From the NCBI RefSeq assembly GCF_057098645.1, contig NZ_CM169472.1: DNA of 64,000 bases, one strand, 5' to 3'. The notes below the pieces were generated by a model. That model was not told the origin of the DNA. It did not search any database and saw only the letters and a list, made by a program, of their open reading frames with translations. How positions within the stretch are numbered: the first letter of the stretch is position 1; the number at the start of each line of letters is the position of its first letter. The translations under genes and the position numbers were made by a program. Below, piece by piece: positions 1 to 64,000 of this stretch.

Positions 1-133
1 TCTTTGAAGAAGCGCCACAAGCCTATAAATCGGCTGAAAGCGTGGTGCAATGTCTGGTGCAGGCCGGATTAATTATTCCTGTCGCGCGGCTGCGTCCGGT
101 GCTAACGCTCAAAAACAGTGGAGGGAAAAAAGG

Positions 134-748
134 ATGATCTTGCTACAACTCTCCTCTGCTCAGGGGCCGGAAGAATGTTGTCTCGCAGTGAAAAAGGCGC
201 TGGACAGGCTGATTAAAGAAGCTGCTCGACAAGACGTCGTGGTAACAGTGCTGGAAACAGAAACAGGTCGTTACTCTGACACGCTGCGTTCGGCGCTGAT
301 TTCTCTGGATGGCGACAACGCATGGGCGTTAAGCGAAAGTTGGTGCGGCACTATTCAGTGGATTTGTCCGAGTCCGTATCGGCCTCATCATGGGCGCAAA
401 AACTGGTTTCTGGGCATTGGGCGTTTTACCGCTGATGAGCAGGAGCAATCCGATGCGATCCGGTATGAGACGCTGCGTTCGTCGGGGCCGGGTGGTCAAC
501 ATGTCAATAAAACCGACTCGGCGGTACGCGCCACGCATTTGGCATCCGGTATTAGCGTGAAGGTTCAGTCAGAACGCAGTCAGCATGCTAACAAGCGGCT
601 GGCACGATTGCTGATTGCCTGGAAGCTGGAGCAACAGCAACAGGAAAATAGCGCAGTGCGGAAATCGCAGCGGCGAATGTTCCATCACCAGATTGAACGT
701 GGCAACCCGCGACGAACGTTCACAGGGATGGCTTTTATCGAAGGATAA
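134..748 (+). CDS. prfH: Peptide chain release factor homolog PrfH (204 aa), start taken at MILLQLSS within the longer ORF
   Basis: ORF track 50..748; translation contains the GGQ peptidyl-hydrolase motif ([15 protein letters not shown]) and matches the PrfH N-terminus from the internal ATG at 134. Confidence 0.8.
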
Positions 749-770
749 TGAAGGATGAAACTGCCGGAAG

Positions 771-801
771 GCGATTAAACGCCATCCGGCAGCAAATCAA
801 A
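771..801. terminator. Imperfect hairpin between convergent prfH and pepD, putative bidirectional terminator
   Basis: ctgccggaaggcg ... cgccatccggcag inverted repeat (one mismatch) seen directly between the two stop codons. Confidence 0.4.
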
Positions 802-804
802 TAA

Positions 805-2262
805 TTACTTCGCCGGAATTTCTTTCAGCAGTTCAGTCAGCAGTGTCCAGTAATGAGCTACGCTTTCGATGTGAACTTGCTCATCCGGAGAGTGTGGACC
901 GGTGATTGTTGGCCCGATAGAAACCATGTCCATTTCCGGATACGGTTTTTTGAACAGACCACATTCCAGGCCCGCGTGGATAATCTGGATGTTCGGCGTC
1001 TTGTTGAACAGGCGCTGATAGGTTTCACGTACCAGATGCATCACCGGAGAATTAGCGTCCGGCTGCCAGCCAGGATATGCGCCTTTTGCTTCGGTTTTCG
1101 CGCCAGCCAGTTTACCCAGCGAATCCAGCATGCTCACCACGTAGTCTTTACCGCTGTCGATCAGAGAACGGATCAGGCAGTGAATTTCTACGTTATTGTC
1201 AGTCATGGTCACCACACCGACGTTCAGGGAGGTTTCGACCACACCTTTTGCCACGTCGGAATTGCGGATCACACCGTTCGGGGTGGCGTTCAGCAGACGA
1301 ATAAAGGTATCGCGAGATTTCGCAATCAGGGCAGCTTTATCGTTCGCTACAGAGTCCAGCAACAAGGCCAGATTTTTCTCTTTCTCTGCCAGCTCGTTTT
1401 TCAGGATCTCCTGATAGGTATTCACCAGAGATTTCAGGGCGTCGACTTTATCAGCTGCGACAGCAATGGTCGCAAAGGCTTCACGCGGGATGGCGTTACG
1501 CAGTGTGCCGCCGTTGAAATCAATAAGACGCAGATCCAGTTCTTCTGCATGACCCGCCAGGAAGCGCACCAGCAGTTTGTTGGCATTACCCAGGCCAACG
1601 TGGATTTCACCGCCGGAGTGACCGCCTTTCAGACCTTTTAAGGTTAACTTGAAGGTTTCAAAACCAGCTGGAACCGCTTCACGATCTAAATGCAGGTTGG
1701 AGGTGAAGTCGATACCCCCCGCACAACCCATGTAGATTTCACCTTCTTCTTCGGAGTCGGTGTTAATCAGAATATCAGCCTGCAACCAGTTGCTCTGTAA
1801 GCCGAACGCACCGTCCATACCGGCTTCTTCGGTCATGGTCAGCAGCACTTCCAGCGGGCCGTGAACCACGTTTTCGTCAGCCAGAACCGCCAGCGCAGAG
1901 GCCATACCAATGCCGTTATCCGCACCCAGTGTGGTGCCGCGCGCTTTAACCCATTCGCCATCAATATAAGGCTGGATAGGATCTTTCGTGAAGTCATGCA
2001 CGGTGTCGTTATTTTTCTGCGGCACCATATCGAGGTGGGCCTGTAAGACGACCGGTTTACGATTTTCCATACCTGCTGTAGCAGGTTTACGAATCAGGAT
2101 ATTACCTACCTGATCGCGTTCGACATGGAAACCTTTCTCTTTTGCCCAACCAACAATGTATTCAGCGAGTTGCTCTTCATGATAGGACGGGTGAGGAATA
2201 GAACAGATTTTGGCAAAAATATCCCACAGCGGTTGTGGAGATAATTGAGACAGTTCAGACAC
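805..2262 (-). CDS. pepD: Cytosol non-specific dipeptidase / aminoacyl-histidine dipeptidase PepD (485 aa)
   Basis: ORF track 805..2262; full-length match to E. coli PepD (MSELSQLSPQPLWDIFAKICSIPHPSYHEEQLAEY...). Confidence 0.95.
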   Translation of the reverse strand: MSELSQLSPQPLWDIFAKICSIPHPSYHEEQLAEYIVGWAKEKGFHVERDQVGNILIRKPATAGMENRKPVVLQAHLDMVPQKNNDTVHDFTKDPIQPYIDGEWVKARGTTLGADNGIGMASALAVLADENVVHGPLEVLLTMTEEAGMDGAFGLQSNWLQADILINTDSEEEGEIYMGCAGGIDFTSNLHLDREAVPAGFETFKLTLKGLKGGHSGGEIHVGLGNANKLLVRFLAGHAEELDLRLIDFNGGTLRNAIPREAFATIAVAADKVDALKSLVNTYQEILKNELAEKEKNLALLLDSVANDKAALIAKSRDTFIRLLNATPNGVIRNSDVAKGVVETSLNVGVVTMTDNNVEIHCLIRSLIDSGKDYVVSMLDSLGKLAGAKTEAKGAYPGWQPDANSPVMHLVRETYQRLFNKTPNIQIIHAGLECGLFKKPYPEMDMVSIGPTITGPHSPDEQVHIESVAHYWTLLTELLKEIPAK

Positions 2263-2522
2263 GTTAAGTCTCCTTGTCGATCACCCGCAAAACAGTATTG
2301 CAGGTCACAGGGTTAGCAGAAAATGTTGTCAACACAAGACAGGCTTGCGAGATATGTTTGAGAATACCACTTTATCCCGCGTCAGGGAGAGGCAGTGCGT
2401 AAAAAGACGCGGACTCATGTGAAATACTGGTTTTTAGTGCGCCAGATCTCTATAATCTCGCGCAACCTATTTTCCCCTCGAACACTTTTTAAGCCGTAGA
2501 TAAACAGGCTGGGACACTTCAC

Positions 2523-2981
2523 ATGAGCGAAAAATACATCGTCACCTGGGACATGTTGCAGATCCATGCACGTAAACTCGCAAGCCGACTGATGCCTTCT
2601 GAACAATGGAAAGGCATTATTGCCGTAAGCCGTGGCGGTCTGGTACCGGGTGCGTTACTGGCGCGTGAACTGGGTATTCGTCATGTCGATACCGTTTGTA
2701 TTTCCAGCTACGATCACGACAACCAGCGCGAGCTTAAAGTGCTGAAACGCGCAGAAGGCGATGGCGAAGGCTTCATCGTTATTGATGACCTGGTGGATAC
2801 CGGTGGTACTGCGGTTGCGATTCGTGAAATGTATCCAAAAGCGCACTTTGTCACCATCTTTGCAAAACCGGCTGGTCGTCCGCTGGTTGATGATTATGTT
2901 GTTGATATCCCGCAAGATACCTGGATCGAACAGCCGTGGGATATGGGCGTCGTATTCGTCCCGCCAATCTCCGGTCGCTAA
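2523..2981 (+). CDS. gpt: Xanthine-guanine phosphoribosyltransferase (152 aa)
   Basis: ORF track; [23 protein letters not shown]... with PRPP-binding motif [11 protein letters not shown]. Confidence 0.95.
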
Positions 2982-2988
2982 TCTTTTC

Positions 2989-3020
2989 AACGCCTGGCAT
3001 TGCCGGGCGTTGTTCTTTTT
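2989..3020 (+). terminator. Rho-independent terminator downstream of gpt
   Basis: GC hairpin aacgcctggca/tgccgggcgtt followed by ttgttcttttt. Confidence 0.5.
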
Positions 3021-3072
3021 AACTTCAGGCAGGTTACAATAGTTTCCAGTAAGTATTCTGGAGGCTGCATCC

Positions 3073-4317
3073 ATGACACAGGCAAACCTGAGCGAAACCC
3101 TGTTCAAACCCCGCTTTAAACATCCTGAAACCTCGACGCTAGTCCGCCGCTTTAATCACGGCGCACAACCGCCTGTGCAGTCGGCCCTTGATGGTAAAAC
3201 CATCCCTCACTGGTATCGCATGATTAACCGTCTGATGTGGATCTGGCGCGGCATTGACCCACGCGAAATCCTCGACGTCCAGGCGCGTATTGTGATGAGC
3301 GATGCCGAACGTACCGACGATGATTTATACGATACGGTAATTGGCTACCGCGGCGGCAACTGGATTTATGAGTGGGCCACCCAGGCGATGGTGTGGCAAC
3401 AAAAAGCCTGTGCGGAAGAAGATCCGCAACTCAGTGGTCGTCACTGGCTGCATGCGGCTACGTTGTACAACATTGCCGCCTATCCTCATCTGAAAGGAGA
3501 TGACCTGGCCGAGCAAGCGCAGGCTTTGTCAAACCGCGCCTATGAAGAGGCCGCTCAGCGTCTGCCGGGCACGATGCGGCAGATGGAGTTTACCGTACCC
3601 GGCGGTGCGCCCATCACCGGCTTTTTGCATATGCCAAAAGGTGATGGCCCGTTTCCAACGGTTCTTATGTGCGGTGGCCTGGATGCAATGCAAACGGATA
3701 ACTACAGCCTGTATGAGCGATATTTTGCGCCACGTGGCATTGCAATGTTGACCATTGATATGCCCTCGGTGGGGTTTTCGTCAAAATGGAAGTTAACGCA
3801 GGATTCCAGCATGCTGCACCAGCATGTATTAAAAGCGCTGCCTAACGTACCGTGGGTGGATCACACTCGCGTCGCGGCCTTTGGTTTCCGTTTCGGCGCT
3901 AACGTTGCCGTGCGTCTGGCATACCTTGAATCGCCGCGTCTGAAAGCGGTTGCCTGTCTTGGTCCGGTAGTTCATACCCTGTTGAGTGATTTTAAGTGCC
4001 AGCAACAGGTGCCGGAAATGTATCTTGACGTTCTGGCCAGTCGTTTGGGGATGCATGATGCTTCCGACGAAGCGTTGCGTGTTGAGCTGAATCGCTACTC
4101 ATTAAAAGTGCAAGGATTGCTGGGGCGTCGTTGCCCAACGCCAATGTTATCAGGCTACTGGAAGAACGATCCGTTTAGCCCGGAAGAGGATTCACGTTTA
4201 ATCACGTCGTCATCTGCTGATGGTAAATTATTAGAGATTCCGTTTAACCCCGTGTATCGGAATTTTGACAAGGCGCTTCAGGAAATCACTAACTGGATCG
4301 AAAAGCGATTGTGTTAA
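3073..4317 (+). CDS. frsA: Esterase FrsA (fermentation/respiration switch protein, 414 aa)
   Basis: ORF track; [27 protein letters not shown]... alpha/beta hydrolase family, full length. Confidence 0.95.
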
Positions 4318-4776
<459 letters not shown>

Positions 4777-4784
4777 ATGAAATG

Positions 4785-4807
4785 TGCCGGATGCATCACA
4801 TCCGGCA
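4785..4807. terminator. Hairpin between convergent crl and phoE, putative bidirectional terminator
   Basis: tgccggatg catcac atccggca inverted repeat between the two stop codons. Confidence 0.4.
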
Positions 4808-4814
4808 ATATTCA

Positions 4815-5870
4815 TTAAAATTGATAGGTCATGCCAACCGCGACAATATCATCATTATTGATATTCAGCTTATTATCGCTATTCAGTTGGTTTATTTTAT
4901 AATCAACAAATGCTGACATATTTTTGTTGAAATAATACGTGGCACCGACATCAATATAATTGACCAGATCTTCATCACCGATGCCCTCAATATCTTTCCC
5001 TTTCGATAAGACATAACCCAGCGACGGACGCAGACCAAAGTCAAACTGGTATTGAGCAACCGCTTCAAAGTTCTGTGTCTTATTAGCAAAACCACCAGAT
5101 ATTGGCGTCATTTTACGTGTTTCAGAATAAAAAGTTGCCAGATAAATATTATTGGCATCGTATTTCAGACCTGTTGCCCACGCTTCTGCACGCTTACCTG
5201 TGCCACGGCTTTGCATGTTCTGCTCGTTGGTGCGATCAGAGTTGGTATAGGCACCACTGATAGCGAAATCGCTGCCGCCAAAGTCATATGTCAATGACGT
5301 GCCGAAGCCATCGCCGTTTTGCTTTTTCACATCGCGGTTTTCGTTTTTCCCTTGATATTGCAGGGTTAAGTTCAGACCATCGATAACGCCGAAGAAGTCG
5401 GTGTTCCGATACGTCGCCAGACCGCTGGCGCGTTTGGTCATAAAGTTGTCGGTCTGCGCCGAGGAGTCGCCACCAAATTCCGGGAACATATCGGTCCAGG
5501 CCTCCACGTCATACAGCGCGCCCAGGTTACGACCATAGTCGAAAGAACCCAAATCTTTATATTTCAATCCGGCGAAAGCGAGACGCGTTTTTTGCTGTGC
5601 AGTATCACTCTCCGCTTTATTCCCGGCAAACTCCGCTTCCCAACGACCATAACCAGTCAGTTGATCGTTAATTTGTGTTTCGCCTTTAAAACCAAAACGG
5701 ATATAACTCTGGTCGCCATCTTTACTGTCATTATCACTCATATAATGCATGGCTTTAACTTTGCCATAGATATCCAGTTTATTACCGTCTTTGTTATATA
5801 TTTCTGCGGCCTGTACGGATGCAGATGCCACAATGCCCATCACCACTAATGCCAGAGTGCTCTTTTTCAT
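4815..5870 (-). CDS. phoE: Outer membrane phosphoporin PhoE (351 aa precursor); start at MKKSTLAL, 2 codons inside the track ORF
   Basis: ORF track 4815..5876; signal peptide plus porin sequence [22 protein letters not shown]..., C-terminal ...VAVGMTYQF. Confidence 0.95.
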
Positions 5871-5942
5871 TTTCATTCCTGATTTTAATTAACGCGCGGA
5901 TATTCAGCGGGAGAGCCCCGTTGAAAACAGGAAAGTTTTTAA

Positions 5943-5969
5943 CCTGAGATTGTTAAAGATATATTACAG
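5943..5969 (-). promoter_or_regulatory. Pho box (PhoB binding site) in the phoE promoter
   Basis: Minus-strand sequence CTGTAATATATCTTTAACAATCTCAGG lies about 75-100 bp upstream of the phoE ATG; recalled as the phoE Pho box, with CTGT-type repeats. Confidence 0.5.
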
Positions 5970-6157
5970 ATTAATGATATTCTTAAAATGTGGTAATTTA
6001 TTAAATCTGTAATAAAAGCGTAAACAACTGCCGCTAGGCTTGCTGATCCCGCGCAACAAAACGCCATGCTTTGCTCGCAGATGGTTGGCAACCGACGACA
6101 GTCCTGCTAAAACGTTCGTTTGATATCATTTTTCCTAAAATTGAATGGCAGAGAATC

Positions 6158-7261
6158 ATGAGTGACAGCCAGACGCTGGTGGTAAAACTCGGCACCAGTG
6201 TGCTAACAGGCGGATCGCGCCGCCTGAACCGTGCCCATATCGTTGAACTTGTTCGCCAGTGCGCGCAGTTACATGCCGCCGGGCATCGGATTGTTATTGT
6301 GACGTCGGGCGCGATCGCCGCCGGACGTGAGCACCTGGGTTACCCGGAACTGCCAGCGACTATCGCCTCGAAACAACTGCTGGCGGCGGTAGGGCAGAGT
6401 CGACTGATTCAACTGTGGGAACAGCTGTTTTCGATTTATGGCATTCACGTCGGGCAAATGCTGCTGACTCGTGCTGATATGGAAGATCGTGAACGCTTCC
6501 TGAACGCCCGCGATACCCTGCGTGCGCTGCTCGATAACAATATCGTTCCGGTAATTAATGAGAACGATGCTGTCGCTACGACAGAGATTAAAGTCGGCGA
6601 TAACGACAACCTTTCTGCACTGGCGGCGATTCTGGCGGGTGCCGATAAACTGTTGCTGCTGACCGATCAAAAAGGTTTGTATACCGCTGACCCGCGCAGC
6701 AATCCGCAGGCAGAACTGATTAAAGATGTTTACGGCATTGATGACGCACTGCGCGCGATTGCCGGTGACAGCGTTTCAGGCCTCGGAACTGGCGGCATGA
6801 GTACCAAATTGCAGGCCGCGGACGTGGCTTGCCGTGCGGGTATCGACACCATTATTGCCGCGGGCAGCAAGCCGGGCGTTATTGGTGATGTGATGGAAGG
6901 CATTTCCGTCGGTACGCTGTTCCATGCCCAGGCGACTCCGCTTGAAAACCGTAAACGCTGGATTTTCGGTGCGCCGCCTGCGGGTGAAATCACGGTAGAT
7001 GAAGGGGCAACCGCCGCCATTCTTGAACGCGGCAGCTCCCTGTTGCCGAAAGGCATCAAAAGCGTGACTGGCAATTTCTCGCGTGGTGAAGTCATCCGCA
7101 TTTGCAACCTCGAAGGTCGCGATATCGCCCACGGCGTCAGTCGTTACAACAGCGATGCATTACGCCGTATTGCCGGACACCACTCGCAAGAAATTGATGC
7201 AATACTGGGATATGAATACGGCCCGGTTGCCGTTCACCGTGATGACATGATTACCCGTTAA
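6158..7261 (+). CDS. proB: Glutamate 5-kinase ProB (367 aa); start at [16 protein letters not shown]
   Basis: ORF track 6071..7261 trimmed to internal ATG matching the ProB N-terminus; amino acid kinase plus PUA domain. Confidence 0.95.
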
Positions 7262-7272
7262 GGAGCAGGCTG

Positions 7273-8526
7273 ATGCTGGAACAAATGGGCATTGCCGCGA
7301 AGCAAGCCTCGTATAAATTAGCGCAACTCTCCAGCCGCGAAAAAAATCGCGTGCTGGAAAAAATCGCCGATGAACTGGAAGCACAAAGCGAAATCATCCT
7401 CAACGCTAACGCCAAGGATGTTGCTGACGCGCGTGCCAATGGCCTCAGCGAAGCGATGCTTGACCGTCTGGCACTGACGCCCGCACGGCTGAAAGGCATT
7501 GCCGACGATGTACGTCAGGTGTGCAACCTCGCCGATCCGGTGGGGCAGGTAATCGATGGCGGCGTACTGGACAGCGGCCTGCGTCTTGAGCGTCGTCGCG
7601 TACCGCTGGGGGTTATTGGCGTGATTTATGAAGCGCGTCCGAACGTGACGGTTGATGTCGCTTCGCTGTGCCTGAAAACCGGTAACGCGGTGATCCTGCG
7701 TGGAGGCAAAGAAACCTGTCGCACTAACGCGGCAACGGTGGCGGTGATTCAGGACGCCCTGAAATCCTGTGGCTTACCGGCGGGTGCCGTGCAGGCGATT
7801 GATAATCCTGACCGTGCGCTGGTCAGTGAAATGCTGCGTATGGATAAATACATCGACATGCTGATCCCGCGCGGCGGGGCTGGTTTGCATAAACTGTGCC
7901 GCGAACAGTCGACGATCCCGGTGATCACAGGTGGTATAGGCGTATGCCATATTTACGTTGATGAAAGTGCAGAGATCGCTGAAGCATTAAAAGTGATCGT
8001 CAATGCGAAAACTCAGCGTCCGAGCACATGTAATACGGTAGAAACGTTGCTGGTGAATAAAAACCTCGCCGATAGCTTCCTGCCCGCATTAAGCAAACAA
8101 ATGGCGGAAAGCGGCGTGACATTACACGCAGATGCAGCTGCGCTGGCGCAGTTGCAGACAGGCCCCGCGAAGGTGGTGGCTGTTAAAGCCGAAGAGTATG
8201 ACGATGAGTTTCTGTCATTAGATTTGAACGTCAAAATCGTCAGCGATCTTGACGATGCCATCGCCCATATTCGTGAACACGGCACACAACACTCCGATGC
8301 GATCCTGACCCGCGATATGCGCAACGCCCAGCGTTTTGTTAACGAAGTGGATTCGTCCGCTGTTTACGTTAACGCCTCTACGCGTTTTACCGACGGCGGC
8401 CAGTTTGGACTGGGTGCAGAAGTGGCGGTAAGTACACAAAAACTCCACGCGCGTGGCCCAATGGGGCTGGAAGCACTGACCACTTACAAGTGGATCGGCA
8501 TTGGTGATTACACCATTCGTGCGTAG
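7273..8526 (+). CDS. proA: Gamma-glutamyl phosphate reductase ProA (417 aa)
   Basis: ORF track; [38 protein letters not shown]...; 12-bp spacing after proB, operon arrangement. Confidence 0.95.
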
Positions 8527-8640
8527 ATAAAACCGGGTGATGCAAAAGTAGCCATTTGATTCACAAGGCCATTGACGCATCGCCCGGTTAGTTTTACCCT
8601 TGTCCACCGTGATTCACGTTCGTGAACATGTCCTTTCAGG

Positions 8641-8716
8641 GCCGATATAGCTCAGTTGGTAGAGCAGCGCATTCGTAATGCGAAGGTCGTAGGTTCGACT
8701 CCTATTATCGGCACCA
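8641..8716 (+). tRNA. thrW: tRNA-Thr (anticodon CGU)
   Basis: 76-nt cloverleaf-compatible sequence GCCGATATAGCTCAGTTGGTAGAGCAGCGCATTCGTAATGCG...TCGACTCCTATTATCGGCACCA with CGT anticodon in the loop; sits immediately after proBA as in E. coli. Confidence 0.9.
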
Positions 8717-8843
8717 TTTAAATCAAGTAGTTACTCCATATTTAAATACACCACCTTTTCCTGCTGTGCCGTATTTGTGCCATTGTAACCCTGGCAATTA
8801 ATCAAAATACTGTTCTGACATCAGGCAATACAGGTGCAGACAT

Positions 8844-9743
8844 TTAAGCCAATTGCTGCCGCCATTCCTTGACGTGGTCAATCAGGGCGCGGAGCTTTGG
8901 TGCAATATTGCGACGCTGTGGGAAATACAGATAGAAGCCCGGAAATTGTGGAAGAAAGTCATCAAGCAGAGATACAAGCTTACCGCTTTCAATATATGGC
9001 CTGAAAGTTTCCTGAGTGGCAATTGTTATTCCTCCGCCGGCAAGAGCCAGCCTCAACATCAGACGCAGATCATTAGTCGTAATCTGTGGTTCAATCGCAA
9101 GGTCGAAAGCTCTCCCGTTTTCTTCAAATGGCCAGCGATAAGGCGCAACATCCGGGGATTGACGCCAGCCGATACACTTATGATTCACAAGTTCACGCGG
9201 ATGAACAGGTGTGCTGTTGGCTGCGAGATAGGAGGGAGAGGCAACGACCATTTCACGCTGCCTGCCGGTAAGGGGCACAGCAATCATGTCTTTTTCAATG
9301 ACCTCTCCGAGCCTTACGCCAGCATCGTAACCTGCGGCCACGATATCGAATTCCTCATCCGTTACAACAATATCAAGCGTAACGGCTGGATTGGCAGCTG
9401 CAAACGAAGCGATTAGCGGACCTGAAAGAAATTCTTCTGCTATCGACGTCACCGCGATTCTGAGAAGTCCGCGTGGCACATGGTCAGAAACCATCTCTTC
9501 GAACGCTGCCTCAATACCGGATAAAGGTAATGACAGCGATTTATGCAGCCGTTCTCCCGCTTCTGTCAAATTAACTGAGCGCGTGGTCCGCATTACAAGC
9601 ATTGTCCCGAATGCATCTTCAAGGCGTCTTATTCCCTGACTGACCGCTGAACGGGTAACGCCCAGCCGTGCGGCGGCTTTACTAAAATTACTCTCTTCTG
9701 CTACCGCGATAAAAATGGGTAAAAGATTAAGATCGATTTTCAT
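8844..9743 (-). CDS. LysR-family transcriptional regulator (299 aa)
   Basis: ORF track; N-terminal HTH LNLLPIFIAVAEESNFSKAAARLGVTRSAVSQGIRRLE and LysR substrate-binding domain. Confidence 0.8.
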   Translation of the reverse strand: MKIDLNLLPIFIAVAEESNFSKAAARLGVTRSAVSQGIRRLEDAFGTMLVMRTTRSVNLTEAGERLHKSLSLPLSGIEAAFEEMVSDHVPRGLLRIAVTSIAEEFLSGPLIASFAAANPAVTLDIVVTDEEFDIVAAGYDAGVRLGEVIEKDMIAVPLTGRQREMVVASPSYLAANSTPVHPRELVNHKCIGWRQSPDVAPYRWPFEENGRAFDLAIEPQITTNDLRLMLRLALAGGGITIATQETFRPYIESGKLVSLLDDFLPQFPGFYLYFPQRRNIAPKLRALIDHVKEWRQQLA

Positions 9744-9841
9744 TGTTTAATGCTGCTAACCACTGAGTACATTGAAAGCAGGATACTGGAACCAATCATA
9801 AAGTTCTATTCTCTCTCCGAACACATTTGAAGGAGAACGTA

Positions 9842-10564
9842 ATGGATAAGGTCATATTAATTACCGGCGCATCAAGTGGTATTGGGGAAGGTATTGCCAG
9901 AGAGCTGGGAACGACAGGTGCAAAGGTTTTACTGGGAGCACGCAGAGTTGAGCGTATCGAAGCCATTGCAACCGAAATCTGCCGCGCAGGAGGAATTGCT
10001 AAAGCGCGGGAGTTGGATGTCACAGACCGACAGTCCATGGCCGATTTCGTGCAAGCAGCGCTGGATAGCTGGGGGCGAGTTGATGTTCTTATCAATAATG
10101 CGGGCGTTATGCCGCTTTCACCGCTTGCAGCAGGAAAACAAGATGAATGGGAGCTCACTATTGACGTGAATATCAAAGGTGTACTGTGGGGAATTGGCGC
10201 TGTACTTCCGGTGATGGAAGCACAGGGTTCCGGTCAGATAATCAATCTTGGTTCTATTGGTGCCCTTTCTGTTGTGCCCACAGGCGCAGTCTATTGTGCA
10301 TCAAAATTTGCAGTACGGGCTATTTCTGATGGCTTACGGCAGGAAAGCTCGAAAATCCGTGTGACCTGCGTAAATCCTGGCGTTGTCGAAAGTGAACTGG
10401 CTTCAACCATTACCCATGTGGAAACCATGAAGGCAATGGACGCCTACCGTTCTGTTGCACTTCAACCTGCGGATATTGCCCGTGCGGTAAGGCATATTAT
10501 TGAATCTCCCGAAAGCGTTGATACAACCGAAATTACCATCAGACCCACTGCATCTGCAAACTGA
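9842..10564 (+). CDS. Short-chain dehydrogenase/reductase (SDR) family oxidoreductase; start at MDKVILITG
   Basis: ORF track 9827..10564; Rossmann motif ITGASSGIG and catalytic YCASK; aggag RBS 7 nt upstream of ATG at 9842; divergent from the LysR gene. Confidence 0.8.
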   Translation: MDKVILITGASSGIGEGIARELGTTGAKVLLGARRVERIEAIATEICRAGGIAKARELDVTDRQSMADFVQAALDSWGRVDVLINNAGVMPLSPLAAGKQDEWELTIDVNIKGVLWGIGAVLPVMEAQGSGQIINLGSIGALSVVPTGAVYCASKFAVRAISDGLRQESSKIRVTCVNPGVVESELASTITHVETMKAMDAYRSVALQPADIARAVRHIIESPESVDTTEITIRPTASAN

Positions 10565-10777
10565 AGAATAACTTTTACATTCACGTTTTATTAAATAGAT
10601 CAGAAGGAAGATTTATATATCCCTGTATTTTTCATAGCAAGATGCATTATGTATTGCTCACCCCGAAGGAGATGAAGGTTTAATTACAGAAAGATTATTT
10701 TCACAGGAAGTAAACATGACTCATGTTTAATGCCTTTATATATAAAACTCATTCTCTCAATTGTCAGGAGAATTAGC

Positions 10778-11008
10778 ATGAATACTATCTGTTCTTTAAT
10801 TGTTGTGGTTGCACTGTCTTTATTATCATTCAGTAGCGTCGCCAAAACGATTACTGCCGTCGGTTCAACCATTGACAGCACTGAAAAAGAAATTTCTTTA
10901 CAGGCAGAAAAACAAGGGAAATCATATAAAATTCTGGGCGCGTTTTTTAAGAACAGAGTTTATATGATAGCAAAGTTAACACCAGTCAGTAAAAATGATG
11001 CTTCATAA
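10778..11008 (+). CDS. Small secreted protein, DUF1471 (YdgH/BhsA/McbA)-like, about 76 aa
   Basis: ORF track 10730..11008 trimmed to MNTICSLIVVVALSLLSFSSVA (signal peptide) with aggag RBS; family assignment by resemblance to small periplasmic stress proteins, not verified. Confidence 0.45.
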   Translation: MNTICSLIVVVALSLLSFSSVAKTITAVGSTIDSTEKEISLQAEKQGKSYKILGAFFKNRVYMIAKLTPVSKNDAS

Positions 11009-11214
11009 GGCTCATGGTATAATTTTAAGACATGATCAAGAAGCACGTCTATTGATTCAAAATTATCATTATGATGGCAATGGAATGCCCGACAAATGAC
11101 GCTATACCCACCTTCTGTACCAGTCGTTCTGCTAATTCTACCGATGCTTCGGTCTGGAGTAGTAAAGTAATATTGGACACAGTTTTATTTTCTCTCTTTT
11201 TCGAGGGCTGTATA

Positions 11215-11480
11215 TCAACAGGAAGAATACATCCCTAAGCGGTTAATGCTGGCGTAATCAATAGACCAGCATTAATCACAGATGATTACCAATCAGACAG
11301 AAATGGTTAAATCGTCGAATTCATATTTAATACGTTTTCTTATGCCGCTGAACAGCTTGAAAAGGATGCATATTTTAAATATCAGTGAAATGAACAGTTT
11401 ATTGCCGTTATTAATAGAAATGGAGGGATAAATACGCGTATTCTACTGTTGCAACAAAAACAACGATATTGATCGGTTTT
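11215..11480 (-). repeat. Decayed paralogous copy of the rpmJ2 3' end plus downstream hairpin region plus ykgR-like small ORF (internal deletion), homologous to 29860..30000 and 30680..30767/32100..32140
   Basis: Direct comparison within the window: acaggaaga(a)tacatcc...aatgctgg...attaat...tcgtcgaatt...acgtttt(t)tcttat/acg..ctgaac and ggatgcatattttaaatatca(g/c)tgaa(a/g)tgaacagtttattgccgttattaatagaaatggag are shared by both loci. Confidence 0.55.
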
Positions 11481-11709
11481 CATAATGAAGTAACCTGACA
11501 GATATGAAAATGTTGATTGAGGCTAAATGCCCGGATTAAGGTTGTCGAGGGGAGCCAGGTGGTTTTTTCTTTTGGATGATCTCCATTGCTGGATAGTCCC
11601 CTTGTACAGATAAGTCTGATCTTTCTCGCTCAAAGCAGACCCTGGAATTGAACGCAGAGGGACTACCTGACACAATTTTGCACAGTGAAGAGTCGGTCGT
11701 TATTAACGT

Positions 11710-35106: not shown

Positions 35107-36033
35107 ATGATGAAAATAGAGCCTTCAATTTTGCCTTCTCTTGCCTGGTTTGCGCTGATTGTTCGTGCCGGCAGTTTTTCCAGAGCCGCTTCTGAAATGG
35201 GTATTACGCGGGCCGCATTGTCTCAGAATTTAAAATCTCTTGAGGAACGTCTTAACACCAAGCTGATATACCGTACGACCCGCAATATGTCGCTTACTGA
35301 GGAAGGACAGCGTCTGTATGAAGTGCTGGTGTCGGCTTTGGGGCAAATTGATGATGTTTTGAAAGATGTTGGTGATACCCAACTTGAACCTACAGGCCTG
35401 TTGAGAATAAATTCCTCCCGTGTTGCAGCACGGATGCTTGTTGAGCCTCATATTGGCGAGTTTCTTACTCGTTACCCCAAAACAAAGATAGAACTCATTA
35501 TGGATGACGGTTTATCTAACATTATTGCGGACGGCTGTGATGTGGGCATACGTCTTGAGCAAGGACTGGATGAGCATATGACTGCCGTTCCTGTTTCTCC
35601 GCTTATTAAACTGGTTACTGTGGCATCGCCAGATTATTTAAAAGAACACGGTATTCCTGAAACGCCTCAGGAACTGAGTAACCATAATTGCCTTCGGTTG
35701 CGGCATAAAAGTAGCGGTGCACTCTCTGCATGGGAGTTTTCTAATGTTGTGGGGGGTAATGAAGAGTTCGAAATAGAGGTTTCAGGTAAGTATATTTCTA
35801 ATGATGACGAAAGCATGATACGAATGGCGCTGAATGGAACGGGTATCATTCAACATCTGGATTTTGCAATCGCTGAACATATCAATGCGGGCAAGTTACA
35901 GCCGATTCTTGAGGATTGGGCTGTTTCATTTCCTGGATTTTATATTTATGTTTCATCACGGGTGAGAATGCCCTCTAAAGTTCGTGCTTTTATTGATTTT
36001 ATGGTGGAGAAAAGAGTAAAAATAGAAAGTTAA
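35107..36033 (+). CDS. LysR-family transcriptional regulator; start at MMKIEPSILPSLAWF
   Basis: ORF track 35044..36033 trimmed; HTH FSRAASEMGITRAALSQNLKSLEERLNTKLIYRTTR. Confidence 0.8.
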   Translation: MMKIEPSILPSLAWFALIVRAGSFSRAASEMGITRAALSQNLKSLEERLNTKLIYRTTRNMSLTEEGQRLYEVLVSALGQIDDVLKDVGDTQLEPTGLLRINSSRVAARMLVEPHIGEFLTRYPKTKIELIMDDGLSNIIADGCDVGIRLEQGLDEHMTAVPVSPLIKLVTVASPDYLKEHGIPETPQELSNHNCLRLRHKSSGALSAWEFSNVVGGNEEFEIEVSGKYISNDDESMIRMALNGTGIIQHLDFAIAEHINAGKLQPILEDWAVSFPGFYIYVSSRVRMPSKVRAFIDFMVEKRVKIES

Positions 36034-36173
36034 TGTTGTGTGTCAGAATATCGGTAAGAAGAATGGCGCAATCGTGAGGATACGTTTATTCATAATAAAT
36101 CTCCTGAAAGTTTAGAATTATTTTCGATACAGCCAGATTATCATTGTTACTAATAATGTGGCTAAAATAATAG

Positions 36174-39041
<2,868 letters not shown>

Positions 39042-39480
39042 TTATCGTTCATGAGAAGCATAACGTAAAGAGAAGAGCTCGATTAGACGGCAGGATTTGT
39101 CAGGGGTTATGAACGAAATTCATAAATCTGTTTGAGTGTTGAGATGAGTAGTACAAGTTCGATATCCCCGCAATTTACAGTCCGATAAAGGAAAATGAAT
39201 ATTCATAAAAAATATATCGGTTTATCCTGGCGTATATACCTACTTCGACGTATTTCCAATAGTTGTTAATTAAAGGTAGGCCATTATTATTCACTCTGAA
39301 TAATGAATTATTCACTGTCCGCAGAGTAAAAAATATAACTTAGGTATCTATTTAATGACTTGCACAAAAAGCTAAATTTTCACCCATAAATAAAAATATA
39401 ATCCCGCGCCCAACCACCTGATGAGTGGCTACAGGCACTGGATATATTAGGTGGCGGTGTACTTTCTTACATAAAGGTAT

Positions 39481-39525
39481 TTCCTTTTCTGCGGAAAAGG
39501 AAACCGGGAAATCCCCGGTTTTTCT
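39481..39525 (+). terminator. Tandem hairpins followed by a T-run in the eaeH 5' leader, terminator or attenuator-like
   Basis: ttcctttt ctgcgg aaaaggaa (8-bp stem) directly followed by aaccggg aaatc cccggtt (7-bp stem) and ttttct, ending 67 nt upstream of the eaeH ATG. Confidence 0.4.
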
Positions 39526-39591
39526 GACAAGCAGACGCCATTATTTGTGTCTGCCTATGTTCGTTAATTCGTTCATCAGGAAATTATCTCA

Positions 39592-42500
39592 ATGTCACGT
39601 TATAAAACAGGTCATAAACAACCACGATTTCGTTATTCAGTTCTGGCCCGCTGCGTGGCGTGGGCAAATATCTCTGTTCAGGTTCTTTTTCCACTCGCAG
39701 TCACTTTTACCCCAGTAATGGCGGCACGTGCGCAGCATGCGGTTCAGCCACGGTTGAGCATGGGAAATACTACGGTAACTGCTGATAATAACGTGGAGAA
39801 AAATGTCGCGTCGTTTGCCGCAAATGCCGGGACATTTTTAAGCAGTCAGCCAGATAGCGATGCGACACGTAATTTTATTACCGGAATGGCCACCGCTAAA
39901 GCTAACCAGGAAATACAGGAGTGGCTCGGGAAATATGGTACAGCGCGCGTCAAACTGAATGTCGATAAAGATTTCTCGCTGAAGGATTCTTCGCTGGAAA
40001 TGCTTTATCCGATTTATGATACGCCGACAAATATGTTATTCACTCAGGGGGCAATACATCGTACAGACGATCGTACTCAGTCAAATATTGGTTTTGGCTG
40101 GCGTCATTTTTCAGGAAATGACTGGATGGCGGGGGTGAACACCTTTATCGACCATGATTTATCCCGTAGTCATACCCGCATTGGTGTTGGTGCGGAATAC
40201 TGGCGTGATTATTTGAAACTGAGCGCCAATGGTTATATCCGGGCTTCTGGCTGGAAAAAATCGCCGGATGTTGAGGATTATCAGGAACGCCCGGCGAATG
40301 GCTGGGATATTCGTGCTGAGGGCTATTTACCCGCCTGGCCGCAGCTTGGCGCAAGCCTGATGTATGAGCAGTATTATGGCGATGAAGTCGGGCTGTTTGG
40401 CAAAGATAAACGCCAGAAAGATCCACATGCGATTACCGCTGAAGTGAATTACACGCCAGTACCTCTTCTGACCCTGAGTGCCGGGCATAAGCAGGGCAAG
40501 AGTGGTGAGAATGACACTCGCTTTGGCCTGGAAGTTAATTATCGGATTGGCGAACCTCTGCAAAAACAACTCGATACAGACAGCATTCGCGAGCGTCGGG
40601 TACTGGCAGGCAGCCGCTATGACCTGGTTGAGCGTAATAACAACATCGTTCTTGAGTACCGCAAATCTGAAGTGATCCGTATTGCTCTGCCTGAGCGTAT
40701 TGAAGGTAAGGGCGGTCAGACACTTTCCCTGGGGCTTGTGGTCAGCAAAGCAACTCACGGACTGAAAAATGTGCAGTGGGAAGCGCCGTCATTACTGGCT
40801 GAAGGTGGCAAAATTACCGGTCAGGGTAGTCAGTGGCAAGTAACGCTCCCGGCTTATCGTCCAGGCAAAGACAATTATTATGCGATTTCTGCGGTTGCCT
40901 ACGATAACAAAGGCAATACCTCAAAACGCGTGCAGACAGAGGTGGTCATTACCGGAGCTGGTATGAGCGCCGATCGCACGGCGTTAACGCTTGACGGTCA
41001 GAGCCGTATTCAAATGCTTGCTAACGGTAATGAGCAAAAACCGCTGGTGCTGTCTCTGCGCGACGCCGAGGGCCAGCCAGTCACGGGCATGAAAGATCAG
41101 ATCAAGACTGAACTAGCCTTCAAACCGGCTGGAAATATTGTGACTCGTTCCCTGAAGGCCACTAAATCACAGGCAAAGCCAACACTGGGTGAGTTCACCG
41201 AAACTGAAGCAGGGGTGTATCAGTCTGTCTTTACTACCGGAACGCAGTCAGGTGAGGCAACGATTACTGTTAGCGTTGATGGCATGAGCAAAACCGTCAC
41301 TGCAGAACTGCGGGCCACGATGATGGATGTGGCAAATTCCACCCTGAGCGCTAACGAGCCGTCAGGTGACGTGGTTGCTGATGGTCAGCAAGCCTATACG
41401 TTGACGTTGATTGCGGTGGACTCCGAGGGTAATCCGGTGACGGGAGAAGCCAGCCGCTTGCGATTTGTTCCGCAAGACACTAATGGTGTAACCGTTGGTG
41501 CCATTTCGGAAATAAAACCAGGCGTTTACAGCGCCACGGTTTCTTCAACCCGTGCCGGAAACGTTGTTGTGCGTGCTTTCAGCGAGCAGTATCAGCTGGG
41601 CACATTACAACAAACGCTGAAGTTTGTTGCCGGGCCGCTTGATGCAGCACATTCGTCCATCACCCTGAATCCTGATAAACCGGTGGTTGGGGGTACAGTT
41701 ACGGCAATCTGGACGGTAAAAGATGCCTATGACAACCCTGTGACCAGCCTCACGCCGGAAGCGCCGTCATTAGCGGGTGCCGCTGCTGAAGGTTCTACGG
41801 CATCGGGCTGGACAAATAATGGTGATGGGACGTGGACTGCGCAGATTACTCTCGGCTCTACGGCGGGTGAATTAGAAGTTATGCCGAAGCTAAATGGACA
41901 GAATGCGGCAGCAAATGCGGCAAAAGTAACCGTGGTGGCTGATGCGTTATCTTCAAACCAGTCGAAAGTCTCTGTCGCAGAAGATCACGTAAAAGCCGGC
42001 GAAAGCACAACCGTGACGCTGGTGGCGAAAGATGCGCATGGCAACGCTATCAGTGGTCTTTCGTTGTCGGCAAGTTTGACGGGGACCGCCTCTGAAGGGG
42101 CGACCGTTTCCAGTTGGACCGAAAAAGGTGACGGTTCCTATGTTGCTACGTTGACTACAGGCGGAAAGACGGGCGAGCTTCGTGTCATGCCGCTCTTCAA
42201 CGGCCAGCCAGCCGCCACCGAAGCCGCGCAGTTGACGGTCATCGCCGGAGAGATGTCATCAGCGAACTCTACGCTTGTTGCGGACAATAAGGCTCCGACC
42301 GTCAAAACGACGACGGAACTCACCTTCACCGTGAAGGATGCGTACGGGAACCCGGTCACCGGGCTGAAGCCAGATGCACCAGTGTTTAGCGGTGCCGCCA
42401 GCACGGGGAGTGAGCGTCCTTCAGCAGGAAACTGGACAGAGAAAGGTAATGGGGTCTACGTGGCGACCTTAACGCTGGGATCTGCCGCGGGTCAGTTGTC

Positions 42501-43845
42501 TGTGATGCCGCGAGTGAACGGCCAAAATGCCGTTGCTCAGCCACTGGTGCTGAATGTTGCTGGTGACGCATCTAAGGCTGAGATTCGTGATATGACAGTG
42601 AAGGTTAATAACCAACTGGCTAATGGACAGTCTGCTAACCAGATAACCCTGACCGTCGTGGACAGCTATGGTAACCCGTTGCAGGGGCAAGAAGTTACGC
42701 TGACTTTACCGCAGGGTGTGACCAGCAAGACGGGGAATACAGTAACAACCAATGCGGCAGGGAAAGTGGACATTGAGCTTATGTCAACGGTTGCGGGAGA
42801 ACACAATATTTCCGCTTCGGTGAATGGTGCTCAGAAGACGGTCACGGTGAAATTCAACGCGGATGCCAGCACCGGTCAGGCAAACCTGCAGGTAGACACC
42901 GCCGTTCAAAAAGTGGCAAACGGCAAAGATGCCTTTACGCTGACGGCGACCGTTGAGGATAAAAATGGTAACCCTGTTCCAGGGAGCCTGGTGACCTTTA
43001 ATCTGCCCCGGGGTGTCAAGCCGCTTACAGGCGATAATGTCTGGGTGAAAGCCAACGATGAGGGGAAAGCAGAGTTGCAGGTGGTTTCAGTGACTGCCGG
43101 AACGTATGAGATCACGGCATCGGCAGGGAATAGCCAGCCTTCGAATACGCAGACTATAACGTTTGTAGCCGATAAGGCTACCGCAACCGTCTCCGGTATT
43201 GAGGTGATTGGCAACTATGCGCTGGCGGACGGCAAAGCCAAACAAACGTATAAAGTTACGGTGACTGATGCCAATAACAACCTGTTGAAAGATAGCGAAG
43301 TGACGCTGACTGCCAGCCCGGCTTCGTTAAACCTGGAACCGAATGGCACTGCGACAACGAATGAGCAAGGGCAGGCTATTTTCACCGCTACCACTACTGT
43401 TGCGGCGACATACACACTCAAGGCGCAAGTGAGTCAGAACAATGGTCAGGTATCAACGAAAACTGCCGAATCTAAATTCGTTGCGGATGATAAAAACGCG
43501 GTACTCACCGCATCATCTGATATGCAATCTCTGGTGGCGGATGGGAAATCGACTGCGAAGCTGGAGGTGACACTGATGTCGGCAAACAACCCCGTTGGGG
43601 GGAATATGTGGGTCGACATTCAGACGCCGGAAGGGGTGACGGAGAAGGATTATCAGTTCCTGCCGTCGAAAAATGACCATTTCGTGAGCGGAAAAATCAC
43701 GCGTAAATTTAGTACCAGCAAGCCTGGTGTCTATACGTTCACATTTAACGCCCTGACGTATGGCGGGTACGAAATGAAGCCAGTGACGGTGACCATTACC
43801 GCGGTGGATGCCGATACGGCAACGGGCGAGGAGACGATGAAATAA
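39592..43845 (+). CDS. eaeH: Intimin/invasin-family outer membrane adhesin EaeH/FdeC (1417 aa), uninterrupted
   Basis: ORF track; N-terminal inverse-autotransporter beta-barrel region followed by many Ig-like repeats (repeated ...TVTAKDAYGNPV... modules). Confidence 0.85.
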   Translation: MSRYKTGHKQPRFRYSVLARCVAWANISVQVLFPLAVTFTPVMAARAQHAVQPRLSMGNTTVTADNNVEKNVASFAANAGTFLSSQPDSDATRNFITGMATAKANQEIQEWLGKYGTARVKLNVDKDFSLKDSSLEMLYPIYDTPTNMLFTQGAIHRTDDRTQSNIGFGWRHFSGNDWMAGVNTFIDHDLSRSHTRIGVGAEYWRDYLKLSANGYIRASGWKKSPDVEDYQERPANGWDIRAEGYLPAWPQLGASLMYEQYYGDEVGLFGKDKRQKDPHAITAEVNYTPVPLLTLSAGHKQGKSGENDTRFGLEVNYRIGEPLQKQLDTDSIRERRVLAGSRYDLVERNNNIVLEYRKSEVIRIALPERIEGKGGQTLSLGLVVSKATHGLKNVQWEAPSLLAEGGKITGQGSQWQVTLPAYRPGKDNYYAISAVAYDNKGNTSKRVQTEVVITGAGMSADRTALTLDGQSRIQMLANGNEQKPLVLSLRDAEGQPVTGMKDQIKTELAFKPAGNIVTRSLKATKSQAKPTLGEFTETEAGVYQSVFTTGTQSGEATITVSVDGMSKTVTAELRATMMDVANSTLSANEPSGDVVADGQQAYTLTLIAVDSEGNPVTGEASRLRFVPQDTNGVTVGAISEIKPGVYSATVSSTRAGNVVVRAFSEQYQLGTLQQTLKFVAGPLDAAHSSITLNPDKPVVGGTVTAIWTVKDAYDNPVTSLTPEAPSLAGAAAEGSTASGWTNNGDGTWTAQITLGSTAGELEVMPKLNGQNAAANAAKVTVVADALSSNQSKVSVAEDHVKAGESTTVTLVAKDAHGNAISGLSLSASLTGTASEGATVSSWTEKGDGSYVATLTTGGKTGELRVMPLFNGQPAATEAAQLTVIAGEMSSANSTLVADNKAPTVKTTTELTFTVKDAYGNPVTGLKPDAPVFSGAASTGSERPSAGNWTEKGNGVYVATLTLGSAAGQLSVMPRVNGQNAVAQPLVLNVAGDASKAEIRDMTVKVNNQLANGQSANQITLTVVDSYGNPLQGQEVTLTLPQGVTSKTGNTVTTNAAGKVDIELMSTVAGEHNISASVNGAQKTVTVKFNADASTGQANLQVDTAVQKVANGKDAFTLTATVEDKNGNPVPGSLVTFNLPRGVKPLTGDNVWVKANDEGKAELQVVSVTAGTYEITASAGNSQPSNTQTITFVADKATATVSGIEVIGNYALADGKAKQTYKVTVTDANNNLLKDSEVTLTASPASLNLEPNGTATTNEQGQAIFTATTTVAATYTLKAQVSQNNGQVSTKTAESKFVADDKNAVLTASSDMQSLVADGKSTAKLEVTLMSANNPVGGNMWVDIQTPEGVTEKDYQFLPSKNDHFVSGKITRKFSTSKPGVYTFTFNALTYGGYEMKPVTVTITAVDADTATGEETMK

Positions 43846-43877
43846 TATTAAGAATATGAAGTAACATTCTAATAAAC

Positions 43878-43916
43878 AATAATGGCGTTGACATCTTCAA
43901 CGCCATTATTTATTGA
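43878..43916. terminator. Bidirectional rho-independent terminator between convergent eaeH and ykgA
   Basis: Perfect 14-bp inverted repeat aataatggcgttga catct tcaacgccattatt followed by tattga. Confidence 0.6.
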
Positions 43917-43964
43917 ATTGCCTGACAGTAGTCTCGTTATAAGTTCATTTAGATATAGCGACAG

Positions 43965-44855
43965 CTAAACCGGACGAACGGGGATAAAAATTTCGCAAAC
44001 AATGTTATTGCTATCAATTTCGACGAAGTTTTCATTGTAATAAAACCGCTCAATATCACTGCCGTTCACTCTGGCTAACCCCCTGGCGGGTAATTCCATC
44101 AGATAGAGGTTTCGCGCCCATTCAGGGTAGTGCTCCCACTCACCTTCATAGCGGAAAGAGGCATACAGTCCTCGGTTAATTGTCCACTCTTTCGGCATCT
44201 CTGAATCGGTTTGTTTGCATACCGTACCGGCAAAAGTTTCAACCGTGAGCAAATCGACCGATTTTGTTGACGGTTCAAACGTGGAGACGAAATAGATATC
44301 CGTCTTAAAATTATTCATACATCTGGCTAAATGATGACGTCGCAGTTTTACTTCTTCATCCGGTGATTTATTCGACACTTCAATATCATATTTAAATGAA
44401 TTGCCAAAAATAGGTGTCTCAGGAAAGTTGACTAATCTACACTCCGTCTTTTGCTGTTGACGTATTAAAAAAGAAGGGTAGATATTTGCGAGATCCCAAT
44501 AATCACGGTGGCGGTATACACGGGGAGAGCAGCCGAATAACTTTTTAAATTCGCGGCTGAATGACTGCTGTGAATCAAAATGCAAAGAGAGTGCAATATC
44601 AAGCATAGATTTCGCGGTGAGCCGGACAAGAATGGCGGCACGACAAAGCCTTCGTTTGCGAATGTATTCTCCCAAAGGCACATGCATGAAATTTCGGAAC
44701 AGAAGCTGGATGTTGCGTCTGCTGTAGCCAGATTTCTGTGCGATATCTTCGATTGAAATAGGGTGCTCAAGATTGCACTCAATCCACTCCAGGAGCTGCT
44801 GTAGAATCTTCTGCCTGATCATCACATTCTCCGTTAATTCTTTGTCATATCGCAC
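43965..44855 (-). CDS. ykgA: AraC-family transcriptional regulator with C-terminal effector (GyrI-like) domain, uninterrupted
   Basis: ORF track; AraC HTH IEDIAQKSGYSRRNIQLLFRNFMHVPLGEYIRKRRL...; position between eaeH and rclC. Confidence 0.7.
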   Translation of the reverse strand: MRYDKELTENVMIRQKILQQLLEWIECNLEHPISIEDIAQKSGYSRRNIQLLFRNFMHVPLGEYIRKRRLCRAAILVRLTAKSMLDIALSLHFDSQQSFSREFKKLFGCSPRVYRHRDYWDLANIYPSFLIRQQQKTECRLVNFPETPIFGNSFKYDIEVSNKSPDEEVKLRRHHLARCMNNFKTDIYFVSTFEPSTKSVDLLTVETFAGTVCKQTDSEMPKEWTINRGLYASFRYEGEWEHYPEWARNLYLMELPARGLARVNGSDIERFYYNENFVEIDSNNIVCEIFIPVRPV

Positions 44856-45055
44856 ATTTTCGTTATGCCCTGGGCCCTAAGTGTATCAAAAACAGCAAGG
44901 GCGAAGGCAAAAGCACTGGTAGCGTCTGCTTCGTTGTCCCCGAAAATAGAGAGGTTTCAGTCCTACATTATTAATGAATTTTTTGCATAAGTGATATCAA
45001 AATCCACATACTAATTTGAGGTTACGTTTTAACGTAGACTCATTGTTCATGCCTA

Positions 45056-45949
45056 ATGTGCCTAATGGAGGGACTGACAGTGGAATTTTCCGTATTAAGT
45101 AACAATCTGAAAATGCCGATGATGGGATTTGGTGTTTTTCAGGTTACCGATAAAAACGTGTGTAAACAGTCAGTGTTGAACGCTATCCGCACGGGTTATC
45201 GACTCATCGACACTGCAGCGGTATACGGTAATGAAGATGCTGTCGGTGAAGCCGTTCGTGAAGCCATATCCGAAGGTTTATGTACCCGAGAAGAGTTATT
45301 TATAACGTCTAAATTGTGGGTGCAGGATATGTTGAATCAGGATACGGCAGCAGCAGGTATTGAAGCATCATTAAAAAAATCGGGACTAGAATATTTCGAC
45401 CTCTATTTATTGCATCAGGCTATGCGCGATTATTTCAGTGCGTGGCGTGCACTCGAAGATGCCTATGAAGAGGGCAAATTAAAAGCGATTGGGGTTTCCA
45501 ATTTCTATCCTCATGTTCTGGCGAACTTTTGTGAAACGGTAAGAGTTAAACCGATGGTCGACCAGGTCGAGTTGCATCCCTATTTTGCCCAACCAGAGGC
45601 GCTGGCAACCATGAAGTATTATAACGTGCAGCCTGAAGCATGGGCTCCGTTAGGTGGTGGACGACATAAACCCTTTGAAAATAATCTGCTTCAGAGTATT
45701 GCAGATGCCCATCAAAAATCGATTTCTCAAGTCATTCTGCGTTGGAATATTCAACGGGGAGTGGTCGTTATTCCGAAATCGACACATCAACAGCGTATCG
45801 AAGAAAATTTTGCTATCTGGGATTTCTCACTGACAGAGAAAGAAATGGCACAAATTAGTTCGCTTGATTTGGGTTATGTTGGGGAGTCGGTAAAACATTT
45901 TAATCCTGAATTTGTTCGTGGTTGTCTTGCTGTAAAAATACATGATTGA
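45056..45949 (+). CDS. Aldo-keto reductase (paralog of 38175..39026); true start possibly the GTG at about 45076 after a ggaggg RBS
   Basis: ORF track; LKMPMMGFGVFQVTD...[14 protein letters not shown]...IGVSNF. Confidence 0.8.
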   Translation: MCLMEGLTVEFSVLSNNLKMPMMGFGVFQVTDKNVCKQSVLNAIRTGYRLIDTAAVYGNEDAVGEAVREAISEGLCTREELFITSKLWVQDMLNQDTAAAGIEASLKKSGLEYFDLYLLHQAMRDYFSAWRALEDAYEEGKLKAIGVSNFYPHVLANFCETVRVKPMVDQVELHPYFAQPEALATMKYYNVQPEAWAPLGGGRHKPFENNLLQSIADAHQKSISQVILRWNIQRGVVVIPKSTHQQRIEENFAIWDFSLTEKEMAQISSLDLGYVGESVKHFNPEFVRGCLAVKIHD

Positions 45950-46108
45950 TATTAATCATGTATTTTACCTGAGACGACAAGAATCTTTTAACAGGGGAGT
46001 GATATTGATCTTCACTCTGTCATATCTCCGGTAATATGGCGTCAGGCTTCATCATCAGAAAGGGGGCCTGACGCCTGAAAAAGTGAACAACAGACAGTGT
46101 TCGGATTA

Positions 46109-46702
46109 TCAATATTCAGTTTTTAACGTTGAACTGGATTCATTACTGCGTTGTTTAAGAATTTCCCGCGCCGAATCTGCCATTATCATGACAGCACCTG
46201 CCAGCATCAGAGTATCTTTCAATACCAGGCGACCAGCACCGGATAAATAAGGGAAACCATGATGAGCGTCACCCAATGCGGGTACCCATGCCTCCGGGGT
46301 GGTGATTAAAAATGAGAGTGTTACCAACGGTGTGGTAAATGCCATCAGCCCTCCCAATAAACCTAACCAGCGATTGACAGGATTAGCCAAAACCAGCAGA
46401 GCAATAATCACCTCCACGACGCCAAGACCGTTGGAAAAACCATAGGTATTATTGGCCGATTGCCATGCCCTTGCTTCTGGTTTGTATTCGCCTTCGTGAG
46501 TCAGATACTGTTTATAGTCTTCCGGGTGTTCATAAAAGAACGACATTAGTGGACTGTTTGCGACGAATGGTGTAATGCTGTCTGCCTCGTAAGGGACAAA
46601 CTTTAATAACCCAATCCACATAAAAACAATCGCAATACTCAGACGAATCAATGTCAGGCCAATTTTATCTCCCCGACTTAACAGGTGCAGGTATTTTTCC
46701 AT
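46109..46702 (-). CDS. rclC: Reactive chlorine resistance inner membrane protein RclC (DoxX-like, 197 aa)
   Basis: ORF track 46109..46711 trimmed to MEKYLHLLSRGDKIGLTLIRLSIAIVFMWIGLLKF. Confidence 0.85.
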   Translation of the reverse strand: MEKYLHLLSRGDKIGLTLIRLSIAIVFMWIGLLKFVPYEADSITPFVANSPLMSFFYEHPEDYKQYLTHEGEYKPEARAWQSANNTYGFSNGLGVVEVIIALLVLANPVNRWLGLLGGLMAFTTPLVTLSFLITTPEAWVPALGDAHHGFPYLSGAGRLVLKDTLMLAGAVMIMADSAREILKQRSNESSSTLKTEY

Positions 46703-46713
46703 TGTGAACATCC

Positions 46714-46950
46714 TTATTTATACAATACTGCTGTTGCGGTTGAATTATTATCAATTCGCATCGATGTGACTTTCCAAGATGAAGCATTATATTTTCTGGC
46801 TATATCAGCAATGGCATCCTCCAGAACTGTCGGTGATGCTGATACTGACGAGACGCTGATATGTTTCAGAATTATTTTATCATCTGCATTGGTGGAAAAT
46901 GCTATAACGCCAGATAATAGTGTTGCAAATAAAACGGATTTTTTAAACAT
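46714..46950 (-). CDS. rclB: Reactive chlorine resistance periplasmic protein RclB (DUF1471, 78 aa)
   Basis: ORF track 46714..46965 trimmed to MFKKSVLFATLLSGVIAFSTNA (signal peptide). Confidence 0.8.
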   Translation of the reverse strand: MFKKSVLFATLLSGVIAFSTNADDKIILKHISVSSVSASPTVLEDAIADIARKYNASSWKVTSMRIDNNSTATAVLYK

Positions 46951-47058
46951 ATAAAATACCATCAATGAAGTGATTAAGAAGTTATAGAGTAACAGGGAAT
47001 TAATAAGATTCTTTTCTCTGAGACGCCAGAATATTTGTTCTGGCGTCTGATTTTGAGT

Positions 47059-48384
47059 TTATTTGACTAATGAAAATAGATCATTGAGTGATTCGCTCAT
47101 CGACGGATGAGTAAATATCTGATCGCGTAATATGCTATAAGGCAGCCCGGCATCCATCACCATTTTCACTATATTAATCATCTCGTGGGAGTCAACACAC
47201 AGCAGTGATGTCCCTAATATACGTTGGGTTTTATTATCAACAATCGCTTTTAATACCCCACGGGTATCGTTCATCACTCTGGCGCGCGGAATTGCAGCTA
47301 CAGGCAATGTCACCACCTGAATATCAGCACCACTCTCTCTGGCTTGTTCTTCTGTCATACCAACCCTGGACAGGGGCGGTGTCATAAATACGGAATAAGG
47401 CACATTTTTCCGATCATCAGTACTACGTTTGCCTTCACCCAGTAACTCATCACGTACAATGCGGTAATCATCCAGTGATATGTAAGTAAATTGCAGCCCG
47501 CCGGTAACATCTCCCATCGCCCAAATATTGTCTGTGGTGGTATGTAATCGCTTGTCAACGACAATTGCCCCGCGCTCGTTTACTGCGATACCGGCATTTT
47601 CTGGATGTAACGAAGCGGTAGCCGGTTGACGACCGGAAGCTATTAACAGTGCATCCACCGCCAGTTGGGCGTGCTCGCTATGCACTTGCACTTGATTTTC
47701 ATGGTGACTGATTCGCTCCACATGGGCATTGAGGATAATATCGACGCCCTGATCGCGTAAAATCGTCGCGATATTATCAGCAATATCCCGTTCTTCCCGA
47801 GGCAAAAACAGCGAAGCTGCTTCTAAAATGGTTACTTTGCTGCCAAAATTAGCGAACATAGAGGCGAACTCAACGCCAATATATCCGCCGCCCAAAATAC
47901 CTAAATGCCCAGGCAATTCTTTTAGATTAAGTAATCCGGTGCTGTCATATACTCCTGGCGTGGTGGTAATTCTAGGAATTGGCGGAACCACGGTTTGTGC
48001 ACCGGTATTAATAAAAATTTTCTCGCCATGAATTTCCAGATTTCCCTCAGGCCGATGAACACGCAGGCTATGATTATTGATAAACTCCGCCTGGCCGTCG
48101 ATCACGTCGATATTGGGCATATCCGCAAGATTATGAAAATTCTTATTACGTAAAAAATTAACCACTTCATTTTTACGCTGTATGGCACGGACAAAATCTG
48201 TGTGCTGCTGTGCGTCATGAATCAATGTTTTGGTTGGGATACAGCCGATATTAATACAGGTCCCGCCATACATTGCATTTGATTGTTCGATGAGAGCCAC
48301 TCGCCAACCTGCTTTTGCCAGCGTGACGGCTAATGTTTTTCCAGCCTTGCCAAAACCAATAATCACTGCCTGATATTTATTCAT
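47059..48384 (-). CDS. rclA: Reactive chlorine resistance flavoprotein disulfide reductase RclA (441 aa)
   Basis: ORF track 47059..48411 trimmed to MNKYQAVIIGFGKAGKTLAV; FAD motif and redox-active CINIGC. Confidence 0.9.
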   Translation of the reverse strand: MNKYQAVIIGFGKAGKTLAVTLAKAGWRVALIEQSNAMYGGTCINIGCIPTKTLIHDAQQHTDFVRAIQRKNEVVNFLRNKNFHNLADMPNIDVIDGQAEFINNHSLRVHRPEGNLEIHGEKIFINTGAQTVVPPIPRITTTPGVYDSTGLLNLKELPGHLGILGGGYIGVEFASMFANFGSKVTILEAASLFLPREERDIADNIATILRDQGVDIILNAHVERISHHENQVQVHSEHAQLAVDALLIASGRQPATASLHPENAGIAVNERGAIVVDKRLHTTTDNIWAMGDVTGGLQFTYISLDDYRIVRDELLGEGKRSTDDRKNVPYSVFMTPPLSRVGMTEEQARESGADIQVVTLPVAAIPRARVMNDTRGVLKAIVDNKTQRILGTSLLCVDSHEMINIVKMVMDAGLPYSILRDQIFTHPSMSESLNDLFSLVK

Positions 48385-48609
48385 GATGATTTCCTGTCGA
48401 AACGCGTTCATTTGACATCATGACTATAGACGCAAAAGAGCAAATAACATTTCTTCACAACGCTTGATATTTTGTCTTATCGTCTGGTATTTTCTTTTTC
48501 TTAATCAGAATCACAAAACAAAAATCATGATTAACTATTTGATGGTATTAGATTAGTTATTGACTAAGATTGTTGGTGTTTGTAATCAAAAACCACTCAG
48601 GAGTCTGAT

Positions 48610-64000: not shown

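Follow-up and report, generated by a model that had tools for sequence, protein, structure and literature searches.

A Complete prfH, Very Probably Orphaned by Loss of Its rtcB2 Partner, in an O145:H28-Type Escherichia coli Chromosome

Introduction

An intact RtcB2–PrfH pair serves as a defense against ribotoxins that attack the decoding center, e.g., colicin E3 and CdiA-CT(ECL). On 70S ribosomes with a 16S rRNA cut between A1493 and G1494, PrfH occupies the A site, senses the new 3'-phosphate end and brings about peptide release via its GGQ motif (PMC9304027); after subunit splitting, the 16S rRNA is resealed by RtcB2. The cut 30S subunit is repaired by RtcB2 and not by RtcB1, and peptide release by EcPrfH is limited to the A1493/G1494-cut 70S ribosome, as shown for the ATCC25922 protein, which is 97.5 % identical to the one considered here (PMC9304027). 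When wild-type PrfH was combined with the catalytically dead RtcB2-H294N, only a small residual activity was seen in vivo (PMC9304027). Strain ATCC25922 without rtcB2 is sensitized to colicin E3, and over-expressed rtcB2 alone protects, while plasmid-borne prfH alone does not (PMC9223846); at the natural expression level, protection is afforded by the complete operon only (PMC13166195).

PrfH has in common with RF1/RF2 and ArfB the GGQ peptidyl-hydrolase domain, RF2 aligning over PrfH residues 7–172. It lacks domain 1, however, and in place of a stop codon it recognizes the end of the cleaved 16S rRNA (PMC9304027). A longer type, PrfH-CT (225–250 aa), represented by the Capnocytophaga gingivalis protein (9MOR/9MQ4), has a basic C-terminal tail by which it also rescues intact non-stop ribosomes, whereas the short-class EcPrfH has no such tail (PMC12829566). 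In K-12 and BW25113, the locus is inactivated (rtcB2'-'prfH, the ykfJ/prfH pseudogene), a deletion of ~1 kb having removed rtcB2 from codon ~70 on together with the first 36 codons of prfH.

The rtcB2–prfH module, including the prfH gene described below, is already annotated and characterized, and its occurrence in E. coli is nothing new. Here we consider the state of the pair at the start of a stretch of 64,000 nucleotides (the window; contig NZ_CM169472.1 of RefSeq assembly GCF_057098645.1). We conclude that what the window holds is very probably an orphan prfH in a decaying locus that has lost its ligase half, and not a working rescue/repair pair.

Results and Discussion

The Window Opens with the End of rtcB2 and a Complete prfH

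The locus belongs to an E. coli chromosome, with the gene order rtcB2'-prfH-pepD-gpt-frsA-crl-phoE-proBA. The elements recognized at its beginning are as follows.

1..137, + strand: 3' end of rtcB2, frame 3, with codons from base 3 and the stop TGA at 135..137; last 44 codons of RtcB2
1..72, + strand: frame-1 open stretch inside the rtcB2 coding sequence, ending with TAA at 70..72; not a gene
119..124, + strand: Shine–Dalgarno-like GGAGGG run, read directly from the sequence
134..137, + strand: 4-nt overlap ATGA between prfH start and rtcB2 stop, read directly from the sequence
134..748, + strand: prfH, encoding the whole of peptide chain release factor H (204 aa, short EcPrfH type; ATG at 134, TAA at 746..748)

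An earlier note on this DNA had described prfH as a complete 204-aa release-factor homologue with an intact GGQ motif, and this was borne out. The NCBIfam model TIGR03072 (release_prfH; IPR017509), an equivalog model with a cut-off of 166.65 bits, spans the product of the open reading frame at 134..748 end to end with a score of 327.5 bits (protein residues 2–201 on profile positions 1–200 of 200). The GGQ motif lies at residues 120–122 (G120-G121-Q122), so that the catalytic Q122 is present, and the Pfam RF-1 domain is also recognized (E 1.3e-24). The NCBIfam models for prfA, prfB and ArfB score far under their own cut-offs on the same protein. Its length of 204 aa, with no basic C-terminal tail, assigns it to the short type (~200 aa) by the length and tail criterion of PMC12829566; it is homologous to the C. 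gingivalis PrfH-CT, with which it shares GGQ and the rRNA-recognition domain (E 1.9e-39 to 9MOR), but the dual activity of that class is not expected of it.

When aligned with the solved ATCC25922 protein (PDB 7SA4 chain 8, 204 aa), the window PrfH is identical at 199/204 positions, end to end. None of the five substitutions (K20, A31, V36, V175 and R176) falls at a published contact residue. The residues reported to contact the cleaved A1493 3'-phosphate, h18/S12, C1914 and C1054 (PMC9304027) are all kept: A9, Q10, G11, P12, R52, S53, R83, H85, H86, R88, K89, N90, R181, H184 and R189. The pocket for the cleaved 3'-phosphate of A1493 and for C1914 (R83, H86, R88, R189; R52, S53, R181, H184; K89, N90; H85) is thus that of 7SA4 chain 8. 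Judged from its sequence, the prfH coding region looks fully functional, with no sign of decay.

Comparison with the truncated K-12 gene, which had been proposed as a check, showed that the window prfH is not truncated. Residue 37 is the first one left in the K-12 remnant, and alignments of K-12-type genomes start only at 227/230, whereas the window has prfH codons 1–36 and does not have the ~1-kb deletion by which rtcB2 codon ~69 was fused to prfH codon ~37. The two loci are otherwise alike in position and flanking genes, and in both the pair seems inactivated, but by different lesions: in the lineage of the window prfH is complete and rtcB2 is interrupted (see below).

An in-frame ATG at position 50, which would give a 232-aa open reading frame, was considered as the prfH start and rejected, because bases 50..133 code for RtcB2 in a different frame; the PrfH model, the solved 204-aa protein and RefSeq (WP_000602116.1 in the near-identical genome RM12761) all begin at 134.

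The Upstream Gene Is rtcB2, Read in Frame 3

The same earlier note had taken a frame-1 reading frame, running from the window edge to the TAA at 70..72, for the end of an upstream partner gene. Frame 1 is indeed open from base 1 to that stop, but it is not the gene; the real one is in frame 3 and ends with the TGA at 135..137. The frame-1 stretch had no family match among Pfam and NCBIfam profiles and, when the identical UTME-3 sequence was used to provide upstream context, it proved to be open for only 30 codons (window −20 to 72). It was therefore rejected as the partner gene and is a chance open frame within rtcB2.

The frame-3 translation, by comparison, matches the C-terminal end of both the Pfam RtcB profile (390–425 of 426, E 2.8e-7) and NCBIfam PRK09588 (336–378 of 379, E 8e-16), and 43 of its 44 residues are identical to residues 336–379 of UTI89 RtcB2. 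The RefSeq annotation of RM12761 places the upstream gene at the same coordinates, and in UTME-3 frame 3 stays open for 216 codons back to the end of an insertion sequence (IS). The guess that the partner upstream belongs to the RtcB family was accordingly right, even though the frame was not.

The stop of rtcB2 and the start of prfH share the 4-nt ATGA, an overlap annotated identically in UTI89, C325 and RM12761. This is the usual layout for translational coupling.

The Window Belongs to the O145:H28 Lineage

From its sequence, the window is assigned to the Shiga toxin-producing E. coli (STEC) O145:H28 lineage, that is, to O145:H28-type E. coli. In direct comparison it was >99.9 % identical to O145:H28 strain RM12761 over 20 kb, with 7 mismatches in the first 20 kb, and RM13516 scored equally well. 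UTME-3 was also >99.9 % identical over 20 kb, and the first 900 nt of the window are exactly those of UTME-3. No complete genome matched the window exactly, the best differing by 7 SNPs in 20 kb plus an indel further on. At position 85 the window shares its base with the IS-bearing UTME-3, whereas RM12761, RM13514 and C325 all differ from it.

Two differences in gene content were observed upstream of the pair. The yafN–yafO toxin–antitoxin genes (dinB–yafP interval) are present in K-12 and UTI89 and absent from O145-type genomes. A segment of ~130 nt in the yafP–rtcB2 intergenic region is found in O145-type and K-12-type genomes and is missing in UTI89:

3918-4046 of the RM12761 extract: ~130-nt yafP–rtcB2 intergenic segment
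5654-5782 of another extract: the same segment
~2980 of the UTI89 extract: corresponding position

The Ligase Gene Is Split in Nearly All Close Relatives

rtcB2 itself extends beyond the edge of the window, so its state was deduced from the 26 complete genomes that are at least 99 % identical to the window. In 25 of these, rtcB2 is split by ISEc20, an element of the IS110 family. For UTME-3, RM12761 and RM13514 the split was verified in the sequence, and the gene is annotated as two pseudogene fragments flanking the ISEc20 transposase. The layout comprises an N fragment of 518 nt, the IS of 1,451 nt and a C fragment of 619 nt that runs into the window, with the transposase on the strand opposite to rtcB2. 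In near-identical genomes the nearer IS end lies ~480 nt upstream of window base 1 (in RM12761 the element is ~0.5–1.9 kb upstream).

The insertion falls within the codons for the invariant HSGSRGLG motif of RtcB2; RtcB2 shares the sequence VH(S/T)GSRGLG with the RtcB structures from T. thermophilus and P. horikoshii. With the IS in place, the reading frame of the N fragment continues for 188 codons to a stop inside the IS. When the IS was taken out in silico, rtcB2 was in frame and 368/380 identical to UTI89 RtcB2, without Leu174.

The sole IS-free genome of the 26 is that of C325. Its PrfH is identical to that of the window and its rtcB2 is uninterrupted, but the product, at 378 aa, reads SGSRAGQ where the invariant motif has SGSRGLGQ, a residue being missing. 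None of the 26 showed both an uninterrupted 379-aa rtcB2 and an intact HSGSRGLG: either the IS lies inside the motif codons or, in C325, the motif is SRAGQ. Extension of the sequence upstream, suggested earlier as a way to find an intact RtcB reading frame, fails on these grounds for the lineage.

Could the genome from which the window comes nevertheless have an uninterrupted, active rtcB2 and a functional rescue/repair operon? In about half of the complete E. coli genomes (2,675/5,426), prfH does lie next to an uninterrupted rtcB2 of standard length; the window preserves the 44-codon tail and the ATGA overlap, and a close relative, C325, is without the IS. However, 25 of the 26 close genomes (at least 99 % identity) bear the IS, and the genome of the window would have to be unlike all of these. 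C325 is a poor guide in this respect, as a ~10-kb insertion sets it apart from the window in the first 20 kb and its own RtcB2 has SRAGQ, not SRGLGQ; moreover, at position 85 the window has the base of the IS-bearing UTME-3 and not that of RM12761, RM13514 or C325. We regard a working pair as most improbable, and the genome of the window in all likelihood carries an IS-split rtcB2.

The preferred reading, an orphan prfH, can then be spelled out as follows. At the yafP–rtcB2–prfH–pepD locus, the window begins in the last 44 codons of rtcB2, followed by an intact prfH. The ligase half would have been inactivated in this lineage by a 1.45-kb antiparallel ISEc20 in the HSGSRGLG-encoding DNA, as its relatives indicate. 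This would have left prfH without its upstream partner and probably without normal operon transcription and translational coupling. With rtcB2 broken, the repair step, and protection with it, would be lost in the lineage, and the repair defense against colicin E3 is predicted to be non-functional. The two-gene defense is probably dead because the partner ligase gene is split in all but one of the closest relatives. Since loss of rtcB2 is published to sensitize cells and prfH alone to fail to protect them, these data argue for an orphan prfH rather than a working pair. The earlier proposal of a possible rtcB–prfH ribosome rescue pair was thus right as to the identities of the genes, but given the IS-split rtcB2 in 25/26 relatives and the lesion in C325, the pair most likely does not work in this genome.

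Compared with the ATCC25922 operon (7SA4), the lineage shares the yafP–rtcB2–prfH–pepD locus, the ATGA overlap and a 204-aa PrfH with 199/204 identity; it differs in that rtcB2 is split by ISEc20 (or, in C325, has SRGLG changed to SRAG), so that the ligase step is predicted to be missing.

Could an Orphan prfH Still Be Useful?

An alternative to mere persistence is that the orphan prfH is retained, i.e., still expressed and selected, releasing peptides from ribosomes cut in the decoding center. Without repair the benefit would be small, with ribosomes split and turned over, or tRNA and mRNA freed. A small RtcB2-independent activity has in fact been recorded (PMC9304027), but plasmid-borne prfH alone gave no protection from colicin E3 (PMC9223846).

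The gene itself is intact. All eight genomes examined that have a broken rtcB2 are annotated with an intact prfH, which could mean that it is still useful; on the other hand, prfH is a small target (615 nt) and is without the hotspot found in rtcB2 (see below). Relative to UTI89 prfH, 26 nucleotide differences lie in synonymous codons and 5 in changed codons. Such a pattern of mostly synonymous substitution (26:5) would agree with selection, but it mostly reflects divergence older than the IS insertion.

As to expression, prfH has its own Shine–Dalgarno-like GGAGGG, but ISEc20 separates it, in antiparallel orientation, from the operon promoter region. A scan for sigma-70-like sites on the + strand found none from the IS to prfH or in the first 900 nt of the window, though the same scan also misses the native operon promoter. 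Rfam returned nothing in the rtcB::ISEc20–prfH region. Downstream of the gene, one structured element was recognized:

761..792, strand not assigned: strong GC-rich hairpin between the convergent genes prfH and pepD, which lie 56 nt apart (RNA fold dG −25.1 kcal/mol, z −6.2)

None of 200 shuffled sequences folded as well, and the better T-run is on the pepD side. This hairpin is a probable transcript-end structure, or terminator, shared by prfH and pepD.

The joint loss of rtcB2 and the 5' end of prfH in roughly half of E. coli genomes (see next section) also speaks against retention. On balance we consider it very unlikely that the orphan gene is kept by selection, whatever small benefit might be imagined; the prfH of the window is most likely a remnant that has not yet decayed.

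Distribution of the Locus States in E. coli

A survey of 5,426 complete E. coli genomes, in which the IS was counted with a query across the left rtcB2/ISEc20 junction, found a full-length prfH with the rtcB2 tail in 2,709. Uninterrupted rtcB2 (2,675/5,426) and the ISEc20 junction (34/5,426) add up to exactly this number. All 25 IS-bearing close relatives (at least 99 % identity) are among the 34 junction genomes. The K-12-type deletion of ~1 kb is present in most of the genomes outside the 2,709, amounting to roughly half of the total and including O157:H7, meaning that the species has no general need of prfH. Inactivation of the rtcB2–prfH locus is thus frequent in E. coli and has come about in several ways. 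Within an evenly spaced sample of uninterrupted rtcB2 alleles, 56/59 were of standard length and ~3/59 deviated.

ISEc20 Has Entered the Same Site in a Second Lineage

A second lineage (2014C-3061, among others) also has ISEc20 at the rtcB2 position that is occupied in the O145 allele. Sequence comparison located the two insertions as follows.

4581-6031 of the RM12761 extract: ISEc20 in rtcB2, O145 allele
3682-5132 of the second-lineage extract: ISEc20 in rtcB2

The two IS copies are identical at 1451/1451 positions; in the rtcB2 and prfH DNA around them, by contrast, the lineages are 3.3 % divergent as far as the junction itself. Identical elements in differing flanks fit independent insertions at one site, and the comparison suggests that the two lineages acquired ISEc20 by separate, site-specific events instead of inheriting a single one. 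Within the library searched, the literature on ISEc20 yielded no report of this insertion and no paper that names the element together with rtcB.

Five unrelated ISEc20 copies have a left-flank motif approximating CATAG-CGGCT-NN-GGGG and G-runs on both sides; an empty site for the element in an RtT repeat (extract 289-330) is a plain G7 run with no C. From these alignments, ISEc20 appears to own four G in total, to end in ...AAAGTAAC, and to insert conservatively into a G-run beside a recognizable motif. Conservative, motif-directed insertion is the behavior expected of IS110-family bridge-RNA-guided recombinases. The rtcB2 codons CAT AGC GGC TCG AGG GG resemble this target motif.

The DNA encoding SRGLG (rtcB2 codons ~171–176) is also a tract of variable length in a clade related to the allele of the window. 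The alleles encountered were:

UTI89: AGGGGATTGGGG at the rtcB2 site; standard allele
KSC207: C+G8; in frame, 378 aa, SRGGQ; exactly the allele expected in the second lineage before insertion
A30: C+G9; frameshift
Z1323PEC0010: C+G7; frameshift
E2865: CGGGGGTGGGG; frameshift
Z1323PEC0008: C+G63; possibly an assembly artefact
C325: AGGGCGGGG; RtcB2 shorter by one residue

Each poly-G variant genome is annotated with an intact prfH. The idea that such alleles are common was discarded, in view of the 56 of 59 evenly sampled uninterrupted alleles that have the standard length.

For the second lineage, the count of G residues is consistent with a simple insertion (7+5−4 = 8 G, as in KSC207). For the O145 allele it gives 6 G, a length that would shift the frame; a drift in run length, or an allele already frameshifted before the insertion, would account for this. 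It is doubtful that C325 represents the ancestral empty site, as the unrelated empty site of ISEc20 is a plain G7 run without C. The C in its GGGCGGGG looks like a scar, namely the terminal C of the IS, or else like a base substituted within a run of G8.

Taken further, the poly-G frameshifts and a target hit twice by ISEc20 might mark the SRGLG DNA as a recurrent inactivation hotspot in some clades, where RtcB2 would be switched off alone, reversibly or repeatedly, and PrfH would have an RtcB2-independent role. We deem this idea unlikely.

Implications

In terms of annotation, the case illustrates that a full-length prfH need not mean a working pair. STEC of serotype O145:H28 most likely lack the ligase half and are predicted to be sensitive to colicin E3 and CdiA-CT(ECL)-type toxins, which could matter for colicin-based control of STEC. 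The three ways of losing the defense (deletion in about half of the genomes, IS in 34 genomes, hotspot indels in a few per cent) also provide a modest lead on defense loss and on the role of PrfH alone, as prfH is spared in the IS and hotspot-indel classes and not in the deletion class.

Other Features of the Window

Elsewhere in the window, paoC (− strand) contains a premature stop, TAA at 17003-17005 (codon 509 of 732), where RM12761 has CAA (Gln). We read this as a strain-specific nonsense mutation in the gene for the large subunit of an aldehyde oxidoreductase. At ~34.9–36.9 kb, coordinates that are approximate in that the window and RM12761 diverge by an indel after ~30.7 kb, the RM12761 annotation shows a LysR-family regulator gene interrupted by an IS3-family transposase with a programmed frameshift. 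A partial second copy of ykgR and a frameshifted ykgL are annotated in RM12761 near that region.

What the first reader, a model, noticed from the sequence alone, without database searches (positions are those of the whole stretch)
11215..11480. Decayed second copy of the rpmJ2 3' end, terminator hairpins and ykgR segment inside the thrW island
About 260 bp at 11215..11480 is homologous to two separated pieces of the ykgM-ykgO locus: the last codons of rpmJ2 with its downstream hairpins (29860..30000) and the ykgR region (30680..30767 plus 32100..32140). In this copy the ribosomal protein genes are absent and the ykgR-like ORF carries an internal deletion. It looks like the scar of a duplicated or recombined ykgMO-ykgR locus that later lost its coding core, which could mark an ancient rearrangement between the thrW region and the ykg region. 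Alternatively, the shared hairpin-containing segment is a small repeat family.
Basis: seen in the sequence. Interest (0 to 1): 0.5.

Follow-up and report, generated by a model that had tools for sequence, protein, structure and literature searches.

The report
Decayed relic of ykgO-ykgM-ykgR locus
About 275 bp near thrW is a dead remnant of the E. coli locus for the zinc-independent ribosomal proteins L31B and L36B and the small protein YkgR; it is ordinary as a pseudogene scar, but it marks an old 19-kb rearrangement that separates strains with and without the pao, ecp and ykgMO genes.

Summary
Window 11206-11479 aligns in order with three pieces of the ykg locus. These are the last ~12 codons of ykgO plus two hairpins (29845-30001, ~75% identity) and the ykgR 3' region (30685-30768 plus 32105-32135). 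The ykgR region forms one ungapped 115-nt block at 91% identity once an IS2 is removed. About 0.68 kb is missing: most of ykgO, all of ykgM and their promoter region. Similarity stops at ykgR codon 11/12.

It is not a repeat family: there are at most 4 places per genome and no Rfam match. RefSeq already annotates the ykgR part as a pseudogene.

The scar occurs in 913 of 5426 complete E. coli genomes, with the same breakpoints in every aligned lineage. A 6.1-kb deletion removed it in K-12-type genomes (49%). No intact second ykgMO was found.

New result: rare E. coli and a divergent Escherichia lineage carry one hybrid locus. It has the scar's left half, the same junction and an intact ykgR, but no pao-ecp-ykgMO block.

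Site patterns favour the scar being the older resident locus, split by a ~19.3-kb insertion. The rival is a secondary duplicate with the hybrids made by repeat recombination.

Interest is low to moderate.

The parts
11206..11242 (-). Distal edge of the relic. It is homologous to the sequence just beyond the ykgO terminator hairpin (29845-29881). Similarity to the functional locus stops here.
   Evidence: Alignments.
11243..11275 (-). Long hairpin (TTAATGCTGG...CCAGCATTAA), homologue of the ykgO terminator-like hairpin at 29882-29914. The stem is kept but the U-tract is lost.
   Evidence: Not called as a terminator. Nearly invariant across 8 lineages.
11281..11297 (-). Degenerate homologue of the first short hairpin (29919-29937). 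Only 5 bp of stem remain.
11328..11362 (-). Remnant of the last ~12 codons and the stop of ykgO (rpmJ2, L36B). It is frameshifted and non-coding.
   Evidence: aligned with 29966-30001.
11360..11366 (.). Junction of the ~0.68-kb deletion (about 30002 to about 30672-30684). The deletion removed ykgO codons 1 to about 34, all of ykgM and the promoter region. It is flanked by AAAA-G / GGAT microhomology. Some lineages have 9-27 extra repeat nucleotides here.
11363..11410 (-). Homologue of the ~50 nt downstream of the ykgR stop codon (30685-30732).
11411..11479 (-). ykgR pseudogene fragment: codons 12-33 plus the stop. The translated product is 86% identical to YkgR residues 12-33. An in-frame TGA lies just upstream.
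   Evidence: tblastn. PGAP pseudogene I3Y_RS29205, 'missing N-terminus'.
11478..11709 (.). 232-nt spacer between the relic's right breakpoint and the stop of the LysR gene. No homologue was found in the ykg locus or downstream of LysR orthologues in other genera.
29845..30369 (-). Functional partner: hairpins (29882-29914, 29919-29937), ykgO (29966-30106) and ykgM (30106-30369).
30685..30768 (-). Functional partner: ykgR downstream region and ykgR 3' part (stop plus codons 23-33, from 30733), up to the IS2 insertion.
30769..32099 (+). IS2-family insertion sequence that interrupts the functional ykgR in this strain (target duplication TCTAC at 30764-30768 and 32100-32104). It is not part of the relic, but it explains why the partner is in two pieces.
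   Evidence: Absent in RM9872.
32105..32170 (-). Functional partner: ykgR 5' part (codons 1-22). Only 32105-32135 has a counterpart in the relic.

Best explanation
The segment is a non-functional relic of a ykgO-ykgM-ykgR locus.

Shown:
- It keeps the last ~12 codons of ykgO with its two downstream hairpins.
- After one deletion junction of ~0.68 kb, it keeps the ~50 nt downstream of ykgR plus ykgR codons 12-33.
- It lies in direct orientation 18.6 kb from the functional locus.
- It occurs in 913 of 5426 complete E. coli genomes. Both breakpoints are identical in all eight lineages aligned.
- It encodes nothing intact.

Inferred, and favoured for the origin: the relic is the older resident ykg locus of the thrW-proximal region, which had already lost ykgO and ykgM by a microhomology-flanked deletion. 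A block of ~19.3 kb was later joined into its ykgR at codon 11/12. The block ran 232 nt-LysR-hydrolase-MFS-paoDCBA-yagU-ykgJ-ecp-ykgL-hairpins-ykgO-ykgM-ykgR. The likely route is recombination anchored by homology on the ykgR-upstream side with an illegitimate join on the other side. That would leave the truncated old ykgR plus scar on the left and a complete ykgMO-ykgR on the right.

The rare 'hybrid' genomes have the scar, an intact ykgR and no 19-kb block. On this view they are survivors of the pre-insertion arrangement.

I put about 0.95 on 'decayed ykg-locus relic without function' and about 0.55 on this origin.
For: Homology and anatomy. Both breakpoints are shared by eight E. coli lineages that differ by up to about 6%.

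Distribution: the scar is in 913/5426 genomes. K-12 lost it through a 6.1-kb deletion (window 9183-15310), and that deletion joint is present in 2683/5426 genomes.

Hybrid single loci have the order LysR1-SDR-hyp-scar left half-same junction-intact ykgR-native ykgR upstream flank. They occur in E. coli GF4-3, 6EVA and wlxctx60, in contig L102, and in a divergent Escherichia lineage, L099-L101. In that lineage LysR1 is 95%, SDR 92.7% and the aldo-keto reductases 94% identical to the window.

Site patterns in the 115-nt block:
- Six functional E. coli alleles read ctacA..gcG..attA.
- All three E. coli hybrid alleles aligned and the four copy alleles in that alignment read ctacT..gcA..attG. Three further copy alleles read the same way.
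- Outgroups read A..A..A.
- The copy-only derived states (atatcaG, aaataC, and one T in the left block) are absent from the hybrids.
- All six sites fit one tree, (functional,(hybrid,copy)), without conflict.

A crossover between the two direct repeats would give copy-like sites on the left and functional-like sites on the right. The opposite is seen.

The two E. coli hybrid haplotypes differ from each other by 5.3% over 1.35 kb, so the arrangement is old.

Among Escherichia species representatives, the YkgM scan returned only E. albertii and one divergent lineage (L006). That fits widespread absence of ykgMO in the genus.
Against: - No donor-type genome was found (the 19-kb block without the scar to its left). 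No resident locus with ykgO-ykgM still intact next to hyp was found either.
- Divergence jumps sharply at the deletion junction: about 25% in the hairpin block against 3-9% in the ykgR block. The favoured model must explain this by homogenisation of the shared right flank. The rival explains it by gene conversion.
- The site argument rests on only six informative positions.
- The divergent lineage L006 has ecp next to ykgO-ykgM-ykgR. The block's internal arrangement is therefore also old, and its left side could not be read.
- Direct repeats do delete readily, so some hybrid genomes could be secondary.
Confidence: 0.55

Rival explanations
1. Secondary duplicate. A ~1.0-kb piece of the functional locus (hairpins-ykgO-ykgM-3' two thirds of ykgR) was copied between hyp and the LysR gene in an Escherichia ancestor. 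It then lost its 0.68-kb core and drifted. Its ykgR block stayed similar to the functional ykgR through gene conversion. The hybrid genomes are deletion products of homologous recombination between the two direct repeats, which removed the 19.3 kb in between.
For: The two homologous copies lie in direct orientation 18.6 kb apart. The ykgR block clusters by lineage: E. coli copy with E. coli functional ykgR, L099 with L006. The hairpin block clusters by type. This is what conversion limited to the better-conserved block would give. Hybrid genomes are rare (3 of 5426 complete genomes), as expected for an occasional and probably costly deletion. The two-copy arrangement is widespread and is ancestral to the K-12-type deletion.
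Against: The hybrids carry functional-like or ancestral states at the left sites of the 115-nt block and copy-like states at the right sites. A crossover between direct repeats predicts the reverse. It would have to lie in the last 7 nt of homology, or be followed by patchy repair, and would have to predate all copy-specific substitutions. All three E. coli hybrid alleles aligned share this same pattern, although the two compared (GF4-3, 6EVA) differ by 5% in the flanks. The divergent lineage would need an independent event.
Confidence: 0.3
2. The shared hairpin-containing segment is a member of a small dispersed repeat family (REP/BIME, IRU/ERIC-like), not a remnant of a locus.
For: It contains two palindromes that fold better than shuffled sequence (z -3.4 to -5.5).
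Against: There are only two copies in the window and at most 4 places per genome across 5091 E. coli genomes for an 861-nt query covering the hairpins, ykgO, ykgM and the region upstream of ykgM. There is no Rfam match down to E=1. The similarity continues collinearly from the hairpins into ykgO codons and resumes in ykgR. Among 80 species with ykgM, the hairpin sequence is recognisable only downstream of ykgO in Escherichia.
Confidence: 0.02
3. The relic still has a function. It might terminate or insulate transcription between the convergent genes hyp (10730-11008, +) and LysR (11710-12594, -). Alternatively it might encode a new 33-codon ORF (11382-11483, -) that starts at an ATG just beyond the end of the similarity to ykgR and reads the ykgR remnant in a different frame.
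For: The long hairpin is almost invariant in eight lineages that differ elsewhere by several percent. It folds stably on both strands. The frameshifted ORF stays open in the lineages inspected.
Against: The U-tract of the ancestral terminator is lost, and no terminator or promoter pattern is called over 11100-11700. The ORF product matches no NCBIfam family. About 300 genomes carry an island boundary inside the hairpin, and half of all genomes have deleted the whole region. The number of variable sites is too small to show constraint.
Confidence: 0.08

Closest known systems
ykgM-ykgO-ykgR locus of E. coli K-12 (b0296, b4506, b4671)
   Same: The relic is homologous to its 3' flank, the ykgO C-terminal codons, the ykgR downstream region and ykgR codons 12-33, in the same order and orientation.
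   Different: It lacks about 0.68 kb: ykgO codons 1 to about 34, ykgM and the promoter region. From established knowledge, not tested here, that region holds the Zur-regulated promoter. It also lacks the ykgR start, first 11 codons and promoter. Its flanks differ (hyp and LysR rather than ykgL/ecpR and the flavin oxidoreductase).
RefSeq/PGAP pseudogene 'small membrane protein YkgR, incomplete, missing N-terminus' (e.g. I3Y_RS29205 in O145 RM9872)
   Same: Same object: window 11411-11479 on the minus strand. It is annotated the same way in O157:H7, ETEC and other genomes.
   Different: The annotation covers only 69 nt. The ykgO remnant, the hairpins, the shared deletion junction and the link to the 19-kb block are not annotated. 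No paper in the searchable library describes them.
Other gene remnants in the same region of K-12 (yagP, ykgP)
   Same: These are leftovers of rearrangements between thrW and eaeH/fdeC. yagP is the C-terminal remnant of the first LysR gene, left by the 6.1-kb deletion that also removed the relic.
   Different: Those are single truncated genes. This is a composite scar with two breakpoints and a paralogous partner 18.6 kb away.
Products of homology-facilitated illegitimate recombination (one homologous anchor, one microhomology join; known from natural transformation studies, cited from general knowledge)
   Same: The favoured model needs exactly this geometry: a homologous right end in the ykgR upstream flank and a non-homologous left join at ykgR codon 11/12. 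This produces a partial duplication of the anchor-side sequence.
   Different: The mechanism was not observed. The donor sequence at the left join is unknown, so microhomology at that join cannot be checked.
REP/BIME and IRU/ERIC intergenic repeats of enterobacteria
   Same: Palindromic and intergenic.
   Different: Two copies per genome instead of tens to hundreds. It is contiguous with coding remnants. No Rfam match.

Membership tests
ykgR gene (small membrane protein YkgR, Pfam PF28062) | Sequence homology to YkgR | tested here: met
   tblastn gives 86% identity over residues 12-33. PGAP names it YkgR.
ykgR gene (small membrane protein YkgR, Pfam PF28062) | Complete 33-codon ORF with start codon and N-terminal 11 residues | tested here: not met
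   Similarity ends at 11477/78. An in-frame TGA lies upstream. The ATG at 11481-11483 is out of frame. It is therefore a pseudogene fragment, not a member gene.
Type B ribosomal protein genes ykgO (L36B) / ykgM (L31B) | Intact ORFs of 46 and 87 codons | tested here: not met
   Only about 12 C-terminal codons of ykgO remain, with an indel. No ykgM sequence is present.
Dispersed intergenic repeat family (REP/BIME, IRU/ERIC) | Many copies per genome | tested here: not met
   Two copies in the window. Median 1 and maximum 4 places per genome.
Dispersed intergenic repeat family (REP/BIME, IRU/ERIC) | Match to a curated RNA/repeat model | tested here: not met
   No Rfam match at E<=1 over 10600-12000.
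Intrinsic terminator | Stable stem-loop followed by a U-tract | tested here: not met
   The stem is retained, but the tail reads UUAACCGCUU instead of the UUUUCC of the functional locus. No site is called.
tRNA-linked genomic island at thrW | Integrase next to the tRNA, with the segment lying between the attachment repeats | tested here: not met
   In this window thrW (8641-8716) is followed directly by a LysR gene. In O157, ETEC and K-12 the islands lie to the left of that LysR gene.
Direct repeats bounding a presence/absence block | Two homologous copies in the same orientation flanking the block | tested here: met
   11206-11479 and 29845-32135 are both in minus-strand gene orientation, 18.6 kb apart.
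Direct repeats bounding a presence/absence block | Genomes that lack the block and carry a single joined copy | tested here: met
   GF4-3, 6EVA, wlxctx60, L102 and L099-L101.
Direct repeats bounding a presence/absence block | Direction of the event (insertion or deletion) | tested here: inconclusive
   Six site patterns favour insertion into an older single locus. No donor or empty site was found.

The most novel reading that the evidence does not exclude
E. coli's ykgM-ykgO genes, together with the pao aldehyde oxidoreductase and ecp common-pilus operons, belong to a ~19.3-kb block. This block was inserted into the ykgR gene of an ancestor that had already deleted its own ykgMO. The functional zinc-sparing ribosomal paralogues of E. 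coli would then be re-acquired copies, and the scar at 11206-11479 would be the original locus. The rare hybrid E. coli and at least one sister lineage would preserve the pre-insertion state.
Probability: 0.5. Interest if true: 0.45.

Novelty: new member of a known kind. Interest (0 to 1): 0.3.

Why it matters
As a sequence feature it is an ordinary pseudogene scar, and part of it is already flagged by automatic annotation.

Its value is as a marker. It shows that the 19-kb stretch holding pao, yagU, ykgJ, the ecp pilus operon and ykgMO is bounded by direct repeats. That stretch is absent in a few E. coli and in at least one sister lineage. The thrW-to-fdeC region was therefore built by at least three datable rearrangements. 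This gives a concrete, testable history for genes used as E. coli markers (ecp) and for the zinc-starvation response (ykgMO). It also identifies natural strains that lack all of them.

Practically, the 115-nt repeat appears to break short-read assemblies. It can also mislead annotation transfer for ykgR.

Tried and rejected
- Chance similarity of AT-rich DNA: rejected by E-values of 1e-25 and by collinearity.
- Generic repeat family: rejected.
- Intact second ykgMO at this site in E. coli: not found. In every listed row where both halves were found together, the scar's two flanks lie 462-622 bp apart. One of the four records with two places was inspected and is an IS26 rearrangement.
- Second ykgMO in other species next to the relic's neighbours: none of 80 ykgM loci from species representatives has LysR, SDR, hyp, hydrolase or MFS homologues within 6 kb, apart from an unrelated LysR paralogue in L006.
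- Relic downstream of LysR orthologues in other genera (Kluyvera and two metagenome contigs): absent.
- A larger duplication including the flanking genes: the hydrolase and LysR genes near both loci are only 29-42% identical. They are old paralogues, not part of this event.
- 29-nt internal deletion preserving the ykgR ATG: considered, then dropped. MAFFT does not support it and it rests on 4-6 nt.
- Plasmid or phage origin of a second ykgM: plasmid hits are F-primes or chromosomes filed as plasmids. There is no phage match.
- Divergent L006-like genomes among complete E. coli genomes, to read their thrW side: none, best identity 82.5%.
- Most divergent hyp homologues as possible carriers of an intact resident locus: they are frameshifted E. 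coli alleles or contigs that end at the repeat.

Full report
**What the window is.** proA (7273-8526) and tRNA-Thr thrW (8641-8716) are followed by a LysR gene (8844-9743, minus strand) and an SDR oxidoreductase. Next come a small BhsA-like secreted protein, here called hyp (10730-11008), the segment in question, and a second LysR gene (11710-12594, minus strand). Then follow an alpha/beta hydrolase, an MFS transporter, paoDCBA, yagU, ykgJ, the ecp operon, ykgL, ykgO, ykgM and ykgR. The closest complete genome over the finding is E. coli O145 RM9872, at 100% over 501 nt. The window is not that exact strain. Its hydrolase gene product is 96.9% identical to that of RM9872, and it has an IS2 in ykgR that RM9872 lacks.

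**Check of the observation.**
- BLASTN of 10900-11900 against the window gives three collinear matches and nothing else of note.
- The partner is split by an IS2-family element at 30769-32099, with a TCTAC target duplication. Removing it makes the right-hand match one ungapped 115-nt block at 91.3% identity.
- The left block (11206-11362 vs 29845-30001) is about 75-79% identical, with a few short indels.
- In gene orientation (minus strand) the relic holds ykgR codons 12-33 with the stop and about 50 nt downstream of ykgR. After one junction it holds the last ~12 codons of ykgO, then a degenerate short hairpin, the long hairpin, and about 35 nt beyond.
- The missing ~0.68 kb (about 30002 to about 30672-30684) held most of ykgO, all of ykgM and their promoter region. 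The junction lies in short AAAA-G / GGAT microhomology.
- To the right, similarity ends at 11477/78, which corresponds to ykgR codon 11/12. The following 232 nt up to the LysR stop have no counterpart in the ykg locus.
- I first read a 29-nt internal deletion that kept the ATG. It rests on 4-6 nt and multiple alignments do not recover it. PGAP's description, 'missing N-terminus', is the safer one.

**It is not a repeat family and shows no sign of function.**
- An 861-nt query covering the hairpins, ykgO, ykgM and the region upstream of ykgM has a median of 1 and at most 4 places per genome in 5091 E. coli genomes. Rfam finds nothing at E<=1.
- Downstream of ykgO, the mRNA-sense strand folds into an 8-bp hairpin and a 17-bp hairpin followed by UUUUCC.
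- In the relic the long stem survives but the U-tract is gone. No promoter or terminator pattern is called between 11100 and 11700.
- A 33-codon ORF (11382-11483) starts at an ATG just beyond the end of the similarity to ykgR and reads the ykgR remnant in another frame. It matches no family.

**Distribution.**
- A chimeric query made of the two relic-specific flanks finds the relic in 913 of 5426 complete genomes. In the listed rows where both halves were found together, they lie 462-622 bp apart, which is the decayed form.
- One of the four records with two places was inspected and is an IS26 rearrangement.
- Eight lineages that differ by up to about 6% in this region share both breakpoints.
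- In roughly 300 genomes a different island with AbiE genes ends inside the left arm of the long hairpin.
- In K-12, yagP is the C-terminal remnant of the first LysR gene. A 6.1-kb deletion (window 9183 to 15310) removed SDR, hyp, the relic, the second LysR, the hydrolase and the MFS gene. That deletion joint is present in 2683 of 5426 genomes.
- The relic-bearing arrangement is therefore older than the K-12 arrangement.

**Other species.**
- Among 80 ykgM loci from species representatives, ykgR is found only in Escherichia: E. albertii, and a divergent lineage labelled E. coli SCPM-O-B-8794 (locus L006).
- None of the 80 has the relic's neighbours near ykgM.
- L006 has ecp-ykgO-ykgM-ykgR followed by the same LysR and aldo-keto reductase genes as the window. 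E. albertii has the three ykg genes in an unrelated context.
- LysR orthologues with their hydrolase and MFS genes occur in Kluyvera and elsewhere without any ykgR remnant downstream.
- No intact second ykgMO next to hyp was found in any contig carrying a hyp homologue.

**The hybrid genomes.** I searched with the relic's left flank joined to the upstream flank of the functional ykgR, as a test for recombination between the repeats. Three complete genomes have the two halves adjacent: GF4-3, 6EVA and wlxctx60.
- Their order is thrW-...-LysR-SDR-hyp-relic left block-same 0.68-kb junction-intact ykgR (WP_000662258.1)-flavin oxidoreductase remnant-fdeC. The second LysR, hydrolase, MFS, pao, yagU, ykgJ, ecp, ykgL, ykgO and ykgM are all absent.
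- The same arrangement is in an NCBI contig labelled E. fergusonii. Its proA is 97.8% identical to the window, so it is E. coli-like.
- It is also the arrangement in every listed context of a divergent Escherichia lineage (L099-L101; a source names the protein from 'Escherichia sp. KTE114'; LysR 95%, SDR 92.7% and aldo-keto reductases 94% to the window).

**Which came first.** I aligned the 115-nt block from six functional E. coli alleles, three E. coli hybrids, the divergent hybrid, four copies and two outgroups. Six sites are informative.
- Near the right end, the E. coli hybrids and the copies share T and G, where the functional alleles and all outgroups have A and A.
- The functional alleles have their own derived G.
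- Near the left end, the copies have derived G and C, plus a T in the hairpin block. The hybrids, functional alleles and outgroups lack these.
- All sites fit one tree, (functional,(hybrid,copy)).

A deletion by crossover between direct repeats should give copy-like sites on the left and functional-like sites on the right. The hybrids show the reverse. GF4-3 and 6EVA also differ from each other by 5.3% over 1.35 kb. The hybrid arrangement is therefore old and has a single origin, or else it is the ancestral state.

I therefore favour the view that the relic is the older resident locus. It had already lost ykgMO, and its ykgR was then split by a 19.3-kb block. That size is 11478-32135 (20,658 bp) minus the IS2 and one copy of its target duplication (1,336 bp).

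The rival is a secondary duplicate with conversion of the ykgR block and recombinational deletion. It is not excluded, for three reasons:
- Only six sites are informative.
- No donor or empty site was seen.
- Both models need an extra assumption to explain the jump from about 25% divergence in the hairpin block to 3-9% in the ykgR block.

**Comparison with what is known.** The ykgR part is already annotated as a pseudogene by PGAP. The searchable literature on ykgR, ykgM and thrW does not mention a second copy, the ykgO remnant or the hybrid genomes. The feature is a new example of a familiar kind, a rearrangement scar or pseudogene remnant. Its interest lies in what it says about the history of the pao-ecp-ykgMO block.

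**Verdict.** It is a scar of a ykg locus and an old rearrangement marker, and it is not a repeat family. However, it is not inside a thrW island, the 'internal deletion' is unsupported, and the 'second copy' may in fact be the first. Interest 0.3.

Noticed in passing
window 30769-32099: An IS2-family element (1331 bp, target duplication TCTAC) interrupts the functional ykgR after codon 22, so this strain has no intact ykgR at all. RM9872 lacks the insertion. No complete E. coli genome in the collection contains the left ykgR-IS2 junction (window 30600-31100) as one contiguous match.
   Followed up: yes
window ~11247 (locus L003 4001; also L085): In roughly 300 complete genomes a different thrW-side island (reverse transcriptase, AbiEi/AbiEii) ends inside the left arm of the relic's long hairpin. 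It replaces LysR-SDR-hyp and the first ~40 nt of the relic.
   Followed up: partly
window 9183-15310 vs K-12 297203-298905 (L095): K-12 yagP is the C-terminal remnant of the first LysR gene. A 6.1-kb deletion fuses it next to paoD. This joint is present in 2683 of 5426 complete genomes.
   Followed up: yes
window 30030-30372 as query; O157:H7 genomes such as NZ_CP033605.1: The ykgM/ykgO core gives two BLAST places in O157:H7 and some other genomes: 5729 places in 5070 genomes. The second place is not in the window, not within 40 kb of the locus in O157 (L004), and not in phage records. It remains unexplained.
   Followed up: partly
window 34030-37127: An alpha/beta hydrolase (31% identical to the one at 12760-13917) and two LysR genes (29-42% identical to the LysR genes flanking the relic) lie upstream of the functional ykgR. 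Both ykg-type loci therefore have old paralogous neighbours. These are too diverged to belong to the same event.
   Followed up: partly
L005 (E. albertii NBRC 107761): ykgR-ykgM-ykgO with its hairpins sits among unrelated large ORFs and shares none of the E. coli flanking genes. Recognisable similarity to E. coli fades within a few nucleotides of where the relic's does (about 29846).
   Followed up: partly
one search list; Among Escherichia species representatives, the YkgM scan returned only E. albertii and one divergent lineage. About 7% of complete E. coli genomes lack ykgMO, so natural strains without the zinc-independent L31/L36 paralogues are not rare.
   Followed up: no
L105, L112, L115: Several short-read contigs end exactly 449 nt after hyp, inside the 115-nt repeat. 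This suggests the repeat breaks assemblies.
   Followed up: no
L094 (strain VL7S7): An IS1-bounded deletion runs from a thrW island to the middle of ykgM. It leaves the ykgM 5' half (126 nt) next to an intact ykgR.
   Followed up: yes
L004 (O157:H7 F8798): In O157:H7 an IS66-family element (ISEc8) sits just upstream of ykgM, on the ykgR side, and IS1203 splits the first LysR gene. A P4-like island lies between thrW and that LysR.
   Followed up: no
junction at window ~11359-11366; L096 ~7250-7275: The deletion junction is a small variable repeat. O78, ETEC and the hybrids carry 9 extra nt (gaaaagcag). GF4-3 has the motif gaacagctt three times. The window allele lacks all of these.
   Followed up: partly

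What the first reader, a model, noticed from the sequence alone, without database searches (positions are those of the whole stretch)
39481..39591. Structured leader upstream of the intimin-like adhesin gene eaeH
Two consecutive perfect hairpins followed by a T-run end 67 nt upstream of the eaeH start codon, inside the divergent intergenic region, where no upstream plus-strand gene needs terminating. This could be an attenuator or other RNA-level control element for the 1417-codon adhesin gene, or the 3' end of an unannotated small RNA.
Basis: seen in the sequence. Interest (0 to 1): 0.4.

Follow-up and report, generated by a model that had tools for sequence, protein, structure and literature searches.

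The report
Conserved hairpin-terminator leader before adhesin gene fdeC
Just upstream of the E. coli adhesin gene fdeC (eaeH) lies a conserved, unannotated stretch that should fold in the RNA into three hairpins, the middle one a transcription stop signal, so it probably helps keep this tightly silenced adhesin switched off.

Summary
HP1 (39480-39503, a perfect 10-bp stem) abuts HP2 (39503-39519, 6-8 bp, GC-rich), followed by TTTTTCT ending 67 nt before the fdeC ATG. The element is single-copy, present in about 93% of complete E. coli genomes, and matches no Rfam family.

The block 39359-39591 is far more conserved than fdeC four-fold sites in three other Escherichia lineages. Substitutions fall in loops rather than stems (p = 3.5e-4). 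Two stem changes give G·U only on the + strand, and HP3 carries one compensatory pair. HP2 is the second-best terminator-like site on the window's + strand.

Every credible promoter lies upstream of the hairpins. In EDL933 the only + strand start site in the intergenic region is at 39044. A published reporter starting at 39342 is enough for expression at 42 °C.

Best reading (confidence about 0.5): a structured fdeC 5' leader with an intrinsic terminator acting as an attenuator or insulator. In read-through RNA the U-tract can pair with the Shine-Dalgarno sequence, which hints at thermosensing, but that pairing is not statistically compelling. No regulated antiterminator, leader peptide or sRNA evidence was found. 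No 3' end has been mapped. This is a new member of a known kind, of moderate interest.

The parts
39044..39044 (+). Experimentally mapped + strand transcription start (EDL933 coordinate 353,384), 481 nt upstream of the T-run. Preceded by an extended -10-like TGtTATCCT (39029-39037). Absent from K-12 and E69.
   Evidence: Cappable-seq supplementary tables of PMC10469882. Coordinate transfer checked by alignment.
39359..39591 (+). Conserved fdeC control block (promoter region plus leader). Homology with the most divergent lineage (E69) begins at 39359.
   Evidence: Divergence from the window is 2.6 / 5.2 / 16.3% here against 22.7 / 24.0 / 37.6% at fdeC four-fold sites in L003 / L005 / L004. A published APEC reporter fragment starting at 39342 suffices for FdeC expression at 42 °C.
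39397..39402 (+). Perfect TATAAT followed by a GC-rich CCCGCGCC. Predicted -10 of an fdeC promoter, implying a TSS near 39408-39412. Inferred, not mapped.
   Evidence: Invariant in all lineages including E69. PWM scan. No TSS was seen here in EDL933 under the eight conditions of that study, none of them reported to induce FdeC.
39406..39460 (+). HP0, a long irregular 5' stem predicted in the leader. Less conserved: four pairs are broken in E69. Contains the ops-like GGCGGTG at 39453.
   Evidence: RNAalifold.
39480..39503 (+). HP1: perfect 10-bp hairpin with loop TGCG. Stems are invariant in 9 of 10 sequences; the loop varies (TGTG in B2 strains).
   Evidence: Pairing probability is at least 0.85 in the 9 of 12 transcript contexts tested, including all six that start at 39409 or 39360.
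39503..39519 (+). HP2: GC-rich 6-bp stem (8 bp when extended to 39501-39521) with a 5-nt loop. This is the intrinsic-terminator-type hairpin.
   Evidence: The loop shows 3 of 5 changes in strains U1 and EC31 with the stem kept. C39504T and C39516T give G·U on the + strand. Pairing probability about 1.0.
39519..39527 (+). T-run TTTTTCT (39519-39525), invariant. Positions 39520-39527 (UUUUCUGA) are complementary to the SD strand 39576-39583.
39531..39554 (+). HP3: 6-8 bp hairpin with a variable 8-12 nt loop. Carries one compensatory double change in E69 (GCAGAC/GTCTGC to GCAAAC/GTTTGC).
39556..39598 (+). 43-nt block invariant in the 8-sequence alignment A3 (one rare variant at 39597 in the 10-sequence alignment). 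Contains the SD AGGA (39578-39581) and the ATG (39592-39594). 39576-39583 pairs with the U-tract and 39585-39595 with 39469-39479 in the consensus fold.
   Evidence: The anti-SD helix has probability 0.5-0.67 and the SD is unpaired with probability 0.12 at 37 °C.
39592..43845 (+). fdeC (eaeH), the inverse autotransporter adhesin gene, 1417 codons: the gene controlled.

Best explanation
The hairpins belong to the transcribed 5' leader of fdeC.

Transcripts that start upstream must pass HP1, then HP2 with its U-tract. Candidate start points are the predicted conserved promoter with TATAAT at 39397 and, in EHEC-type genomes, the mapped TSS at 39044. HP2 plus the U-tract has the anatomy and strength of an intrinsic (Rho-independent) terminator. 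A large share of these transcripts should therefore end near 39523-39526, so the element works as a built-in attenuator or insulator that adds to H-NS silencing and keeps the adhesin off.

Transcripts that read through carry a second brake. The U-tract (UUUUCUGA) can pair with the Shine-Dalgarno strand (UCAGGAAA), and 39469-39479 can pair with the spacer and AUG. HP1 and HP3 act as structural modules of this closed leader.

Shown: the structure, its conservation, the + strand signal, and the absence of any downstream TSS or promoter-like sequence.

Inferred: that termination actually occurs there, its efficiency, and whether anything (temperature or a factor) modulates it.
For: - Anatomy: perfect hairpins plus a U-tract. 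HP2 is the second-best terminator-like site on the + strand of the 64-kb window. The fold z-score is -3.7.
- Selection: the HP1-HP2 segment (51 nt) differs at only 1, 2 and 1 positions in lineages whose fdeC four-fold sites differ by 23, 24 and 38%. Variable columns are 4/42 in stems against 11/21 in loops, Fisher p = 3.5e-4.
- Strand: two independent stem transitions are G·U on the + strand and A·C on the - strand. HP3 has a compensatory pair.
- The element is transcribed from upstream. PWM candidates with a usable -35 or -10 all lie 5' of HP1. EDL933 Cappable-seq lists a + strand TSS at 39044 and none between 39051 and the ATG on either strand.
- A fragment starting at 39342 was enough for FdeC-HA production from a plasmid.
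- No + strand gene ends upstream, either here or in E69. No small ORF is conserved.
- It fits the biology: FdeC is tightly repressed in vitro.
Against: - No mapped RNA 3' end. K-12 Term-seq tables list nothing at this site, though the locus is silent under those conditions and the K-12 gene is IS-disrupted.
- No conserved mutually exclusive antiterminator structure. The one candidate (39476-84: 39507-15) is destroyed in strains U1 and EC31. There is no leader peptide, so regulated attenuation is unsupported.
- The U-tract is short (5 U, then C, U).
- Most stem positions are simply invariant, so covariation statistics are not significant: one compensatory pair, matched by 61 of 500 shuffles.
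- SD occlusion is no stronger than in 10% of shuffled leaders.
- The experimentally mapped fdeC promoter (Easton et al. 2014) could not be read.
Confidence: 0.5

Rival explanations
1. RNA thermometer. The main job of the leader is translational. The U-rich tract pairs with the SD (fourU-like), the flank of HP1 pairs with the AUG region, and the closed structure opens only above about 38-39 °C. That would account for FdeC appearing at 39-42 °C but not 37 °C. HP2's resemblance to a terminator would be secondary.
For: - The consensus fold pairs 39520-27 with 39576-83 (8 bp, one G·U, A/U-rich, -6.2 kcal/mol) and 39469-79 with 39585-95. All these positions are invariant.
- The SD is unpaired with probability 0.07 at 30 °C, 0.12 at 37 °C and 0.16 at 42 °C. 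These are the same values the calculation gives for the agsA fourU thermometer, whose sequence was recalled from memory.
- FdeC is detected only at 39 °C or above in EHEC, and at 42 °C but not 37 °C in APEC from a fragment starting at 39342.
- No paper in the library links fdeC to an RNA thermometer.
Against: - 10% of dinucleotide shuffles of the upstream leader occlude the SD as well, and overall RBS accessibility is average.
- The outer helix is context-dependent, with probability 0.03-0.75.
- No covariation is possible because the positions are invariant.
- Published work attributes the control to H-NS and transcription (title of Easton 2014; abstract from memory). The A-tract-rich promoter region could itself be the thermosensor.
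- The anti-SD lies 50 nt from the SD across a multibranch loop, unlike known fourU elements.
Confidence: 0.17
2. A stand-alone or 5'-UTR-derived small RNA. A roughly 115-nt RNA runs from the predicted promoter (TATAAT at 39397) to the HP2 terminator (or a roughly 480-nt RNA from the 39044 TSS) and acts in trans. The invariant C/U-rich stretch 39462-39479 would be its seed.
For: - A promoter-like -10 and a terminator are both conserved.
- The single-stranded region just 5' of HP1 is invariant.
- 3' ends in 5' UTRs commonly yield sRNAs in E. coli (abstract of PMC7815308).
- A real + strand TSS exists upstream in EDL933.
Against: - No sRNA or 3' end is reported here in K-12 sRNA-seq or Term-seq.
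- No TSS is seen at the predicted promoter in EDL933.
- Rfam finds nothing.
- The U-tail of 5 U is shorter than is typical of Hfq-dependent sRNAs (established knowledge).
- Conservation continues undiminished through HP3 to the ATG, which points to a cis role.
- The element occurs only with fdeC, in Escherichia.
Confidence: 0.15
3. DNA-level operators. The inverted repeats are binding sites for dimeric regulators of a promoter that lies downstream of them (-10 TATGTT at 39556, activator-dependent), and they are never transcribed as part of the fdeC mRNA.
For: - Conserved half-sites with variable spacers also fit protein-binding palindromes.
- Loop lengths are constant for HP1 and HP2.
- The 43-nt invariant block could hold a -10, a TSS and the RBS.
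- fdeC has no mapped TSS in the data I could read.
Against: - Three unrelated palindromes would need three regulators.
- The candidate promoter has no -35 and a weak -10 (score 4.9 against 7-11 for the upstream candidates).
- The stem changes are G·U-type on one strand, and HP3 changes on both arms at once, as expected for RNA.
- The T-run immediately after a GC-rich stem would be a coincidence under this model.
Confidence: 0.1
4. A chance structure or a relic with no present function, for example the leftover terminator of a lost upstream gene.
For: - No expression evidence for the element itself.
- AT-rich intergenic DNA yields many weak hairpins (24 inverted repeats listed).
Against: - Strong purifying selection relative to synonymous sites and to the rest of the intergenic region.
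- The loop-versus-stem substitution pattern.
- The same divergent gene arrangement in E69, with a different upstream neighbour.
Confidence: 0.05

Closest known systems
Intrinsic terminators in 5' leaders (premature-termination attenuators, as catalogued by Term-seq in E. coli; Adams et al. 2021, PMC7815308)
   Same: A GC-rich hairpin plus U-tract inside an untranslated leader, on the sense strand, a few tens of nt before the start codon of the controlled gene.
   Different: No leader peptide, riboswitch aptamer or conserved antiterminator was found, so it may be constitutive. No 3' end has been mapped here. It is flanked by two further conserved hairpins.
fourU RNA thermometers (agsA, lcrF, toxT; chuA in EHEC, per the abstract of PMC9002310)
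   Same: A run of U pairs with the AGGA of the Shine-Dalgarno sequence through A-U and G·U pairs. The controlled gene is a temperature-dependent virulence or adhesion factor.
   Different: The anti-SD lies 50 nt upstream across a multibranch loop rather than in one short hairpin. The same U-run is the tail of a terminator hairpin. The reported threshold is 37 to 39 °C rather than 30 to 37 °C. The pairing is not statistically distinguishable from shuffles.
icsA leader / RnaG attenuation in Shigella (PMC2879508)
   Same: An H-NS-silenced surface adhesin or autotransporter-class gene whose leader can form a terminator-like hairpin that causes premature termination.
   Different: That system needs a cis-antisense RNA. 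Here no - strand TSS was detected between 39051 and 40802 (353,391-355,142 in EDL933), and the - strand promoter-like site is only a 9/12 match.
RfaH/ops leaders of H-NS-silenced envelope operons (PMC9765446)
   Same: A long leader in an H-NS-silenced surface-structure gene, with a GGCGGT motif 50 nt before a terminator.
   Different: The motif is GGCGGTGT/GC (GGCGATGC in E69), not GGCGGTAG. fdeC is not among the eight RfaH-bound loci in CFT073.

Membership tests
Intrinsic (Rho-independent) terminator | GC-rich stem-loop (about 5-14 bp, loop 3-8 nt) | tested here: met
   HP2 is ACCGGG-AAATC-CCCGGT, -9.8 kcal/mol, or 8 bp and -11.6 kcal/mol when extended.
Intrinsic (Rho-independent) terminator | U-rich tract immediately 3' of the stem | tested here: met
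   TTTTTCT at 39519-25, invariant in 10 sequences. Composite score d = 18-23, second best of the + strand in 64 kb (formula recalled from memory).
Intrinsic (Rho-independent) terminator | Lies on the transcribed strand downstream of a start site | tested here: inconclusive
   A + strand TSS at 39044 in EDL933 and none downstream. Predicted promoters lie upstream. A reporter from 39342 is expressed. That RNA actually reaches 39480 is inferred.
Intrinsic (Rho-independent) terminator | RNA 3' ends map to the U-tract | tested here: inconclusive
   No 3' end in K-12 Term-seq tables, but the locus is silent or IS-disrupted there. No data for inducing conditions.
Regulated transcription attenuator | Mutually exclusive antiterminator structure, leader peptide, or ligand/protein-binding domain | tested here: not met
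   The only alternative pairing (39476-84: 39507-15) is lost in U1 and EC31. The candidate leader ORFs are not conserved: a frameshift and ATG loss in E69. No Rfam riboswitch.
fourU-type RNA thermometer | SD paired to a run of U with weak or non-canonical pairs | tested here: inconclusive
   UUUUCUGA: UCAGGAAA is predicted with probability 0.5-0.67, but 10% of shuffles occlude the SD as much.
fourU-type RNA thermometer | Temperature-dependent translation independent of the promoter | not testable with these tools
   The literature shows FdeC protein only at 39-42 °C but does not separate transcription from translation. In-silico melting equals that of the agsA comparator.
ROSE-type RNA thermometer | Conserved U(U/C)GCU anti-SD motif with a bulged G opposite the SD | tested here: not met
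   No TTGCT or TCGCT in 39409-39591 (read directly).
Hfq-dependent trans-acting sRNA | Discrete short transcript with its own TSS, and a terminator with a long U-tail | tested here: inconclusive
   No transcript in K-12 sRNA-seq or Term-seq. No TSS at the predicted promoter in EDL933. The U-tail is only 5 U. All data come from non-inducing conditions.
RfaH/ops antitermination leader | 12-nt ops element (GGCGGTAG core) on the non-template strand of the leader, with RfaH occupancy | tested here: not met
   GGCGGTGT/GC here and GGCGATGC in E69. The CFT073 RfaH ChIP regulon lists 8 loci, without fdeC. The GGCGGTAG core is from established knowledge.
Dispersed intergenic repeats (REP/BIME, ERIC, MITEs) | Many copies per genome | tested here: not met
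   Median one place per genome, maximum two, in 5033 genomes.
Any Rfam family | Covariance-model match at or near the gathering score | tested here: not met
   The best hits have E = 1.3-3.3, far below gathering scores.

The most novel reading that the evidence does not exclude
The element is a dual-use riboregulator. One U-tract serves first as the tail of an intrinsic terminator and then, in read-through transcripts, as a fourU-like anti-Shine-Dalgarno strand. Transcription attenuation and a translational thermosensor are thus fused in one 110-nt module that sets the unusual 37 to 39 °C (bovine/avian body temperature) threshold for FdeC.
Probability: 0.15. Interest if true: 0.65.

Novelty: new member of a known kind. 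Interest (0 to 1): 0.4.

Why it matters
FdeC/EaeH is a broadly conserved E. coli adhesin and a vaccine candidate. Its expression is notoriously hard to obtain in vitro. It is reported only at 39 °C or above, in hns mutants, or on host contact, and the basis of the sharp temperature threshold is not settled.

A conserved terminator-containing leader gives a concrete, easily testable second layer of control beneath H-NS. It also defines which 110 nt to delete or mutate to obtain expression.

Practically, reporter or expression constructs that keep the native upstream region carry a terminator and an SD-occluding structure.

Tried and rejected
- Rfam scan at a permissive E-value: only chance hits.
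- Dispersed repeat or MITE: single copy per genome.
- Terminator of an upstream + strand gene: none here or in E69.
- Leader-peptide attenuation: the 97-codon GTG ORF and a 9-codon ATG ORF are not conserved.
- Antiterminator pairing 39476-84: 39507-15: not conserved.
- RfaH/ops: motif imperfect, not conserved, and fdeC absent from the RfaH ChIP regulon.
- Antisense (RnaG-like) control: no - strand TSS in EDL933.
- A general trait of inverse-autotransporter genes: 74 non-orthologous loci show no terminator-like site about 70 nt upstream. The six that have one carry it 150-280 nt upstream.
- Covariation test: uninformative because the stems are nearly invariant.
- Statistical test of SD occlusion: not significant, 10% of shuffles.
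- Literature search for a mapped fdeC TSS or 3' end: Easton et al. 2014 is not held. K-12 TSS, Term-seq and sRNA tables are empty at this locus. The Sakai small-gene tables are empty. The supplements of the EHEC Term-seq paper are not held. Several full-text searches returned nothing useful.

Full report
**Where this is.** The window is an E. coli O145-type chromosome (100% identical to NZ_CP028379.1). The finding lies in the 565-bp intergenic region between two aldo/keto reductase genes on the - strand (the nearer one starts at 39026) and fdeC/eaeH on the + strand (39592-43845). The same intergenic region is present in 5047 of 5426 complete E. coli genomes. That includes K-12, where the gene is IS3-disrupted.

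**Observation.** The sequence shows three hairpins:
- HP1, 39480-39503: a perfect 10-bp stem with loop TGCG.
- HP2, 39503-39519: ACCGGG/CCCGGT with loop AAATC, directly abutting HP1 and extendable to 8 bp.
- HP3, 39531-39554: 6-8 bp.

HP2 is followed by TTTTTCT, ending at 39525, which is 67 nt before the ATG. Isolated energies are -11.5, -9.8 and -11.4 kcal/mol. The stretch 39420-39600 folds 3.7 SD better than dinucleotide shuffles. With a d'Aubenton-Carafa-type score (formula from memory), HP2 plus its tail is the second-best terminator-like site among 12 on the + strand of the whole window. The tool's own scan missed it only because it extends the stem into the T-run. The element is single-copy per genome and matches no Rfam family.

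**Conservation.**
- A scan of one genome per species found fdeC orthologues, and this leader, in only three other GTDB species representatives, all Escherichia: Escherichia sp. E1V33, E. whittamii, and the divergent E. coli E69. The 74 more distant inverse-autotransporter loci have nothing comparable about 70 nt upstream.
- In E69, homology starts abruptly at 39359, and its upstream neighbour is a different gene on the - strand.
- Against the window, block 39359-39591 differs by 2.6, 5.2 and 16.3% in the three lineages. fdeC four-fold degenerate sites differ by 22.7, 24.0 and 37.6%. The 51-nt HP1-HP2 segment differs at only 1, 2 and 1 positions.
- In an eight-sequence alignment, variable columns are 4 of 42 in the stems and 11 of 21 in the hairpin loops (Fisher p = 3.5e-4).
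- The HP2 loop changes at 3 of 5 positions in strains U1 and EC31 while the stem is kept.
- Of the stem changes, C39504T (K-12, U1 and others) and C39516T (strain 4973) give G·U on the + strand RNA but A·C on the - strand.
- The E69 change in HP3 is a compensatory G-C to A-U swap.
- Only two changes break a pair: whittamii C39514A and a singleton C39484A.
- Formal covariation statistics are not significant because nearly everything in the stems is invariant.

Taken together, the hairpins are maintained by selection, most simply as + strand RNA.

**Is it transcribed, and from where?**
- A simple sigma-70 PWM (frequencies recalled from memory) puts every reasonable + strand candidate upstream of HP1. 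The most notable is a perfect TATAAT at 39397, invariant even in E69. The best candidate between the T-run and the ATG is TATGTT at 39556 with no -35.
- Published Cappable-seq tables for EDL933 (coordinates = window + 314,340) list only two start sites in this intergenic region. One is a + strand TSS at 353,384 (window 39044), found in 7 of 8 conditions. The other is a - strand TSS at 353,390, found in 1 of 8. There is nothing on either strand from there to the ATG, and no canonical TSS for fdeC.
- So + strand transcription enters the region from 481 nt upstream, and HP2 is the first terminator-like site it meets. K-12 and E69 lack that promoter, so it cannot be the reason the hairpins are conserved.
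- In an APEC study, the fragment cloned as "fdeC with promoter sequence" begins with primer P0184, which maps to 39342-39371. That construct gave FdeC-HA at 42 °C but not at 37 °C. The working promoter and the temperature determinants therefore lie between 39342 and the end of the cloned gene; within the upstream DNA that is the conserved block.
- K-12 TSS, Term-seq and sRNA-seq tables contain nothing at this locus, nor do the Sakai ribosome-profiling small-gene tables. This is expected for an H-NS-silenced gene.

**Structure of the whole leader.** RNAalifold on eight leaders gives the following:
- a 5' stem HP0 (39406-39460), partly broken in E69;
- HP1, HP2 and HP3;
- two long-range helices that close the leader. 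UUUUCUGA (39520-27) pairs with UCAGGAAA (39576-83, containing the SD AGGA). ACAU..AGGUA (39469-79) pairs with UAUCU..AAUGU (39585-95, containing the AUG).

The terminator's U-tract is therefore also an anti-SD. All these positions are invariant, and 39556-39598 is a 43-nt invariant block in the eight-sequence alignment.

In partition-function calculations the three hairpins have probability of at least 0.85 in most contexts. The anti-SD helix has 0.5-0.67 in the contexts that start at 39409 or 39360, the outer helix 0.03-0.75, and the SD is unpaired with probability 0.12 at 37 °C. But 10% of dinucleotide shuffles of the upstream leader occlude the SD as well, and overall RBS accessibility is average. 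Predicted opening with temperature is gradual. It is indistinguishable from what the same calculation gives for the agsA fourU thermometer, whose sequence was recalled from memory. The calculation therefore neither supports nor excludes a thermometer.

**Mechanism.** The best-supported reading is a structured fdeC 5' leader whose central hairpin plus U-tract acts as an intrinsic terminator. It would be an attenuator or insulator for transcripts from the conserved promoter region and from the upstream TSS, adding to H-NS silencing. SD pairing by the same U-tract would be a second, translational brake in read-through RNA. I put this at about 0.5.

I found no sign that attenuation is regulated:
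- no leader peptide;
- no conserved alternative pairing;
- no riboswitch;
- no functional ops. The motif at 39453 is GGCGGTGT, it is not conserved, and fdeC is not in the RfaH ChIP regulon of CFT073.

Rivals:
- A primarily translational RNA thermometer, 0.17. This is attractive because FdeC appears at 39 °C but not 37 °C.
- A short sRNA ending at HP2, 0.15.
- Palindromic protein-binding sites for a downstream promoter, 0.10.
- No function, 0.05.

**Comparison with known systems.** It works like the premature-termination leaders catalogued by Term-seq, and it resembles fourU thermometers and the icsA/RnaG attenuator in parts. It meets the sequence-level criteria of an intrinsic terminator, but no 3' end has been mapped there. 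It fails the criteria for a regulated attenuator, ROSE, ops or a dispersed repeat. The tests for fourU and for an sRNA were inconclusive. No paper in the searchable library describes this leader or links fdeC to an RNA thermometer. Easton et al. 2014, which may have mapped the promoter, could not be read.

**Verdict.** This is a real, conserved, unannotated cis-regulatory leader: a new member of a known kind. Interest is moderate (0.4). It offers a concrete, testable layer of control for an adhesin and vaccine antigen whose expression threshold is unexplained, but the mechanism class is familiar and the key experiment (mapping the RNA ends under inducing conditions) has not been done.

Noticed in passing
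window 39044 (+) and 39050 (-): In EDL933 a + strand TSS (7 of 8 conditions) and the aldo/keto reductase - strand TSS (1 of 8) lie 6 bp apart, facing each other, so their 5' ends overlap by 7 nt. The + strand one has an extended -10-like TGtTATCCT that overlaps the reductase start codon. The fate of this + strand RNA is unknown.
   Followed up: partly
window 39282-39314: A cluster of overlapping perfect 7-8 bp inverted repeats (CATTATT/AATAATG, ATTATTCA/TGAATAAT, TGAATAAT/ATTATTCA) in the AT-rich part of the intergenic region. It looks like a regulator binding site (Fur- or ArgR-box-like by eye). It lies outside the block shared with E69.
   Followed up: no
L083 (E. coli FDAARGOS_943), corresponding to window about 39505: An IS4-like ISEc60 is inserted inside the 5' arm of HP2, and an IS1 truncates fdeC 200 bp into the gene. 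This is a natural disruption of the leader.
   Followed up: partly
window 39041 and 39359: Two sharp homology boundaries. K-12-type genomes diverge left of 39041 (reductase genes deleted, leaving a fragment). E69 diverges left of 39359, with a different - strand neighbour and an 840-bp intergenic region.
   Followed up: partly
window 39804-39834 (+), inside fdeC: A hairpin followed by TTTTT about 215-245 nt into the coding region. It gives a weak terminator-like score (d = 2.5) and is the cause of a chance Rfam mir-4841 hit.
   Followed up: no
window 39195-39269 (+): A 24-codon ATG ORF (MNIHKKYIGLSWRIYLLRRISNSC) preceded by AAGGA, downstream of the 39044 TSS. It is not among the Sakai ribosome-profiling small genes.
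   Followed up: partly
EDL933 355,143; 357,484; 358,178; 358,200 (- strand), i.e. window about 40803, 43144, 43838, 43860: Several antisense start sites inside and just past fdeC are listed in the EDL933 Cappable-seq tables, and some of them are condition-regulated.
   Followed up: no
window 39494-39503 vs 39576-39583: The 3' arm of HP1 (GAAAAGGAAA) mimics the SD region (CAGGAAA), and its 5' arm (UUUCCU) is a second potential anti-SD. The leader therefore holds two SD-like and two anti-SD-like strands that could exchange partners. No conserved ON state could be derived from this.
   Followed up: partly

Follow-up and report, generated by a model that had tools for sequence, protein, structure and literature searches.

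In E. coli K-12 the adhesin gene eaeH (fdeC) and its neighbour ykgA are disrupted, whereas both are uninterrupted in the stretch of DNA analysed here (64,000 nucleotides of contig NZ_CM169472.1, assembly GCF_057098645.1; hereafter the window). The question raised by this locus is whether the difference reflects a gain by the window strain or a loss by K-12. With a probability of about 95%, the window was judged to carry the ancestral, species-typical fdeC-ykgA locus in an STEC (Shiga-toxin-producing E. coli) O145:H28 lineage, K-12 having suffered an IS3-associated deletion. Nothing has been 'restored' in the window strain; the loss is on the K-12 side. The present analysis established gene integrity, domains, orthology, frequencies in the population, the action of purifying selection and the precise lesion in K-12; the secretion route, adhesive function and expression conditions of FdeC were taken from the literature.

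Integrity of fdeC and ykgA

39592-43845, + strand: fdeC (= eaeH), inverse-autotransporter (type Ve) adhesin; from the ORF, Pfam IAT_beta and Big_1/Invasin_D3, and the annotation of an identical record
43965-44822, - strand: ykgA, 285 codons plus stop, Rob-like AraC/XylS regulator; from Pfam, Rob alignment and start-codon evidence

In the ORF list of the window, fdeC was a single frame of 1417 codons plus stop with an ATG start, as the sequence-only reading had described it, and the number of internal stops and frameshifts in the fdeC and ykgA ORFs was zero. The fdeC frame is not a chance occurrence, since the probability of a random open frame of this length, (61/64)^1417, is roughly 1e-30. 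Every base matched the annotated fdeC of strain 95-3192 (WP_000092623.1). The same allele was present in 23 independently assembled complete genomes of the O145:H28 lineage, of which the window is a member, and this rules out an assembly artefact. Comparison of alleles gave dN/dS values of 0.15-0.22 for fdeC and 0.15-0.27 for ykgA, indicating that purifying selection acts on both genes; the barrel region of fdeC, at 0.05, was the most constrained part of the gene.

The lesion in K-12

40468-44161, no strand: stretch lost in K-12, with IS3 in its place (fdeC codons 293-1417, the spacer and ykgA codons 220-285); from BLAST and the junctions

The earlier statement that both genes are disrupted pseudogenes in K-12 was correct. 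In K-12 HMS174 they are annotated as partial pseudogenes, one on each side of IS3, and BLAST of the K-12 locus against the window gave the order eaeH codons 1-292, IS3, ykgA codons 1-219. Published accounts also place IS3 at the eaeH/ykgA junction in MG1655 (PMC11148124) and describe eaeH as a pseudogene in K-12, with the full-length gene in commensals and pathogens (Nesta et al. 2012, PMC3324786). As the K-12 genes are not intact, the contrast with the window holds. The parts retained in K-12 (b0297 and b0300), corresponding to 39041-40467 and 44162-45095, are the same DNA at 96% identity; the blocks 32736-39040 and 45096-45820, which flank them, are likewise absent from K-12.

The lesion is a 3.7-kb IS3-associated deletion, not a simple interruption, and it removed the 3' four-fifths of fdeC together with the last 66 codons of ykgA. 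No 3-bp target duplication was seen at the IS3 junctions (GCC vs TAA). Chance matches between the ends of IS3 and the flanks leave the boundaries accurate to within a few bases.

Prevalence of the intact locus

Of 5426 complete E. coli genomes, 4595 carried the 3.7 kb that K-12 has lost, and 4570 the fdeC ORF at a coverage of at least 80%; the K-12 eaeH::IS3 junction was found in 301. About 84-85% of complete genomes have the locus in its intact state, which is the norm for the species; it is K-12 that deviates. In a smaller, even sample (n = 13), ykgA was intact in all genomes and fdeC in 12, the exception being the frameshifted allele of 14EC033. As this allele is annotated 'fdeC' nonetheless, annotation names were rejected as a proxy for intactness. 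No sampled phylogroup was without full-length fdeC, which also occurred in commensals, IAI1 for example, and in one cryptic-clade Escherichia; a prevalence of 92-100% has been published (PMC3324786). The contrast between window and K-12 is correct but ordinary, having been published in 2012 (PMC3324786). In practice, annotation carried over from K-12 would wrongly imply a dead locus in the window, and neither K-12 nor, independently, BL21 serves well as a reference for surface adhesins.

Architecture and family membership of FdeC

39592-39732, + strand: predicted long Sec signal peptide, aa 1 to about 47; from direct reading and a hydropathy scan
39817-40662, + strand: outer-membrane beta-barrel (translocator) domain, aa 76-357; from PF11924 and the invasin/intimin barrel structures
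40663-43842, + strand: passenger of about 10 tandem Ig-like (Big_1/Invasin_D3) domains, aa 358-1417; from Pfam, a self-built profile and 6TQD
41374-42615, + strand: segment equivalent to the crystallised FdeC fragment 4E9L, aa 595-1008; from a structure-sequence match
42742-43842, + strand: hypervariable distal passenger, aa 1051-1417; from diversity and dN/dS

On manual reading, the predicted signal peptide showed a basic n-region, a hydrophobic core spanning roughly aa 19-45, where mean hydropathy reached 1.9, and A-R-A before Q48. PF11924 (IAT_beta) matched residues 76-350 at E=2.2e-110, covering model positions 3-279 of 279, and residues 113-357 were matched by the barrels of invasin (4E1T, E=5e-84) and intimin (4E1S, E=3e-72). 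Along the passenger, Pfam recorded Invasin_D3 in nine stretches and Big_1 in four. Nine repeats were delimited by the self-built profile (501-566, 594-668, 699-771, 799-873, 900-979, 1008-1081, 1107-1182, 1210-1284 and 1314-1387), and aa 358-466 matched intimin 6TQD as one further, intimin-D00-like domain; the literature gives FdeC 10 Big domains (PMC4943183). FdeC thus has the layout of an inverse autotransporter (type Ve), namely an N-terminal IAT barrel before the passenger, C-terminal tandem Big domains and a predicted Sec signal. A tandem-repeat scan of 39000-45200 gave two trivial short repeats alone, so fdeC contains no slippage-prone array.

The window protein was 92.3-97.7% identical in amino acids to four other alleles, above the >91% at full length (about 1416 aa) taken from PMC3324786 as the threshold for orthologues, and its position between the ykgR/reductase cluster and ykgA-rclCBA is conserved. 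The orthology rests on identity and synteny, because none of the FdeC-specific NCBIfam models scored above cut-off. Characterised FdeC/EaeH (ECOK1_0290 of IHE3034; EaeH of ETEC H10407; 4E9L) shares the locus, the synteny and the plan of a barrel plus 10 Ig domains. The 4E9L fragment aligned over 414 residues without gaps (E=2.7e-249, about 96% identity). The differences are allelic only and concentrated in aa 1051-1417 and the last few residues: the window protein has 1417 aa vs 1416 and ends in ...TGEETMK, where IAI1 has ...KGEEAMK and FDAARGOS_1260 and 98205, with alleles of 1416 aa, have ...TEGAEEK. Nucleotide diversity was 0.09-0.16 in the distal passenger vs about 0.02 in the barrel, and for aa 1051-1417 dS was 0.29 and dN/dS 0.31. 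FdeC is a vaccine candidate, and both the window allele and the hypervariable distal third bear on antigen coverage in the O145:H28 STEC lineage.

Judged from these profile matches, FdeC is 'intimin-like' at the family level only. Intimin (Eae, LEE) and Yersinia invasin belong to the type Ve family and have homologous barrels and Ig-like passenger domains in common with FdeC. The intimin model NF033627, however, scored 389.9 bits vs a cut-off of 1400, with the match confined to residues 58-468, and the same search gave no match in FdeC to the C-terminal Tir-binding region of intimin. The FdeC passenger is much longer than that of intimin, and fdeC is not in the LEE. The suggestion that the window encodes a potentially functional adhesin was supported by the purifying selection, the near-identity to the crystallised fragment and the full barrel and Ig architecture; by these features the protein is plausibly functional.

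Start codon of ykgA and relationship to Rob

44823-44855, - strand: in-frame upstream extension of ykgA (GTG at 44855), probably 5' UTR and not coding; from substitutions and the internal GGAG

The 296 codons previously given for ykgA correspond to the longest possible ORF (43965-44855, - strand, GTG start). The gene is indeed uninterrupted, but translation almost certainly begins at the ATG at 44822, which leaves 285 codons (43965-44822). This is indicated by an invariant GGAG 6 nt upstream of that ATG, by the 11 codons preceding it, where 5 of 5 substitutions among alleles were non-synonymous, and by one allele in which the upstream GTG is TTG. The PGAP start was the same ATG in all genomes inspected, and the Rob profile alignment begins at residue 3-5 of the 285-aa protein. 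Base for base, the window gene equals the helix-turn-helix gene WP_001400523.1 of strain 95-3192.

Pfam matches were to HTH_18, HTH_AraC and GyrI-like, with an N-terminal double HTH at aa 1-106 (44505-44822) and a C-terminal GyrI-like domain at aa 127-283 (43974-44444). Rob (7VWY/1D5Y) has the same two-domain plan and aligned end to end (YkgA 5-283 vs Rob 5-288 of 289). The two proteins have almost the same second recognition helix, FDSQQSFSREFKK in YkgA vs FDSQQTFTRAFKK in Rob, whereas the first reads SRRNIQLLF in YkgA vs the MarA/SoxS/Rob-type SKWHLQRMF (SKW[HY]LQRMF). From the contacts in the MarA-DNA structure, we take the differing positions to be those that read the GCAC half-site in MarA/Rob. 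Both RobA equivalog models scored YkgA below cut-off (195.2 vs 380 bits and 173.2 vs 426). On sequence grounds YkgA is a Rob paralogue and not Rob itself: the double HTH and GyrI-like architecture is present, the MarA/SoxS/Rob-type first recognition helix is not.

Function, expression and alternative explanations

The predicted Sec signal peptide would direct FdeC to the periplasm, and the N-terminal 12-stranded-type barrel (aa 76-357) would enter the outer membrane with the help of BAM/TAM. The rod of about 10 Ig-like domains would then pass through the barrel and mediate adhesion at the cell surface. Pulse-labelling and proteinase K treatment of FdeC have shown BAM/TAM-dependent insertion, with TAM-assisted assembly, and a surface-exposed passenger (PMC4943183). 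The convergent ykgA would supply a 285-residue Rob-like regulator with a double-HTH DNA-binding domain and a GyrI-like ligand-binding domain.

It is possible, if rather unlikely, that the genes are intact but effectively cryptic, with fdeC mostly silenced and playing little or no part in colonisation while intimin and other adhesins dominate in this LEE-positive lineage. FdeC has been reported as detectable in EHEC only at 39 °C or above, and in APEC at 42 °C but not at 37 °C; FdeC is also reported to be regulated by H-NS, and the region upstream of fdeC is AT-rich (41-43% GC). Deletion of eaeH left HEp-2 adherence unaffected in EDL933 but changed it, with a loss of adherence, in O157 SS17, and with bovine RSE cells no effect was seen in either strain, while in APEC the deletion increased adhesion. 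The evidence for a role of EaeH in EHEC colonisation is strain-dependent. Against the cryptic reading stand the loss of HEp-2 adherence in SS17 and orthologues that bind collagen and promote kidney colonisation (PMC3324786). Binding to cells and formation of biofilms are also documented for orthologues. Strong purifying selection across phylogroups (barrel dN/dS 0.05) and retention in 84-85% of genomes together argue for a use of fdeC somewhere in the life cycle.

A horizontally acquired pathogen island, with K-12 as the ancestral state lacking it, is very improbable. Although GC varies from 0.41 to 0.56 along the locus and lineages differ in whether they carry the flanking reductase genes, the island is refuted by the fdeC and ykgA remnants in K-12, which keep the position and orientation of the intact genes, with IS3 between them and no target duplication. 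It also conflicts with the occurrence of full-length fdeC in every phylogroup sampled, in commensals (IAI1) and in cryptic-clade Escherichia, and with BL21, in which the same locus bears a different, IS-free truncation. That the long ORFs are decaying pseudogenes still without a stop, or assembly artefacts, is scarcely credible: decay of fdeC does happen, as the 14EC033 frameshift (1 of 13 sampled full-length alleles) demonstrates, but dN/dS was well below 1 in every region, a frame of 1415-1418 aa was kept in 12 other alleles and an identical allele recurred in the 23 independent complete assemblies.

The region upstream of fdeC

39359-39402, + strand: candidate fdeC promoter (marbox-like site plus TATAAT); from motif and conservation
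39479-39591, + strand: structured fdeC leader with three predicted hairpins; from folding and conservation

With the species-typical locus as the preferred reading, the 230 nt upstream of fdeC were considered as a possible undescribed two-layer control region, composed of an activator-dependent promoter and a leader that masks the Shine-Dalgarno (SD) sequence. This proposal is speculative and was considered unlikely.

For the first layer, a marbox-like 19-mer, CTTGCACAAAAAGCTAAAT (39359-39377, one mismatch), precedes a perfect TATAAT (39397-39402) by 19 nt, and no -35 element was matched. The centre of the candidate marbox would fall at about -41 relative to the fdeC TATAAT promoter, which is the geometry of class II Mar/Sox/Rob promoters (rule from PMC12052159), and the elements showed no variation among 17 sequences, one of them from Escherichia sp. 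E1V33. Such a promoter would place fdeC in the stress regulon of MarA/SoxS/Rob or link it with the neighbouring Rob-like YkgA. Assigning the marbox to YkgA was not justified, as its first recognition helix differs from that of MarA/SoxS/Rob. The marbox scan returned 20 matches vs 17.3 expected, no overall enrichment; the scan is of interest only for the one site preceding fdeC, because of its location and its conservation.

For the second layer, hairpins were predicted at 39481-39504, at 39503-39519 followed by a U-run, and at 39530-39553, with the U-run and CUGA predicted to pair with the SD UCAGGAAA (39576-39583). The minimum free energy was -43.1 kcal/mol (z = -5.6). The leader was 97.7% identical in cryptic-clade Escherichia, and its diversity of 0.021 was 3-6 times lower than the neighbouring dS of 0.07-0.13; a sharp local dip in diversity was rejected, as 0.021 equals the value of the adjacent barrel-coding DNA. 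A role as a fourU-like RNA thermometer, or as an attenuator, is conceivable for such a leader. The modelled accessibility of the SD rose gradually, from 0.10 at 30 °C to 0.16 at 37 °C and 0.22 at 42 °C, and was not an outlier among 14 neighbouring leaders. A cross-species scan added a single informative leader, that of Escherichia sp. E1V33; the other matches were a contaminant contig and two that arose by chance. With variation this small, the comparison gave no true compensatory covariation.

The promoter and leader elements alike were invariant among E. coli phylogroups and in a cryptic-clade Escherichia. An SD-masking leader would explain the appearance of FdeC only at 39-42 °C. Two-layer control is nevertheless offered as a hypothesis, because the thermodynamic model gave no sharp switch and the leaders no true compensatory covariation. 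In the literature searched, no paper linked fdeC to a marbox-type promoter or to a leader thermometer or attenuator. If true, this promoter and leader architecture would provide a mechanism for temperature-gated expression of a broadly conserved adhesin.

The ecp operon and neighbouring features

22089-28882, - strand: ecpRABCDE common-pilus operon, all six genes intact; from ORF check and annotation
43878-43910, no strand: hairpin with a 14-bp stem between the convergent fdeC and ykgA, likely a bidirectional terminator; from a consensus scan
45080-45949, + strand: aldo/keto reductase gene, divergent from ykgA; from annotation and ORF check

The sequence-only reading had paired the adhesin with an intact ecp pilus operon as a combination relevant to colonisation. 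All six ecp genes were indeed uninterrupted in the window, as is fdeC, but the evidence that EaeH matters in EHEC colonisation varies with the strain and the pairing is not distinctive, since the ecp genes examined in K-12 are intact too: in HMS174, ecpR, ecpA and ecpB are annotated as intact, as is the portion of ecpC within the stretch examined. An Rfam scan of the whole window found no known RNA near fdeC or ykgA. The aldo/keto reductase gene, complete in the window, is represented by a 129-nt remnant (ykgQ) in K-12, BL21 and IAI1.

Reading frames of fdeC and ykgA

The adhesin gene fdeC (older name eaeH) and its convergent neighbour ykgA were recovered in the ORF listing as follows:

39592–43845, + strand: fdeC frame, ATG start, 1417 codons
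43965–44855, − strand: longest ykgA frame, 296 codons

Both frames were checked for internal stops and none was found in either. The sequence-only reading, which had described eaeH as a single 1417-codon ORF and ykgA as a 296-codon ORF, was thus confirmed for both uninterrupted frames; the length of ykgA was corrected to 285 codons, starting at the ATG at 44822. The chance probability of a 1417-codon open frame is (61/64)^1417, or about 1e-30.

Over 23 kb around the locus, the window differed from the near-identical strain 95-3192 by five substitutions and one single-base indel, none of the six falling within fdeC or ykgA. The indel, a 1-base deletion in the window, lies between the two genes at about 43858, 13 nt past the fdeC stop and upstream of a terminator-like hairpin (43878–43910). 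In 23 complete genomes the fdeC allele recurred with no or almost no base differences, which rules out an assembly artefact as the source of the ORFs. Those carrying a serotype label were all O145:H28, O145:NM or O145, which places the window in the Shiga-toxin-producing O145:H28 lineage.

The true start of ykgA is almost certainly the ATG at 44822 rather than the GTG at 44855, judging from the alleles compared. An invariant GGAG lies 6 nt 5′ of the ATG, all five substitutions among alleles in the 11 codons upstream of it were non-synonymous, the GTG was replaced by TTG in one allele, and PGAP used the ATG in all inspected genomes. In YkgA, a double helix-turn-helix domain of the AraC/XylS type precedes a GyrI-like domain. 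The protein aligned end to end with Rob (5–283 against 5–288 of 289) with a score under the RobA cut-off and, on this sequence evidence, is a paralogue of Rob. No functional literature on YkgA was found. In K-12, a supplement to a MarA screen gives a marbox predicted to overlap the core promoter of ykgA, TGTATCAAAAATAGC, and a transcription start about 67 nt 5′ of the ATG (PMC12052159). The equivalent place in the window, at about 44874–44889 (−), reads GCTGTTTTTGATACA.

Architecture of FdeC

The matching record annotates the gene as ‘inverse autotransporter adhesin FdeC’. Pfam placed an inverse-autotransporter beta-barrel domain at residues 76–350 (E=2e-110), with multiple Big_1/Invasin_D3 Ig-like domains C-terminal to it, and the N-terminus is predicted to be a long signal peptide. 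The barrel matched the solved barrels of both invasin and intimin, and residues 595–1008 aligned gap-free with the crystallised FdeC fragment 4E9L at about 96% identity. When the repeats of FdeC were themselves made into a profile, it picked out nine Ig-like units within residues 501–1387. A domain resembling intimin D00 at 358–466 brings the total to about ten; ten Big domains have been counted for FdeC (PMC4943183). Identity as intimin proper was rejected, as the intimin model matched residues 58–468 only, with 390 bits against a cut-off of 1400.

Lesions in K-12 and BL21

In the K-12 representative HMS174, the locus order was eaeH′ (876 nt), IS3, ′ykgA (654 nt), with both partial genes annotated ‘missing C-terminus’. 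The statement of the sequence-only reading that the two genes are disrupted pseudogenes in K-12 was thus confirmed. When K-12 was aligned with the window by BLAST, positions 39041–40467 and 44162–45095 were retained and the 3.7 kb at 40468–44161 were absent, comprising fdeC codons 293–1417, the spacer and ykgA codons 220–285; the window frames ran through without interruption. No 3-bp target duplication was present beside the K-12 IS3, which has GCC to its left and TAA to its right, so a plain insertion was rejected in favour of an IS3-associated deletion or recombination between two IS3 copies, and the literature agrees with this reading. In BL21(RP) (NZ_CP084683.1, 4125–5081), fdeC was truncated after 957 nt without an IS, and ykgA was intact at 283 aa. 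As this lesion differs from that of K-12, the two classic laboratory lineages lost the adhesin independently, by different events.

Two flanking blocks were absent from K-12, BL21, IAI1 and many strains that keep fdeC:

32736–39040: block 1, 6.3 kb; flavin oxidoreductase, alpha/beta hydrolase, two LysR regulators and two aldo/keto reductases
45096–45820: block 2, 0.7 kb; most of a third aldo/keto reductase

K-12 retains remnants of 90 nt and 129 nt, which we take to be ykgP and ykgQ. Since IAI1 and many other strains whose fdeC is intact have both breakpoints, the absences are older polymorphisms between lineages, with no connection to the IS3 event. YkgA was intact and under purifying selection even where the divergent reductase gene was lost.

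Frequency and selection

Of 5426 complete E. coli genomes, 4595 carried the stretch deleted in K-12 and 4570 the fdeC ORF, each at a coverage of at least 80%. The K-12 eaeH::IS3 junction occurred in 301. Among the junction matches listed, ER1709, PJ-T13 and K-12 are K-12 laboratory derivatives or resemble them. Since sequence presence overstates intactness, 13 genomes were fetched at even spacing down the match ranking. Intact fdeC (1415–1418 codons) was found in 12 of them and intact ykgA (283 or 285 codons) in all 13. The remaining fdeC, from 14EC033 (NZ_CP024147.1, 725–4977), was full-length in sequence and frameshifted, with its first stop at codon 603; as it was nevertheless named ‘fdeC’ in the match listing, such names are no guide to intactness.

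Between the window alleles and those of other phylogroups, dN/dS was 0.15–0.22 for fdeC and 0.15–0.27 for ykgA; the pattern of substitution indicates that both genes are maintained by selection. Constraint within fdeC was strongest in the barrel (dN/dS 0.05) and weakest in the distal passenger (aa 1051–1417, dN/dS 0.31), where dS reached 0.29 against about 0.1 elsewhere in the gene. Nucleotide diversity rose five- to eight-fold from about 42744 through the ykgA 3′ end, being 0.09–0.18 at 42742–44020 (the distal third of fdeC, the spacer and the ykgA 3′ end) against about 0.02 in the barrel. This diversity at the adhesin tip suggests old allelic classes or recombination, and a hot spot there is what would be expected of the region of a surface antigen that is most exposed.

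Relation to published work and to the common pilus

FdeC was named and its structure solved by Nesta et al. 2012, who showed adhesion and collagen binding and a prevalence of 92–100% across pathotypes at >91% identity (PMC3324786). Heinz et al. 2016, who took it as the prototype of the inverse autotransporters, showed that TAM assists its assembly (PMC4943183). According to a paper citing Easton 2014, EHEC FdeC is detectable at 39 °C or above only; the title of Easton 2014 states regulation by H-NS. Mutant phenotypes in O157:H7 were strain-dependent.

All six ecp genes, ecpR through ecpE, were intact in the window. In K-12, ecpR, ecpA and ecpB are annotated intact, as is the portion of ecpC within the fetched stretch, and the whole operon is presumably intact in MG1655. 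The proposal that an intact adhesin together with an intact ecp operon is relevant to colonisation was supported in that both loci are intact; as the ecp genes covered in K-12 are annotated intact as well, the pairing represents the default E. coli repertoire and is not peculiar to this strain. The intactness of fdeC and ykgA is correct and already known, and carries little significance: the locus is well characterised and intact genes are its usual condition, K-12 being the exception.

Candidate control region of fdeC

A marbox-like site was noted upstream of fdeC:

39359–39377: candidate marbox-like 19-mer, one mismatch to the marbox consensus

It was one of two single-mismatch matches in the 64 kb, and the window overall showed no marbox enrichment. 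A perfect TATAAT (39397–39402) lies 19 nt downstream, with no recognisable −35 element. If transcription started near 39409, the site would be centred at about −41, fitting the geometry of a class II Mar/Sox/Rob promoter; its orientation is presumably ‘forward’. The 19-mer and TATAAT were invariant in 17 sequences, including cryptic-clade Escherichia. The sole variable part of the promoter region was the intervening T/C tract (39378–39396), with the variants TTTTCACCC, TTTTCCCCC, TTTCCCCCC, TTTTTACCC and TTCTCACCC. In isolate 51243816-SK1A (NZ_OZ409596.1) the tract consisted of 10 consecutive C and was longer by 3 nt; this could be real, and would then alter promoter spacing, or a homopolymer sequencing error. 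The MarA screen excluded sites more than 200 bp from the start codon (PMC12052159), which may be why this site, about 224 nt from the fdeC ATG, is missing from its list. Assignment of the site to YkgA was rejected because the first recognition helix of YkgA differs from those of MarA, SoxS and Rob.

Three hairpins were predicted in the fdeC leader (39479–39591; z = −5.6 against shuffles). The second, with a GC stem and a U-run, is terminator-like, and in the predicted fold the Shine-Dalgarno sequence is paired with this U-run. Leader diversity was 3–6 times below that of neighbouring synonymous sites, and the leader was 97.7% identical in Escherichia sp. E1V33 against 92.4% for the whole locus. 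Leader substitutions fitted the structure, none being compensatory. In a thermodynamic model, Shine-Dalgarno accessibility changed only gradually with temperature and was no outlier among neighbouring leaders. No Rfam match was obtained for the leader, and no paper linking fdeC with an RNA thermometer was found in the literature searched. The modelled fold makes the leader a candidate attenuator or thermometer, and a marbox-like promoter followed by a structured leader is offered as a hypothesis for fdeC control. A 280-bp contig assigned to Alkalicoccobacillus porphyridii (NZ_VLXZ01000172.1, coverage 0.73) matched the region 5′ of E. coli fdeC at 97.5% identity; contaminating E. coli DNA in this Bacillales assembly is almost certainly its source.

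Other elements in the window

Two insertion elements were identified:

30769–32099: IS2 copy, 1331 bp, inside the small membrane-protein gene ykgR
55157–56465: IS3-family element, 1309 bp, two ORFs, terminal repeats beginning TGAACCGCCCCGGG

The IS2 copy is flanked by a 5-bp target duplication, TCTAC (30764–30768 and 32100–32104), and is absent from this site in 95-3192; none of the complete genomes in the collection gave a single match running across both junctions. The IS3-family element, which we take to be IS629-like, contains an ALIL frameshift pseudoknot (56015–56131). It stands in place of 1508 bp of 95-3192, which comprise almost the whole of hyxA together with the 5′ 711 nt of hyxB, an autotransporter gene; the event is an IS-adjacent deletion. 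Its left junction alone was common to some O145:H28 relatives.

Frameshifts shared with 95-3192 were seen in paoB (18526–19481, 956 nt) and in ykgL (29706–29931, 226 nt), the latter being intact in K-12 and BL21. At about 11363–11479, some 19 kb away from ykgR itself, the window holds an incomplete duplicate of the ykgR region that matches it at 91% identity across 117 nt. In 95-3192 this duplicate carries the annotation of a partial ykgR pseudogene.
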